A DNA stretch of 64,000 bases from Paraphysomonas bandaiensis (taxonomy: Eukaryota; Protista; Chrysophyceae): contig CBFFRP010000376.1 of assembly GCA_965644295.1 (NCBI GenBank), positions 182,285-246,284 on the forward strand. The letters are read 5' to 3'. A program made the position numbers and the translations under genes. This document shows, one piece after another, positions 1-64,000 of this stretch. Numbering within the stretch: the first letter of the stretch is position 1; each line of letters opens with the position of its first letter. The notes beneath the pieces are model-generated. The model had not been told where the DNA came from and made no database searches. It saw nothing but the letters and a program-made list of their open reading frames with translations.

Positions 1-3000
1 ACGCCTGAACACTTCTCGCTCTGATGATACACATGAGCTGTCGATAGAGGAGGAGGACTGGGATGATGAACTCGGGATTACAGATGAGGTTCGGGAGGGA
101 CAGGACTGTCTTGCAGATGGACTAAGGCTTGTTATGAGTGAAACTTTAGGAATAAGTCACGGAGGGCTGTTGGATGACTTGATATTACCAGTCCCGTCAG
201 AAGCGGATGCTGTTCAGACAACTATCCCCATTCGATGTAAAGTAGTCAACCAGCTCATTTACGGTCAGGATGATGTGAATTTAGTAATTTATCCATCATC
301 TATTGCATTATATTCCCTCAAGCTTGATGGAGACCGTAGGCAATTAATGGCAGTAGAACTAGATGAATGGCTGCGGACCGTTGTCACGAAGCATATGAAT
401 CGGGTAGAGACTGCGATGAAGACCAAAGATATCGCATGGCTGAATAAGATCCAGTCTAAAGAGAAGACTTTTAACAATACACTGGTCAGAGCATGGGCTG
501 AGGTTATTCATATGCTTTTGCGCAATAAGTCGCTTGACATATGGGAAGTACTGCAAAAATTCTGCAAACTTTTGCGTCATTTCTCTCGTATGGACAAGGG
601 GATGATGTTTCAATTCTGCGATATATCAGAAACGGAATACGGAATGATGTTTCAGCACATTCTGGATATTCTTCGTGTTACAGCTATCGTCGATACGGAA
701 GAGGCAGTGTCCGGGAAATACACAAAAAAAGGTCCCCGTCGAGCGAACTACCATTTCCGTGTAACACTGACTGATACAATCAGTGCGAGCCCAATCAAAG
801 CTACTAAAGGATCCCCTCCTCCTCGGCTGTTTACAGAGATGATTCGATATGCTGTGGTCATGTTTCCTGAGCACGTAGAGCACCTAGCAGTGCTTGAATT
901 AGAGGCCGCGGCGCACCATTGTATCGCAATGATGGAAAACCGTGTAGAGTATTCCTGGTCTCCTTCACCCTACAGCGTCTTCAAGTGCTACCTCTCCCTT
1001 TATAGGACTGTGGTGAATTCCGATGAAGGAAGTATTGCTGCACAGAAACGACGGCGCTCTGAACCACGTGACGGAAAAACTGAGAGCAAATCACACAAAC
1101 TAAATTTTCTGCGCACAGCGATTATCTGTGATTTGTTTTTTATTCTCAACGGCTACAATCCGCTAGATGTGTCTCATCGACCACACCTTGTTGCCGCCAT
1201 TGATGAACTAAAAAACGAAACTGGAGTTGGAATGTTGGAAGGGGATGAAAGAGATGACTTTATTTCTGATAGTGATGAGAGTGCCGAGAAAACCCACTCC
1301 AGTAGTTACAACTCTGACAGGAAACTGATATTTGATGATCGAGATATTTCTCTGAACTCTGCTAGCCGAACTGGGGATCCCAGGAGAAAAGATACCGATA
1401 TCGATGCGCGTGTTCGAGAAATTATACAAAAATTTAACACCTCTGAGCACGAATCGCCCTCTGATTCACTCTCGCGATCACCTGAAAACAAGAGGCGGGG
1501 AATGAGTCGAGAAGCTTCAAATGTTAGTACTCTAAGCTTGGAGACATCGATGCGTGCGAATCGTAAGCATATACGCCAAGTATATGATCTTTTGGGTGAC
1601 GAGAGCGTAAATTTCTTCGACATATTTCATATGCTAACAACCGATTTGCAAGTTTTCAAGAATATTTTAACAACGAAATATAAGAGTGTTAGTCGGAAGT
1701 CTATTTTGAAAGCCCGTGTTGCATTCGCAATGAGTGTGATGGTTCGTTTTGATAGATCTGAGGGAGAAGATCAAGATGATGTCGCGGAATCACTGCTGTT
1801 AGAATCGATTGTACTTCTAGATAAATTACATAACAGTCATTTTAATGAAATTGCCCCTCCTATCATCTCTTCATTCGCCCTAATGGCCATGGAAAAGTTT
1901 GCAGAACTTCTGATATCCAATTCGAAGTATAAGTTTGGTGTGTCTTGTTTTGAATCTGTTGTGGCGGCACATCTGCTTGCTAACACAAAGGATGAAAAAC
2001 GATTATATCGGCGCCTTACGGTTGTAGCTCAGGAGAGTGGAGACATCAAGAGATCGCTTTATTATCACTGCATCATGCTCAGAATTGCCAAAGATGAGAG
2101 CAAGTTGAACGAGTTTGTATACATTGCCGACCTGGTGAGCAAGCTTTTTCTAGATGTAGGAGAAGCGAACTTGGCGGAGCGGTGTCTTCGTGTGGTGTCT
2201 CTGTTACACACGGGATATCCTCTTGCATCAGTTTGCTTTGAAACTATATCATCTCATAAGTTAGAGCATAGCTTCCTCCCAACAGGGTTTGAAATTCCTT
2301 CTATTCTGCTTAACATCGGCGAAGGTGATGGCGGGTTGGTTGGAGGACTTTGGACCAAGAGAATAAGTTCGAATGCACAATCGAGTCAGTTAGTATGTGA
2401 TAGCCAACAATTCTCCGCCATATCAAAGTTAATTGATTTGTTTGTGTGTACTGATAGTCACCAAAAGGCGATTGACTTATGTTTAAGTTTGCTGAAGAGG
2501 AAACTATTTCCCCAAGGACGAATATCTGTACTACTAACGATGTCGAAGTGTTATTTAAAGCTGCGCCAGTTAACTTACTGCGAAGCGGTTTTAGATCGTA
2601 TTGCATATGAATCCGAAGAAGTTGTGGGAGGTATTCTTGCTCGTACAGGAACACCATCGCTAACGCAGGCCCATCAAGTAAATTCCACTTCCCAGAACTC
2701 ACCAATATCCCCAAGAGCTGCGAATACTTCACGTTATTACAGATCATACAATGACCTCAATCGCGCCGCGGCTAAGGAAAAGCGACGTCATTTAGATACC
2801 ACCAAGTCAACACCCCGTCATGCACGACAGCTTAATCATACTGGAACTGCTGGTAGCAGTGGAGCTCAGGCAGCATCATTGGGAGCATCTGCCGCTGCTG
2901 TTGGCTTCGTGTCGAAAGTGCGGTCTTACGGTTACCTCATACTACGCGCCAGGTGCCGCCTTGCTGCTGATGATCCCGAATGGGCTCTTCATTGGCTGCA

Positions 3001-6000
3001 AATTGCTCTTGCAGTATGTCCAAAAGGTAAGTGGGATAAACGGGCAGACATTCGGTATTTGAATGGTAGAGCATATGGGAAGCTCTGTATGCGTTGTCGA
3101 GCCACAGATGCGTGGGGAAGAGGGGATACAAAGCTAATGGAGCGAGAGTCCACTCTCGCTTCACTTGCTGAATCAGAATTCAGAGCTTGTTGGACTCTAT
3201 GCAAAAAGTACACGGACAATATCATCAAACAAACGAAGGCGATGAATAGGATCGTGGAGCTGCATGTGTCCCGACTATTCAATGAAATTGCGGTGGAGAA
3301 ATCAGTAACACTCACGGATGCGCTGGATGGCAAAGCTGAAAGTCTTCTTCGATCAATGGATGGTCTGAGTCGCATGTCGATGCAGTTGGTAGGAGATGTT
3401 GGGGCGCCCCTTGAACTAATACGCAGCCTCGTCAATTGCTGTGAACTCTCCTGGCTTTTAGGTAACCCACAGCTGGCGTTCAGTGCGTGGTGCGAGGCCA
3501 AAGCCCTCCTAATGCATACTTTTTTGCAGCCTGTCACTCCAATTTCTCTGAGCCCATTCAGTCGACTTAGTCTATCATCGCCGAGGTCGAAAGTATCGCA
3601 GTCGATGGCAGATGCAGATAGCCCTCTTAGGGATATTCCCGTTGCTCCTATACCGTTCCCTCCTGGTATGGTGCTGAGGGTGTATGATCTTTTGACCCGT
3701 ATCGTGCGGCTTGCCTTTGTTATCGAGCCGTGCCCACTATCTAATAATGGCGGTGCACTTATCGCATCGTGGATGCGGTTTAATCACGCTACCGCGCATT
3801 GTGTGACTCCTCTCTTTAGCGATAGCCACAAGCTGCACCGTACACTCGACAGCTTTGATTCTGTTTTTAATAGTGCTGTAAAGCCAAATGCGGCGACGAG
3901 AGCATCGCCTGTGGGAAGTATGTTTGCTTTTGCAGACGGGAATCCCTCGAGACCTTCCTTGTTATTAAGGGTATTTGGTTTGGAGAATGACATCGAAACC
4001 GCCCTGTCTGCACGGAAAATGCAGCGCAAAAAGGACGCGTGGCTTAAATCACATAAACCAATAGCTCTAGAGTACAATCACCTTCGGGTTATGCTGCGGC
4101 GAGCTGTAATTCCCAATGGAATGAGGCTGGCAAAGAGTATTCCGAAGTTGACTGGTGCTATATTCAACGAGCCTTTGTTGTACATTCCCCAGGTACAACA
4201 TGGATATAGATTAAGTAGATCTGACTTTCGTGTTGTAGGATGAAGCAAACTTATCTGAGATATTTAAGCACCTGAAAATACGAAGGAATAAAGTGGACGG
4301 CGGTTTTAGTACCAGAAAACAATTTTCTCGACGTTCTTTACCTGAGACTTCAGCGTATACGGGTTCGGATGCAGATGAGAGTTCTTCCCATGATCCTTCT
4401 AGCGAGTATGATATTGAGGACGCATTGTCTGAGGGAGTATTGGAGTATGTAATAGCTGCTGCAAATATCCTGTTTCCATTTGAAATCATTAGAAAAGCGA
4501 TGTCCATAGATTATGGCATGGAAGGATCTTCTTCAGAAGGTGTGCTCGTCAGTGAATAAAAACTTGCATTGTTTTTGAAGTGTAATGAGTAGGTATGGAG
4601 GCAGCGGAGATTGTAATGTCGTGCCTACGCGAGTCGGCAAAGTCGGGTTTACTCCACCCGTCTGGCAAGGAAGCTGCTTACGTTAAATCAAGATCCACTG
4701 CTCCAGGAATCACCATGACCTCCGAAGGGTATTTTGTTGAGGGGATGTACGACTATAGGTAAACTATATGATTCATCGTGTGAAGTTATTATTTGATGTT
4801 GTCGTAGCGACGCGGAGAAAATTGCACAAAAGCGCCTGGGTAAGCCTGGATTTGTGCATACCGATTTACTGGCGTTGCTGCGTCATGTAAATAAAATATA
4901 TCCTCCCTGGATCGATGATAGTGATTCACCCAGAAGCCACAAAGCTGCTTCGGTAGACACGACAGGTATGATTATATGTCATGTCAACAAGTGTTTACAG
5001 TATGTTCAGACCTTGAAAACACTATTGATTGTGATACTATTGATAACTACTCTGCACTTGTCGGTGCCTCTCCAAATAAAGTCAGACTCAAGGTAATAAA
5101 TCTAATAGAAATTGATATTGCAGCATGCTTAAGTACTTTCAGGTTTTGTTTTTGCGGCTTAAAGTGTATAAAAATCAGTATATTGAGGGCCATTTAACTC
5201 TAACAGAGTACTATAAGAGGAATATGGAAACAATGAAAAAAATTGTACAGAGTATGAGCTGTGTCTCTGATCTTAACAGGCGTTCATCGTCACCAGATTC
5301 ATCTGCCAGTGCACTGGATAGTCTTTCGAGTAAGGCTTTTTTGTTTATCAATTACGTGCATTCATATATCATTATTTCCAGACGCGAAAGAAAGTACCAA
5401 AAGTCGTAGAGCACCTCCAATGTCTCCTATTAACGAGGTATGGGTAAAGTAATCCTTGAAATATTTACAAGTCATACACACACGTAGGTGGGTGCTTCTC
5501 CTAGTCTTCGGAGAATGATATCGCTCCAAAGTTCTTCGTCTAGTCAAGAAGCCAACCAATCAAGATTACGTTCTCAATCGATTGAGCATCTAAATGCTTT
5601 GGCATCGTTGTCAGACAATCCTGTCAATTACCCACCATCATTTAGATTTGTGGTGTACATTGATAATGCGTTGTTTTTGTACACCCCATTGAAAGACACC
5701 ACAGCTGTTGCAATACTTCGTGACAAAGTTAGGGCTGGAAAGCGGACCCCACCTCCTGCTTCGGTCAGGAAGATACCCCGCTCGGTGGAGGGACGACAGG
5801 ATACCCTCAGTATTGCATCGGGCTCAGTCAGATCCATAACCAGTTCGAGTCATTCACACAGTAAGAGCATAGCGAAAAGTTGGAGCGAGGAGGAGGATAT
5901 GCAGTCCAAAGGTAGTTCTGCGAAGAAGCAGGTAGTGGTCCAGAGTCCCTCTTTGGGTAGACGAAAATTCGCTCTTGATTCTACTGCGAAGACTCCGTCG

Positions 6001-8627
6001 AAGTCACCACGGGATCGATCATCTCTGCCTCCATACGTAAAAAGTGCATCGTCCTTTCGAATGAAAGGAAGTGGTTTGAGCAATACTTTGCGATCGGATT
6101 TTACAGGCAAGAGTATGGAGGTATATGTCCGGGGGGATCGTGAAGAACCAATGTACTTGATGAGTGCGGCCAGTGCTTGTGATGGGCTGACTCCCCCTCT
6201 GGTGAGGGCCTGTTATGATGTCAATGTGGATTTAAACTCTATAATAGGCTACACAACATACATTGTGTGATTCGGCAGTTATGACGGCACTGTCTGACCT
6301 TCCTCTTGCTGCTGAAGAAGACCTCTCCCCCGACAGCCCACTCAGCAAATTTGGGGACGAAAGTTGGAAGAATCGTGTGAAAGCAGACGTCTCTATCGTG
6401 CAGCTTGTGAAAATTCTTGGATATCAAAATACTATGTTCTTGTGGACAACACTGATGCTTGAAGAGGTGCGTACATCTTTATATCTTTGACTTTTGACCC
6501 TGTTCTCGCGTTTCAGCCTCTTCTGCTGCTGGGGTCACCGGGATCGGAGCAAACTATTTCCCATATCTGTACTGCTCTCCTCCGTCTACTTCGTCCGATG
6601 ACGTGGCAGCATTTGTATATCCCTCTCATGCACACTTCCATGCAACCACATTTCTTAGCTTTACTCAGAAACCATGACCCCTTTATCATTGGGACGTATC
6701 ACGAGGTGCACCACTGGCATATATTTTCCGTAGTGTGCTGACATTATGTGTCAGGTTGTGGGACATATTGACCCTGTTTCTTACGATTCCATCTTTTCGG
6801 ATGCTAATGAAGGTCTTCCTTGCACGAACACAGATAGTGGACACAGGTTGATGATGGACCAGCATTTGGCAGATGTTACAGTGGTAAATCTAGACAGTGG
6901 TACGTTCGTGTTCCGCAGTGTAGAATTGAGGCTTAATGTATCAATTTTTTTTTTGCTTTCATAGGACTTATTAAACCTGGGAGAAGGCTTCAGTTTGTTG
7001 CAGCATGTACCTTGTCATCGTATGCTGGTGTAATCCCAGAATCTGACCCAGCAACTTTGAAGCATATGCTAGGACGCTTAGAATCTTGTAGGGATATTAT
7101 TGGCTCCATGCATCTAAAACCACCTCTACCTGCGAGATACAGAGTCCAGGTGTACAGCAAACTGTCTGATATTTTGGATCCCACTGAATCAATGCAGATC
7201 TACCCTTCACAGTCAGGTACAATCTATCCATTCGCTGTGATACGTTGAATATGTCGGCATTCTACCTTGAACTGTTTGTGGGTTGACTTGTTCTTTTGCT
7301 GTGATAGTAAGTGTGTGTATTGAGTTTAAACTCCCACTAAACAGTATGAAGTTATTTTGTGTAAATATGTATGAATATAAGTTTTTATTTTGCAATTCCT
7401 ATGAAATACGTAGGTGGATTAACAGCGCTGGGCAATGATTCGTTGAATTCAGTTAGCATTGAACTGGAAAGCAGCATTTTTTCGGTTATGGTGTCACTTT
7501 TCAAAGGACTGAAGATGTTTATCAAGGAGCCGCCGAAAGATATTGTGAATAAGTAAGGGAGTATGAATATCCTGGTTCTGATTTGACGGTATTGATATGA
7601 CAGAAAATGCAGCAAGAAGGATTTACTACGCGCCATCTCACCTCGAGCTTCTTTTCACATGCAAAAATCACGCTCTCCACGGGGTGAGTTCGCCATTGAC
7701 GTCGAGAGTCACCTCATACTAGACGAGAGTAAATTCCTTGGATTTCTTAAGGATGATGTTAGACCTTTCGTTCAGTACCTATTTCATACCAGATCATTCA
7801 AGGTTACGTTTATCCTATATATTTTCTCACTTCCATAACACTTTATCGTACTTAGCGTTTGATTAACGGTATTTATTCTGCGAAGATTGACATTCGACGA
7901 GGTGAAAATGAGTGTGTTTCTTCTTCGCTTCTCAGATTCATGACGCTTTCGGATGCTCGACTAGAGAGTAGACTGATTTTGTACAGAGAACTATCCACGC
8001 AACGGTTAGGAGGTTATCTAGTAACATACTTCGCACACGTATTGCCCAACCAGGAACAGCATCAATACCCTTTCGTGTACCAGTTTCCTTATAGCGTGGA
8101 GGCATTTAACACTCTTCCGCTGCTATCTGATGTATCAAGAAATAAGGAGCAGTTGAAGATTAAATTAAGGTGATTGTTTAGTCGATAAGCTGTGCGATAT
8201 TTTGTGAGGTCTACTTTGTAGATGGTGTGTCCTGGATGCACAGCGTTTGACGTATTACAAGTCCCGATCGAAGCGTAGGATAAAAGATCATATAACCATT
8301 GATCCGCAAGACGTAAGACTTGTACTTAGTCCCTTTTGTCACCCTCTACCCCCTGCAAGTAAGAGATTGTACCCTTTGAGAGATCAACATCCCCTTACTG
8401 ACCAGTACCTCTTCTTATATGTAGGTACAGCTGGTGGTGCCGTGTCGAGCGGGTCGTACTCATACTCCGTGAGCCCGTCTGCTCCAACCACAGAGCATCA
8501 TTCGTGTGCATTAGTCTTTGGTGGAGGATCGGTTTTAGTATTCCGCGCAGAGACAATAAACGATCACAACCAATGGGTAAGAGCGCTACGTGCACGTCTA
8601 GTTCCGGATTATACGGCCGAGTCATAG
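1..8627 (+). CDS. Large multi-exon DENN-domain protein (putative Rab GEF) with an N-terminal helical/TPR-like region and a C-terminal PH domain; 5' end probably lies upstream of the window
   Basis: The frame is open from position 2 to about 4192, followed by many short GT-AG introns (first 4193-4238). cDENN-like segment: LWTTLMLEE|PLLLLGS..ISHICTALLRLLRPMTWQHLYIPLM..HDPFIIGT. dDENN-like segment: FLGFLKDDVRPFVQYLFHTRSF. PH-like segment: WCVLDAQRLTYYKS...VFRAETINDHNQWVRALR. Stop at 8627. Internal exon boundaries are approximate. Confidence 0.75.
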
Positions 8628-9683
8628 TGCGAAGAGTATTTGTATAGAATAGTTAGTGCACCTTTTACATAATATAGCAGTGTTTAGAGAAGTGTCCAGT
8701 GAATATAGTATTTGTTGGTGTTTTCGATAAGTGATTTTACTATGATCTAACAACAAATAATTGTTTTTATTTTATCAACGATAAAGTGCTGCCTGATTTA
8801 CTATGTATTTAATTTAATATATAGATTAGGCCATCCATAATTCATATTATTTTAAGTGTCCTTTTGCCAATTAAACGAATGTAGTAAATCTAAGTAAGAA
8901 ATGAACACTGTAACAGATTATTTACGATTGATACTGTTGGCTAACTGCTAAGAAGTAGAAGTAATATACCACAGTTAAGGCTATATTGTTTCAGTATTGT
9001 GAGATATATGTCAGAATTATTCGTACTTATTAGAATAGTAGAAAGTAGAGTATTATAGAACGTAGAACAACATTAAATACTAACTACAATCTACTCCTAC
9101 TTATGTGCTTGTAGCTCGTATAGCTAGTAGCTATCCTGTATTCTGTATTCTGTGTAGCAATGAAATACAGAATCTACTAAACTATAAAAGCAGGAGTAGG
9201 AATAAAATATGCAAAGAAACTGAATATACAGTAACTGTTAAAGATAATCTATTGGTGTTGAATATGGAACAAAATTTCGGATTCCTTTCACGAGGATTCT
9301 CTAGTTGACAGTCCTGCTCTCAGGATTGATGCTTTAAGTAAGGAACAACGTGTATGTATCAATCAAAGACATAGTTTTACTTTATAGAGACAAAGAGTAG
9401 CCTTTGAAAATCTAGGTACATGGGCTTTGATCTTATAGTTCCCCACAGCCAGTAATCTGTATCAGTAGGAGTGTGCATTATTGTATTCTGTAAAAGTCGA
9501 TCTAAAGTGTATTCTAAACAACGACATATTATATATATTTGTAACTTAAGAGAAAGTGTATAATATATAAAGTAGTGTTATTAGTATTAATAAAAGTAGT
9601 TTATCCCCATTTTTTCTCAAAAAGTAGTGCTTCTTTGACCCGAATTGGGTTCAACAGTAAGCTCGTGTATATTATAGTAGCAT

Positions 9684-10240
9684 CCTTTCGTGGTGTTCTG
9701 GGGGATAATTCTAACTTGAGCCACATGCATAGCCTCAGCAGATATTGTTCTGCCCACTCATAGCCAAATCCTTGTGTGGTACAAGGGACACAAGTAAGTA
9801 CCACTTGTGTAGACGTCTTAAGTCGATGTAATACCAAATAATCCTGTTGAAAAGGGTATAACTATGCATAGTAAGTGACTATAAAGATATTAAAGTATTT
9901 TTTATAATATTTTCTTACGTATTATTATTATTACTTCAGTATTACAGCAATAAAAGTCGCCGACTACACAACATATATATTACACAGTTCAAGCTATTCG
10001 GTCAAGGATATATTAGACTATTCTTTGTACGATACCCCACTACTACGTCGACTTTTTCCGGTCACAATATTCTCAGATGAGAAAGCGTCTTAATCCATCC
10101 ATTCTCTGTCGCTATTTCCCATTGCTGTTTTTTAGTCCTTTTCTTTAACGAATTTACTGTATATTATCTTTGGGCCTTTTTGACGAATAAAAAGGCATCC
10201 AGGAATGGGCCCACCTCAAGGGCATCCGCAGGGGTATTAT
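9684..10240 (-). mobile_element. Degenerate partial copy of dispersed repeat family A, split by a ~350-bp insertion (about 9820-10167)
   Basis: 9684-9819 and about 10168-10240 match, in reverse complement, contiguous parts of 41940-42185 (gacgtctt|tgggccc..gacgaataaa..catcc.ggaatgggcccacctcaagggcatcc). Confidence 0.7.
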
Positions 10241-10839
10241 TGGCAGCACATTATTGATAGTATTCCAGCTCATGTTGCTGTATTGGCTTTGAACAACATT
10301 TCGTTGGTTTAAATGGTTGAACATTATGTAGTTAGACCAGATAGATTTTTATTGCTTAGAGACAATTGTGCGTTGTCATATATAATTTTATGTTTCTTTC
10401 ATATCAACCACTGATAAACTTTCGTACCTTGAATCGCCATGATACTTCAGTTTCACAGTTATAGCTCTCTATATGGGATTTTGACGTGTGTTACAGTTTT
10501 CACATTGTATAATATATATAACGTATTCTACAGTTCTATCTTAGAGAAACATACGCATTCCAACAACATGCTGTGTTTATTTTTCGATTGCAATTAAAAT
10601 ACATACTAGCTACTACTAGTAAAAAACTGTAGAAGTTTAACTTCAATTTCGATATAATATACTCAAGTTGTTTTGTATTTATTTGTCTAATTCCTTTCAT
10701 ATTGTTGTTTATTTTTTTGGTGTTTCATAAAATAGAGAACAGCTACTGGTGATAATATGATACTGTTACTACGTCAGTAGGAGTTGGCAATAGATTCACA
10801 CTATTCCTATTCAATTACTGTGATACCCTCAGGAAGAGA

Positions 10840-11060
10840 TAGCACGGAGTGTTGAGTTTTGCTGTTCTAAGGTATTGGAATTATGACCGTTAGTCGAAGA
10901 ACACAATAGTGGTTAACAGTATTATGAGAACTAACAACATGATGGCTACTGTAGTAATGAAACTGAATATAATATACTGATCATACAAGATAGTGACGAT
11001 GTAAGATCATACGAGAAATGACATGAAATAGATGAATGAGAAGAGATATTGATTATAATT
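10840..11060. repeat. Old dispersed repeat family B, copy 1
   Basis: Aligns by eye with 26130-26370 (gtgttgagttttgctgtt...gtggttaac.gtattatgagaa...tgaaactgaat...aagat.gtga...taagat). Confidence 0.6.
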
Positions 11061-11409
11061 TTATAATAAGCTTAATGAGTGAATACACGTCCAGTTAACT
11101 TAGTAAATCATCCAATTTGTGTCATAACTTGACATGGAGACATATACATAGCATGCACAATCAACGAACTTTGCAGCACTTGTTCCACTTTGTCATAATT
11201 ATTGTTATTATCATTAATATTGACGTTATTGTTATATATTTATGCGTAATGCGCAGAAGCAGAAGCAAAATGTGCCACCACAGTATATCACATTACCAAG
11301 CCACCAACAATAGAAATCGAAGAAATGACAACTCCATCAACCACACAGTATACGTTGCAGACCAGTCACGAACGCAAATGCGAAACACTAGAACACAAGA
11401 CACTCTCCA

Positions 11410-14115
11410 TTAACGATTCTCCTCCTCATTAGTATTGTCGCTGCTGGTCCCTTCAGAGGATCGACTCTCGTCGCTGCTCTGACTGCTCCGCTCCCCATCG
11501 TCCACTGAGGAAGATGTATCATTTTCGAGAGATGCATCACTGGATCGAGATTCTTCTCCATCGTCATCATCATCCCCATCGTTGTCATCATTTTCGGCCT
11601 CACAATCCTCTTCAGACTCCTCTTTGTTAGTCTTCTTCTTACGATTGTTTTTCTTCTACGGAGTAGTGTTACACTGCATACATGAATACCAGTATATTAG
11701 CAACTACCTTCTTCTTTCCTTTCTTTTTCTTCTTGGGAGTAGTTTCATTTGCGTCAACTGGCCATTCAATTTCCACATCGAACCCCAAGGACTTGGCGTA
11801 CTTGGAACCATGATCAATTCCAGCTCCAGCCATTGGTTCATTCGCTGCAGCTAAGAGTGAGGCTATATGGTTCATTCCCCGGCCATTGGCCGTGCCGTCA
11901 TTGACTGGGACGTAATTGCCCAGCCCTGGAGGCTGCTGGACCTCAGTTGCAGCCTGCATGGGAAGGTTAGCATTAGTTGTATATATATCGGAATAACACA
12001 CCCGAAGATGGGGTATAAACTCGTTCCAGCGCTGATGGGAATGAAGATAGTTCCGCAGAAAAGAAGACGGTGGAAGTGAAGACACCTAAATAGGCATTAA
12101 GTGGGATGGAACAAAATAATATATGATGAATGATACACATTGCATACCTGAAGGCGTATAGCATTGGTTGCATTAATAACGAAACCCCGTAGAGAAGCCT
12201 TATCTTTAGCAGAGAGGCTGCAACGTGTCGCTGCCCCTGGGTCCACCGACGGATCGGTCGTTACACCCTCTGTATTTCCGTCAAGAGGATCAAATGCATC
12301 GAGTAGGAACGTAATAAGTTTAGCGTTTTTGAATAAAATTTTCAATGTAGAATCATCATTTTGCCTGAGGATTAGGTTATGACCATATACATAAAAATGT
12401 TGTTGGACTCACCTGAGCGCAGTGAAGAGCAGGCGGTAAAACATACTGTGGTAAATGTCATTATATGCATAGTCAAATACCCAAGATATCAACAGCTTCC
12501 ACAGGTCTTCCCTAATTTTGCACACAACACTCTCTGAAGCCTCTACGAGGAGAACCAACAGCTCAACCAGCTGCGCTCTATGTGAAGAGAATGGGATCTT
12601 TACAACGTGCCCAGGGTACACTATAGGTCCAAGCGTAGAATCGGAGTCAGTTGAAGGCAGTTGGGCAGCAGAATCGACCAACACCTGTTGTAGTGAATCC
12701 AATCGGGTGGTAAGGTGCTCCACCAGGAGAGGACGAAGAGGATAAAGCCTATTGGGCACCCGTGTAGGTACTGGATTCGACATAGGGCCACTGACAAAGC
12801 AGACATTCTCGGGAGCCGCGGAACGTTTCAGCAAAAAGCAAAGTAGACGAAGGCAGACTCGACGACTTGTAAAAAAAGTCTCCGAATCCTCGTCATCACA
12901 CTCTAGTTTACTTCCATCTGCACACAGGCCAGTGCCCTTGTCCATAAAGCTGTTAAGCAAAGATGTGGTATACCCTAGCGGCTGCAGAAGAATCTCTCCA
13001 ATATCTTCAATGCTGAGTTTCTCGATTAGCTCCTGGAGGGTCTGCGACGCAGCAGAACAGTGCTGCTCGGGAGTCACATACTCATCGACTCTACAGTGGG
13101 TGGCTGGGGCAACTATAATATTAGCCAAACGTAGCATAAATATCCACTTCGACAAGCCCTCAAAAAACTTCCACCTAGAAGAGGAACAAACTGCATATAA
13201 CGGTGAGGTCCGGGGAATGGGTGTGAGCGCAACCAAAATCACGATCAGATCTCCAACTGGAGGATACCCGATATACCGCAACACCCGCCCCATACGTACT
13301 TCCAACTGTCCGTCAGAGGTCAGGCCATCGTATACCTCTCCAGGAAATAGCCGAAGAAGACTCTCTATAACTCGCGCTGCATGGTAAAAGGATCCAGCAG
13401 AATCTTCACGATACACCTGTTGAAGAATAGACTATCACACATACTTATTGTAAAAATATCAGTCACCTCAAACATGGCACGAGCAATTACACTAGCACGG
13501 CGGTTCAGAAATGACATAAGTGCATCAGACGGTTCATCTACAGATAAAAGCATCGTTGCCCTGTATACATCCGCGGGTTAGACACAACAACATGTGCTAG
13601 AATAGCTCTACCTGTATGAGTGCCTCAGCTCCTGTGAGTCCGACTCGTGCGGATAAGGGCGCCTCCTATCCCCAATCTGAGTAATAAACTCTAGCAGCAT
13701 GTCACAAACGCCATCCTGTAATAAAAAATCCACCATCTACAGCAATAACTAATTGTGACACCTTTCGCAGAGGTAATATCAAAAAGCAGACCTTGGGTGA
13801 TATCGACGGCTCTTCTAACTCTAACATCTTTGTCAACAGCTGTTTATTACGACTCATCTTCCACTCAGTATTCAGCAAATTCTTTGTAAGATCTTTTAAC
13901 TGTGAGAGTGAGTTAGTATCTCGTATACTACTTAAACAATTAAATATCACATTAGCGATTTCCTGAACGTGTGATGTGCCGGCATCCACACCACAGTCAT
14001 CGTCCTCGCCCTCATCAGAGTCTGAATCAGCTATACGATAAGACTCCTGTACAGACGATGATGATGAGTCGTCATAGCTGCTACTCCCTCGACTGCTTGA
14101 TATGGATGTCGCCAT
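11410..14115 (-). CDS. SAPS-family protein (SIT4 phosphatase-associated / PP6 regulatory subunit-like), multi-exon, acidic C-terminus
   Basis: Joined exons give MLELEEPSISPK|MVDFLLQDGVCDMLLEFIT and FSSHRAQLVELLVLL...LWKLLISWVFDYAYNDIYHSMFYRLL, resembling the SAPS region. Asp/Glu/Ser-rich tail ends at TAA 11412-11410. Confidence 0.7.
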
Positions 14116-15966
14116 GTCGCTTTAATAAAGATATATGCGCTATATCACCACAGATAAAAACTCACTGACACAGCGTGTGTGTCAAACAAATACAGCGACT
14201 AGGACGCACAAGATGTATTGTATAGGTCGCTTCGTGGTGTGTTTATCACCCGGCGCTCTTTAATACTCCAGAGCACCCTCCCAGACTACAACACTGCCGT
14301 GTACAGCGTATAGTGCTGTGTATGTATATAGAGTGGACTACGATGCACAACCACAACATTTTGATATATACGTACAGTACAGCAGTACATGTATTTGTAT
14401 TCCCTACAATATTGTATACTTACATATACAGTACGTATAGCGTACATAGGTATACGTGTGCGTATAAGAGTGTATACCTCTGGGTGACTTCGAAGTGAAT
14501 GTGATGTGGATATATGCATATATGAGTACATGATTCAGAGGCTCTGCTGCTGCCTCTACTCACAGACACGAGTGAGGACTATGAACAGTGTGTGGTCATA
14601 GTGGTGTATAGTGGTGTGTGCTCCTCATGAGGAGAGAGACTCGTATGATCATATGAATAATACCGCAGCAGATACACACACATACATACAGAACCCCCAC
14701 ACACATATGCATGCATAGACCGCATGGAGTATCTGACTGATGTTTACATATCCTTCTCAAGATGAAGGTGCTGCTGTGGATGAGATGAGGGATCACATAG
14801 TCTATAGCATATCCACGTATATTCAATTTACAGATTGCGCTGTATAAACAACCGTACGACACTGTATGCTTCTGAGTCACAGTTATATCACTAACTCATT
14901 GAGGGACATATTTGAGGTTGCAGCAACCATCCGGAGGTCATTATTATCCTCCCATGTCGATATATATCCCCTTCTTCTATCCCCTTTTTCATAGTTATTG
15001 AATTGCCTCTCGTTGATCTATAATGACTTTCTCTTCAGTAGCCAATCATATAATATATAGATATATAGTGACGCCCCAATTCAACCCTATTGACTACATT
15101 CAATAATATATATCTGAAGTGAAATATTTTTCTTAGTGTCCTGTTTCTGAGCATCATATTATCCATCCATTTCTCGTTATACTTCAGGCATATAACTGGA
15201 ATGGATTCTTCACACACGAGACATCCTAATATGACAATCGACAAACTGGTGGATATATAACTTGACATTTCAGTTAGCCTTACCACTTACCAAAGTCATT
15301 ACTCTTACGCTGCTCTACGTCGTTTCGACGAACTTCTAATAGCTTCCTTCGAACTTTTCCAACTTCCTCCGAGGTATCTCTTTCAATGCTTTTCATATAA
15401 GGCTTCACCCAGTGGTTCGCAGTCTGATTATCAGTTCTGGCATAATACAATGTTGCAGTATTTAATGCCGGACCATCCGGGTCTACGTGTTCTCTTGCCC
15501 AATAGTAGTTACGTAGTTACCCTCCACCCTCCATATGCTGAACGTTTATGATACTCAGAATTGAGAATTAAGAGCAAGCCCGTATTAAAAGAATTCGCAC
15601 AACTTCCACTGTTATGCTTGAACTGGGGTATACGACATCACTAGGGTTCTGTAGTATGATATGCACATGATTAATGATTATGTGTTATATATTAGTATAA
15701 CAACTGGCCCTGTGGTTGCACATAGTAATATTAGCGCAGTTCGTGTGAGTATCACTAGACACTAGATCACATATACTGGGAGCATCGATCATTTATTACT
15801 TTAACGGAATGCTGTTCCGTCGAAAATATTGGCAGTTTATAGTATATGGCAAGCAGTCAATGTGTGAGCCGATACAACGTACAACGTAGCACAATTATTA
15901 CTAGCTTGCGTCATTACTTAGCAACCAAGCACAACTATACACCATGCAACAATGCATTGTAAAACA

Positions 15967-17757
15967 CTAGAGGCCGATAGCAGCAGCAAATTCAGGAGTG
16001 CATGCCGCAGGCGATTCAAACTTAAATGAATAGAAACATGTGGACGGTTCAGACGCCTCCAGCACTTTGTTTTCTGGTCCACACGATACCATCACCTCTG
16101 CAGATCGCGCTCCAAATGCATGGCAGTGAGTTCCCTTTTCAAACAGAAGTCGTGTGACGGGTACAACCTTTCCACTGCTATCTGGATGATCCAATGATTT
16201 AATCCCATTAGCGGGGTCGCTGAAGGTTCCTAGCATCACAGAATTACTCTTGCCCACCTCCTTTTGGTGAATCTTTCCCAGCATACACACCGTGTACACA
16301 AACGCCGCATCCGTGACGTCAAAACATTGTCCCTTGAGTGCCAAATAGGCCAAGTGTCCAGCGTATGTTCTACCATCTTCAACGTCCCGCTCAAACTCCC
16401 TACGGTTCTTTTTCAACTCTCTTTCTTGGTCCGAAGCCAGAGATAGAGCTTCCCGTGCTTCTACTGCTTCGGGGCGGGTATGCCCACGGAAATCTTTCTC
16501 CCTTAGTAAGTCGTCAATTGATTGGCCCACAGCACATATGTGAGGGAAAGGTTCAAAATCTGCAGGGCAGGTCTGAAGGTCAGGGGACGCTGCCCATTGC
16601 TGGTAGTACTCCTTGGCACCGGAGAGGGTACCAAACACTTCCTGGTGACCAAGCAACATCTGAATTTCCTGAGCGGCCCGACGGGAAAGTACAAGCTGCG
16701 TAAGAAACCTACGGACGGCATCCACTCCTCGACCAAGTGTGTTCGGAGCATCAGCATCGTACACAACACAAAGTGGGTGTATCCTCTCGTCAGTTGAGTG
16801 CTTAAGTAGTGGGCAGTTGATGGGGGTATACTGAGGCGATTGAAGTACCTTGTCATCCCCGTCCTCGGCTTCAACTGAATCAATAGGAGGGGTATCATAA
16901 TCATCTTCGTACGCATATACGTCGTCATCTATGTGGCTTCCATAGTCGACGGCATCGTGTGCGTCGTTGTGCTCAGTTGCAAATACTATGTCGTCTGCGT
17001 GCTTCACCATGTCACTGACATCCTCCTCGAGCATATCGAACAACGAAAAAAGAGTGGAAAGCATTGGCGCCAGAATATCTTCTCTCATTTTTGCTACTCC
17101 TATGATTTCACTTAAGCGTTGTAGTGCCTCACTTTTCATTTTTGAAACTTCCTCTTTCTCAATCGCCTCTTCACGTTCCACTGCCTCCCGAGCCAGCTGA
17201 ATTCCTTCAGAAATACGTTTAAGATCCGGATCCATTGTTTCCAAGGACTTTTTGCTTTTGTTAATTTTCTCCTCCATAGTTTTGATTAATTCTGAACGTA
17301 TCTTGGAACCAGCTGTGAAGGCAGCGCGTTGGCTTTCCAATGCCTTTCTCTCAGCAGCAGCTACAGCATCACAGTCGTTGGAACAACGTCCAACTGGTTC
17401 ATCTGACCCATCACAGCAATCACAAATGCCATCCTCAACGCGAGATGATGGAAGCTGAACAAGTTTGAAGCCTTTGTTTGCACATATGAAGGCCCCATGA
17501 GAGCACGCAGATGTTCCCGGCTCATCGGACCCATCCGCACAATCGCAGTAATCGTCATTCACCTTCTCAATCGGAAACACTTCATTGCCACATATGAATG
17601 AATTCCCTGTGTATTTGTCTTCATTATTCGGATTGGCTCCACGAACTCTGTCGTCTGACTGCACTGCAGCGGCTCCTCTCTTAGACAGCAGACTATTGAA
17701 CAGACCAGCCTCAGAGAGGCCGCAGAGGCTCAGGAGAGCAAAGTGAAATAACTTCAT
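15967..17757 (-). CDS. PRKCSH: Glucosidase II beta subunit (PRKCSH-like)
   Basis: Intronless 596-aa ORF with a signal peptide, the VNDDYCDCADGSDEPGTSAC and SSRVEDGICDCCDGSDE motifs, a coiled coil and a C-terminal MRH domain (CF..YTVC..GTHC..RSAEVMVSCG..EPSTCFY.FKFESPAAC). Confidence 0.93.
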   Translation of the reverse strand: MKLFHFALLSLCGLSEAGLFNSLLSKRGAAAVQSDDRVRGANPNNEDKYTGNSFICGNEVFPIEKVNDDYCDCADGSDEPGTSACSHGAFICANKGFKLVQLPSSRVEDGICDCCDGSDEPVGRCSNDCDAVAAAERKALESQRAAFTAGSKIRSELIKTMEEKINKSKKSLETMDPDLKRISEGIQLAREAVEREEAIEKEEVSKMKSEALQRLSEIIGVAKMREDILAPMLSTLFSLFDMLEEDVSDMVKHADDIVFATEHNDAHDAVDYGSHIDDDVYAYEDDYDTPPIDSVEAEDGDDKVLQSPQYTPINCPLLKHSTDERIHPLCVVYDADAPNTLGRGVDAVRRFLTQLVLSRRAAQEIQMLLGHQEVFGTLSGAKEYYQQWAASPDLQTCPADFEPFPHICAVGQSIDDLLREKDFRGHTRPEAVEAREALSLASDQERELKKNRREFERDVEDGRTYAGHLAYLALKGQCFDVTDAAFVYTVCMLGKIHQKEVGKSNSVMLGTFSDPANGIKSLDHPDSSGKVVPVTRLLFEKGTHCHAFGARSAEVMVSCGPENKVLEASEPSTCFYSFKFESPAACTPEFAAAIGL

Positions 17758-19657
17758 AGATATGGTGAGCTATAATATTAAGACAGTTGGTGTGTGTGTA
17801 GTGGATCCACTGTGCACAGGCATGACTATGACTACACTATAGGGCGACAGGACCGCCTATACATACACCCCCCTACAGACAGCAGCAGTGTGTTGGCAGT
17901 AGTATACATACCTATACTGCTACGAGTACAGTACGTATATATATTGCAGTGAAAGATGACTACAGTGTAGACCATGGAATACACTATTGTTCCATTGGCT
18001 TCGGTAGTGCATACTGGCAGTATACGACGGTATACGGTATACGTATGTCTGGCTATGTCCTGATGGATGCATTCTCGGATTCTCAGTATGACTCCGTAGA
18101 TCATTACAACAAAGATACACTCTTGCAGTCAGAATACTTTGATTCTAACTCGTTTACTTTGATTAGCTACGCATATAGATGATTGTTTCTCCTTTCCAAC
18201 AGCGTGCCCTTGTAAAGTGCGCGTTGATCAAACTAAGCATTGATAAATTGCTTTTTACTAAAAAAACCCGGTGTATTCTTTGTGTGTGTGGTGACAAGCG
18301 AGCTCCACTTAGATCTACACTATATTCGCATAGTCATTACATGATGACGAAAAAACTCTCCCATTCAAGGGGAGGAGGGATCTCAGCCAATGCGACGTGA
18401 GGCCTATACTGAGTAATGCATGGTCGCGAGAAGCTCCACGTAATCTTTGATAGGGGATGGTGCTCCATACTGACGGCGTAACTAATCACTGCGTGCGGCT
18501 CTCTAATAGGTGCTGCTGAGTGCTGCGACTGCGCACCTCTACTTATGTACACATTTCTTAGTTCAGCGCTTTCTCACCCGGGTTCTCACTGCATATTCCG
18601 CACTAAATACCATGTGATAATGATGTAGCTAGTTGGGTTCAGTAGGTAGCTAGCAAATAACGTATGGGACTTAATCAAGTATTTATTAGGTACCCACCCA
18701 GCCCCCACCCGGATCTACCCAAGTACGCGTCCAGAATGGGGCAGATGGGAAGGTGAACATGGCCTTGCTAGTGTTACACAGCATTAAGAAATCCCACTTA
18801 TTATTTGTGAAGGCAAACACGAATGAGGCAGTAGGGTGGCTCTCACAGAATCTGCGCACGATCTATATGGTCAGCTACGATGGTGAACGGGTGGGCGGAT
18901 ATGTGACTACTAGAATCACTACAAAATTTTCGTGTTGGTGTTACGCGTGATGTATCAGCAAGCCTACACTATGACCACACTGTCGGTATTTAATAAAAAA
19001 TAAAAAGTACGATTTTTTATCTACTATGACATGAATGTTATTAATTAGTTGAATAATCAACAATCGTAATGTATGTCAAGATGGACCTTATCACTTTAGC
19101 AGTATTGTAAGAAAGTTTCTAAGGAATGTGTGGCACTGGTGCAATACGCTGCTGCCTCTACTATTACTGACAGATGTGGTAGCAGTTTTGTGGATTACCG
19201 TGATTATTATTGTTTAACTTTAAGTAAGAATATTAGGTATAATATATATAAAATATGGCTCCTGATATGAACTTACAGTGGCTGGGAGGAATCTGTATGG
19301 CGAAACATGATTCACACCTTGTGGGTGGCAACCTTGGGTCGAAGTATATAACATAGCACCTTATTTACTGTATAAATATGTGAAATAACCTTACTTCCAT
19401 AGTAGGCGTATCAAAATTAATTGTACTATGGTGATGATAGTCCTAATTCCTATGTACATAACTTCATGGAGTGCACTTCGAAAGACAGCGCAGCCATCGT
19501 TTCAATAGCTGCATCACTCCTGTAATCATACTCAAAAATACCATAGTGTTTCCCACTAAGTCCAGACACATAAAAACAACCCTAATCTACAAAATTCAAA
19601 AACAGTCCGTTGATGGCCACCGATTCTGTGGCGATTGTGTATAGATCGCACTCACTT

Positions 19658-20611
19658 CTAAACAGACATCATTGAAACGGAGTCCTTAATTCTACTATAA
19701 AAGGACGAAAAGTTGTTAACACACATATATAGACAAGTAAAAGTCCACATTCCACGGGCACAGCGTGGAACTGCACCATTCCAGAAGAATGACAGACCTT
19801 CTTTTCTCACAATGTCACGAAGAGATGCTACAAAACCCGTTTTCTTGTTCTCCTGCCAAGTCTTAATGGTATCGAAGGGGTGGGTTGCAAGTTGAGTGGC
19901 CAGACCTGTTGCACAGCCTGCAACAACTACTGAATCAAAATTGCGCTCTTTTAAAAATGAATGAAGTGTTGGTGTTAGAAAGCAGATTCCACAAGCGAAC
20001 ACTGATTCACGTGCGAAGGTGGACAACAAGGACGGAAATACACCAAAGAAACCATGGGTCACAAAGAGAGAGCGACATATCGTAGACATTGGGACACTAC
20101 GATTGCGGAGAAGCTGCTGTTCAGTTTTAAGATTTTCGAAACATGAGACGCCAGGAGTAACGACTGCGGACGCAAAACAGCTAGCCATAATTCCATTCCA
20201 AGTGTCATCTTCCAATTTGAAGTTGCGGTCCCATACGTCGTAACCAAGATAAAGGGCAGGAATGTAGAAAAAACACCGTTGTATAATAGATGTTGTCGAT
20301 GCAGTATAGAACTCGCCAATTCCACGAGTAAGAAGATCTCTGAGAGGAACTCTCTCGCTCCGGGGCAGCTGCATGTTAATCTTAAGGCGATCCAGTGGCT
20401 GTCCTCCAGCGATCTCAACCAGAGCAGATAGGCTCCTTATGCCGATCATCTCCATATCGTTTAAACGTGTACCTGTCACTGTGTCTGTTTGAACGGGAGG
20501 GTCAAGTGTACCTGCGGACGGATCGATTATGAGGTGACCTCTCACATCTTCTGAGGTGGGAATATAAGCCGCCTCACACTCTACTACTGCTGCTTCACCC
20601 TTCATGTTCAT
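19658..20611 (-). CDS. Mitochondrial carrier family (SLC25-like) protein
   Basis: Three PX[DE]XX[KR]-type signatures: QPLDRLK, SCFENLK (degenerate) and HPFDTIK. Also IVRKEGLSFFWNGAVPRCAR. First ATG taken at 20611. Confidence 0.88.
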   Translation of the reverse strand: MNMKGEAAVVECEAAYIPTSEDVRGHLIIDPSAGTLDPPVQTDTVTGTRLNDMEMIGIRSLSALVEIAGGQPLDRLKINMQLPRSERVPLRDLLTRGIGEFYTASTTSIIQRCFFYIPALYLGYDVWDRNFKLEDDTWNGIMASCFASAVVTPGVSCFENLKTEQQLLRNRSVPMSTICRSLFVTHGFFGVFPSLLSTFARESVFACGICFLTPTLHSFLKERNFDSVVVAGCATGLATQLATHPFDTIKTWQENKKTGFVASLRDIVRKEGLSFFWNGAVPRCARGMWTFTCLYMCVNNFSSFYSRIKDSVSMMSV

Positions 20612-21108
20612 GTTAACAGCTTTACTGTTCACCTCTGTGGACACTTGCTTCTAGAAGTACAAACTGTGTCGGACCTGACAGAACTCTGCTCTGTACTCTG
20701 CTGTGAAGGAGCGTATACTGTGGTGCGTACATGACCCCTGTGCATATATATATCAGAGGGGATGGTGTACTCCAGTAATACACACAGCAGTACAGTACAA
20801 GGGTGAGGTTACAGCGCTGAGTGTTCTGTTCCGATTGGCCATCAGAAATGAAGAGAATGACGATCATGTATCTGCTGATGATGAGTAATACTCTGACCCT
20901 CCCAACACTCGAAATATAACTGAAAAAACCGCTTAAGATTTCTTACAAACTACACTGTATTCTTTTGCCGTTACACTCAGCATGTGATGGTGTATACATA
21001 CACAGCAATTAACGATCGCATAGTTTAATAGGGCTCAATATAAGCACGAGTAAGCCGTCATTATACATGACAGCAGTGTATTAGGGTTCGCTGTAGTCAT
21101 AGATTGAA

Positions 21109-24100
21109 ATGCCAGGCCCAGAATCAGAAGCTGTGGAATCTTTCGACGATGAGCACGAAGCCTTCGCAGCGAGGTAAATATATATATATGCAATCAGATT
21201 TGCATGACTTCAGTGTTCTTCTAGTCGGAGTTCTCAATTTGTATACACCCCAACTAGAGATTATTATTTTTCTACTCTAGATCAACATGCTGATACACTT
21301 GAAGGCGATGTTAAGCCCCCCCTCGTTGTTTTGGGCGGAGAAGGTATAATAGTTCGCTATCATAAATAACTGTACTAAATGGAGTGCAGGTAGCGGTAAA
21401 AGTGCATTTCTTGCTAATTGGGTTGCGAAGCGGAGAATTATCAAGCATCGTGATGAGTTCCTGTTCCAGCATTTCGTTGGATGCTCTGCAAACAACTGCC
21501 AGCTGGCACATACACTGTTTCGCCTAGAGACTGCACTAAAAGACTTCTTTCAGCTGCGGGAAATGGATGTCCCAGATTCTGAAGAGCGCCTTCGGTGGAG
21601 TTTGAACCGTTTTTTAGGCGCTGCAGCTAAAAAGCATTCACCTGCTAGAATTGTTATTGTAATTGATGGTGTTAATAATCTCAAAGGCGAAGGTGGTCGT
21701 GACGGAGAACTCTATTGGCTTCCCACTGAGCTGCCTCCGTGTGTTCGGTTTATTGTGTCTTCAGTCGAAGTCGAGCGTGAACAGAAAGGTAACGAGGAAG
21801 TTGCACATCATCGAACTTACATCGAACTTGCCCGACGGCAGTGTCCAATGCTGCGGATGGAGCCATTGAGTGTTAGCATTCGCCAGACAATTGTCAGCAC
21901 GTATTGCTCCCTCCATCGGAGTGAAAATTTTGCTGTTCATGAGCAACAGGAGTTTAAAATAGTCACGGGAAATGCCGCAGCGCAACCACTGTATCTTAGG
22001 TCTCTACTGCAAGCACTCCGGTTGGGTGTGCAAATGACCAATCTAACAATTGATGACTTGTTAGATGACTACATGAAATGTACGACAGCTTTTGAACTTA
22101 TAGAACACTGTCTGAATATATGCTCAAGGCCGTTTTTTAACGATGAACTTGATAATATATTTTCCGATTTGGTAGGCAAAATGATGGCAGTGCTTTATGT
22201 TTCCAGAAATGGATTAAGCTTGGATGAGTTATGGGGGGTTATCAAAATGGTATCTCCAAAGCAGAATGAGCTACAGCACGTTGACAAACTATATATCATC
22301 CTAAAGGACTTTACCATGGTTGTTAGTGGTCTACATTCGTTCTCTCACGCGATTTATCATGAGGTCGTGTATGAAAAGTATATCAATTCGTCAGATTCAC
22401 TTGTCCGCTGGCATGTACTAATGGCACGCTTTTTCAATCAGTTGCCACCATGCGACCGTAAGCTCGAATGCCTACCATATCACCTTGAAGTTGCGGGGTC
22501 GTGGAATAAAGTCAAGAATTGTCTAACTGAAATTGATATGTTTGAGTTATGGTGGACACCAAAATTTAAAGTGGACTTCATCAAACTCTGGGCGTCATTA
22601 ACAACTCGAAAGCCGAATCCCGACAACTTATTAGGAGTTGGATGCGGATCAGCGGTGGCATCTTCTAAGCATCGCCCAACATATGATATAGTGGAAGAGT
22701 ATGTCAAAAGTTTGGACGAATATATTGCAGCGAAAAAACCCACTGACGAAAAAGTAGCAGAGACTATACTACAGATTGCAGACTTCTTAATTGAGTTTGC
22801 GACGAATGGCAATGAGCTCAATGCCGATGTTCCTGCATTAATCCACCCTCCAATACCGTCTGAGGACTTGTGCTCCTTGGGCGTGCCGCATATTGTAAAA
22901 GACGACGAGGCAGGACGTAGTACACTGCTGGTTCCAGTAATGGGTGGCAAGCAGGAAGATGGCCTCAAAGCCCTTAGTGACGCTCCACTAAAACAACCCA
23001 ATGAGGATTTTCCTGAGTGTACAACATACTACTTTCACCGGTGGATGTGGATCCAGTTCCCCTTGATTGCGTTAGGTAATTGTGGTAAACGCTATCAAAC
23101 TGGAATCAAAGTTAAGCAAAAAAAAGATTATGAGGGTACCAATTCCACCACAAATGGAAAGAAGCATTCGTTTGATGAAACAGCAGCGGTGAATGCGATA
23201 ATGCGTAGATTACCTTCACGATCCATGCCGTCGCGAACATTCAGTTCAGCGTCTTATAAGCTACCTGAGTTGAAATTCATTCGGAAAGCTGCGAAGACCA
23301 CACGGCGCGTCGCTAACCCAGACGATGAACTGGAGAAAAATACTGCAGCTGCAGGAGACGCTGTATCAAAGCGTATTGACGTAATGAATGAAGAGATTCA
23401 CACTCTTCGAGAGGAGTACGATTTCTTTAAGCAGCAACGACGTGTGAAAGCTAAAAAGGTGATCGAACTAAAAGCAATGCTCAAAGATCTTAAGTTGTCT
23501 GAGTCATCAACTGAGATATATGAACAAAAGCTTCAAGTGGCAGTCAAAAACGAAAAGAAAGGTGCGCGAAAACTTGAGAATTCACTTACTTTTCATGAGA
23601 ACATGAAAAAGCTCTTAGTCATGTGTGAACGTCACCCAGCTCATTGCCCTGCTCTAATAACGGAAATAGAGAACAAACTGCAGCAAGATAAGTACCTTTT
23701 GGAAGAAATTAGATCTCGATTATGGGAACAGAAGTTTGAAAGACAGAGCCACAACTCTGCATTCCGACGTATGAAAAGTCTTGTTCAAGAAGGTGTTGAT
23801 ATGCATACTAAACTTTTGGAGTATCGATATGGAATGAAGCGACATATGCAGATGCAAACATCAGAAGACGCCAAGACACTTCATGCGCGTTCAAATAAAC
23901 AGCATCTTCAGCGTGGAAATTCGACGAAAACTAATAATGGCAGCAAAGTCAGCTCCAACTCAGTAATACAAATGGAAACGGACACCACATCTAATGGGTG
24001 GGACCACATGTGGCAAGTAATTAGCTCAAGAACAGGCATTACTGACCCGGATATATTTTTCCAGCGACTTCACAACGGGTAAGTGTTTAGCGTGACGTAA

Positions 24101-24909
24101 AATTACACCATATTTCATGTGATACTTCATGTGTACGTTAGTGGCGCACTCGAGGAGCAAATAAAGTCTTTGAAAAAGCAAAGCGAAACTAAACTCGGGG
24201 CTTTGAAAAATGAGGTGCTTATTGTTGAAGCTGAGTTAGAAGAAGTGCGTTATGAAGCCTCTTTTGTTGGAGGTCAATCGCGAGACACTTACCAGAAGCA
24301 CAAAGAATTAGCCACAGTTCAACAAAAGATGCGACGTGTGAAGGAGCGAACGGAAACTACAGAGCAGCTGCAACAACAAGTTGTCGCGGGGTTAAATCAT
24401 ATCAGTGATATGCTAGGAGTCCCTGAGCGTGATGACAAGGCAGCTATACACGATATTATCAAGGATATTGAAACTGTCCTCGAAACTCTTGTTGAGGAGC
24501 GTGAGAAGCAACAACAAGGTCAACAAACGGCCAGTGCATCTGTGCATTCAGATTCGACCGGGCACCGCGGTATGATCGCACGTGATGGAGTGGCGGTGAG
24601 CGTAATGGTATATATATCGTTTTGTATTATTTAATACCTTCACAGAGTCCTGAGACGCACACGCGCCCCCCAGAGTTAGAAGCCGTGCTTTCTAAGTACG
24701 AACTACCGAAGGCACGCCTGGCTGGTACTCTCCCATCGCGGCCTGTGGACGAAGGATTCCCGACGGAGAGGGACGCTGAAGATGATGAAGATGATGACGG
24801 TGTACTGGATAGACGCTGTGCCAAGCTACAGAGCAGTAATAAACTCCGGTCGCAGCAGAAAAAAGCAGCAAGGCAAAATAAGATAGATGCCCTTGGCTCT
24901 ACTGTGTAA
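21109..24909 (+). CDS. NACHT/NPHP3-like P-loop NTPase fused to a long C-terminal coiled coil resembling outer-dynein-arm docking subunits; multi-exon
   Basis: Spliced N-terminus gives PLVVLGGE|GSGKSAFLANW (Walker A), FQHFVG, IVIVIDGVNNL (Walker B), WLPTELPPCVRFIVS, PLYLR and SRNGLSLDEL. C-terminal heptad region includes WQVISSRTGITDPDIFFQR. Stop at 24909. Confidence 0.75.
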
Positions 24910-25499
24910 TTTCAGCTAAGATAGTTTTCTTATTGCGTTTTAGTGGTTCTCCGTTTCTAGTCATAAATTTTTCACGAGACTATTGAATATATTGTTTTTG
25001 TGCCGTTGTTTGTGTAAATGTATAACAGTCGTTCATTAAATTATGTGTATAACAGTCAGCAAGACCTTTTCTGTATTATGTCAATATTTGCTGGTCATAA
25101 AACTAGCATTTTATAGCCGTAGTCTACCACTTGGTATGCACCCGACACTACTCTGTACCCGCAAGTTTTATAGCAACTGGGACAATCTCCACTGTAATGC
25201 TGGTGTATAGTTTCCAATTGTGTTGCTTGATAACTGCACAACTTAGTAACACTTACTTCTATTCACACTTAGTAACAACTTTGTTGACAATTAAGCATTT
25301 CGAATTTTAAAAAACTTACCATTACTATTTACAATATATTGAGAAGTAATTTCAAATTAAGGAATTATCAATAATTAAATTAGGCTACAATATCACCGAA
25401 AACGAGGAAAGAAGAAGGCAAGTTTTTCTACTATAGCAACCATCTAGCTGGCTGGTACTTGCTATAGTGATTATGTCTTGTATGTTTTGTATATAGTCA

Positions 25500-25858
25500 C
25501 CCTCAACGAAGTCGGACTCTCACCTTTTCGTGGTTGTCTGGGGGATAAGTACCGGAGATATTTCTCCGGAAAACTAACGTGAGTCGCATATATAGTTCGC
25601 AAATATTGTTCTGCCTACTCATATATAGCTAACCCATAGCCAAATGCTTATGCGTGGTACAAGGTACAAGGGACACTAATTAGTATCACTTATATTAACG
25701 TCTTTGGAATCCAGGAAGGGTAACCGGGGTACTGAGCTGTCTACCGAAGTCAAGCATCCAGGTTGTCCACACAAAAGACCCAAGACTTCTGAAGTCAGCA
25801 GATGCCAGGTTTATCAGCATTCTTCTTGCTCACTGCGTTTGATTTGAGTGATTGAGCA
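25500..25858 (-). mobile_element. Partial copy of dispersed repeat family A (~360 bp, retains the conserved terminus)
   Basis: Reverse complement aligns to 41815-42209 and ends at the same gttgaggg terminus. Confidence 0.8.
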
Positions 25859-26129
25859 TAGGTGCTTGCGGTGATGCGCAAGTAGCTTTAGTAGCGTTAA
25901 ACAGTAGGATATCAGAGTTAAGCACTCGTTTTATAGTTAAACTGCAATGCTAAGGTAGGTCTGACACTTAAGCGCCTATTGCTAGGAATAAGACATTCAT
26001 TGCTGTGAAAGAGAGAAGTAGTCATTGGGGCTCCCGATATATAGTCAATCAATACATTCGCGTACTAATGTCTGTGCTGGTAATAGTAATCTTGAGAAAG
26101 AACTGTAATCCAGTAATATACTTTCGAGA

Positions 26130-26370
26130 AGACCGTGTTGAGTTTTGCTGTTTGAGAGCTATTAAAAGCTGTAGTTCAGAGATATCGAAGAAAACAGAAG
26201 TGGTTAACTGTATTATGAGAATTAATGTCATAATAGCAACCGCATAGTAGTGAAACTGAATTATATTGACCATATAAGATCGTGATATCTAAGATTGTAT
26301 GGAAATGACTGGTAGTTGAGAAAACATGAATTTGGCGATTGACAAGTGATATTGATCATAACTTCATTAT
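26130..26370. repeat. Old dispersed repeat family B, copy 2
   Basis: Similarity to 10840-11060. Confidence 0.6.
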
Positions 26371-26960
26371 ATATATATATTACTATATGTTTATATCTTA
26401 TAATCTAAGCATAATAGAGTGAAACTATTGTTCAGTTGTGCCATTTTCTAACAAATCGCTCTCGAAACAAGTAGGGATATGGAGCATCGTCGTGCCTAAA
26501 TAAGAATTTAAAAAGCAGGTTTTGATTATATACGCCTTATAGTATCAATTTATAAACGTTTTCTATAAACCAATGAGTTGAGTTTCAATATTTGACAATC
26601 AACAATCATATTGGTTAGCATTTTGCTAAAACCATGTAAGACAGCGCAGTGCCGTAGTACTTAGCTTCCATATTTCACAACTAACAGTATACAGCAGAAA
26701 TTCAAATATCGCAGCAATTCATGGCCCAACCAGTGAAACACAATTATCATGATTACAGGACGATAAAACTGCTCTATCTCCTTCTAGAAACTTATATCGT
26801 AAGCTACTTGTCTACATTAAATATCCTACTACAGATTACTACTACAAACATCTACATTTTCTGAAATCAAGCTTCGCAGCACCAATAAATATTTTAGATG
26901 CTATGATGTAGTCATGTAACGATACGGCACAACGCACAATAAAAAATATCAATCTATGAG

Positions 26961-29900
26961 CTACAACTCACTCTTCTTCTCCGCAAGTAACTTCAAGAGT
27001 TCAGTCATTTGCTGGTTCGATCTGTTCAGCTGAGAATATATGACGAACAGAAATATAATTTGAAAGATCATGAAGGAGACTATCAAAGAAAATATAATTA
27101 CTCTGTCGTTGTAACTAGAACTCGATTCCCTAGAGGTCGTAGGGGCACACTTCTGCGTCGAATGTATCGTTGACGAGGAGCGAACTTCGGTCGTACTGAC
27201 GGTCAAATCATGTCCCTCTATTGATCCTCGACGAATAGATGCAGACGCTGAAGAGGAGGTTCTGGATCGAGAAGTGGATTCCAGTGCAGTTTGGCTGTGT
27301 TCTGAAATTGCACCAGATGAGGTCCTACCTTTTATCGACGCAATTGAAAAATCCACCCAGTTCTTCGACAATACCGTTAATTCTTCTTTCACTCCAGTAA
27401 ATATCTGTCCTTTCAGAAGAGTTGACTTCAGGAAATTTACAGACACCCCTACTCTTATAATACTTCGGCCTTTATTTCCTGGTCCAGATATACGTTGGAA
27501 CGTCCAGTACTGCAATACCTCAAACACATCGCACATTGGTATCCCTTCGAATTGGGTCGCGGTTAGAATTGCCCCCGCCTTGACTGATTGTAAAGTCTGT
27601 GTGTCCAAGCAGCCCTTGCCCTGGTTCTCTTTCTCGGCAGGAACAACACATAGATATTGAGATTGTTTGGCAGTTGCATTCTTTGGCCCAAACATTAACA
27701 TTGATGTTCTGGGATGCAAGTAATCTACGGATCTGGTGTATCTGTAGTCCAAACCGGCAGGATCTTGCGCACTAGTAAGTGATGAGTTAAAGTCTGACCA
27801 ATCCGTTGACTTTATATCAAAGTCTCCTTCTGATATCAGGAAGTCACTGCGACAAACCCAGTTAAATGATAATATCATACAACTGATCCCCACCTGAAAT
27901 GACCCTTCCCTTTCCAACAATGGTTCCAAATCATCGATGCCTTCACATCCAATTCACCCTCATACACAATAGATATTCCTGATTTACTCAGCAACGCCAA
28001 AAAATTAGGTATATCGCTGTCATCTTCATCACATTCACTGTCATCATCCTCGGTCAGAAGAACAGATGCTCCTCGATCAAGAACGTTTCCACCTGTCCAG
28101 AGTATGAGAATAATAAGCAAATTAAAACAACAATACCAGCGGTGGATGATTCCACGTCATCCCTTCCTGCTGATTCCCGAGTAGGTGGAGGGGCATAAGG
28201 ACCAGACAGGCGACCATGGTCACTCTCTGTCAGTTCATCAAGGGACTTCTCAATCATAACCAAAGAGGTGATCATACGAAAACATAAGTCCCTATCTAAA
28301 AAAGAACCAAAAAAATACTCCTCCCCATCTATTTCTTTTATCGTCAGTGCATTAGGAAGGAAAAATATTTGCTTTTTCTCAACGTTATCAATGCGCTTCA
28401 AAGATATTAGAACGCGCAGCTCCGGCCAACCCGAGAATGCGACATAATGATTCGTAATAAAGAGACTGTAATATGTGTTACAGTCGATGGACCTGATACA
28501 GTACAAAACAAACTTACCGTCCATGAGTGAGAAGTCCACGCTTCGGGTACAATGCACATGAAAAGTACTCCAGTATTTTCTCAGTGGGTGGTAATTCAAA
28601 TTTCACTAACTCAGGAGCAATTAGATTTTCTGACACAGGAGATATGGTAGTGGGCCTATATGGTATTGCAGAGTTCGGTGTATTACTTGTGTCATTACGC
28701 TTTAATGCTGACACCTTGTCAACAGAAGACTGTGGCGACACATCATCTGTATCATATACAGGGTCGTGAATTGAAGAATGAATTACTGAACTGGGGTTTC
28801 CACGCAAAGTAGCTGCCCTAGGTGGAGTTATTTCGCCTCGCGAGGTAGTCTTAAAGTTTGCTGGCGGTGACAAGAGTGAGTCAGTCGAAGTGTTAATAAC
28901 GGTAACAGGAACTGTGGTTGGAGAATCGTAGATCCGCTTTCCCGCAGATATAGGTGTCACGACATCCGAAATTTCCGAGCTGAAATCCTGAGGCTCGCCC
29001 GGATCTTCCGTTGGCACTACGGATAACGCTTCCGGCAAAGAAGGCAAATCCTGAGGTGACTTTCTTGATAAAAAGGCACTACTCGGTGAATCTGTTCTGA
29101 TATCGACACCTTCAATCGAACTAGCGGGAACTGTTGAATGAGACGTGAGCTCAGTGGGCTCACGCATCACTTCTTCGTCATTCTGCAAAACTAAGCCTTT
29201 GCTGGTGTCTTGACTGATACTTACAGAGCCGTCGGTGGCATCATCGCAGTAATCTACTTGTGCGACTTCAGTACTTCCACCTGGGACATCTTCCACTGTC
29301 AGTGAAGCACAGGTTTTATCGTCCAGTACATCTTTATCGCCCATAGAGAATGAATCGTATTGAGAAATTAAGGGTGGCGGGACCGTACCAATGCTACCTT
29401 CACTGTGACGCCCTCCAATTCGCTCTTGTTCAAAGGAAGCTGCCACACCGGACAGTTTTCGATTTCGTGTAGGTACATCATCATCTTGTGAGGATAAATT
29501 TTCTGCACTTTTCGAACGCCTTGGCTTCACACCACGCAAAAGGCCACGACCGCGTGCATTCACCGCAAGAGCGGCACCATATAGTGAAGGAGAGGTCAAA
29601 ACTGACACATCCTGTCCTCCTAGCTCTTCGTTTACTGTTGATTCTTTTTCGTTACTTCGCTCTAAATCAACTAATTCGTTTTGGATGGGACTGAAGGCCT
29701 CAACAGGTGGAAGCACCATGGGATTCACAACTTTTCTGTCCTCTGAGGCCAAGGCCGCACTGACAATGTGAGAGTGAAACTGCTTCATATCGGTATCTAC
29801 TTCAATTACTTCTGCAACCCCTTTGAGTCTGTCGACTGCCCCCGCTGCCATACTTAGACCCACAGCATTACCATCAAGAAAGAATCTAAATGATGACTTC

Positions 29901-32164
29901 ATCGCTTCCATCTCTTGCGATATGCCTTGCTTCAGTGACACTATAATAATTGATAGTTCATTCACACAGGAGTCAGTAACGATTTGCACGCTCGACCTGG
30001 CAGATTGCAGGCTTTCTATGCACGCTTTTTCTTCCTCCTCGAGGTTAGCTATACGTTGAATGTTACGTTCTGCTGAAGACTCAAGGACACCGGCAGTCAC
30101 CCCAAGCGCAGCACCTACAGCGCCAAAAGCAGTCCCTATACTCTCAAGACCTTGAATAACCCCTGTTTTTTCGCCCCATTCTAATTTGCGTTTATCATTC
30201 TGAGATGTTTGCACATCCAATCCTGCATCATTTAAGTGTCCACGTCCTTCGTCTGGGCCAGCGACAGTGTATTTCTCCAATGCCTCACTGTCAGTTGAAG
30301 CTGTAGCTGCAGCAGCAGCACTAACGGTGTCCCCATCATCCCTATTCGACATTCGTCGTGAAGTACTTCCGCTACTCGCGTGGCTCATTGCAAGTCGACG
30401 ATCGCGCAGCTCCTTGCGTACTCTACTCAGCTTACCGGATGCCCTTGTATGGGCAGCCTTGGCACCGTCCATTTTTTTTGTTACCGATATCAGCTTCTCT
30501 GTAACATCTCGAATTGTGGCTTCCATCCGTCTTTGTGCAGAGTCATTCATCACACCGCACTTATCGAACAGTACCTGTGCGGTTGTGAAGTGTGACTCCG
30601 CCAGTAACTCCGTAGTTTTTACCACACCAGTCCATCCATTTCGCACAAGTGCAGACTCGTAAGAGTGTGCAAAATCAGCGCACTTGGCTTCATTGGGAGC
30701 AAACCCAGATGACATCATCATCATGTTGGACGAGTGATTGGATGCCTGCAGAGATGAAGATGATGTGTATCCGTGCTTCTCGAGTACCTTCACGACCATT
30801 TTACCATAGGCTTTCTCAAGGTCGCCCATATCAGCAAAAGCAGATGTTGCACGTTGTGTAGATCTCTTCAGGCATTCAAGGGCATATTTGAGGCGGTCCA
30901 GAACCAACATATTCGACCGCAAATGACGAGACGACTCTTCCTCGATATCACTCGTACGGTGCTGAGACCAATACTGTCCTGTGCTCTCGGGTGGAGAAGT
31001 AGAGGGCATGTGACGCCCGTCTGATACAGGAGATGAGGAAGGAGAAAAGCTCATCGACTCTGACGTTACTGGCGTTCCAGATGTCGACGGATCGTCACGT
31101 AAGTACAACTTGGCAGCTTCTAGCTCACGTTCAAATGCCTCAACATCACTTTGAATATCAAGTGAATTAACAAGCGTCTGAAGACTATCTAGTATTTGGC
31201 TAACGTGATCATTCATGCCCGATATAGCTTGGCAAAATCGTAGCAAGCCATCTTTGAGAAATTGCAATCTACCCATCTCGATACGGTTAACTTCGCGCAA
31301 TGCATCACCTAGTTGAATATGAAAATTTTCATGTTGCTGCATAAGATTATTCGTAGATTCTGCAAGATTCTTTTCTACGGCGTCAAGTTCGTGAATCAAA
31401 TTTCGACATCGATCATGCTGCTTTCGGAGGGCATCAGTGGGTGCAAATTTGCCTAGAACCTGCAGATAATTCGTACTTAGCTTGAACTGTAATATAAATA
31501 TACAAAGCACCTTCGTTAGAGATCTATTGATAAAGCCTTCTCCAGTTTGGTCATTTATCTTTTCGGCATAATCTCTAATAGCTCCATCTCGCGCAATTAT
31601 GGCCGCTTCTGCATCTTGTACGAGGCGGGCATACTTGGCGTTTTTTTTCTTTATACTTCGGGTACTCTTGGAAATATCATCCAAAAGTGATTGCAACTGA
31701 AAAAGTACTTTTACATCAATAAAAGGAGATAATGCGCGCACCTTCGTCTCTATCTCTTGCACACGACGGCTACTGGAACGGCCATGATCGTAAAGTTCTC
31801 TGGCAATACTTTGGGATATACACAAAGAAAAACCGATGTGTTGCTTCCCTAACCGTTCTGATGTGGTATACAACTGATCCCACGCATTGTTAGTCTCAAC
31901 AGGCCACTGATCTTTACTTTGAGATCGATTGCTGGACCCGCTCTGCATAAACATGTATATCAAATGCAATAATATATCAATGCAGTTACACGCCTTCAGC
32001 ACATTCTTGCCAAATACATCCTCCGCAAATGCCAAATCATCGAAATAGCTGCTGTACATTTCACAGAGTTTTGCTCTTGCTTTGGCCTCTCGAGCGGCGT
32101 ACTTAAAATACACATGAGGAGCCTCGTAAATATTAATACTCTCAGGGCTCATAATGTCTGACAT
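26961..32164 (-). CDS. Tandem F-BAR-like + GRAM + VASt/StART-like + C-terminal TM protein (LAM/Aster/VAD1-like lipid-transfer protein); multi-exon
   Basis: GRAM: FELPPTEKILEYFSCALYPKRGLLTHG|LFITNHYVAFSG...NALTI..DGEEYFFGSFLDRDLCFRMI. VASt: YLHPRTSMLMFGPKNATAKQSQY...GIPMCDVFEVLQYW..STLLKGQI. The C-terminal TM helix is followed by a short coiled coil. Two N-terminal helical units show F-BAR hallmarks. Confidence 0.8.
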
Positions 32165-32706
32165 GAAGGCACAAGAATAGTCACTTATCTAATCGATGTG
32201 CTCAGTGGAGGCAAACATTCATGTATATGAAGAGAGTGTCAGCTCGTGAGCTCAGGCTGTGAAGATACACGGCACGCAGATGATAGCCGGTCTGCTCTGT
32301 CTGTCATACTCCACTGCTCGACTGCAGCAATAGACGAAGCTGCTGTTGGTGTGGGCTGTAGATAGATGGCTGTATTCTGTATTCGGTATTCTTATGACAC
32401 CAGAATAATACCGTCAGTACAGCAGTATAGTGTACTGTATTCCCAAGTATCATACCAATTTGTGTTGATCAGTGCGAGTGCGAGTGCAGTGGAGTCATAT
32501 GGTAGTGTGAGTGTATTGCCATGAGATTGATCATATTATTCCAGCGCTAACTCCGTCACTATTACGTTATTGGGTTTATCAGTGAGGAAAAGAACATTAT
32601 CGTATGGTATCTGCTCTTGTAGCGGAACTGGTCTGTGTTGTTACTTGTATTTGACTGGCTATGAATTGTGCTTAGAGGTGTTCGCATATACATATATATA
32701 TATAGT

Positions 32707-33366
32707 ATGGGGCAGTGTGGAAGTAACCCACAAGTCTGTGTAGCCGATGTTACCGAGCCGATCTCACAGGAACAGAACAGTGGTGACACACTTAAATCAG
32801 CGAAGCACCAAATGAGATTGAATAGACGATGGTTTACCGCATCGCTTTCGTCTTTCAACACAGCAGACATTAAATCACCCCATGATTGTGATAAGAACAC
32901 AGAGCGAGATATCGATATGGACACCGGACATGAGAACGGCAACACACCTGCATCAGTTAGTGACGAACTTTTCAATGTTCCTGATGCCGTGGACAATGTT
33001 TCTATTGTTAACGTGGCTCCTTCTATATCAATGAGTCCGTCGCATGTTTCTTTAGCTATAATGGGGTTTAGGTCCTCTCATAGTGGTTCTGCGAGCTATA
33101 TTTCTTCAAACATATCGACAATCACTCCCTGTTCTGGAATGACCTCACGACAATCTTCCCACAATTTCTCCTTTAAACTAGATAGAATTCCAGATGATTA
33201 TATCCACGAAGATATCGGTGGTTCAACTAAATTCACCACCGAAGAAAACCAATACTTAAGAACAAATGTATTTGGTGGATCATTTAATTCCTTGCCGGTG
33301 ACGCGCACTAGAGTTACTCCTGTTCAAGATAGTGTTGCTTACAATGGAGATAATATCACACTCTAG
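32707..33366 (+). CDS. Hypothetical Ser-rich protein with a possible N-myristoylation/palmitoylation N-terminus (MGQCGS)
   Basis: 219-aa ORF from ATG 32707, in a divergent position relative to the GRAM gene. MGxCxS motif. No domain recognised. Confidence 0.55.
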   Translation: MGQCGSNPQVCVADVTEPISQEQNSGDTLKSAKHQMRLNRRWFTASLSSFNTADIKSPHDCDKNTERDIDMDTGHENGNTPASVSDELFNVPDAVDNVSIVNVAPSISMSPSHVSLAIMGFRSSHSGSASYISSNISTITPCSGMTSRQSSHNFSFKLDRIPDDYIHEDIGGSTKFTTEENQYLRTNVFGGSFNSLPVTRTRVTPVQDSVAYNGDNITL

Positions 33367-34091
33367 TGACAACTCTGCAATTCGACTAAATAAAGGTAAA
33401 TATGTTATATTGTTGTATTTTGAGCATGAATATTGTTAATGCGTTGTGCGGCATAGTATCAGCAAAATTATAACCACAAAAAAATATGGTGTCTACGAAG
33501 TAGGCTGTTACTTATTTGGTGTAACTCTTGTTATTTGTTACTACTTCGAAGTGTACTGTGAAATAAATCATTCATATTTTTTAATTTATAATATTCTTTA
33601 CTGAAAAATAATGTGGACTAGGAACAGCTATTATAGTTGAGTACTATGCGTGTTATTCTAATTTCCATTACATATTTGTCGTACTAGAGTCAGCAATATC
33701 AAATATAAATAATTATTATATTATTATTAATATTTTTATCTGACCGTCATATACTACTCAGTAGGAGGTACGTGTTTAATGTTTAATCAACTCTACTAAT
33801 GCGGGAACTCATATCAATCTACGATGGAAATAAGAAATGAGGGAAGGAAAACTAGCACAATTAATATACACATTTATCACTACGAACTACTTCAACGTAG
33901 TCAATGTTGTATGGTTTCATGTGTTCACGATACGCATTATCTCTGGCATGACGTTTCCAGAATAAGTAATAAGCTCCAGAATAATACTACTTCTGTAATT
34001 AATATCTTAATCAGTTATATCAATTTTTTCTCCCTATCTCCTCCTTCCACTATGACCATACACTAATACAGCTTACATACACTACAATAAA

Positions 34092-35581
34092 CTACAAGTA
34101 CTCTTCCGCATAACCATCGTCTCGCATCATCACACCAGGACCAGCGGCAGCCACGCTTCCAGCATGTTGGGAATTTGACACAGCACGAGATACGATTAGG
34201 GGATGTGTGAGAACGTTGGCATGGAGGTCTCGTAAATTTTCTGTGGCCGCAGCAGACTGACACAGTGCACTCTGAAGCTGACAAATAACGTCAGTGGAAA
34301 CAGCCGTATCAGGCTCCAAAAACTCCACCATTGAGGTCTGTGGGTTAATTCGTGCACGTATCTGACCCTGTCTGTTGAGTCTAAGAACCTCAGCCTCCAC
34401 AGAGTCCTCGGGGATCTCCAGCGCTCTTGCTATTCCTTCAAGGGTAATAGTCGCATAAGTTCGAGAAATATTTATCAGCCTTCGAGAAGTAAGAGCAGAA
34501 ACGACTTGTTTCGCAAGTCCAAAGTTGGAGTCCTTTCGGAGAACTGCGGCACCTTCCTTTACCACATCAGCGAGTCTTTCCTTGTCATTAGCTTCGAAGG
34601 CCTTCGCAATGTTAGTGTATATAGGAGGAGGGATTAAATTATTTTTAATGAACATACTAGATTCACCCCTGACGTAAAACTTGTTAATACTTATCCATAC
34701 CATGCAATTAACCATACCCAGGAATTTTATAGGCTGTGCCGTGCTCAAGAAGCGATACAAGAGTGGCCTTTTTGATAGACTCTACGGCTACAGCACTGAC
34801 GATCTGAGCTGGGGTGCACATGACTTGATCAAAACATTCCAAAGCCTCTCGAAACCGATTGAATGCTATAAAAATAATACCTGAGTAGTAAAAATACCGC
34901 AGGAAATCCACCGAAGACAAGGGGTACTGTTTCGGATTTATTTCTGATATATTATGACTTGTGACGAACGATAGCGCGTAGGAATACATTTTAGAAGAGA
35001 TGCAGACCTGGAAAGCATCGAGGTCATACGCAGAAGATTAAGCACGGCACTTACTTGCAAAACGTCAGCGTGTATAGAGCATAAACACGTTGATGATGGG
35101 GATATAATACTGCATAATCTCTGAAGTGGACGAATTAACATGCCCGAAGATCTATCATTGCATGCCACCCTCGAAACACCGTGACAAAAACTAACCACTA
35201 CAATGGTACATCGCCCACTTAAACATATTCATAGTGTATACAGCACTACTTACATTCCTGGGAGGCGAAAGAGGTGAATTCGTGGTCAATATTTGAGAGC
35301 AGGTGCTGAGAGCGACGAATAAACGTCGGCACAGCACTCTCAGGAACACTTTCCTGTTGAATCAGCAGAAGCAGAAGAGTGACCCCATCTCTATTTTGAT
35401 TGCTGTAATTATTTGCGAGGTCGAGTAAGGGGGTGGATTGGTCGGAGGAGTAACAGGCGCCTCGAATCTCTAGTGCCTTTGTATGTCTCTCAAACACAGA
35501 CCGCAGGGCCTCAAAGGCAACCTTCCGGTTAGAGTGAGGGGCCTGACAACACTGGTTTAGATCATGCTCAAATTCGTTCAT
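34092..35581 (-). CDS. CSN3: COP9 signalosome subunit 3 (PCI domain), multi-exon
   Basis: LCSIHADVLQ, DFLRYFYYSGIIF, PAQIVSAVAVESIKKATLVSLLEHG, KDSNFGLAKQV and GQIRARINPQTSMVEF match CSN3 motifs. Confidence 0.88.
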
Positions 35582-35890
35582 TTAAAAAAATTCGAAAGTA
35601 GAAGTGTTCAGTTAGAGACTCGCTTAACCCTCCTATATATCCTCTGCTGCATCACTTAATAGAAAAGAGGTGAGATACAGCAGTGCATGTACTGCAGCAC
35701 CAGCACCAGAGCATACACATACATGTACGGTATACACAGCACACCAAGCGTAAAACACAGCATTTTGCGCACAAAATCCAGTTTTTTTTTGTCACATTGT
35801 ACTCTCAAAACTCTCCAAAATCACTTAAAGCACTGCCGTACAAGAGCAGTCTGTCCTCTCAGAATTCCGCCTCCTTTCTCTTGATCTAAG

Positions 35891-37075
35891 ATGTCGTCGA
35901 AATCTCTCTTTGCACCCCTTGCAGATGGGTTTCGCATTGCGTACAAAGAGTGGGGCCATGGCGGGCCGAAGAAGGTCCTCGCGTTGCACGGTTGGATGGA
36001 TAATTGCAACACATTCTCTCACCTCGGTCCCTTCCTGGCAGACAATGGCTACCATGTTGTTGCTATAGACCAGTCAAGTCATGGACATTCTTCACATTAT
36101 CCTAAAAACTGTATGACATCTTTCCCGAAATATGTTCTTCATGCGCGTTACATGGCAGACCACCTTGGATGGGATAAGATGATTGTTCTAGGACACAGTA
36201 TGGGTGCCGCAGTGTCATCATTATTCGCTGGAACATTTCCAGAATTTGTGAATAAGCTTGTCTTAATTGAAATGCTTGGACCAGTGACTTTTCCTGAAGC
36301 CGATGCACCTGCACTCATGAGGAAAGCTTTTGATGCTGAAATGAAATTTTTGGCGAAGCCGTCGTCATTGCCGAAAATATACAACTCATTACAGGATGCT
36401 GCTGCCGCTCGTGTTGCAACTGTATCGTCGTACCCAGGCTCTCAGTCCTTGTCAATGGAGGCAGCATTACATCTGGTTCGGAGGTGAGTAGGTGTAGCCT
36501 CCTATAGTATTTCCTCATTTTCTATATATGATAGAGGATGTATGGCGGTGGATTGTGGGGCTGAGCAGGAGTATGACGATCCCAGTGATGAAGATAGGGT
36601 TAGATTTCGTCATGATCCCCGTCTTCTCTTGCCATCATATACTTATACTACTCAAAACCAGGTGAGTGTATTGTAGCATGTTGACCAATTAGCGTCCTAC
36701 TGATAATTCATGTCAACATGCTGTACTGAATATTTTTCAGGCAGTTGCTTTTCTCGATGCTATAACTGCGCCAACGCTGCTGGTAACGGGAGGTATGTTA
36801 TGAAGACGCGATAATGTATGAATTGTAAGTACTGAATGACTTTTTGCTAGAGAATGGCTGGCCTATTCGAAGTCCGAACGATTTTGTCGCTAGAAAGCAA
36901 GCCTTGGAGCAAAAGGTGCGTTTCTGCCACTACCATACTTTACTGTTAATCATACGGTATGTACTATTAGGGAATACTTACACATATTACCACACCAGGA
37001 TCTCATCATCTCCACTTAGATCCAGATACAGCACCAACTGTGGCAGGCATTACACTAAGTTTTTTGGACACATAA
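35891..37075 (+). CDS. Alpha/beta hydrolase (serine hydrolase-like, SERHL type), multi-exon
   Basis: LALHGWMDNCNTF, HGHSSH, nucleophile elbow GHSMG, FRHDPRL and the catalytic-His region PGSHHLHLD. Stop TAA at 37073-37075. Confidence 0.88.
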
Positions 37076-37604
37076 TAAAACGTATGAAAGGGTATTGATA
37101 GGAGTATGAATCACCGTATTGCTTTTAGCAACTATACACTATACACGTAGTTATTTCATTGGATATTTTCGGCATTCTAATCTGCGTCGACGTTGCAATT
37201 CTGTGTGTTACCGGGCGATGGTATAATTGAATTGATACTAGTGTTAAGGGCTAGAACGCTGGTATGGTTCAGAACGAAAACTTTTGATATGCGATTATAT
37301 TTAAATAATGCCTTAAAAGTTGCTTAATATACATACGAAGATTATTACGAAAGTGGCAGTATTACACATTCTCTCTCACAGCAAGAAACAGCATTGGCAA
37401 TGAACAATACTATTCTCAAATATATAATATATCTATAAGCGCAAGAAAACTACATTGTGCTAAGTAGTCTTCACCGTTAGTTGTACGTACTTTATATATA
37501 TTATATTTACCCCAGCCATGGTTGTGTTATGAATTTACAGCTCAGAAAAGAAATGTATCTATTATTATATTAACACAGAATCAACACTTCGAAGTATATC
37601 ACGG

Positions 37605-37727
37605 CAGGGCCAGGTAGCCGTTAACGGTAATGACCATTATAATTGCCGGGACAGTTTTGATTAATGTCTTTATAATTTCCGGGAACTGGTCTACCATTAA
37701 TGGGTTATTAATGGTTCCCAGGCCCTG
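37605..37727. mobile_element. hAT-type MITE (123 bp)
   Basis: Imperfect ~20-bp TIRs cagggccaggtagccgttaa / ttaatggttcccaggccctg, flanked by an 8-bp near-duplicate tatcacgg / tatcacag. Confidence 0.75.
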
Positions 37728-37779
37728 TATCACAGTACAATTCCTCTAAGAAGTAAGAAGTTATATACTGCATATAGGC

Positions 37780-39296
37780 TTAGTCTAGACTAGAAACAAG
37801 TCGAGACAACGCAGAATGATACACACTAGCGTGCATTATAATCTTGTCCACAATATTCTTCCACGTGTAATATTTTTTAGCAAATGCGGCACCTTTCTTT
37901 GATGCACTTCGAAGCCAAGACGAACCTGTGTCGAAATCTCGCAGCACGAAAAGCATTTCTTCAACAAGGGAGGTCGCATTGACCTGGAGAAGGCGGCGGT
38001 AAGGCGTATGGTTCATACTATTTACTCTATTAATAATACTGGCGTTCACATATCTCGCGAATGTCCGACGGGTGAAATCGTCAGTTGGTCCGAACCGCGG
38101 AACTATCACAGGGGTTCCACTTGCAATGCTCTCCAATACAGGCAAATTGAATCCTTCAGACTGGTAGGGTGCAATGTAGATATTAGAGCATCGATAGATC
38201 TCACCCATGAAACTGTTCGAATACGAGTCGTCCAGCCTACAGATATGACAGACACATTATTGCGTACCAAACATGATGTATGAAGCGAAGCGTACCATAC
38301 AACACTGTCCTCTCTGAAGGGTCTCTCCGGGTCGCGCATCAGCTTCTGTATGACAGCCATTACATTGTCCTTACCCTGTGGATACAGAGATCCAAGCGTT
38401 TTTATCAACAGCAAGGTGTTTGGATATTGTGTAGTTATATTCACAAATGCATTTATAAGCATATCTATATTTTTATTGGTTGTGCCGGCCCCAATATGAA
38501 GAAAGATGAAAGCATCCTCCGGAATTTGTACTTGCTCGCGCCACTCTAAGCATTCCCTTGTAATACTCTTCTTCTTAATCTTAGCTGGGCGGAAGAACCT
38601 TTCGTCAAAGCCATGAGGAATAACTGCAATTTTGTCCGCTGGTACGTTGCCAATATCAGTGAAAAGAGACGCAGACCAATTGGAAGGAACAAGGAGGGTG
38701 ACATCCTCGAAATCTGACCACGCTGGAGAATTAACAGTTTTCATTATGTCTTTCACCTCATACTCAGCGGTGGCAAGAGTATACACTTTCGTTGAACTCG
38801 ACGGAGGTGGAGATATATCAATGGGGTATCCAAAGCGAAGCAATAGATCAGGGGGGTCGTCGTCGTCAACAGTGGGAGGAATAACAGACATTCTATTAAG
38901 ATCGGACTCAGAAAACATTCCCATAACTTTTTTCCAGTCCGAAGGATGTGGAAGATCCACAAAGCTGAGGTGAGTTTGTCCATCGCGGTCTGCTCTCCTT
39001 AGAAGGGAGTAAGATGAAAAAGGGGATGCAGGACAGAGCGGCTTACCTGATCAACTCAAGCAAAACATATTGGCAAACCAATGAATACGAGTGAGGAAGA
39101 TGTCTCCACCTGCATGCATGAGTTAGCAGCAGGTACTGTTAGTAGATAATGACAAGCTGTGGACGGACCCGCTTAATGCGATATGCAGTCGAGGACTGTC
39201 ATCGCACACTTCTGTAGATGAGCTGGCCTCTGAAGTTACCTCTGCGCTCAAAAGATAAGCTACAGCAAGAAGAGAATACGATAGAAGGCGCATCAT
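37780..39296 (-). CDS. Glycosyltransferase family 4 (GT-B fold) with an N-terminal signal/anchor, multi-exon
   Basis: LLVPSNWSA..IAVIPHGFD, FIFLHIGAGTTNKNIDMLINAF and APYQSEGFNLPVLESIASGTPVIVP (GT4 EX7E motif), plus YTWKNIV. Hydrophobic N-terminus MMRLLSYSLLAVAYLL. Confidence 0.85.
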
Positions 39297-39430
39297 TAAC
39301 CCTCACACTGTTAACTACGCCTCATGCGGGTTACGACTATATTTCACAAACACCACACGGATTTCTAGACTTTAAGCCGGTATTATCAGGGTTTTGGGGC
39401 TTTAGGATCATGGCCTTGGCAAAAATAGAC

Positions 39431-39436
39431 AAAAAA
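39431..39436 (-). terminator. RNA polymerase III oligo-T terminator of the 5S gene
   Basis: A6 on the + strand (T6 on the coding strand) at the 5S 3' end, with a second A5 at 39421-39425. Confidence 0.8.
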
Positions 39437-39554
39437 CGGACAGTACCCGGACTTCGCACGTGGTCACCCACCGTACTACTAACCGGGCCAGATGCAACTT
39501 AACTTCCGCGAGCGGAACGAGAGCGGGTGCGGTTTGCATTGTATGACCGTCCAT
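39436..39554 (-). rRNA. 5S ribosomal RNA (single copy)
   Basis: Reverse complement reads ATGGACGGTCATAC...GAAGTTAAG...GGTTAGTAGTACGGTGGGTGACCACGTGCGAAGTCCGGGTACTGTCCGT, about 119 nt. The terminal helix pairs (AUGGACGGU/ACUGUCCGU). It is followed by a T run, with a TATA-like TATATAG about 25 nt upstream. Confidence 0.95.
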
Positions 39555-39705
39555 ACCTGGCACACCTCGTTCACTATATACTAACCTAACCTATCACACC
39601 CATCTATAGGACGAGCATGTACAGCATGGATGGATAAGCTGTGGAGCTAGAGCGACCCTTCTGAAGTGCTGGGAGAGCAGAGTGGTGAGTAGAGAATAGT
39701 GACCC

Positions 39706-40259
39706 ATGGAAAGAACAAGATTAGAGTGTGAAGATATAATCAGAGCCACTCTAGCTAGCGATAGGTTCAAGAGCGTTGTGTCAAAGCTCTCTGGGTCCAA
39801 TCTAGAGGTATGCTGTCGGGTGTGCTCTCGACAGGGCGTGGAAGGTCATGCAAGAGCCTATTTAGAAATTAACCCGCCAAAGGTTGTGTTATGCTCGAAT
39901 AAAATACAACCAAAAGATGTGGAAGAACTACTTGCACACGAGCTTACTCACGCCCATGATTACATCTTCGGAAAATGTGACTTGGAGACTTGTAAGGGGC
40001 TTGCATACAGCGAAGTCAGAGCTGCACGTGAAGGCGAGTGCAATGGATTCTTTTTACACGATTACTTTAGAAAACAGTGCATTCGAAATCACGCTATACG
40101 GTCTACAGAGGTATAAGAGCTTATTTTTTTATATAATGGGAGTTTAAGCTGATAAATGAATTGTAGAACTTATTTCCATCAGGAGCCGAAAGATGCGTCG
40201 ACGATGTATTCGATGTAGCTATGGCTGACTTGGAGCCATTTAGGAAATCAAGAAGTTAG
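39706..40259 (+). CDS. ATP23: Mitochondrial inner-membrane metalloprotease ATP23 (peptidase M76), 2 exons
   Basis: VVLCSN, HELTHAHD (HExxH), LAYSEVRAAREGEC, C+R..A.RS and CVDDVFDVAMADLEPF. Intron 40111-40166. Confidence 0.9.
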
Positions 40260-40820
40260 AATTGCTTATTATATTGACCATTTTGCTTTATTATTGTAGG
40301 ACAGTAGAATATATGAGGACGCTGTGAATTATAAATTCCACAAGTGTATTTGACCTGTAGATTTATATATATATACCAATGCTGTAAGGGATCCGGCATC
40401 GTTTATTTGTAATTGATGTTTCACTTTGAAGACAAGCAGTACGTCGTATTCGTTGTACCTTTCCGCTGCCACCTTCCTACGTGTCCCTTTTCCGTATTTA
40501 AGTGATATAAAGTTGCTCTATGGATTCACTTCCACTATTTAGAAAACCTGTATTATGTAGAACGTAATTCCACGTTATCAAAAGTTTGCCTATTTCAACA
40601 TAGTACGTGAGAAGATTATTTTTTTACGAAATGTGTGCATTGAATGTGTTTCTTAGAAGCAGTACTATGATTCATTGATTAATATCTTATAAATATACTT
40701 GCAAGTGCAACGAAATACTAATCTAGAGGAAAGAGGTAGAGTCCAGCTTTTCTTCCCCAACCCTAAACGGGCTTTCTCCTTGATAATTTACATTACACCT
40801 ATGTTATATGTTATTTACAC

Positions 40821-40883
40821 CAGGGCTAGGAAACAATATATTGTACAATGTATTGCAATTCAATATATTGTTTCCTAGCCCTG
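40821..40883. mobile_element. Minimal hAT-type MITE (63 bp)
   Basis: Perfect 23-bp TIRs cagggctaggaaacaatatattg / caatatattgtttcctagccctg with 8-bp flanks atttacac / atgtacac. Confidence 0.85.
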
Positions 40884-40998
40884 ATGTACACACACAACGA
40901 CGACGGAAAAAAATCAATTTCCTTTCTTTTCATATAATATTCCACACCTTTATTACTATCATCCAGGGATAGGGAACAATATATTGTATTGCAATACA

Positions 40999-42209
40999 AT
41001 TGAAAATCTGATTATTAAGAAGCGCAAGCTTGTGCGTTGCCGCGACCAACCTAACAACTCGCGCGACACTATGCATAACATGACTCTCATCTAGTTACTA
41101 TTGCATGCACCGACAAGTGCTCAACTATACAACACGATTTAGTTAGCTACATGGGCATACGACGAGTTGCGTGTTTAAGCCGGATCATACGCTCCTGCCC
41201 AATCTACTTGTCCTAACACAAACAACTTGCGGTCGGTGTCTTCGGCATATGTCTCCTGTATATGCGGCAGATCTTTAGGGCTCTCTTCAAGGTGGTGTTC
41301 ACAGCAGCAGGTAGTCTGGAAGGGAGAATAAAGTAGCTCTATAGCGCCGGATCCTCCCACGGTCACGAAGCGGTCTCACTGGTGCAATTTTGCACACTGA
41401 CGCATGAAACAGACATCTACCAAAATCTGTTACAAATTCAAGCTGACTCCAATGTCTTTCCTCCATTGTGTGCACTCGTCCAGCACATGCATCCACCTTG
41501 CACTCTTCTCCCGAGTGACTTACACTAGTAGGAAACCGTGCACCTTCCCCGCTCGGATGAAAACCTACTAAGCAAGAATAACATAAAAGCACCACAAATG
41601 TACCTGACACTGCTTGGAGAACAGTGCCAGAGCCTTGATATAATCTCAATGACCTGGGTCAGGAGAAACCAAGACTAGGCAGTAGACGTGTGAGAAGACA
41701 TGACAGGTCTAATCACATCATTGTCATTGCCATGCATCCATGAGGAAAGTTTGACGCATTACCTCGGTCATTGGCCACACATATACCGAATAATGTGAAC
41801 TCATACTCAGCATCAATCACTCAAAGCAAACGCAGGGAGCAAGCAGAATGTTGATATACCTGACATCTGCTGACTTCAGGTGTTTTGAGTTCTTAAGGTG
41901 AACATCCCGGATGCTTAACTTCAGCAGGCAGCCCAATACCCCGGTTACCCTTCTGGTGGGCCCATTCCCGGATGCCCTTGAGGTGGGCCCATTCCCGGAT
42001 GTCTGTTTATTCGTCAGGGCCCAAAGACGTCTACACAAGTGACACTTATTGGCGTCCCTTGTACCACACAAGCATTTGGCTATGAGAGTGGGCAGAACAA
42101 TATATCTGCTGACTATATAATGCGGCTCACGTTAGTTTCCCGGAGAAATATCTCCGGTACTTATCCCCCAGAACACCACGAAAAGGTGCGAGTCCGACTT
42201 TGTTGAGGG
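40999..42209 (+). mobile_element. Longest (~1.2 kb) copy of repeat family A: non-coding, retroposon-like insertion
   Basis: Flanked by a 13-bp direct repeat gtattgcaataca (40986-40998 / 42209-42221). Removing it restores a sequence matching the neighbouring hAT MITE. Three other partial copies are present in the window. Strand is inferred from the shared terminus. Confidence 0.75.
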
Positions 42210-42353
42210 TATTGCAATACATTGTACAATATATTGATTGGTGGACATCAATATTGTGTCTGTTAAAGTAGCTCACTGATAGTCATATACAGAATGATTC
42301 TTAACTGTAGGGTAAAAGATATATGTCCATGTATATAAATCTTCGTCCAGACA

Positions 42354-42704
42354 GTGATTATTGTAACAATACAGAGGATGATGAAGCTGAAGTTGGATAA
42401 GCGGAAAAAGTCCTTCAATCAGCTCAAAAATTTAAGAAACGGAAAGTTGAAATATCTAAGTACAGGTGCACGAGTCATGCAGTATGTATCTTCCAATACA
42501 TGTGAATGTCTGTTCAGCGCAGCAGAACTGATTATATCAGTGCTGCGCAAACGTATGCATCCTACTACACTTAATATGTTGTTGTTTCTGAAAGCTAACC
42601 GACAGTTGTGGCCGGATTCAAGCATATTTCAATTAATATTGGATGCATATGGCTCACCGATGATGGCTCAAAGGATGAGTATGAGAAAACTTTTAATCAG
42701 TTAA
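42354..42704 (+). pseudogene. hAT transposase C-terminal (dimerization domain) remnant
   Basis: SSNTCECLFSAAELIISVLRKRMHPTTLNMLLFLKANRQLW resembles the hAT TSxxxERxFS..R..L....lexllFLk.N motif. Confidence 0.78.
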
Positions 42705-44182
42705 CAGTAGTGGGTCTGATTATCAAGTGACCTTAGACCTTATAATAACAAATACTAAAAACTACGGATGTGTTTACTTACTGATTAGTCATACTAATAT
42801 ATGGCAATATATTGTAGGGCCGGTTTAAAAACTCCATCTATACTATTGATGGAACGCCTAATAACTTATTATTATGCACTAAACTTATGAAAATAACTTA
42901 AATCATCTATTTCAAAATCCTGTTTACTACTTTTAGTTGAATCAGAAAAAGCACAGTAAACATATTTATCATATAAATTTTCATTAAGAGGTAATAAATA
43001 TAACCGATGTTTTAAATAATATATTATAATAAGAGGTAATATTTTAAATTTTTCTATATCTTCTGTTAGAATAGGACATTTCACTGAAGCTAACTTTTCA
43101 CTACACGTAAACCTTAACCTTGCTATCTATGTTAATAACAATGCATTTTCAAGTAAGAAATTATAATTATTCTGAACACTTCCTACATATATATTCGTGT
43201 AACATCTGATGAAACATCAGTTCTCAGCGACATCTGTTTATCATATATATTATATTCATCAGTCAGTTCTATATCTTATATAGTCACACATCAGTAACTG
43301 AATTTAATTCCTTTTGGTAATTATAATCCCCTTTACACCTATGAGTTGACTTTACCTATTGCACACTATTAACTCACTTCAATTGCACAATATATATCAC
43401 ATCATCATATATTGCAGAACTCAACATCTTCTTTATCAAGAAAATTAACAAATAATTTAATACATTTAACCATTGTATATAATATATATAATAGATATAA
43501 TATTATATTATTTTATATTCATAAATCAATTAATTTCCATTGATGTAAACCTATATACGTTAACGAGTTATATAAAAACAACATAGTATATAAAATCTAA
43601 CTAAATACCTTATAAGGTATTACGTTTTCTCCTTGTTTGTTGTTCTCTATGGTAATTACATATAAACTGCACATAGTTAGCTCTTGAAAAAGCAACATAA
43701 TTGTTAAACTACTTCTTACTTCTTATTCCTCATAGTAAATTTTGACTGTGTTGAGCTCGATTCTTTCTGAGAATTAGATATTCTATATTTCACTTTTACC
43801 CGATGGTTCCTTCTTCCTTTTTAACTGTTCCTTCCTTTTTTTTGCTATTTTGAGTGAAAGATACATCGAAAAACGATTTACTTTTAGGCACAATGGATAA
43901 TATTTCAAGTTGTTGACGGTTTTAGCGATGATGATAACGTTGTTGTAGTATAGTGATAGAGCTTTCGTCCTTGGTGCATGCGGTGACGTACAAGCAGTTT
44001 TCGTTGAGTTAAGTAGTACGATATCAAAATAAAGCACTGACTCTTAAACAGCTATTGCTAATAATAAGAGACTATTATAGTTCTATTTACAGTTCTTGCT
44101 AGAGACGCATCATTTAAGCATATAACAGGAGGGCGTGTGGGTTGGTTGGTATGTGGTCGAATTCTAGTCGTAAAAAGGTTTC

Positions 44183-44447
44183 ACGCAGTGAGCAAGCAGA
44201 ATGTTGATAATATACCTGACACCTACTGACTTCAGGATTTTTGAGTCCTTAAGGTGAATACCCCGGATGCTTGACTTCAGCAGACAGCCAACACAAAATA
44301 GTGTCTCTTGTTGTACCACACAAGCTTTAGACTATGAGTGGGCAGTGCGTTAGTTGCTGACTGTATATATGCGGCTCACGTTAGTTTTCAGGAGAAATAT
44401 CTCCCCCAGAACAGCACGAAAAGGTGCGAATCCGACTTTGTTGAGGG
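44183..44447 (+). mobile_element. Partial, internally deleted copy of repeat family A
   Basis: Matches 41829-42209 with deletions and ends at the same aaggtgcga.tccgactttgttgaggg terminus. Confidence 0.8.
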
Positions 44448-45322
44448 ATATGACTCTCTGATATTCACAGCTAGAGTTTGTATTGGCGCGGGAAGTCCTC
44501 TGGCTCAAGGGTATCTTGCAGTAGTAGTCTGCTTCTCCCGCTTTTTGCTGCAGCAAAGCTCATGATCCAAGATTGAAGTTGACGCTATATTCCCCTACAC
44601 AAAGGACCCCTTAGGCTACTCCCGGGACCGCGTCAAAAACGTAGACAGGAATGGAAACGCCCAAGGGTGCTACGATTACTAGGCGTCCGCAGACGACCCG
44701 AGACTGGACCACCGCCCACCGTACACACGAACCCCACCACTCATACCCACAGGAACATATCGCCGTCCCACATGAAACCCTCAGGCCCTCGACAACGACG
44801 CCGTCTCCGGCAACTCTACCTACTATGCCTAAGGCCCAAACGGTGCACTGAGAGAGCGCCACATTCCACCTCTCCACCCTCCTCTCAGCACACACATCTA
44901 GCACTCGGTACGCTCAGAACCTTAATACGGAACCCTATACCTCAGAGCCTGGTAGAACCTCATCCCAAGGGGAGACCCCTGATAACACGCGCCAGTGAGT
45001 CCTAGGACACACGATCATGGCGAGCCTCACAATCAACATTAAGAACGGAAGTGATCGCACCTTGGTGCCTGCGGCAACGCACAAGCAGCTTCTGTAGCGC
45101 TAAATAGTAGGATAATAGAGTTTGTGTTGACTAATTATGGGTAGCGGTCTAAATAGTATGTCTAGCATACAACTAGCCACTATATTGGTGCAGGTTTTTA
45201 ACGCTTATTGCTAAATAATAAGACTTTCAATATCTTGCAGTAGTATCAGAGTACTCTCTGATTTCACTAGACTACAAACTACGATATTCGTAATGCTAGT
45301 CAGGACATAGCTAATATTCTTC

Positions 45323-45699
45323 GGGATCTATTTTTCGACCTAGTCAATTTAGTGGAATTTCCTAGTCACACCAAAATTGGTGTAAAAACCTAGTCAAAAG
45401 GTAGAAAAACCTAGTCATTAAATAATTAGATTTTTATCATTACAATGACTAGGTTGAGGAGGTGGAAGTGGGTATTCACCTAGTCAAACAGGGGAGCATA
45501 CTGTAGCCATAAATTCAAAAATTCAAATGCTATAGGCTATTGGCCTGTAATGCGTAGCTATATGCGAGTACAATTCATGACTAGGGGTAATACTATAATT
45601 GGCTAGGTTGAGTCATTTATTGCTTTGACTAGGTTTTTGCACGGAAAATTGTATGACTAGGAAATTCAACCAAATTGACTAGGTTGAATAATATATCTC
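45323..45699. mobile_element. Mutator-like (MULE) MITE, 377 bp
   Basis: About 75-bp imperfect TIRs beginning with G, internal arrays of CCTAGTCA/TGACTAGG, and a perfect 9-bp TSD atattcttc (45314-45322 / 45700-45708). Confidence 0.85.
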
Positions 45700-46110
45700 A
45701 TATTCTTCTGTTGTAACCCTAAGGGTGGCATACACCTATATACCATATATATTCGCTGCATGCTAAGATTTTGATGCTATCAGCTAATAGCTACTACTGT
45801 ACTTAGTACTTAATAACCATATATTATAAAACGCAAGTATAGATTATTTAATTTTGTATATATCACATTTGCGGCTATAAGTTTATCACAGTAACACAAT
45901 AACAACGAACAGTTTCCTTTTCATATTATAAATAAAATAAGAAATAGCATGAAGCACATGGACATTCTCACATTGTTATCATTTTCATCCACGCTTTCAT
46001 ATCCAAACAGACCTCACATATACAGATCAGGCGCATTCATGAAAATACATGAGACACAAAAACTGCAATTATAAATTGCTAATACCAGATACCGTGATAA
46101 TTTCAAGAGT

Positions 46111-47080
46111 TTACATACTTCTTTGATGTTTCACACTGAATGCTGACGCCTTGGAAAGGGTACCAAAGACATGGTCCCAGACAGTGAAATACTCGCCAAA
46201 GTTCTTTGAGTTCGCTATATAATTCGAGTACTTATGATGATAGTCGTGATGCTCCACCCCAGCCCTAGGTGAAAAGTTTTTGAGGGTAAGTAGTGTGAGG
46301 AGTGTGGCAAAGCGAACAGCGAAGGCCTGCCAGAAAGTGCACCCTGAAAGATCAATTGAGCTGTAGGTCCGAAAGTCGAGTCGAATACCGCTGTGGTTCA
46401 TGACGTTGTCCAAGAGGCGCAAAGAAACGTACACCCAGTACGTGACTGGATGTGGGCTCACAAGAACTGCTGCAAATAGTATCGGGAGCCCCCCTTGAAG
46501 AGTTCCATCAATGGCATCGATACTGGCAGTGCTAATCGCGCTAGGTGTATCAATCTGGTGGTGATAGCTATGACAATACTTCCATAAAATATCACTCATG
46601 TGTTGAACGCGATGACCCCAATACAATGCAAAATCACCAAGTATGATAAGTAAGATAAGATCACCAACAAACTTATTCAAAGGTGGATGAAATTGCGTCG
46701 AGTTTCCAACTGGGAAAAAACATGAGCTGATTACAGCGCTTGATAACGCATTAACGAGAGCGGTCGGCCCAAACAGGGTAAATGCCACGTCAACTAACTG
46801 CTGATAGTGACTGAGTTTGTGATGAGTGTTTTGGATGCAATCATTTCGCGACTTGGACTTTCCATATCTTATCGTCGCATATTGGGCTTCACGAAGCCGC
46901 CCTGCTGTTTCAAATATAAACATGTAACTTATTAGACTTACATCTGCGACAACTATAGGGGCAATTCCCCAGCAGATCCAGTTGACGGTAGATATATTCG
47001 ATATAAACTGTAGAGTGATAACTGTTATATAACTAGAGAGCACACAGGAACTATACCGTCAACATATCTGCACAGTTCAT
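46111..47080 (-). CDS. Fatty acid hydroxylase / sterol desaturase superfamily membrane enzyme
   Basis: His boxes YWGHRVQH, HSYHH, NHSG and HHDYHH, plus NFGEYFTVWDHVFGT. A short first exon (47080-47057) is joined via a 49-nt GT-AG intron. Confidence 0.88.
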
Positions 47081-47508
47081 AGCAATCACCTCAGGATACT
47101 TCACAGTGTACTGGACGATACAAGGGTTCAATCAATCTCGAGATCTTTACTGCCGATGTCCGTAATGCAGTTGAGAGTCTCCACAGCACTGATATCTAGA
47201 TATAGTGTACACAGCAATGATATACTCTGTATGTGGGAGTAAACACGACAGCAGTTGGACAGAAAAGTGGACCTTATGAAAATCAGGAAGAGAATATAAA
47301 ATCAGTAATTTTTCAATATAAAAATGATATAAAAGTGTAGTTTCCAGGACTGTATAGCATATTCACGATAGGAGAGTGGTGTGATGGGAGTTATATGCGC
47401 ATATATATATATGCCGTCCACATCCTTTAAAAATTTGTTCGTTCGTTGTTTGGCATAATGCGTGCCTGATTGCCATATTGAAGTAATAAGTGAATATAAG
47501 AGAGTCTA

Positions 47509-47914
47509 ATGCAGACGGCTGGAAATAATGAGGATGAAAATTTGGCGAAACAGAGTAAGTTATCACTGAGGACATACAGCTACTGAAATTTCTAACATTG
47601 GTGGCAGTGTTTTGTATAGGGTGCTTTGGTCTACCTTGGTTATGGCTAGTTAATTGCGCGTATTTTTACTCTGCTGTCAGGACCGACAGGGCATCATCAG
47701 GCCTGAAGAAATGTAAGCTTATTTCTTATTTTTTGTTGAAGTATATCATAATTTTAATACTGGTACAGGGTTCTATATGTCTCTTGCTGGAAGTTTAATA
47801 TGCTTCACTGCGCTGTTTGTGTGGATTATTACATTTCAACTATCATGGAGACATTGGGAAGGAGCAAAATCGTATATGATATATGTACCGGAAGAAGATC
47901 GTAATGATTGGTAG
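47509..47914 (+). CDS. PEN2: Gamma-secretase subunit PEN-2 (presenilin enhancer 2), 3 exons
   Basis: Splicing out 47555-47607 and 47713-47768 gives MQTAGNNEDENLAKQMFCIGCFGLPWLWLVNCAYFY...LKKWFYMSLAGSLICFTALFVWIITFQLSWRHW..., matching the PEN-2 G.FxLPxLWxVN and W...FQ motifs. Confidence 0.85.
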
Positions 47915-48673
47915 TGTCCTGATTATCGCGTGTTAGTTAGCGGATTGATGGTGAATTAATTAATATTTATAGTTGTGGACAGTTGCTGCTGGGGTTTAGT
48001 TTCGTACTATACTGTATTCTCAGAGTTGTGAGTTACATTCTAGATGCCTCATGACCAATGAGTAGTGCATCATAAGTTCAATTTATTTTATTATTATAAA
48101 TTGTTATAAATTGTGTTATAAACACACACAGTTAAAACTGTAAAGGTTTGACAAAGGAACAACAGGGAAATATTATTTAGTCTTGAATATAGAATATGAG
48201 CAATCACAAATTAGAATGGTATATTGTATATGGTATATCATTTCGATATTTCGATACAGTATATCAATATAATGTTCCATAGTCCTGCTTTATCAGAATA
48301 TAGTGTATATCAAATTGTCAACTTTGAGTTGTACCAATATAAAAGCTTAAGTTACCTATTTAATTAAGGGTATATATTCTTAGTAAAGGATAAGTATGTG
48401 TTAAATGTTAAATTATGTCTCTGCAATCAAGAACTTCCCAGCAGGTAACTTCTTATTGATACGGGTGATACAAATTACCTTATTTCTGTAGTGTTCTTTT
48501 TTGTAATGCATAGCTAAATGTGAGCATAATTTATGGCAATTTTCTATTAACATGTGACTATTACAGTGATGAGCCATTTCATCTTTCAACCATTTTGACT
48601 AGACTCAATTGTGTATCATCATTGTCATATGCAAGGTGAGTGAGCAGCATTTATAAAGTTATATATAAGCACC

Positions 48674-49718
48674 TCACGCATCTACACTTCTTCTACCATC
48701 CGAACTGACCTCTAAATTTAAATAACAATTAGTCCTTCTATTAACTTATGTCTCAGGTACTTCAAATGCGCTGGATTCATAGTATCAGCTGTTGTCAACC
48801 GCACTATTCGCAGTGTCGCAGATCGCAACTGCTCGAGCTGCTTATCAAAACTAATTACAATCTGCAATATTTCTTGCTGAGAGAAGAATCAAAATGCTAG
48901 CAGTAGTGCATACCTCCCACTCGAACTCAAAGTGATTCCTTCTATCCCCAAATTCATCCAAACTTTGTTCCGTTCGATGATGAATAAGCTGACCAATCAA
49001 CAAGATATTAAATACGTTGCGCTTATTTAGCATAGTTGGTCGTAAACCTTACACATATATCGACCGTGTAGAGGTGGATACACAGAACATAGTCGAAACA
49101 CTTGGACCACGGTACCTGTATTGCATCTCCGAGCTTGATGCCAATACGCCACCCATCCGGAGTGCGCACATCTTTGGTCATTATATCCGTACACACTGAC
49201 TCCTTCAAAACTTGTATGCCGCTCAGTACAATACCTGTCATTCGTGAAATCAAATATAATCCGACACTGTGTACAAATGCACCTTGATTGATCAGACTCA
49301 AGAGTTTCACTATTTTACTCTCACTTCCCAGGTTCTCAAAAATGTATTTCACAGCTCCATCATCAGTTAACTTTTCGCTATACATATATTAAAATTAAGA
49401 CGTACCATAGGCATATCCTTACTTCGAAATGCTATTTCTAATCATTGTCATTTTATCCAAATCGAATCCCGTATCAGACGATATTACATCCAGGACGCTT
49501 AGAATAGCCTCTACTTTAGAATCTTCCAGAGGTGGTGTATGAGTGCGGAAGTCTGTAGTTTGGACGTAAACTCTTTTGATCAATCGCGGGATATCTTTCA
49601 GGAAAGCAGAATCTCGATAATCAGCAGCCCAACTGGCTCGCAAACCATTAAGAAATCTTTGATTATCGAAGAGTCGCTGGGCAACAAAGTCTTCTTTTGA
49701 GTTTTTCAGACAGTTCAT
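48674..49718 (-). CDS. Conserved hypothetical protein, possibly GlfB C-terminal-like domain; multi-exon, 3' end uncertain
   Basis: Spliceable exons give KDIPRL, TKDVRTPDGWRIGI, HHRTEQSL, FEFEWE and FDKQL. The resemblance to the protist GlfB-like C-terminal domain is from memory only. Confidence 0.55.
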
Positions 49719-50039
49719 CTTAAATCTTTAATATGGTAAGTGATGCAGATGCAGGTGTTGGCTTGCATGTATTTTTCTTCTATGATGAGGCAGTGCTCGC
49801 TGGATGCCGTTTTTTCTCGTTTTTCTTGTTCTTTGACTTTTCTGTCGAATTCTTTTACCAATACATTCGCATATCTTCAGTCTGATTTGATAATGGATTG
49901 AGATGTCTGCGATGTGTAAGCTGCGCTCTAAGAGTATGCATTGTGATGTGCGTAATATGTTAGAAAATGGTGGTCGTGTTACAATAACAGTATTACTGCT
50001 CCATACCTACCCTGAGAATGTTGCACCTTCCGTAATTGT

Positions 50040-52500
50040 CGTTCATCAAGTTTGATTTTGCATGACACCAAAAATTTTCTAAAGTGGGGCGTTCAAGAGA
50101 CCAAAAATATTTTGAACAGAATATGAAGTGAAACTAGACACAATAAGTTGGTTTAGTTTTAACTCGGATAGAATCGGCGCAAATTTTGTAGAATCATATG
50201 TCATGCTGGTGACTTATTTCACAAGTAGAGTAAAAAATGTAATGACATCAAGTACAGTCATATTAAACCACGGGCTTTAAGAAGGTTATATCGTTCAAAA
50301 GCACAATTTTGAAACGATGGCGAAGGAACGATAATAAATTAAATTACAGCTTATTTATCCTTATGATGTTGAAAACCGAAAATGTGGTTATATGTGTTAG
50401 AAAAGTAGGTGTTTAGTTATTAACATTAACAAAACAAATGAAACTCAATGGCAGCTACATAAGGGAATGGCAATTGGACTAGTTGAAATCAAACCAATAT
50501 ACCTCCGAAACAACAAATGTACTCCTACCATAGAAGGATGCTGAGGGAATTGCAATTGTGAGGCGTTGAAATTAGCTCGTACCTGTGACGAAGAATTAGT
50601 CGCAAGAGGCTTCTTGTTGTCATTGGCATCATCATCACATATATGTACATCACGCTTAAGCTTTGCTTGTGAAACTGACTTTATTGCTGTGTGTTTGATA
50701 TGACGCACACAATCCTGATAAGCACGACGTGACCCTTACCCTAAAAAGACTGAATGCCACTGGACTACTCCACATCACCTTCAGCGTCAGATGAGGCACT
50801 TGAGCTCCCCAGTAATAATCTTGAAGTTGTTTCAAAGTCCAGGTTACGAAGATAGATCGCTTGCAATGTCATCATTATGACCTTCTTCTACATCAGACCT
50901 TGGAGTGTTTAATGCTTTGGTTTTGAAAGTTCAATCATCGTTGTTGTTTCCCTAAAGTTTGTTATTATATCGAAATCACGTTCAAATCAATGTAAATAGT
51001 CATAGTCGATATCATAATTAAGATAGTTTCTGTTCGTACCAAAAATGAATTTGATGTCTACATATACCCAGTGCTAATATGAGCGTTTTGTTGAGCCCTT
51101 ATCAGATGAATAAAAACATTTTTGATGCAAAATGGGGATAATTAAATTCCATAATCTGTGTGTGTACGTCAATAAGTTATCAAAAAATACCATTTATGTA
51201 CATAGTTATATGAAATTCACTTTTATAATAACTTCGTACAGTAAACAACAATAATAGCTTTGTACTCTCAACAATCAGTCATAGATCTGGCATAGGCGTG
51301 CGTTACAAACTAACGAACATTCATTACGCGATTACTGCATGACATATTTCACAAAATCTAACGCACGCAACACAGAAAGAATATTACCCATGGTGGTATA
51401 CTTCACCTCCGTGTTTGCAAAAAATTGAAACTCGAGAACCACGCCATATCTATGTCTGGTTGCAGTTGTAACAACAATCTACATGTTGTTCCTATACTAG
51501 CAATATACGGTTAAAATGTATGCAAAGTATAGCTGACAACATAGTATTTCAAGCACTAGAGTATACGACTATAATAGCATTGTTTGTTGTAGTACAAACG
51601 CCGCAATAAATGCACATGTCCTTTAATCACTTATCAAGTGGTCACATGACAATTTAATTTAGCATCTGGCCATCCCGCAAAGTATAACTTAACGTTGCAG
51701 GGGCAGTAGACGCAACACCAATATATGCATGGATACAGTCAAAGTACCTTTTGAGTTCAGTGTGCACATTCCGTGAGCGGCGTAGGTGCAACCACACATA
51801 GCTTGATTTATAATAAGACATGGGGATTGCAATTGTCGGGTTTCCACAGCATGTCATATGTATCAGAGGAGTGTAAGTGGCCGGATGCAGCAATTTACAG
51901 GATTTTGCAACACTTCATCAAAGGAAATGCAAAAAGTGCTGAAGAGTTTAGTATTTGGGAACATTATCTGTTCCACCTTAATAAATTACAATAATCATAT
52001 TATCAAGGTAATTCTATATATCCACCTGAAAATGAAATATTCAGAGCATGTGAATTATGTCCTCGAAATAAACTGAAAGTAGTTATTCTTGGACAACTTC
52101 CTTATCATTAAATTGACCAACGCACTCCTGTCTTTCATGTTTAGGGAGACAAGAATGTGAAACACTATAATATTGTATAATGAGGTGGGTTTCGGACGGT
52201 TTTGCGCTCTGCGGCGCCAACACAGCAAGAGAAAAAAGTTCCGTATAAGGCGGCCCAAATCGAATAGTTCATTGGAGAATATTTAGCAAAAAAAAGAATA
52301 CGCCCCTGTTTTTTTGTATTTTCAGGAAACCCAATTTTTGTGGCTCGGAGAAATTCAAATTTCGAAATGCCCAATTATCTTACTGCAAATCTGAATGATA
52401 CGATATAATCGGTTTATGCCTCTTGGATCTTTGCTGAAATTTTCAATTTTTGTAGACCAGTGTTGATAAGAAGGGTTCAGGTGTCTAAGGGCCACATATC
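50040..52500. mobile_element. Probable degenerate transposon-derived region
   Basis: No spliceable gene found. Contains broken coding-like fragments and subterminal-like sequence, but no TIR or TSD could be fixed. Confidence 0.25.
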
Positions 52501-52643
52501 TTACTATCACACTATAGTAAAATGTGGATCTCTTTGGAAATAGCTCTCTAATCTCTACAGGAATATACTTATCTTATTGGAATATAACTAATAAACTGCT
52601 AATCTGTTTATAAAATAATTATCGAGTGCAGAGTGTGGTGGAA

Positions 52644-55600
52644 ATGGTGCACCCTAGAGTTGCCATCTTAATCATGGCATTAGGTGCATTTGCTATTGCC
52701 ACCAACGCACCTACATCATCACCTTCAGTTGACCCCTCATCCTGTCCTCAAGTTAGTAGTAATCATACGGATGTAATAGATATGGTAAATAAAATGCCAG
52801 TTAATAAGAAATGGTTAGAGGGTGGTTATGCCAGTGTAGATGACCAGGAGTGGGTCGCAGTGTCTACATCTGTCAGTACATTTTCTAACGCTAGTGTTTT
52901 TGTGAGTCTTCCGAATATTCCGGGAGAAACTTCATCTGATGGTTATCCTGCGATTGCCAGAGTTCGAAATGTCCAGACATTGTCTGGGACCGTAACTTTT
53001 GAGACTCGCATCTACCAAGCAAATGATAGTTACTGTTCGAAGGAGTGGGCGATACCAGAGCCTATATCCCCGGCAATGACACTATCTTGGTTAGTAGCTG
53101 AGCATGGCGTGTACAATGTTTCAAACAATATGTTTGTGGTTGGTGAAGGTCCAATTACCAGACAGGATAATGATCCCAGTAACAATGCTAATTTCGTTCG
53201 ATTCAATTTCCCGCCTGGATGTGAGTCATCGACAATATATTGTGCGTATCCGGAAGGTGTGGATGCTGGAGTGGTATTGCAGCTTCAGACGCTTGTGTAT
53301 GATCGTTTGTTGATTCCTCGGACTAGGAATGTTGGTCGTCGCTTCTTCCGAGCAGTGTTACAGCCGCATGATTCATCCGATCCGTCCTACTATGTGATGA
53401 ACGCTACAGCTGAAACTTTGGCCTACTTTTCGTTTGCGGATTCTGTTGCAATTAGTTGTGTTGAGGGTTTAACATTTGAGGGTGCTATATTTAACGGCGT
53501 GACTGATGTGAGACGGCATATTGACTTTCAATACACTTACTTGACTCTTCCTGGTATATTCGGCACAGTCGGGAGCTCCACTAGTTTGTCGGATTCGACT
53601 GGTTTGCGTGCATTTAATCGTACTACTACCGGCGCAAGTATCATTACCCAGGAAGATCAATGTGTGGACGAGGAAACTATTCACACGGCTGAGGAGACTG
53701 TGTTTACCTTTGTCGTTGGTGAGCAATCGCTGGCCTCGTCTTGCACGATCTGTAATGTTGCTTTCTCACCAACTGTGTTTAGTTCGCCCACGTCTTCTCC
53801 GTCGTTCGTTCCTAGCTTTTCACCGACACATACTCCGACTTTTATTCCTTCTAATTCGCCCACTTTTTCACCAACTTCTATTCCATCGAGCGGGCCTACT
53901 TTGAGCCCGACGAATGCACCCACCGTTTGTCCTACATGTGGACCTACTTCCTGTCCAACAGCTACGCCTTCTGTTTTACCTACTGTTGGACCTACACAAT
54001 GTCCAACTGGTGCTCCTACTTCTTTTCCGACGGCTGCACCTACTGCAAGCCCAACAGTTGCCCCCACCGGGTCGCCTACATTGAAGCCTACATCGAGCCC
54101 AACAGGTGCACCATCCGTGTCGCCAACATCTGGACCTACTGCAAGCCCAACAGTTGCCCCCACCGGTTCACCTACATTGGATCCTACATCTAGTCCGACG
54201 GTTATTCCCACTACTGCACCGTCAGTGTTGCCCACAACACCGAATACCACAATGACACCAACATTTGTTCCTACTACGTCACTTCCAACCGTGTCACCTA
54301 CAACATCTCCTACCTCTTCACCCACGTCGGAACCGTCGCAACAGCCTTCCGCTTCACCAAGTTTTGCTCCATCTGGTTCACCGACTTTGTCCCCCACATC
54401 TTCACCCACGTTGGAACCGTCCCATCAGCCTTCTGCTTCACCAAGTTTTGCTCCATCTGGTTCTCCAACTTTGTCCCCTACATCTTCACCCACGTCCTCT
54501 CCTACGATTACTCCTACAGTTGTGGAGACTCTCTCTCCTACAATCTCTAATAGCTCCTGTGGTGCTAAGGAGACAGGAGATTTGTATGATTTGGTCAGCA
54601 AAGAAGAGATTGTCAGTACCTGGCTAGAGGGTGGATTTGCTGGTGTTGATGACCAGGAGTGGGTGACAATATCTACATCTGTCAGTACATTTTCTAACGC
54701 TAGTGTTTTTGTGAGTCTTCCGAATATTCCGGGAGAAACTTCATCTGATGGTTATCCTGCGATTGCTAGAGTTCGAAATGTCCAGACATTGTCTGGGACC
54801 GTAACTTTTGAGACTCGCATCTACCAAGCAAATGATAGTTACTGTTCGAAGGAGTGGGCGATACCAGAGCCTATATCTCCGGCTTTGTCATTATCTTGGT
54901 TAGTAGTTGAACATGGTGCTTACAATTTATCAGGTAGTTTCTTTATTGTTGGTGAAGGTCCAATTACCAGACAGGATAATGATCCCACTAACAATGCTAA
55001 TTTCGTTCGATTCAATTTCCCGCCTGGATGTGAGTCATCGACAATATATTGTGCGTATCCGGAAGGTGTGGATGCTGGAGTGGTATTGCAGCTTCAGACG
55101 CTTGTGTATGATCGTTTGTTGATTCCTAGAACACTGGTAGTTGGTCGTCGCTTCTTCCGAGCAGTGTTGCAGCCGCATGATTCATCCGATCCGTCCTACT
55201 ATGTGATGAACGCTACAGCTGAAACTTTGGCCTACTTTTCGTTTGCGGATTCTGTTGCAATTAGTTGTGTTGAGGGTTTAACATTTGAGGGTGCTATATT
55301 TAACGGCGTGACTAATGTGAGACGTCATATTGACTTTCAATACACTTACTTGACTCTTCCTGGTATATTCGGCACAGTCGGGAGCTCCACTAGCTTGTCG
55401 GATTCGACTGGTTTGCGTGCATTTGATCGTACTACTACCGGCGCAAGTATCATTACCCAGGAAGATCAATGTGTGGACGAGGAAACTATTCACACGGCTG
55501 AGGAGACTGTGTTTACCTTTGTCGTTGGTGCCCAGGATGTCGTTTCTTCTTGTACTGTGTGTCGTGCGGTGTTTGTGCCGGAGTCATCAAGTCCGACATC

Positions 55601-58600
55601 AGTCCCATCGATATCATCTCAGCCCACTATTGGGCCATCCGCTAGTCCTTCATCGAATCCTACTTTGAGTCCGACCGATGTTCCAACTGTTAATCCTACC
55701 GTTTTACCAACACTTTCACCAACAGGATCGCCTACATCAGACCCAACACTCAACCCAACAGCATCCCCTACAGTATTTCCAACAGGGATTCCATCATCCA
55801 ATCCAACAGTGGCCCCAACTCCTTCACCAACAAGTGGGCCTACATTGGAGCCTACTGCCAGCCCAACAGGTGCACCTTCTGTTTCGCCAACATCTGGACC
55901 TACTGCAAGCCCAACAGTTGCCCCCACCGGGTCGCCTACTTTGAAGCCTACATCGAGCCCAACAGGTGCACCTTCCGTTTCACCAACATCTGGACCTACT
56001 GCAAGTCCAACAGTTGCCCCCACCGGTTCACCTACATTGGATCCTACATCTAGTCCGACGGTTATTCCCACTACTGCACCGTCAGTGTTGCCCACAACAC
56101 CGAATACCACAATGACACCAACATTTGTTCCTACTACGTCACTTCCAACCGTGTCACCTACAACATCTCCTACCTCTTCACCCACGTCGGAACCGTCGCA
56201 ACAGCCTTCCGCTTCACCAAGTTTTGCTCCATCTGGTTCACCGACTTTGTCCCCCACATCTTCACCCACGTTGGAACCGTCCCATCAGCCTTCTGCTTCA
56301 CCAAGTTTTGCTCCATCTGGTTCTCCAACTTTGTCCCCTACATCTTCACCCACGTCCTCTCCTACGATTACTCCTACAGTTGTGGAGACTCTCTCTCCTA
56401 CAATCTCTAATAGCTCCTGTGGTGCTAAGGAGACAGGAGATTTGTATGATTTGGTCAGCAAAGAAGAGATTGTCAGTACCTGGCTAGAGGGTGGATTTGC
56501 TGGTGTTGATGACCAGGAGTGGGTGACAATATCTACATCTGTCAGTACATTTTCTAACGCTAGTGTTTTTGTGAGTCTTCCGAATATTCCGGGAGAAACT
56601 TCATCTGATGGTTATCCTGCGATTGCTAGAGTTCGAAATGTCCAGACATTGTCTGGGACCGTGACTTTTGAGACTCGCATCTACCAAGCAAATGATAGTT
56701 ACTGTTCGAAGGAGTGGGCGATACCAGAGCCTATATCTCCGGCTTTGTCATTATCTTGGTTAGTAGTTGAACATGGTGCTTACAATTTATCAGGTAGTTT
56801 CTTTATTGTTGGTGAAGGTCCAATTACCAGACAGGATAATGATCCCACTAACAATGCTAATTTCGTTCGATTCAATTTCCCGCCTGGATGTGAGTCATCG
56901 ACAATATATTGTGCGTATCCGGAAGGTGTGGATGCTGGAGTGGTATTGCAGCTTCAGACGCTTGTGTATGATCGTTTGTTGATTCCTAGAACACTGGTAG
57001 TTGGTCGTCGCTTCTTCCGAGCAGTGTTGCAGCCGCATGATTCATCCGATCCGTCCTACTATGTGATGAACGCTACAGCTGAAACTTTGGCCTACTTTTC
57101 GTTTGCGGATTCTGTAGGTATTAGTTGTGTTGAGGGTTTAACATTTGAGGGTGCTATATTTAACGGCGTGACTAATGTGAGACGTCATATTGACTTTCAA
57201 TACACTTACTTGACTCTTCCTGGTATATTCGGCACAGTCGGGAGCTCCACTAGCTTGTCGGATTCGACTGGTTTGCGTGCATTTGATCGTACTACTACCG
57301 GCGCAAGTATCATTACCCAGGAAGATCAATGTGTGGACGAGGAAACTATTCACACGGCTGAGGAGACTGTGTTTACCTTTGTCGTTGGTGCCCAGGATGT
57401 CGTTTCTTCTTGTACTGTGTGTCGTGCGGTGTTTGTGCCGGAGTCATCAAGTCCGACATCAGTCCCATCGATATCATCTCAGCCCACTATTGGGCCATCC
57501 GCTAGTCCTTCATCGAATCCTACTTTGAGTCCGACCGATGTTCCAACTGTTAATCCTACCGTTTTACCAACACTTTCACCAACAGGATCGCCTACATCAG
57601 ACCCAACACTCAACCCAACAGCATCCCCTACAGTATTTCCAACAGGGATTCCATCATCCAATCCAACAGTGGCCCCAACTCCTTCACCAACAAGTGGGCC
57701 TACATTGGAGCCTACTGCCAGCCCAACAGGTGCACCTTCTGTTTCGCCAACATCTGGACCTACTGCAAGCCCAACAAGTGCACCTTCCGTTTCACCAACA
57801 TCTGGACCTACTGCAAGTCCAACAGTTGCCCCAATTCCTTCACCAACAAGTGGGCCTACATTGGAGCCTACTGCAAGCCCAACAGTTGCCCCCACCGGTT
57901 CACCTACATTGGAGCCTACATCGAGCCCAACAGGTGCACCTTCCGTTTCACCAACATCTGGTCCTACTGCAAGCCCAACAGTTGCCCCCACCTGTTCGCC
58001 TACATTGGAGCCTACATCGAGCCCAACAGGTGCACCTTCTGTTTCACCAACATCTGGTCCTACTGCAAGCCCAACAGTTGCCCCCACCTGTTCGCCTACA
58101 TTGGAGCCTACATCGAGCCCAACAGGTGCACCTTCTGTTTCGCCAACATCTGGTCCTACTGCAAGCCCAACAGTTGCCCCCACCGGTTCGCCTACATTGG
58201 AGCCTACATCGAGCCCAACAGGTACACCTTCTGTTTCGCCAACATCTGGTCCTACTGCAAGTCCAACAGTTGCCCCCACCGGTTCACCTACTTTGGAGCC
58301 TACATCGAGCCCAACAGGTGCACCTTCCGTTTCACCAACATCTGGACCTACTGCAAGTCCAACAGTTGCCCCCACCGGTTCACCTACATTGGATCCTACA
58401 TCTAGTCCGACGGTTATTCCCACTACTGCACCGTCAGTGTTGCCCACAACACCGAATACCACAATGACACCAACATTTGTTCCTACAACGTCACTTCCAA
58501 CCGTGTCACCTACAACATCTCCTACCTCTTCACCCACATCGGAACCGTCGCAACAGCCTTCCGCTTCACCAAGTTTTGCTCCATCTGGTTCTCCGACTTT

Positions 58601-61600
58601 GTCGCCCACATCTTCACCTACGTCGGAACCGTCCCTTCAGCCTTCCGCTTTACCAAGCTTTGCTCCATCTGGTTCTCCGACTTTGTCCCCTACATCTTCA
58701 CCCACATCGGAACCGTCGCAACAGCCTTCCGCTTCACCAAGTTTTGCTCCATCTGGTTCACCGACTTTGTCGCCCACATCTTCACCGACATCGGAGCCGT
58801 CCCATCAGCCTTCCGGTTCACCAAGCTTTGCTCCATCTAGTTCTCCAACTTTGTCCCCTACATGTTCACCCACGTTGGAACCGTCCCATCAGCCTTCCGC
58901 TTTACCAAGTTTTGCTCCATCTGGTTCTCCGACTTTGTCCCCTACATCTTCACCCACATCGGAACCGTCGCAACAGCCTTCCGCTTCACCAAGTGTTGCT
59001 CCATCTGGTTCTCCGACTTTGTCCCCCACATCTTCACCCACGTTGGAACCGTCCCATCAGCCTTCCGCTTCACCAAGTTTTGCTCCATCTGGTTCTCCAA
59101 CTTTGTCCCCTACATCTTCACCCACGTCCTCTCCTACGATTACTCCTACAGTTGTGGAGACTCTCTCTCCTACAATCTCTAATAGCTCCTGTGGTGCTAA
59201 GGAGACAGGAGATTTGTATGATTTGGTCAGCAAAGAAGAGATTGTCAGTACCTGGCTAGAGGGTGGATTTGCTGGTGTTGATGACCAGGAGTGGGTGACA
59301 ATATCTACATCTGTCAGTACATTTTCTAACGCTAGTGTTTTTGTGAGTCTTCCGAATATTCCGGGAGAAACTTCATCTGATGGTTATCCTGCGATTGCTA
59401 GAGTTCGAAATGTCCAGACATTGTCTGGGACCGTAACTTTTGAGACTCGCATCTACCAAGCAAATGATAGTTACTGTTCGAAGGAGTGGGCGATACCAGA
59501 GCCTATATCTCCGGCTTTGTCATTATCTTGGTTAGTAGTTGAACATGGTGCTTACAATTTATCAGGTAGTTTCTTTATTGTTGGTGAAGGTCCAATTACC
59601 AGACAGGATAATGATCCCACTAACAATGCTAATTTCGTTCGATTCAATTTCCCGCCTGGATGTGAGTCATCGACAATATATTGTGCGTATCCGGAAGGTG
59701 TGGATGCTGGAGTGGTATTGCAGCTTCAGACGCTTGTGTATGATCGTTTGTTGATTCCTAGAACACTGGTAGTTGGTCGTCGCTTCTTCCGAGCAGTGTT
59801 GCAGCCGCATGATTCATCCGATCCGTCCTACTATGTGATGAACGCTACAGCTGAAACTTTGGCCTACTTTTCGTTTGCGGATTCTGTTGCAATTAGTTGT
59901 GTTGAGGGTTTAACATTTGAGGGTGCTATATTTAACGGCGTGACTAATGTGAGACGTCATATTGACTTTCAATACACTTACTTGACTCTTCCTGGTATAT
60001 TCGGCACAGTCGGGAGCTCCACTAGCTTGTCGGATTCGACTGGTTTGCGTGCATTTGATCGTACTACTACCGGCGCAAGTATCATTACCCAGGAAGATCA
60101 ATGTGTGGACGAGGAAACTATTCACACGGCTGAGGAGACTGTGTTTACCTTTGTCGTTGGTGCCCAGGATGTCGTTTCTTCTTGTACTGTGTGTCGTGCG
60201 GTGTTTGTGCCGGAGTCATCAAGTCCGACATCAGTCCCATCGATATCATCTCAGCCCACTATTGGGCCATCCGCTAGTCCTTCATCGAATCCTACTTTGA
60301 GTCCGACCGATGTTCCAACTGTTAATCCTACCGTTTTACCAACACTTTCACCAACAGGATCGCCTACATCAGACCCAACACTCAACCCAACAGCATCCCC
60401 TACAGTATTTCCAACAGGGATTCCATCATCCAATCCAACAGTGGCCCCAACTCCTTCACCAACAAGTGGGCCTACATTGGAGCCTACTGCCAGCCCAACA
60501 GGTGCACCTTCTGTTTCGCCAACATCTGGACCTACTGCAAGCCCAACAGGTGCCCCCACCGGTTCACCTACATTGGATCCTACATCGAGCCCAACAGGTG
60601 CACCTTCTGTTTCGCCAACATCTGGTCCTACTGCAAGCCCAACAGTTGCCCCCACCGGTTCACCTACTTTGGAGCCTACATCGAGCCCAACAGGTGCGCC
60701 TTCCGTTTCACCAACATCTGGACCTACTGCAAGTCCAACAGTTGCCCCCACCAGTTCACCTACATTGGATCCTACATCTAGTCCGACGGTTATTCCCACT
60801 ACTGCACCGTCAGTGTTGCCCACAACACCGAATACCACATTAGCACCAACATTTGTTCCTACAACGTCACTTCCAACCGTGTCACCTACAACATCTCCTA
60901 CCTCTTCACCCACATCGGAACCGTCGCAACAGCCTTCCGCTTCACCAAGTTTTGCTCCATCTGGTTCTCCGACTTTGTCCCCCACATCTTCACCCACGTT
61001 GGAACCGTCCCATCAGCCTTCCGCTTCACCAAGTTTTGCTCCATCTGGTTCTCCAACTTTGTCCCCTACATCTTCACCCACGTCCTCTCCTACGATTACT
61101 CCTACAGTTGTGGAGACTCTCTCTCCTACAATCTCTAATAGCTCCTGTGGTGCTAAGGAGACAGGAGATTTGTATGATTTGGTCAGCAAAGAAGAGATTG
61201 TCAGTACCTGGCTAGAGGGTGGATTTGCTGGTGTTGATGACCAGGAGTGGGTGACAATATCTACATCTGTCAGTACATTTTCTAACGCTAGTGTTTTTGT
61301 GAGTCTTCCGAATATTCCGGGAGAAACTTCATCTGATGGTTATCCTGCGATTGCTAGAGTTCGAAATGTCCAGACATTGTCTGGGACCGTAACTTTTGAG
61401 ACTCGCATCTACCAAGCAAATGATAGTTACTGTTCGAAGGAGTGGGCGATACCAGAGCCTATATCTCCGGCTTTGTCATTATCTTGGTTAGTAGTTGAAC
61501 ATGGTGCTTACAATTTATCAGGTAGTTTCTTTATTGTTGGTGAAGGTCCAATTACCAGACAGGATAATGATCCCACTAACAATGCTAATTTCGTTCGATT

Positions 61601-64000
61601 CAATTTCCCGCCTGGATGTGAGTCATCGACAATATATTGTGCGTATCCGGAAGGTGTGGATGCTGGAGTGGTATTGCAGCTTCAGACGCTTGTGTATGAT
61701 CGTTTGTTGATTCCTAGAACACTGGTAGTTGGTCGTCGCTTCTTCCGAGCAGTGTTGCAGCCGCATGATTCATCCGATCCGTCCTACTATGTGATGAACG
61801 CTACAGCTGAAACTTTGGCCTACTTTTCGTTTGCGGATTCTGTTGCAATTAGTTGTGTTGAGGGTTTAACATTTGAGGGTGCTATATTTAACGGCGTGAC
61901 TGATGTGAGACGTCATATTGACTTTCAATACACTTACTTGACTCTTCCTGGTATATTCGGCACAGTCGGGAGCTCCACTAGCTTGTCGGATTCGACTGGT
62001 TTGCGTGCATTTGATCGTACTACTACCGGCGCAAGTATCATTACCCAGGAAGATCAATGTGTGGACGAGGAAACTATTCACACGGCTGAGGAGACTGTGT
62101 TTACCTTTGTCGTTGGTGCCCAGGATGTCGTTTCTTCTTGTACTGTGTGTCGTGCGGTGTTTGTGCCGGAGTCATCAAGTCCGACATCAGTCCCATCGAT
62201 ATCATCTCAGCCCACTATTGGGCCATCCGCTAGTCCTTCATCGAATCCTACTTTGAGTCCGACCGATGTTCCAACTGTTAATCCTACCGTTTTACCAACA
62301 CTTTCACCAACAGGATCGCCTACATCAGACCCAACACTCAACCCAACAGCATCCCCTACAGTATTTCCAACAGGGATTCCATCATCCAATCCAACAGTGG
62401 CCCCAACTCCTTCACCAACAAGTGGGCCTACATTGGAGCCTACTGCCAGCCCAACAGGTGCACCTTCTGTTTCGCCAACATCTGGACCTACTGCAAGCCC
62501 AACAGGTGCCCCCACCGGTTCACCTACATTGGAGCCTACATCGAGCCCAACAGGTGCACCTTCTGTTTCGCCAACATCTGGTCCTACTGCAAGCCCAACA
62601 GTTGCCCCCACCGGTTCACCTACTTTGGAGCCTACATCGAGCCCAACAGGTGCGCCTTCCGTTTCACCAACATCTGGACCTACTGCAAGTCCAACAGTTG
62701 CCCCCACCAGTTCACCTACATTGGATCCTACATCTAGTCCGACGGTTATTCCCACTACTGCACCGTCAGTGTTGCCCACAACACCGAATACCACATTAGC
62801 ACCAACATTTGTTCCTACAACGTCACTTCCAACCGTGTCACCTACAACATCTCCTACCTCTTCACCCACATCGGAACCGTCGCAACAGCCTTCCGCTTCA
62901 CCAAGTTTTGCTCCATCTGGTTCTCCGACTTTGTCCCCCACATCTTCACCCACGTTGGAACCGTCCCATCAGCCTTCCGCTTCACCAAGTTTTGCTCCAT
63001 CTGGTTCTCCAACTTTGTCCCCTACATCTTCACCCACGTCCTCTCCTACGATTACTCCTACAGTTGTGGAGACTCTCTCTCCTACAATCTCTAATAGCTC
63101 CTGTGGTGCTAAGGAGACAGGAGATTTGTATGATTTGGTCAGCAAAGAAGAGATTGTCAGTACCTGGCTAGAGGGTGGATTTGCTGGTGTTGATGACCAG
63201 GAGTGGGTGACAATATCTACATCTGTCAGTACATTTTCTAACGCTAGTGTTTTTGTGAGTCTTCCGAATATTCCGGGAGAAACTTCATCTGATGGTTATC
63301 CTGCGATTGCTAGAGTTCGAAATGTCCAGACATTGTCTGGGACCGTAACTTTTGAGACTCGCATCTACCAAGCAAATGATAGTTACTGTTCGAAGGAGTG
63401 GGCGATACCAGAGCCTATATCTCCGGCTTTGTCATTATCTTGGTTAGTAGTTGAACATGGTGCTTACAATTTATCAGGTAGTTTCTTTATTGTTGGTGAA
63501 GGTCCAATTACCAGACAGGATAATGATCCCACTAACAATGCTAATTTCGTTCGATTCAATTTCCCGCCTGGATGTGAGTCATCGACAATATATTGTGCGT
63601 ATCCGGAAGGTGTGGATGCTGGAGTGGTATTGCAGCTTCAGACGCTTGTGTATGATCGTTTGTTGATTCCTAGAACACTGGTAGTTGGTCGTCGCTTCTT
63701 CCGAGCAGTGTTGCAGCCGCATGATTCATCCGATCCGTCCTACTATGTGATGAACGCTACAGCTGAAACTTTGGCCTACTTTTCGTTTGCGGATTCTGTT
63801 GCAATTAGTTGTGTTGAGGGTTTAACATTTGAGGGTGCTATATTTAACGGCGTGACTAATGTGAGACGTCATATTGACTTTCAATACACTTACTTGACTC
63901 TTCCTGGTATATTCGGCACAGTCGGGAGCTCCACTAGCTTGTCGGATTCGACTGGTTTGCGTGCATTTGATCGTACTACTACCGGCGCAAGTATCATTAC
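52644..64000 (+). CDS. Giant secreted/surface adhesin-like protein: signal peptide plus at least 6 tandem [triple H-type-lectin-like module + P/T/S mucin-like spacer]; 3' end lies beyond the window
   Basis: ATG 52644 gives MVHPRVAILIMALGAFAIA (signal-like). The module-start WLEGG falls at 52812, 54621, 56481, 59253, 61209 and 63165, with spacings 1809, 1860, 2772, 1956 and 1956, all multiples of 3. I saw no stop in this frame, and the ORF track lists no terminated ORF in it. Confidence 0.88.
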   Translation, partial: MVHPRVAILIMALGAFAIATNAPTSSPSVDPSSCPQVSSNHTDVIDMVNKMPVNKKWLEGGYASVDDQEWVAVSTSVSTFSNASVFVSLPNIPGETSSDGYPAIARVRNVQTLSGTVTFETRIYQANDSYCSKEWAIPEPISPAMTLSWLVAEHGVYNVSNNMFVVGEGPITRQDNDPSNNANFVRFNFPPGCESSTIYCAYPEGVDAGVVLQLQTLVYDRLLIPRTRNVGRRFFRAVLQPHDSSDPSYYVMNATAETLAYFSFADSVAISCVEGLTFEGAIFNGVTDVRRHIDFQYTYLTLPGIFGTVGSSTSLSDSTGLRAFNRTTTGASIITQEDQCVDEETIHTAEETVFTFVVGEQSLASSCTICNVAFSPTVFSSPTSSPSFVPSFSPTHTPTFIPSNSPTFSPTSIPSSGPTLSPTNAPTVCPTCGPTSCPTATPSVLPTVGPTQCPTGAPTSFPTAAPTASPTVAPTGSPTLKPTSSPTGAPSVSPTSGPTASPTVAPTGSPTLDPTSSPTVIPTTAPSVLPTTPNTTMTPTFVPTTSLPTVSPTTSPTSSPTSEPSQQPSASPSFAPSGSPTLSPTSSPTLEPSHQPSASPSFAPSGSPTLSPTSSPTSSPTITPTVVETLSPTISNSSCGAKETGDLYDLVSKEEIVSTWLEGGFAGVDDQEWVTISTSVSTFSNASVFVSLPNIPGETSSDGYPAIARVRNVQTLSGTVTFETRIYQANDSYCSKEWAIPEPISPALSLSWLVVEHGAYNLSGSFFIVGEGPITRQDNDPTNNANFVRFNFPPGCESSTIYCAYPEGVDAGVVLQLQTLVYDRLLIPRTLVVGRRFFRAVLQPHDSSDPSYYVMNATAETLAYFSFADSVAISCVEGLTFEGAIFNGVTNVRRHIDFQYTYLTLPGIFGTVGSSTSLSDSTGLRAFDRTTTGASIITQEDQCVDEETIHTAEETVFTFVVGAQDVVSSCTVCRAVFVPESSSPTSVPSISSQPTIGPSASPSSNPTLSPTDVPTVNPTVLPTLSPTGSPTSDPTLNPTASPTVFPTGIPSSNPTVAPTPSPTSGPTLEPTASPTGAPSVSPTSGPTASPTVAPTGSPTLKPTSSPTGAPSVSPTSGPTASPTVAPTGSPTLDPTSSPTVIPTTAPSVLPTTPNTTMTPTFVPTTSLPTVSPTTSPTSSPTSEPSQQPSASPSFAPSGSPTLSPTSSPTLEPSHQPSASPSFAPSGSPTLSPTSSPTSSPTITPTVVETLSPTISNSSCGAKETGDLYDLVSKEEIVSTWLEGGFAGVDDQEWVTISTSVSTFSNASVFVSLPNIPGETSSDGYPAIARVRNVQTLSGTVTFETRIYQANDSYCSKEWAIPEPISPALSLSWLVVEHGAYNLSGSFFIVGEGPITRQDNDPTNNANFVRFNFPPGCESSTIYCAYPEGVDAGVVLQLQTLVYDRLLIPRTLVVGRRFFRAVLQPHDSSDPSYYVMNATAETLAYFSFADSVGISCVEGLTFEGAIFNGVTNVRRHIDFQYTYLTLPGIFGTVGSSTSLSDSTGLRAFDRTTTGASIITQEDQCVDEETIHTAEETVFTFVVGAQDVVSSCTVCRAVFVPESSSPTSVPSISSQPTIGPSASPSSNPTLSPTDVPTVNPTVLPTLSPTGSPTSDPTLNPTASPTVFPTGIPSSNPTVAPTPSPTSGPTLEPTASPTGAPSVSPTSGPTASPTSAPSVSPTSGPTASPTVAPIPSPTSGPTLEPTASPTVAPTGSPTLEPTSSPTGAPSVSPTSGPTASPTVAPTCSPTLEPTSSPTGAPSVSPTSGPTASPTVAPTCSPTLEPTSSPTGAPSVSPTSGPTASPTVAPTGSPTLEPTSSPTGTPSVSPTSGPTASPTVAPTGSPTLEPTSSPTGAPSVSPTSGPTASPTVAPTGSPTLDPTSSPTVIPTTAPSVLPTTPNTTMTPTFVPTTSLPTVSPTTSPTSSPTSEPSQQPSASPSFAPSGSPTLSPTSSPTSEPSLQPSALPSFAPSGSPTLSPTSSPTSEPSQQPSASPSFAPSGSPTLSPTSSPTSEPSHQPSGSPSFAPSSSPTLSPTCSPTLEPSHQPSALPSFAPSGSPTLSPTSSPTSEPSQQPSASPSVAPSGSPTLSPTSSPTLEPSHQPSASPSFAPSGSPTLSPTSSPTSSPTITPTVVETLSPTISNSSCGAKETGDLYDLVSKEEIVSTWLEGGFAGVDDQEWVTISTSVSTFSNASVFVSLPNIPGETSSDGYPAIARVRNVQTLSGTVTFETRIYQANDSYCSKEWAIPEPISPALSLSWLVVEHGAYNLSGSFFIVGEGPITRQDNDPTNNANFVRFNFPPGCESSTIYCAYPEGVDAGVVLQLQTLVYDRLLIPRTLVVGRRFFRAVLQPHDSSDPSYYVMNATAETLAYFSFADSVAISCVEGLTFEGAIFNGVTNVRRHIDFQYTYLTLPGIFGTVGSSTSLSDSTGLRAFDRTTTGASIITQEDQCVDEETIHTAEETVFTFVVGAQDVVSSCTVCRAVFVPESSSPTSVPSISSQPTIGPSASPSSNPTLSPTDVPTVNPTVLPTLSPTGSPTSDPTLNPTASPTVFPTGIPSSNPTVAPTPSPTSGPTLEPTASPTGAPSVSPTSGPTASPTGAPTGSPTLDPTSSPTGAPSVSPTSGPTASPTVAPTGSPTLEPTSSPTGAPSVSPTSGPTASPTVAPTSSPTLDPTSSPTVIPTTAPSVLPTTPNTTLAPTFVPTTSLPTVSPTTSPTSSPTSEPSQQPSASPSFAPSGSPTLSPTSSPTLEPSHQPSASPSFAPSGSPTLSPTSSPTSSPTITPTVVETLSPTISNSSCGAKETGDLYDLVSKEEIVSTWLEGGFAGVDDQEWVTISTSVSTFSNASVFVSLPNIPGETSSDGYPAIARVRNVQTLSGTVTFETRIYQANDSYCSKEWAIPEPISPALSLSWLVVEHGAYNLSGSFFIVGEGPITRQDNDPTNNANFVRFNFPPGCESSTIYCAYPEGVDAGVVLQLQTLVYDRLLIPRTLVVGRRFFRAVLQPHDSSDPSYYVMNATAETLAYFSFADSVAISCVEGLTFEGAIFNGVTDVRRHIDFQYTYLTLPGIFGTVGSSTSLSDSTGLRAFDRTTTGASIITQEDQCVDEETIHTAEETVFTFVVGAQDVVSSCTVCRAVFVPESSSPTSVPSISSQPTIGPSASPSSNPTLSPTDVPTVNPTVLPTLSPTGSPTSDPTLNPTASPTVFPTGIPSSNPTVAPTPSPTSGPTLEPTASPTGAPSVSPTSGPTASPTGAPTGSPTLEPTSSPTGAPSVSPTSGPTASPTVAPTGSPTLEPTSSPTGAPSVSPTSGPTASPTVAPTSSPTLDPTSSPTVIPTTAPSVLPTTPNTTLAPTFVPTTSLPTVSPTTSPTSSPTSEPSQQPSASPSFAPSGSPTLSPTSSPTLEPSHQPSASPSFAPSGSPTLSPTSSPTSSPTITPTVVETLSPTISNSSCGAKETGDLYDLVSKEEIVSTWLEGGFAGVDDQEWVTISTSVSTFSNASVFVSLPNIPGETSSDGYPAIARVRNVQTLSGTVTFETRIYQANDSYCSKEWAIPEPISPALSLSWLVVEHGAYNLSGSFFIVGEGPITRQDNDPTNNANFVRFNFPPGCESSTIYCAYPEGVDAGVVLQLQTLVYDRLLIPRTLVVGRRFFRAVLQPHDSSDPSYYVMNATAETLAYFSFADSVAISCVEGLTFEGAIFNGVTNVRRHIDFQYTYLTLPGIFGTVGSSTSLSDSTGLRAFDRTTTGASII
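52812..64000 (+). repeat. Intragenic tandem macro-repeat (1.8-2.8 kb units) with nested 96-bp and 84-bp minisatellites
   Basis: Near-identical ~0.9-kb module DNA in units 2-6. The 84-bp unit (EPSQQPSASPSFAPSGSPTLSPTSSPTL) occurs 2x in most spacers and 7x in spacer 3 (58541-59045). The 96-bp unit (SPTGAPSVSPTSGPTASPTVAPTGSPTLEPTS) varies in copy number. Confidence 0.95.

What the first reader, a model, noticed from the sequence alone, without database searches (positions are those of the whole stretch)
52644..64000. Hidden >3785-aa intronless beads-on-a-string surface protein: lectin-like modules on mucin-like stalks
Seen in the sequence: a continuous frame that the ORF track misses because it has no stop in the window. 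It has a hydrophobic N-terminal signal and at least 6 copies of a ~305-aa Cys-containing globular module with N-glycosylation sequons (NAS, NDS, NLS/NVS, NAT). Each module is separated by about 300-620 aa of xPTx/xPSx tetrapeptide spacer. It lacks introns, unlike most neighbouring genes. Inference: a multivalent extracellular glycan-binding filament with evenly spaced binding heads on O-glycosylated rods, for example a prey-capture adhesin, a lorica/stalk/scale matrix protein, or a cell-coat protein. I do not recognise this architecture as a described protist system.
Basis: partly seen in the sequence, partly recalled or inferred. Interest (0 to 1): 0.9.

Follow-up and report, generated by a model that had tools for sequence, protein, structure and literature searches.

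The report
Lectin-like head array of giant REJ receptor
The 11-kb open frame is real and is most likely the outer half of a roughly 9,000-11,000-residue cell-surface receptor of a marine protist, carrying repeated sugar-binding-like heads on mucin-like stalks above a polycystin/egg-jelly-receptor (REJ) type membrane base; it is one of about ninety such giant genes in this genome.

Summary
Window 52644-64000 is one stop-free frame of 3,785 codons with a signal peptide, six ~335-aa Cys-containing modules and five Pro/Thr/Ser spacers. The frame stops because contig C376 ends there, not only the window. Contig C543 begins in the same repeat unit, in frame and 99.7-99.8% identical. It continues for 4,886 codons: three more modules, a second Cys-rich domain, a PT stalk, LRRs, a REJ domain (E 6.8e-42) and 7-8 predicted membrane helices. 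A 61-78% identical paralogue on C109 has all of this on one contig, apart from one frame break inside a module. So this is probably the ectodomain of a membrane receptor of at least ~8,950 aa, not a free filament. The module has no Pfam family. It folds with high confidence (pLDDT 95.6) as three beta-sandwiches that resemble H-type lectins and phage receptor-binding tips. Sugar binding is inferred, not shown. RNA-library contigs cover the frame without indels. The genome has at least 88 such modules and at least 91 REJ matches. It has silicon transporters, and searches for light-harvesting and PsbO genes found none. The scan had already met this receptor family on other DNA of this genome (s1-436755). 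I rate it a new variant of a known kind.

The parts
52644..52700 (+). Start codon and predicted ER signal peptide (aa 1-19, ending A-I-A)
   Evidence: The in-frame stop at 52611-52613 bounds the ORF upstream. This is the only hydrophobic segment of the window part. The cleavage site is inferred from the sequence; no signal-peptide predictor was available.
52743..53753 (+). Module 1 (aa 34-370), the divergent first head, 86-87% identical to modules 2-6
53754..54557 (+). PT/PS spacer 1 (268 aa, 68% P+T+S)
   Evidence: the 84-bp minisatellite is shown
54558..55562 (+). Module 2 (aa 639-973). This is the copy that was modelled: three H-type-lectin-like beta-sandwich subdomains.
   Evidence: AF2 gave pLDDT 95.6 and pTM 0.93. 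The three-fold motif is shown.
55563..56417 (+). PT/PS spacer 2 (285 aa)
56418..57422 (+). Module 3 (aa 1259-1593)
57423..59189 (+). PT/PS spacer 3 (589 aa). It is lengthened by 7.2 copies each of a 96-bp and an 84-bp in-frame repeat.
59190..60194 (+). Module 4 (aa 2183-2517), 100% identical to module 2
60195..61145 (+). PT/PS spacer 4 (317 aa)
61146..62150 (+). Module 5 (aa 2835-3169)
62151..63101 (+). PT/PS spacer 5 (317 aa)
63102..64000 (+). Module 6, cut after about 299 aa by the end of contig C376 (which is also the window end)

Best explanation
Window 52644-64000 encodes the signal peptide and the first six heads of a giant type-I-oriented, multi-pass membrane receptor. The near-identical 1.9-2.8-kb tandem units broke the assembly, so the gene is split. 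The rest lies on contig C543, minus strand: three more heads, a second Cys-rich domain, a ~700-aa PT stalk, LRRs, a REJ domain, an EGF-like Cys-rich stretch and 7-8 membrane helices. The total is at least ~8,950 aa, and more if units are missing in the gap. Each head is one chain of three H-type-lectin-like beta-sandwiches packed as a pseudo-trimer, the arrangement that true H-type lectins reach with three chains. The proposed mechanism is inferred. The heads bind surface glycans multivalently. The Pro/Thr/Ser spacers, probably O-glycosylated and extended, hold them tens to hundreds of nanometres from the membrane. Occupancy is passed to the REJ/membrane base, as in sea-urchin REJ receptors and polycystin-1. 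Shown here: the ORF, the repeats, the fold, the REJ and LRR domains on C543, the paralogue architecture, and presence in RNA libraries. Inferred: the join of the two contigs, sugar binding, O-glycosylation and signalling.
For: The ORF and its repeats are shown. Contig C376 ends at the window end. C543(-) starts in frame in the same unit and runs 4,886 codons to a stop. Its nt 127-1400 are 99.7-99.8% identical to the window units. Copies of the module DNA at 94% identity or more exist only on C376 and C543, both at contig ends. On C543 the REJ domain PF02010 scores E 6.8e-42, with LRR_1/LRR_8 also present and membrane helices predicted. The C109 paralogue carries heads, Cys domain, PT, LRR, REJ and TM collinearly on one contig, 61% identical over the C-terminal 2,300 aa. 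Module and REJ share one open frame in at least 10 ORFs. The module model has pLDDT 95.6. VIA-align matches residues 230-325 to R2 pyocin fibre, AP22 gp53, discoidin I, SLL-2 and HPA at Z 3.6-4.9 and rmsd 2.1-2.6. The other two thirds match tailspike C-terminal domains, and the whole model matches single-chain TNF/C1q pseudo-trimers. ESM Atlas gives TM 0.85/0.89 over 316 aa to a bacterial cluster in which 11% of members carry H_lectin. Language-model features score 0.97 to H_lectin clusters. Viral tail fibres also match. Profile alignments of the three subdomains place the motifs YQANDS, LQPHDS and TQEDQC in equivalent positions, and these are among the most conserved columns. RNA-library contigs lie on the frame with 0-5 differences and no indels.
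Against: No read or contig was shown to bridge C376 and C543, so the join rests on identity, frame and exclusivity. Pfam H_lectin does not match: the best result is E 0.066 in 1 of 66 members. The PDB fold matches are modest (Z below 5), and the Foldseek PDB search found nothing at E 1e-3 or better. Ligand-binding residues could not be compared. Pfam finds no GPS, PLAT or PKD-channel domain in the C543 part, so a polycystin-like signalling mechanism is only an analogy. RNA evidence comes from assembled contigs of RNA libraries. These cannot exclude DNA carry-over, and they do not cover the unique 5' end.
Confidence: 0.62

Rival explanations
1. It is the same giant REJ-type membrane receptor, but the heads are not lectins. 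They would bind proteins or other ligands as C1q/TNF-like pseudo-trimers do, or serve only as rigid structural beads.
For: The whole model also aligns, weakly, with single-chain APRIL-BAFF and C1q heads and the PCSK9 C-terminal domain. There is no significant Pfam H_lectin match. The fold occurs in phage receptor-binding proteins with varied ligands.
Against: The best structural neighbours are H-type lectins and clusters partly annotated H_lectin. The conserved acidic/His motif repeated three times suits a polar ligand site.
Confidence: 0.2
2. It is a secreted or wall-bound multivalent filament. The C376 gene would end in unassembled sequence without a membrane part, and C543 would belong to a second, very recent paralogue.
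For: No bridging read was obtained. Depth of the module piece in DNA run X1 is about 9.4 times that of the unique 5' flank, against 6 exact copies in the assembly. So unassembled copies exist and could belong to another gene.
Against: Both contigs end inside the same unit, in the same frame, at 99.7-99.8% identity. No third contig holds copies at 94% identity or more. C543 lacks an N-terminus and C376 lacks a C-terminus. The C109 paralogue and at least 9 other ORFs combine module and REJ in one frame.
Confidence: 0.12
3. It is a non-functional relic or an assembly artefact of a collapsed or expanded repeat, and no protein is made from it.
For: The units are near-identical, so copy number and spacer lengths in the assembly are unreliable. 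The paralogue on C109 has a frame break inside a module.
Against: There are 3,785 + 4,886 codons without a stop. No indels appear in contigs from four independent runs, two of them on record as RNA libraries (X11, X18) and one more guessed to be RNA. Motifs are conserved across 66 family members at 24-87% identity.
Confidence: 0.04

Closest known systems
Sea-urchin receptors for egg jelly (suREJ1/REJ family) and human PKDREJ
   Same: Both have carbohydrate-recognition heads N-terminal to a REJ domain, followed by one or several membrane helices. suREJ1 binds a sulfated fucose polymer (as summarised in PMC4700764). The REJ domain is found on the proposed continuation at E 6.8e-42.
   Different: The heads here are triple H-type-lectin-like modules rather than C-type lectin domains. 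They are repeated at least nine times on 270-590-aa PT stalks. The protein is about five to seven times longer. Pfam detects no GPS or channel domain.
Polycystin-1 (PKD1)
   Same: Both have an LRR region, a lectin-type domain, a REJ domain and a multi-pass membrane base in one giant surface protein.
   Different: There is no PLAT domain and no PKD-channel domain. About 7-8 helices are predicted instead of 11. There is no sequence match to any solved polycystin chain.
H-type lectins (Helix pomatia agglutinin, discoidin I/II C-terminal domain, coral SLL-2; Pfam PF09458) and the lectin-like tips of R-type pyocin and phage tail fibres
   Same: The beta-sandwich fold of each module third is shared (Z 3.6-4.9, rmsd 2.1-2.6 A over 77-87 residues). 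The three-fold arrangement is also shared.
   Different: Here the three sandwiches are fused in one chain. The Pfam model does not match. Ligand residues were not compared.
Bacterial ~328-aa proteins of an ESM Atlas cluster (11% of members carry Pfam H_lectin), and H_lectin fusions to reprolysin, Big and glycosyl-hydrolase domains
   Same: The whole three-subdomain module superposes (TM 0.85/0.89, 316 residues, rmsd 2.4 A; TM ~0.7 for the fusions).
   Different: No sequence-level link was found. The bacterial proteins carry single modules, not arrays on stalks.
Ectocarpus Esi0130_0068 (male-gamete REJ protein)
   Same: It is a stramenopile surface protein with a REJ domain and 6-7 predicted helices (PMC4700764).
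   Different: It is 1,427 aa, has no lectin heads, and has a GPS and channel-like match. Homology of the membrane parts was not tested here.
Mucins and PT-repeat (PF04886) surface proteins
   Same: The spacers are 68-69% Pro/Thr/Ser and are built from in-frame minisatellites. Family members hit Pfam PT.
   Different: The spacers here only separate folded heads. Glycosylation was not shown.

Membership tests
H-type lectin (Pfam PF09458) | Significant match to the family's sequence profile | tested here: not met
   The module has no Pfam hit at E up to 1. The PF09458 HMM finds nothing in the genome. Only 1 of 66 family members reaches E 0.066.
H-type lectin (Pfam PF09458) | Six-stranded antiparallel beta-sandwich fold assembled three-fold | tested here: met
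   The model has pLDDT 95.6. Matches to HPA 2ccv, discoidin I 2w94 and SLL-2 3wmp score Z 3.6-4.0, and pyocin/phage tips score Z 4.9. Atlas clusters partly annotated H_lectin give TM 0.70-0.85. The Z values are modest, so this is a fold-level statement only.
H-type lectin (Pfam PF09458) | GalNAc/Gal-binding residues at the interface between protomers | not testable with these tools
   No residue-level superposition was available. Only a conserved polar motif repeated three times was seen.
REJ-domain receptors (Pfam PF02010) | REJ domain in the extracellular part | tested here: met
   E 6.8e-42 over profile positions 14-398 of 452, on the C543 continuation and not inside the window. It belongs to this gene only if the contigs join.
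Polycystin-1 family | GPS/GAIN autoproteolysis domain before the first helix | tested here: inconclusive
   There is no Pfam GPS match at E up to 10. A Cys-rich stretch precedes the first helix. Another agent of this scan reports GAIN in a paralogue (s1-436755); I did not check that.
Polycystin-1 family | PLAT domain in the first cytoplasmic loop and 11 helices, with a channel-like last six | tested here: not met
   There is no PLAT or PKD_channel match. Hydropathy gives 7-8 candidate helices. There is no match to solved polycystin chains.
Mucin-like PTS domain | Long tracts dominated by Pro, Thr and Ser built from tandem repeats | tested here: met
   Each of the five spacers is 68-69% P+T+S. 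In-frame repeats of 48/96 bp and 84 bp are present.
Mucin-like PTS domain | Dense O-glycosylation | not testable with these tools
   This needs glycoproteomics.

The most novel reading that the evidence does not exclude
The roughly ninety giant REJ-based receptors of this apparently heterotrophic, silicon-transporting protist would form a germline-encoded recognition repertoire for prey, particles or mates. Each would carry interchangeable heads; this scan's unchecked notes report LRR and NHL heads on other members. In this member, tandem arrays of single-chain H-lectin pseudo-trimers, a module shape otherwise seen in bacteria and phage receptor-binding proteins, would give high-avidity binding to foreign surface glycans. 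Rapid unit gain and loss would tune reach and avidity.
Probability: 0.2. Interest if true: 0.85.

Novelty: new variant of a known kind. Interest (0 to 1): 0.62.

Why it matters
Surface receptors of free-living marine protists are almost unknown, and how phagotrophic flagellates tell prey, mates or particles apart is an open question. This gene gives a concrete, expressible candidate: a ~335-aa module with a confident predicted fold and no Pfam family. A single-sequence search of 1.84 billion protein cluster representatives found only 216 matches. The few hits that carry a taxon label are stramenopile (Paraphysomonas, and one Bacillariophyta-labelled Atlas cluster). The module sits in arrays on a REJ-type membrane base, within a family of about ninety giant genes. 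It also shows that the lectin-above-REJ design, known from animal sperm receptors and polycystin-1, has been built independently with a different lectin fold. Practically, near-identical 2-kb units break assemblies and hide such genes from ORF and gene callers.

Tried and rejected
- Pfam on modules 1 and 2 gave nothing, and Pfam on all 66 aligned members gave only sub-threshold hints.
- A profile search of PDB sequences with the module alignment gave nothing, and phmmer of the REJ-to-end part against PDB gave nothing.
- Single-sequence AlphaFold gave pLDDT 33 and was useless. It was replaced by the 66-sequence alignment.
- Foldseek against PDB gave no match at E 1e-3 or better.
- The PF09458 HMM over the genome gave no match, and its control set did not ring either.
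- A profile search for bacterial relatives found only unnamed environmental sequences and two eukaryote-transcriptome entries, one labelled Paraphysomonas; none was labelled bacterial.
- Pfam at E up to 10 on the second Cys-rich domain, the pre-REJ region, the post-REJ region and the membrane region found nothing usable. The Atlas features of the membrane part matched only unnamed clusters.
- Naming the organism failed. Cluster and contig look-ups are masked or unnamed. Homologues of a neighbouring housekeeping gene are 47% identical or less and unnamed. The rRNA search failed.
- A choanoflagellate origin was considered and rejected because only 3 SH2 matches were found.
- A diatom origin was considered at first and dropped because searches for light-harvesting and PsbO genes found none. 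This is absence of a match, not proof.
- Literature searches for REJ or H-type lectins in diatoms or stramenopiles gave only the Ectocarpus papers.
- Bacterial promoter/terminator scans are irrelevant for this eukaryote.
- The join of the contigs could not be tested with reads.

Full report
**Observation.** Translating window 52644-64000 on the + strand gives 3,785 codons without a stop. An in-frame stop lies 33 nt upstream of the ATG. The first 19 residues form the only strongly hydrophobic segment of this part and end in A-I-A, as an ER signal peptide would.

Six copies of a Cys-containing module are present, anchored at aa 57, 660, 1280, 2204, 2856 and 3508. The NAS, NDS, NLS/NVS and NAT sequons recur in each. 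By my boundaries the modules are about 335 aa. The five spacers are 268, 285, 589, 317 and 317 aa, and each is 68-69% Pro+Thr+Ser. The spacers are built from in-frame repeats of 48/96 bp and 84 bp. Both repeats reach 7.2 copies in the long third spacer, which agrees with the scan note s1-456604.

Modules 2-5 are 99.4-100% identical, and the unit period is 1,860, 2,772, 1,956 and 1,956 bp. An 11-kb stop-free frame cannot arise by chance. The antisense and off-frame ORFs listed over the spacers are by-products of the biased composition.

**The frame is cut by the assembly.** The window is G000:C376:182285-246284, and contig C376 ends at the window's last base. Contig C543 (23,054 bp) read on its minus strand starts in frame inside the same spacer and runs 4,886 codons to a stop. 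Its nt 127-1400 are 99.7-99.8% identical to the window's units.

Copies of the module DNA at 94% identity or more occur only on C376 and C543, and both arrays abut a contig end. C376 stops 917 nt into a unit, and C543 starts 204 nt before a module. So at least about 836 nt (279 aa) are missing.

In DNA run X1 the module piece has about 9.4 times the depth of the unique 5' flank, against six exact copies in the assembly. That hints at roughly three unassembled units. The tool warns that such depths are not copy numbers. I could not obtain a bridging read.

**What the continuation holds.** In order, the C543 frame has:
- three more modules, 82-100% identical to module 2;
- a second Cys-rich domain of about 280 aa with no Pfam match;
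- about 700 aa of PT stalk with ~100-aa repeats;
- LRRs (LRR_1 at E 7e-9, LRR_8 at E 1e-7);
- about 540 aa with no Pfam match;
- a REJ domain (PF02010, E 6.8e-42);
- an EGF-like Cys-rich stretch;
- seven or eight hydrophobic helices between residues 4,058 and 4,752, followed by a ~130-aa tail.

No GPS, PLAT or PKD-channel domain is detected, and no solved structure matches by sequence.

The membrane part has only eight detectable homologues in the protein collection, under that search's word and length filters. They are 22-48% identical, and seven of them carry REJ.

**Paralogues support the single-gene model.** The paralogue on C109 has the same order of parts on one contig. It is 61% identical over the last ~2,300 residues, and its modules are 72-78% identical. 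It has one frame break inside a module. Module and REJ lie in one open frame in at least ten ORFs. I therefore read the window's frame as the N-terminal ectodomain of a membrane receptor of at least about 8,950 aa, with about 0.8 confidence in the join.

**The module.** It has no Pfam family and no PDB sequence match. HMMER against 1.84 billion cluster representatives finds only 216 proteins at E 1e-3 or better. The best has eight modules in 4,092 aa and comes from a marine metagenome contig. The only named source in a profile search is a Paraphysomonas transcriptome.

With a 66-sequence alignment, AlphaFold gives pLDDT 95.6 and pTM 0.93 for an all-beta fold. VIA-align matches residues 230-325 to several H-type-lectin-like structures:

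| Structure | Z |
|---|---|
| R2 pyocin fibre tip | 4.9 (rmsd 2.1 A over 85 residues) |
| Phage AP22 gp53 | 4.9 |
| Discoidin I | 4.0 |
| SLL-2 | 3.9 |
| Helix pomatia agglutinin | 3.6 |

Residues 19-119 and 120-231 match tailspike C-terminal domains. The whole model weakly matches single-chain TNF-like and C1q pseudo-trimers and the PCSK9 C-terminal domain.

The ESM Atlas search gives TM 0.85/0.89 over 316 residues to a bacterial 328-aa cluster in which 11% of members carry Pfam H_lectin. It gives TM about 0.7 to bacterial H_lectin fusion proteins. Language-model features point the same way (0.97). Viral tail fibres also match.

Profile-profile alignment of the three thirds is weak (E 2.4e-4 and 0.015). 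It does put the motifs YQANDS, LQPHDS and TQEDQC, each preceded by a conserved Arg, in register. These motifs are among the most conserved columns of the family.

So each head is a single-chain pseudo-trimer of H-type-lectin-like sandwiches, as scan note s1-456038 guessed. Membership of PF09458 by sequence is not met. The resemblance is at fold level with modest Z, and sugar binding is inferred.

**Expression and integrity.** Twenty public runs from twelve studies hold parts of the 5' 2 kb, six of them on record as RNA. Contigs laid from a marine metatranscriptome (X11) and a transcriptome (X18) match well. One is 1,094 nt at 54437-55530 with no differences, and another is 871 nt at 55000-55869 with three differences. 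No insertion or deletion appears in any of the four runs. These are assembled contigs, so DNA carry-over cannot be excluded. The unique 5' end is covered only by DNA run X1 and by run X9, whose kind is a guess.

**Genome context.** The genome has at least 88 module copies in about 25 giant open frames. It has at least 91 REJ matches, mostly in uninterrupted frames of 2,000-7,900 aa. This agrees with the follow-up report s1-436755 of this scan on another member, which counted about ninety genes.

Silicon transporters are present. Searches for light-harvesting and PsbO genes found none, and only three SH2 domains were found. The organism is therefore probably a heterotrophic, silicifying protist. 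A stramenopile near the chrysophytes is my best guess, and it could not be named.

**Mechanism, known relatives and novelty.** The design works like the sea-urchin egg-jelly receptors and polycystin-1: carbohydrate-recognition heads and LRRs sit above a REJ domain and a multi-pass membrane base (PMC4700764). Four things differ here:
- the lectin fold, a fused H-type-like trimer with no Pfam family;
- its repetition at least nine times on mucin-like stalks;
- the size of the protein;
- the lack of detectable PLAT, channel and GPS domains.

I found no paper describing such receptors in diatoms or chrysophytes. I rate it a new variant of a known kind. Function in prey, mate or particle recognition is a hypothesis only.

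Noticed in passing
G000 genome-wide (e.g. C378:241865-243100, C608:15544-16872, C578:50988-52184): There are at least 91 REJ-domain matches, most in uninterrupted open frames of 2,000-7,900 aa. This is a very large family of giant REJ receptors in a 62.6-Mb genome.
   Followed up: partly
G000:C109:53766-53815 (loci L035): The closest paralogue has a frame change inside a module, with a 756-aa frame overlapping the start of a 5,626-aa frame. It could be an assembly error, a short intron or a broken gene.
   Followed up: no
G000:C380:30-9423: There is a tandem array of at least eight more distant modules (45-58% identical) with a period of about 1,257 bp. Each sits in its own open frame of 270-487 aa rather than in one long frame.
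   Followed up: no
G000 genome-wide: Silicon-transporter genes are present on at least seven contigs. Searches with the chlorophyll a/b-binding and PsbO families found no match at all. The organism looks like a non-photosynthetic silicifier.
   Followed up: partly
G000:C352, C152, C143, C399: Weak cadherin-repeat matches are clustered in four further giant open frames of 3,000-4,600 aa.
   Followed up: no
window 15967-17757 (-) and 46111-47043 (-): Two neighbouring genes were identified. One is a glucosidase II beta subunit, an uninterrupted 596-aa ORF identical to a protein held under JGI/IMG and MMETSP. The other ORF carries a fatty-acid hydroxylase domain.
   Followed up: partly
window 53725 to 56503, and 56165 to 56322: One contig of run X9 joins these places, skipping 2,777 and 156 nt. 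This could be a strain with fewer units or shorter spacers, or an assembly-graph artefact in the repeat. The sides are only 29-30 nt.
   Followed up: no
L009 (C543) residues about 1,340-1,615 of the continued frame: A second Cys-rich globular domain lies between the last head and the long PT stalk. It is conserved in the C109 paralogue and has no Pfam match.
   Followed up: partly

What the first reader, a model, noticed from the sequence alone, without database searches (positions are those of the whole stretch)
52812..53725. The repeated module looks like a single-chain pseudo-trimer of H-type-lectin-like domains of prokaryotic flavour
Seen: the module divides into three ~100-aa sub-repeats sharing a pattern. 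Sub-repeat 1: LEGG..VDDQEWVAVS..FSNASVFVS..PAIARVRNV..TFETRI..TLSWLVAEHG. Sub-repeat 2: VVGEG..FVRFNF..GVVLQLQT..LIPRTRNVGRRFFRAVLQ..ETLAYFSF. Sub-repeat 3: FEGA..VTDVRRHIDFQYTY..PGIFG..DSTGLRAFNRTTTGASIITQEDQCVDEETIHTAEETVFTFVVG. Established: H-type lectins (Helix pomatia agglutinin, discoidin C-domain) are beta-sandwich trimers that bind Gal/GalNAc at subunit interfaces. From memory, triplicated versions with E.G..W..V.F...F..PVV..R..NVT..GF....EE...DxExxH..E.V occur in bacterial and archaeal surface proteins. Inference: three fused subdomains recreate the trimer in one chain, possibly acquired horizontally and then given eukaryotic disulfides and glycosylation.
Basis: partly seen in the sequence, partly recalled or inferred. 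Interest (0 to 1): 0.8.

Follow-up and report, generated by a model that had tools for sequence, protein, structure and literature searches.

The report
Single-chain triple H-type-lectin-like module
The repeated ~305-residue bead of this giant protist surface protein is three fused H-type-lectin-like beta-sandwiches, sharing its three-part layout with uncharacterised bacterial proteins; no domain database recognises the protist version, and its sugar binding is untested.

Summary

- **Gene.** Window 52812-53725 is the first of six copies of a 304-residue module. They lie in one uninterrupted frame of at least 3785 codons that starts with a signal peptide at 52644.
- **Repeat.** The three thirds are not detectably alike when compared directly. 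Each is the positional counterpart of one of three clearly related sub-domains in bacterial proteins (profile E 1e-11, 5e-6, 2e-15). Those bacterial proteins pass Pfam's H_lectin threshold.
- **Fold.** AlphaFold gives a compact all-beta globule (pLDDT 90, pTM 0.91) with three six-strand units. Thirds 1 and 3 each find the same top set: discoidin I, Helix pomatia agglutinin, SLL-2 and pyocin or phage fibre tips.
- **Shape match.** The whole module superposes at TM 0.89 on an ESM Atlas cluster labelled mostly bacterial, 11% of whose members carry H_lectin.
- **Direct Pfam test.** Pfam itself finds nothing in the module.
- **Not shown.** The three-fold geometry, sugar binding, and the direction or fact of horizontal transfer remain open. 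The eukaryote-type modules form one clade on a long branch, with no close prokaryotic donor.
- **Context.** The genome holds at least 88 copies. A second contig that overlaps the window's end continues into LRR, REJ and membrane-spanning parts.

The scan had already noted triple H-lectin-like heads on other DNA of this genome.

The parts
52644..52703 (+). Start codon and hydrophobic N-terminal signal peptide of the giant ORF
   Evidence: Translation shows Met followed by a hydrophobic stretch, with stops upstream in frame. Homologues also begin with hydrophobic leaders.
52812..53725 (+). Module 1 (304 aa), the stretch named in the finding
   Evidence: AF2 model of 52779-53760: pLDDT 90.3, pTM 0.91.
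52803..53105 (+). Sub-domain 1 (residues 9-109 of the 327-aa query)
   Evidence: Six strands. Modelled alone: pLDDT 85.9. Top VIA hits are LKA1 gp49 C-terminus Z 7.8, discoidin I Z 7.4, R2 pyocin Z 7.1 and HPA Z 6.4. hhalign to bacterial position 1: E 9.8e-12.
53106..53444 (+). Sub-domain 2 (residues 110-222), the most diverged third, with an inserted Cys148/Cys155 loop
   Evidence: Strand pattern. VIA hits to C-terminal domains of phage capsule depolymerases, Z 2.4-2.7. hhalign to bacterial position 2: E 4.6e-6; 7 of 16 members of that bacterial set match PF09458.
53445..53732 (+). Sub-domain 3 (residues 223-318); it keeps the bacterial acidic-His motif (QEDQC-DEE--H---E)
   Evidence: VIA: R2 pyocin fibre foot Z 5.1 (85 aa, 2.1 A), AP22 gp53 Z 5.1, discoidin I Z 4.1, SLL-2 Z 4.0, HPA Z 3.9. 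Alignment A3 with bacterial position 3 has invariant P, R, E, H, E. hhalign E 2e-15.
53736..53753 (+). C-terminal Cys-x-x-Cys cap of the module
   Evidence: Cys322 is present in 65% and Cys325 in 92% of family members.
53760..54560 (+). Pro/Thr/Ser-rich linker (mucin-like stalk) after module 1
   Evidence: Translation. Relatives carry Pfam PT repeat PF04886 in the same place.
54621..55532 (+). Module 2
   Evidence: 94% aa identity to module 1, dN/dS about 0.33.
56481..57392 (+). Module 3
59253..60164 (+). Module 4
61209..62120 (+). Module 5
63165..64000 (+). Module 6, cut by the end of the contig
   Evidence: It is 99.8% identical over 995 nt to the start of contig C543 in reverse orientation.

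Best explanation
Each ~305-residue bead is one polypeptide made of three tandem six-stranded beta-sandwiches of the H-type-lectin class. This is the fold of Helix pomatia agglutinin, the discoidin C-domain, and pyocin or phage fibre tips.

Shown:
- The three thirds are the positional counterparts of the three sub-domains of a triple module found in many bacterial proteins and, by shape, in archaeal ones.
- The triplication therefore predates the split between the prokaryotic and protist versions.
- The protist version has diverged beyond Pfam's reach and has acquired an invariant set of cysteines.

Inferred:
- The three sandwiches pack around a pseudo-three-fold axis, like the homotrimer of classical H-type lectins. 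One chain would then recreate the inter-subunit grooves where those lectins bind Gal/GalNAc.
- Only the third sub-domain keeps the full ancestral acidic-His motif, so the three grooves are probably not equivalent.
- At least six and probably eight such heads sit on Pro/Thr/Ser-rich, probably O-glycosylated stalks at the distal end of a giant secreted or membrane protein.
- If contig C543 is the gene's continuation, the protein ends in LRR, a REJ domain and membrane-spanning segments.
- The most likely job is multivalent binding of glycans, or another surface ligand, on particles, prey or matrix, feeding into a polycystin-1/REJ-type receptor.
For: Gene reality:
- One open frame of at least 3785 codons with a signal peptide.
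- dN/dS about 0.33 between copies.
- 742 cluster representatives match the module profile at E<=1e-3 and 102 at E<=1e-30.
- At least 88 copies in this genome, inside open frames of up to 5732 aa.

Fold:
- AF2 pLDDT 90.3 and pTM 0.91, all-beta, three units of six strands.
- Third 1 modelled alone and third 3 in the whole model return the same top set: discoidin I, HPA, SLL-2, R-pyocin fibre foot, AP22 gp53 and tailspike C-termini.
- In the third-1 search the top 12 rows are all of this class; from rank 13, at Z 5.1 and below, the rows are unrelated beta-sandwiches.
- For third 1 alone, Foldseek's top four hits are HPA or HAA, although not significant.

Whole module:
- TM 0.89 over 314 residues to an ESM Atlas cluster of 328-aa proteins carrying H_lectin.
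- TM 0.72-0.75 to bacterial protease, Ig-like and glycoside hydrolase proteins with H_lectin, and to Bathyarchaeota proteins.
- Language-model features point to the same clusters, score 0.97.

Sequence link:
- The module profile hits proteins at E about 1e-19 to 1e-21 that pass Pfam H_lectin's gathering score. Among them is a Crocosphaera chwakensis matrixin, WP_008274678.1.
- Another is an S8 peptidase sitting among bacterial polysaccharide-synthesis genes.
- The 3x3 hhalign matrix is strongest on its diagonal.
- The bacterial position-2 profile finds only HPA and HAA in the whole PDB, at E about 0.5.

Context:
- C543 overlaps the window's last repeat at 99.8% identity. It continues into PT repeats, LRR, REJ (PF02010, 143.9 bits) and hydrophobic segments.
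- H-type lectins are homotrimers that bind GalNAc at subunit interfaces (PMC6048534).
Against: - Pfam H_lectin does not match the module at all at E<=10, nor anything in this genome at E<=1.
- All structural Z-scores are below 8, the range where the tool warns that a match may reflect only a common arrangement. Whole-model Foldseek against PDB has no hit at E<=1e-3.
- Third 2 has only weak structural matches, Z 2.4-2.7.
It rests on pTM and on low-Z whole-model alignments to the single-chain TNF trimer 4zch (Z 3.4) and the PCSK9 C-terminal domain (Z 2.4; Foldseek probability 0.72).
- No ligand residue could be mapped. The family-invariant Arg aligns to HPA chain position 67 in a non-significant alignment.
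- The join between C376 and C543 is inferred from a repeat overlap.
Confidence: 0.72

Rival explanations
1. The module has the H-type-lectin fold but is not a lectin. It would be a repurposed rigid beta-sandwich head that binds a protein or peptide ligand, or simply a structural spacer or adhesive bead in a mucin-like coat, as in CofB, where the lectin groove holds a peptide.
For: - CofB's H-type lectin domain does not bind GalNAc and binds the CofJ peptide instead (PMC6048534).
- In thirds 1 and 2 the bacterial His-x-x-Glu motif is lost. His is replaced by the invariant Cys86 in third 1.
- No canonical sugar-binding residues could be mapped.
Against: - The equivalent Arg on strand 4 is conserved in all three thirds: R61 nearly invariant, R181 and R277 invariant.
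- Third 3 keeps the invariant Q-E-D-Q-C ... H ... E motif across the eukaryote-type family and shares R, E, H, E with bacteria. That fits a conserved ligand site better than a mere spacer.
- Bacterial relatives sit on glycoside hydrolases and next to polysaccharide-synthesis genes.
Confidence: 0.2
2. The three sandwiches do not form a pseudo-trimer. They would be three tandem domains packed in some other compact or elongated way, so the 'recreated trimer' idea fails even though the domains are H-lectin-like.
For: - The geometry was never measured here.
- Whole-model matches to pseudo-three-fold proteins are weak: Z 2.4-3.4 and rmsd 5-6 A.
Against: - pTM 0.91 means a single rigid globule with confident inter-domain placement.
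- All three sub-domains align at once onto the three protomers of a single-chain TNF trimer (181 residues spanning model residues 11-321) and onto the three sub-domains of the PCSK9 C-terminal domain (201 residues spanning 12-316).
- All solved relatives of the sub-domain (HPA, discoidin, fibre tips) are homotrimers.
- The number three is conserved from bacteria to protists.
Confidence: 0.15
3. There was no horizontal transfer. The triple module would be ancient and vertically inherited in eukaryotes, with loss in most lineages, or transfer would have gone from eukaryotes to bacteria.
For: - Eukaryote-type modules form a single clade separated from the bacterial ones by a very long branch (length 1.67, SH-aLRT 100), with no bacterial sequence nested inside.
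- A pattern scan of 185,579 prokaryotic species found no close relative.
- Labelled members come from more than one lineage: Paraphysomonas, Mallomonas, a diatom-labelled Atlas cluster and a Picozoa SAG.
Against: - Bacterial and archaeal versions occur in many phyla and many domain contexts: cyanobacteria, alphaproteobacteria, Desulfobacterota, Planctomycetota, Bacteroidota and Bathyarchaeota.
- In bacteria the three sub-domains are still clearly alike (E 1e-14 to 1e-19). In the protist family they have diverged beyond recognition. That fits a prokaryotic origin followed by rapid eukaryotic divergence.
- Labelled eukaryotic carriers are few and patchy.
Confidence: 0.35

Closest known systems
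Classical H-type lectins: Helix pomatia agglutinin (2CCV), discoidin I C-domain (2W94), SLL-2 (3WMP); Pfam PF09458
   Same: - About 100-residue six-stranded beta-sandwich.
- Third 1 aligns at Z 7.4, 6.4 and 5.9, and third 3 at Z 4.1, 3.9 and 4.0.
- There is a transitive profile link to PF09458-positive domains.
   Different: - Those lectins are one-domain chains that assemble as homotrimers. Here three diverged copies sit in one chain.
- There is no direct Pfam match.
- The module carries five invariant cysteines plus a C-terminal Cys-x-x-Cys.
- Its sugar-binding residues are not mapped.
Uncharacterised bacterial/archaeal proteins with tandem triple H_lectin modules (e.g. Crocosphaera chwakensis matrixin WP_008274678.1; S8 peptidase in GCA_034411955.1; Wenxinia marina WP_018302585.1)
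   Same: - The same three-sub-domain module with position-by-position correspondence (hhalign E 9.8e-12, 4.6e-6, 2e-15).
- Shared motif P...R..N...(E/D)-rich...H..E.
- Whole-module shape TM 0.72-0.89.
   Different: - Bacterial sub-domains are still clearly alike and lack the cysteines.
- They are attached to proteases, esterases, Ig-like or glycoside hydrolase domains rather than to mucin stalks.
- Sequence distance from the protist clade is large (branch length 1.67).
C-terminal knobs of R-type pyocin fibres (6CL6, 6CU2), phage AP22 gp53 (4MTM; Pfam PF21882) and tailspike/depolymerase C-termini (4RU4, 4RU5, 4Y9V, 7W1C)
   Same: - They are the best structural matches for all three thirds.
- PF21882 co-hits the bacterial sub-domains.
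- They are receptor-binding tips of trimeric fibres.
   Different: - They are trimeric by assembly of three chains.
- They belong to viral or bacteriocin machinery.
- They have no mucin stalk.
Single-chain pseudo-trimers: PCSK9 C-terminal domain; engineered single-chain TNF-family trimers (4ZCH)
   Same: Three beta-sandwich sub-domains in one chain around a pseudo-three-fold axis. Whole-model alignments span all three thirds.
   Different: - The sub-domain topology differs.
- Scores are very low (Z 2.4-3.4), so this is an analogy of architecture and not homology.
Polycystin-1 / sea-urchin REJ receptors
   Same: If C543 continues the gene, the protein is a giant ectodomain with lectin-type heads, LRR, a REJ domain (PF02010, 143.9 bits) and a multi-pass membrane tail.
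   Different: - The heads are triple H-type-lectin-like modules on mucin stalks, not C-type lectin or PKD repeats.
- The join of the two contigs is inferred.

Membership tests
H-type lectin domain (Pfam PF09458 H_lectin) | Direct match to the Pfam model at or above its gathering score (24 bits) | tested here: not met
   There is no Pfam family at E<=10 for module 1, module 2 or the N-terminal 385 aa. A six-frame search of the whole genome with PF09458 gave no match at E<=1.
H-type lectin domain (Pfam PF09458 H_lectin) | Homology to bona fide members shown through intermediate sequences or profiles | tested here: met
   - The module profile hits P0159, P0161, P0162, P0164, P0169, P0171 and P0172 at E about 1e-19 to 1e-21. 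Each passes the PF09458 gathering score, at 29.7-57.2 bits.
- 7 of 16 isolated bacterial position-2 sub-domains match PF09458 at E<=0.01.
- hhalign of thirds 1, 2 and 3 against that set gives E 1.5e-4, 4.6e-6 and 1.2e-5. The combined position-3 alignment against it gives E 3.2e-16.
H-type lectin domain (Pfam PF09458 H_lectin) | Six-stranded antiparallel beta-sandwich superposable on HPA or discoidin | tested here: met
   - Third 1 alone: discoidin I Z 7.4 (83 aa, 2.9 A), HPA Z 6.4 (79 of 99 aa, 2.5 A), SLL-2 Z 5.9.
- Third 3: discoidin Z 4.1, SLL-2 Z 4.0, HPA Z 3.9.
- Third 2: only related tailspike C-termini at Z 2.4-2.7.
- All Z-scores are below 8, so the fold call leans on the consistency of the hit lists together with the sequence link.
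H-type lectin domain (Pfam PF09458 H_lectin) | Three domains arranged about a three-fold axis, with binding grooves at the interfaces | tested here: inconclusive
   The model is a compact globule (pTM 0.91). Whole-model alignments reach a single-chain TNF trimer and the PCSK9 C-terminal domain.
H-type lectin domain (Pfam PF09458 H_lectin) | Conserved Gal/GalNAc-contacting residues | not testable with these tools
   The only available residue-level alignment to HPA is non-significant and partial (E about 0.5). Conserved R61/R181/R277 and H302/E306 are noted, but their equivalence to HPA ligand residues is not established.
H-type lectin domain (Pfam PF09458 H_lectin) | Carbohydrate-binding activity | not testable with these tools
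   This needs a recombinant protein and a glycan array or calorimetry.
Prokaryotic triple H-lectin module (uncharacterised architecture) | Three tandem sub-domains, each corresponding to the same position in the relatives | tested here: met
   The hhalign matrix is strongest on the diagonal: s1-b1 E 9.8e-12, s2-b2 E 4.6e-6, s3-b3 E 2e-15, with off-diagonal values of 1.2e-5 to 6e-3. The sub-domain HMMs tile the bacterial proteins in repeating 1-2-3 order.
Prokaryotic triple H-lectin module (uncharacterised architecture) | Whole-module shape match | tested here: met
   TM 0.89 over 314 aa at rmsd 2.2 A to a 328-aa Atlas cluster. TM 0.72-0.75 over about 270 aa to bacterial multidomain proteins and Bathyarchaeota proteins.
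Polycystin-1/REJ-type receptor (whole gene) | REJ domain followed by membrane-spanning segments in the same polypeptide | tested here: inconclusive
   REJ (PF02010, 143.9 bits) and hydrophobic C-terminal segments lie on contig C543. C543 overlaps the window's last repeat at 99.8% identity over 995 nt. The overlap lies within a tandem repeat, so physical continuity is not proven.

The most novel reading that the evidence does not exclude
A bacterial triple H-lectin module was captured once by an ancestor of ochrophyte protists and hardened with disulfides. It became asymmetric, with only the groove built by sub-domain 3 keeping the ancestral acidic-His site. It then expanded to about ninety heads per genome, serving as the glycan-reading tips of giant REJ-type receptors that a phagotrophic flagellate uses to recognise prey or particles. 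This would be a previously undescribed eukaryotic lectin-receptor system.
Probability: 0.25. Interest if true: 0.75.

Novelty: new variant of a known kind. Interest (0 to 1): 0.6.

Why it matters
- **A domain family gets a fold.** At least 742 cluster representatives, and at least 88 copies in this one 62.6-Mb genome, currently carry no annotation. They now have a likely fold and a testable ligand class.
- **A natural single-chain H-type lectin trimer.** This is a useful scaffold. It would be a monomeric lectin head whose three grooves can diverge independently, and no such case turned up in four full-text searches of the held paper library.
- **An evolutionary intermediate series.** In bacteria the three sub-domains are still alike, while in protists they have diverged beyond recognition.
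- **A possible receptor function.** If the heads sit on REJ-type receptors, they are candidates for how a heterotrophic flagellate reads surface sugars on prey or particles. The molecular basis of that recognition is largely unknown.

Tried and rejected
- **Direct family scans.** Pfam on three versions of the module found nothing at E<=10. PDB sequence searches with the module and with the third-3 profile gave only chance hits, to EF-P and a sugar kinase.
- **Direct repeat detection.** Shuffled Smith-Waterman and hhalign of the thirds against each other were not significant. The repeat is visible only through bacterial intermediates.
- **Whole-model Foldseek against PDB.** There was no hit at E<=1e-3. 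The top rows, alphavirus E1 with rmsd about 35 A, were rejected as meaningless. The PCSK9 C-terminal domain was kept only as an architectural analogy.
- **Close prokaryotic donor.** A pattern scan of genome contigs produced 50 pattern matches, none confirmed by tblastn.
- **Taxon labels.** Three cluster look-ups and a second word search gave only a handful of names, so the eukaryotic range stays poorly defined.
- **Diatom adhesive domains.** I considered from memory whether the module is a known diatom adhesive-trail domain (choice-of-anchor A or GDPH). No Pfam family of any kind matches it. That rules out choice-of-anchor A if, as I recall, it has a Pfam model; GDPH was not tested.
- **Antisense ORFs.** The long ORFs opposite the linkers, such as 53681-54409 on the minus strand, are by-products of the Pro/Thr/Ser repeat codons and not genes.
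- **Literature.** Four full-text searches found no description of a single-chain triple H-type lectin or of H-type lectins in chrysophytes or diatoms. H-lectin domains are reported in Toxoplasma MIC14 and MIC15.
Full report
**What is at the coordinates**

The + strand frame through 52812-53725 is open. It belongs to a single uninterrupted reading frame that starts with a Met and a hydrophobic leader at 52644. It runs for at least 3785 codons to the end of the window, which is also the end of the contig.

The frame holds six copies of a 304-residue module, starting at 52812, 54621, 56481, 59253, 61209 and 63165. They are separated by Pro/Thr/Ser-rich linkers of differing length. Copies 2-5 are nearly identical to each other. 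Copy 1 is about 94% identical to them, with dN 0.037 and dS 0.11, a ratio of about 0.33. The sequence is therefore coding and under constraint.

ORFs listed on the opposite strand across the linkers are by-products of the repeat codons.

**Is there an internal three-fold repeat?**

Direct comparison does not show one. Local alignment of the thirds scores no better than shuffles, with z below 0.5. Profile-profile comparison of family sub-alignments gives P 0.016, 0.17 and 0.085, with probabilities below 3%.

The predicted structure does show one. With a 29-sequence alignment, AlphaFold2 gives mean pLDDT 90.3 and pTM 0.91. The model is all-beta, with three successive units of six strands in the same order and of similar lengths.

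The decisive evidence comes from distant relatives. A profile of the module was searched against 1.84 billion representatives. It found 742 proteins at E<=1e-3 and 102 at E<=1e-30.

In the more distant hits, HMMs of the three thirds tile the proteins in a repeating 1-2-3 order every 90-100 residues. I cut out these bacterial sub-domains by position and compared profiles:

| Comparison | hhalign E-value |
|---|---|
| third 1 vs bacterial position 1 | 9.8e-12 |
| third 2 vs bacterial position 2 | 4.6e-6 |
| third 3 vs bacterial position 3 | 2e-15 |
| off-diagonal, protist third vs other bacterial position | 1.2e-5 to 6e-3 |
| bacterial positions against each other | 1.7e-16, 4.6e-14, 7.3e-19 |

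The module is therefore a true triplication. The triplication is older than the divergence of the bacterial and protist versions, and the protist thirds have since drifted apart beyond direct recognition.

**Is it H-type-lectin-like?**

- **Direct Pfam test fails.** Pfam finds nothing in the module at E<=10. PF09458 finds nothing in the whole genome in six frames.
- **Indirect sequence link holds.** The distant profile hits P0159, P0161, P0162, P0164, P0169, P0171 and P0172 each pass the PF09458 gathering score, at 29.7-57.2 bits. Some also match PF21882, the AP22 gp53 fibre tip.
- **Which positions carry the signal.** Isolated bacterial position-1 and position-2 sub-domains match PF09458 at 15-25 bits. 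Position-3 sub-domains do not match on their own.
- **Position 2 set.** 7 of 16 position-2 sub-domains match at E<=0.01.
- **Position 3 is still linked.** A joint alignment of protist third 3 with bacterial position 3 matches the position-2 profile at E 3.2e-16 and probability 98.7%.
- **PDB specificity.** The position-2 profile, searched against all PDB sequences, returns only Helix pomatia and Helix aspersa agglutinins. At E about 0.5 this is not significant, but no other chain is returned.

The structural comparisons agree:

- In the whole model, the best matches all fall on third 3:

| Match | Z | aligned / rmsd |
|---|---|---|
| R2 pyocin fibre foot | 5.1 | 85 aa, 2.1 A |
| AP22 gp53 | 5.1 | |
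| discoidin I H-lectin domain | 4.1 | |
| SLL-2 | 4.0 | |
| HPA | 3.9 | |

- Third 2 matches the C-terminal domains of phage capsule depolymerases at Z 2.4-2.7.
- Third 1 was modelled alone (pLDDT 85.9) and returns the same set more strongly:

| Match | Z |
|---|---|
| LKA1 gp49 C-terminus | 7.8 |
| discoidin I | 7.4 |
| R2 pyocin | 7.1 |
| gp53 | 6.7 |
| HPA | 6.4 |
| SLL-2 | 5.9 |

- The top 12 rows are all of this class. From rank 13, at Z 5.1 and below, the list turns to unrelated beta-sandwiches.
- Foldseek ranks HPA and HAA first for third 1, although non-significantly.
- All Z-scores lie under the tool's caution line of 8. The fold assignment therefore rests on three things together: the same small family heading two independent lists, the sequence link, and the Atlas results below.

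**Whole-module relatives**

A shape search of the ESM Atlas matches the entire module at TM 0.89. The match covers 314 residues at rmsd 2.2 A, to a cluster of 328-aa proteins labelled mostly bacterial, with H_lectin in 11% of members.

It matches at TM 0.72-0.75 to bacterial reprolysin, Ig-like and glycoside-hydrolase proteins carrying H_lectin. It also matches a Bathyarchaeota cluster. The language-model feature search independently ranks the same H_lectin clusters first, with score 0.97.

Named bacterial carriers include:
- a Crocosphaera chwakensis matrixin (WP_008274678.1);
- a Wenxinia marina protein (WP_018302585.1);
- a Desulfoplanes formicivorans esterase;
- an S8 peptidase lying among rhamnose-pathway and glycosyltransferase genes on a bacterial contig.

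**Pseudo-trimer packing**

I could not measure this, because model coordinates are not exposed to scripts.

In favour:
- pTM 0.91 means one rigid globule.
- Whole-model alignments span all three thirds of a single-chain TNF-family trimer (181 residues, Z 3.4) and of the PCSK9 C-terminal domain (201 residues, Z 2.4; Foldseek probability 0.72).
- Every solved relative of the sub-domain is a homotrimer. H-type lectins bind GalNAc at the subunit interfaces (PMC6048534).
- The count of three is conserved from bacteria to protists.

I rate the pseudo-three-fold arrangement at about 0.7.

**What changed in the protist version**

Five cysteines are invariant: residues 86, 148, 155, 227 and 295 of the 327-aa query. 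Cys325 is nearly invariant and Cys322 is common. A further Cys lies about 21 residues upstream of each copy in this gene, giving eight per bead. None of the aligned bacterial sub-domains has a cysteine in those columns.

Cys295 replaces a bacterial Ser or Ala in the acidic motif. Cys86 replaces the conserved bacterial His of sub-domain 1.

The Arg on strand 4 is kept in all three thirds (R61, R181, R277). The full acidic-His-Glu motif survives only in third 3, with H302 invariant and E306 nearly invariant. This suggests that the three grooves are no longer equivalent. That is an inference.

Modules carry about three N-x-S/T sites on average, and only the one at residue 82 is widely conserved. 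Glycosylation itself is untested.

**Context and likely role**

The genome is 62.6 Mb in 669 contigs. It has at least 88 matches to the module, mostly inside open frames of 2000-5700 codons.

Contig C543, read in reverse, overlaps the window's last, truncated repeat at 99.8% identity over 995 nt. It then continues for 4886 codons:
- three modules, the first overlapping the window's sixth;
- an unassigned region of about 260 aa;
- PT repeats;
- LRR;
- a REJ domain (PF02010, 143.9 bits);
- a Cys-rich stretch;
- several hydrophobic segments before the stop.

If the two contigs are one gene, the protein is roughly 8300 residues. The lectin-like heads would sit at the distal end of a polycystin-1/REJ-type receptor. 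The overlap lies within a tandem repeat, so continuity is likely but not proven.

Earlier notes of this scan describe the same kind of head on other genes of this genome and call the organism Paraphysomonas-like. I did not verify the organism. My own labelled relatives are Paraphysomonas (MMETSP, 39% identity), Mallomonas annulata, a diatom-labelled Atlas cluster and a Picozoa single-cell assembly.

The most likely mechanism is multivalent ligand capture by many heads held out on extended, probably O-glycosylated stalks. The ligand is probably a glycan. CofB shows that this fold can be repurposed to bind a peptide, so I put sugar binding at about 0.5.

**Horizontal transfer**

I built a tree of 105 full-length modules.

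The tree puts 93 eukaryote-type rows on one side of a branch of length 1.67 (SH-aLRT 100). A C-type-lectin-bearing protein (P0126) sits between them and the bacteria.

No bacterial row nests within the eukaryote-type clade, and no close prokaryotic relative exists in 185,579 species genomes. This fits a single origin followed by a large radiation.

The wide prokaryotic spread, and the better-preserved internal repeat in bacteria, favour a bacterial source. The tree is effectively unrooted, bacterial sampling is thin and most eukaryote-type rows are unlabelled. Direction and timing therefore cannot be settled.

**Novelty**

Pfam does not recognise the protist family, and every source name seen for it reads 'hypothetical protein' or is blank. 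Four full-text searches found no description of a single-chain triple H-type lectin, or of H-type lectins in chrysophytes or diatoms. H-lectin domains are reported in apicomplexan MIC14 and MIC15.

The fold and the domain family are known. New here are the fused, diverged, disulfide-bearing triple form, its massive expansion, and its placement on giant mucin-stalked receptors. I class it as a new variant of a known kind.

**Limits**

- No coordinates were available for symmetry or disulfide geometry.
- No ligand residue mapping was possible.

Noticed in passing
window 63006-64000 and G000:C543 (loci L012, L013): The contig ends exactly at the window's end. Contig C543, read in reverse, overlaps the last repeat at 99.8% identity over 995 nt. 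It continues the frame for 4886 codons into PT repeats, LRR, a REJ domain (143.9 bits) and hydrophobic segments, with a stop at C543:8396. It is probably the missing 3' part of this gene.
   Followed up: partly
L013, about aa 1340-1600 of the C543 open frame: A region of about 260 aa lies between the last module and the PT repeats. It contains Trp, Tyr and Cys residues and has no Pfam match.
   Followed up: no
window 53681-54409 (-), 55619-56269 (-) and similar: Long antisense ORFs of 216-242 aa, rich in Gly, Val, Asp and Glu, lie opposite the Pro/Thr/Ser linkers. They look like by-products of the repeat codons and not genes.
   Followed up: no
window 53760-63110: Linker length differs between copies: module spacing is 603, 620, 924, 652 and 652 aa. 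The cause is in-frame expansion of short Pro/Thr/Ser repeat units, and the third linker is about 300 aa longer than the others.
   Followed up: no
P0126 (1432 aa, ENA metagenome): This protein combines a C-type lectin domain (PF00059) with three triple modules. In the tree it branches between the bacterial modules and the main eukaryote-type clade, so it may be an intermediate form.
   Followed up: partly
P0206, P0046, P0127 (relatives from metagenomes): The same module is fused to other partners elsewhere: a PAE/Notum-type esterase domain (PF03283), LRRs, and a PAN domain.
   Followed up: no
G000:C380:42-9411: At least seven tandem copies of a more distant version of the module (46% identity) occur at a regular spacing of about 1257 nt. 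They lie in short open frames of 351-417 aa, unlike the giant-ORF arrangement seen elsewhere.
   Followed up: no
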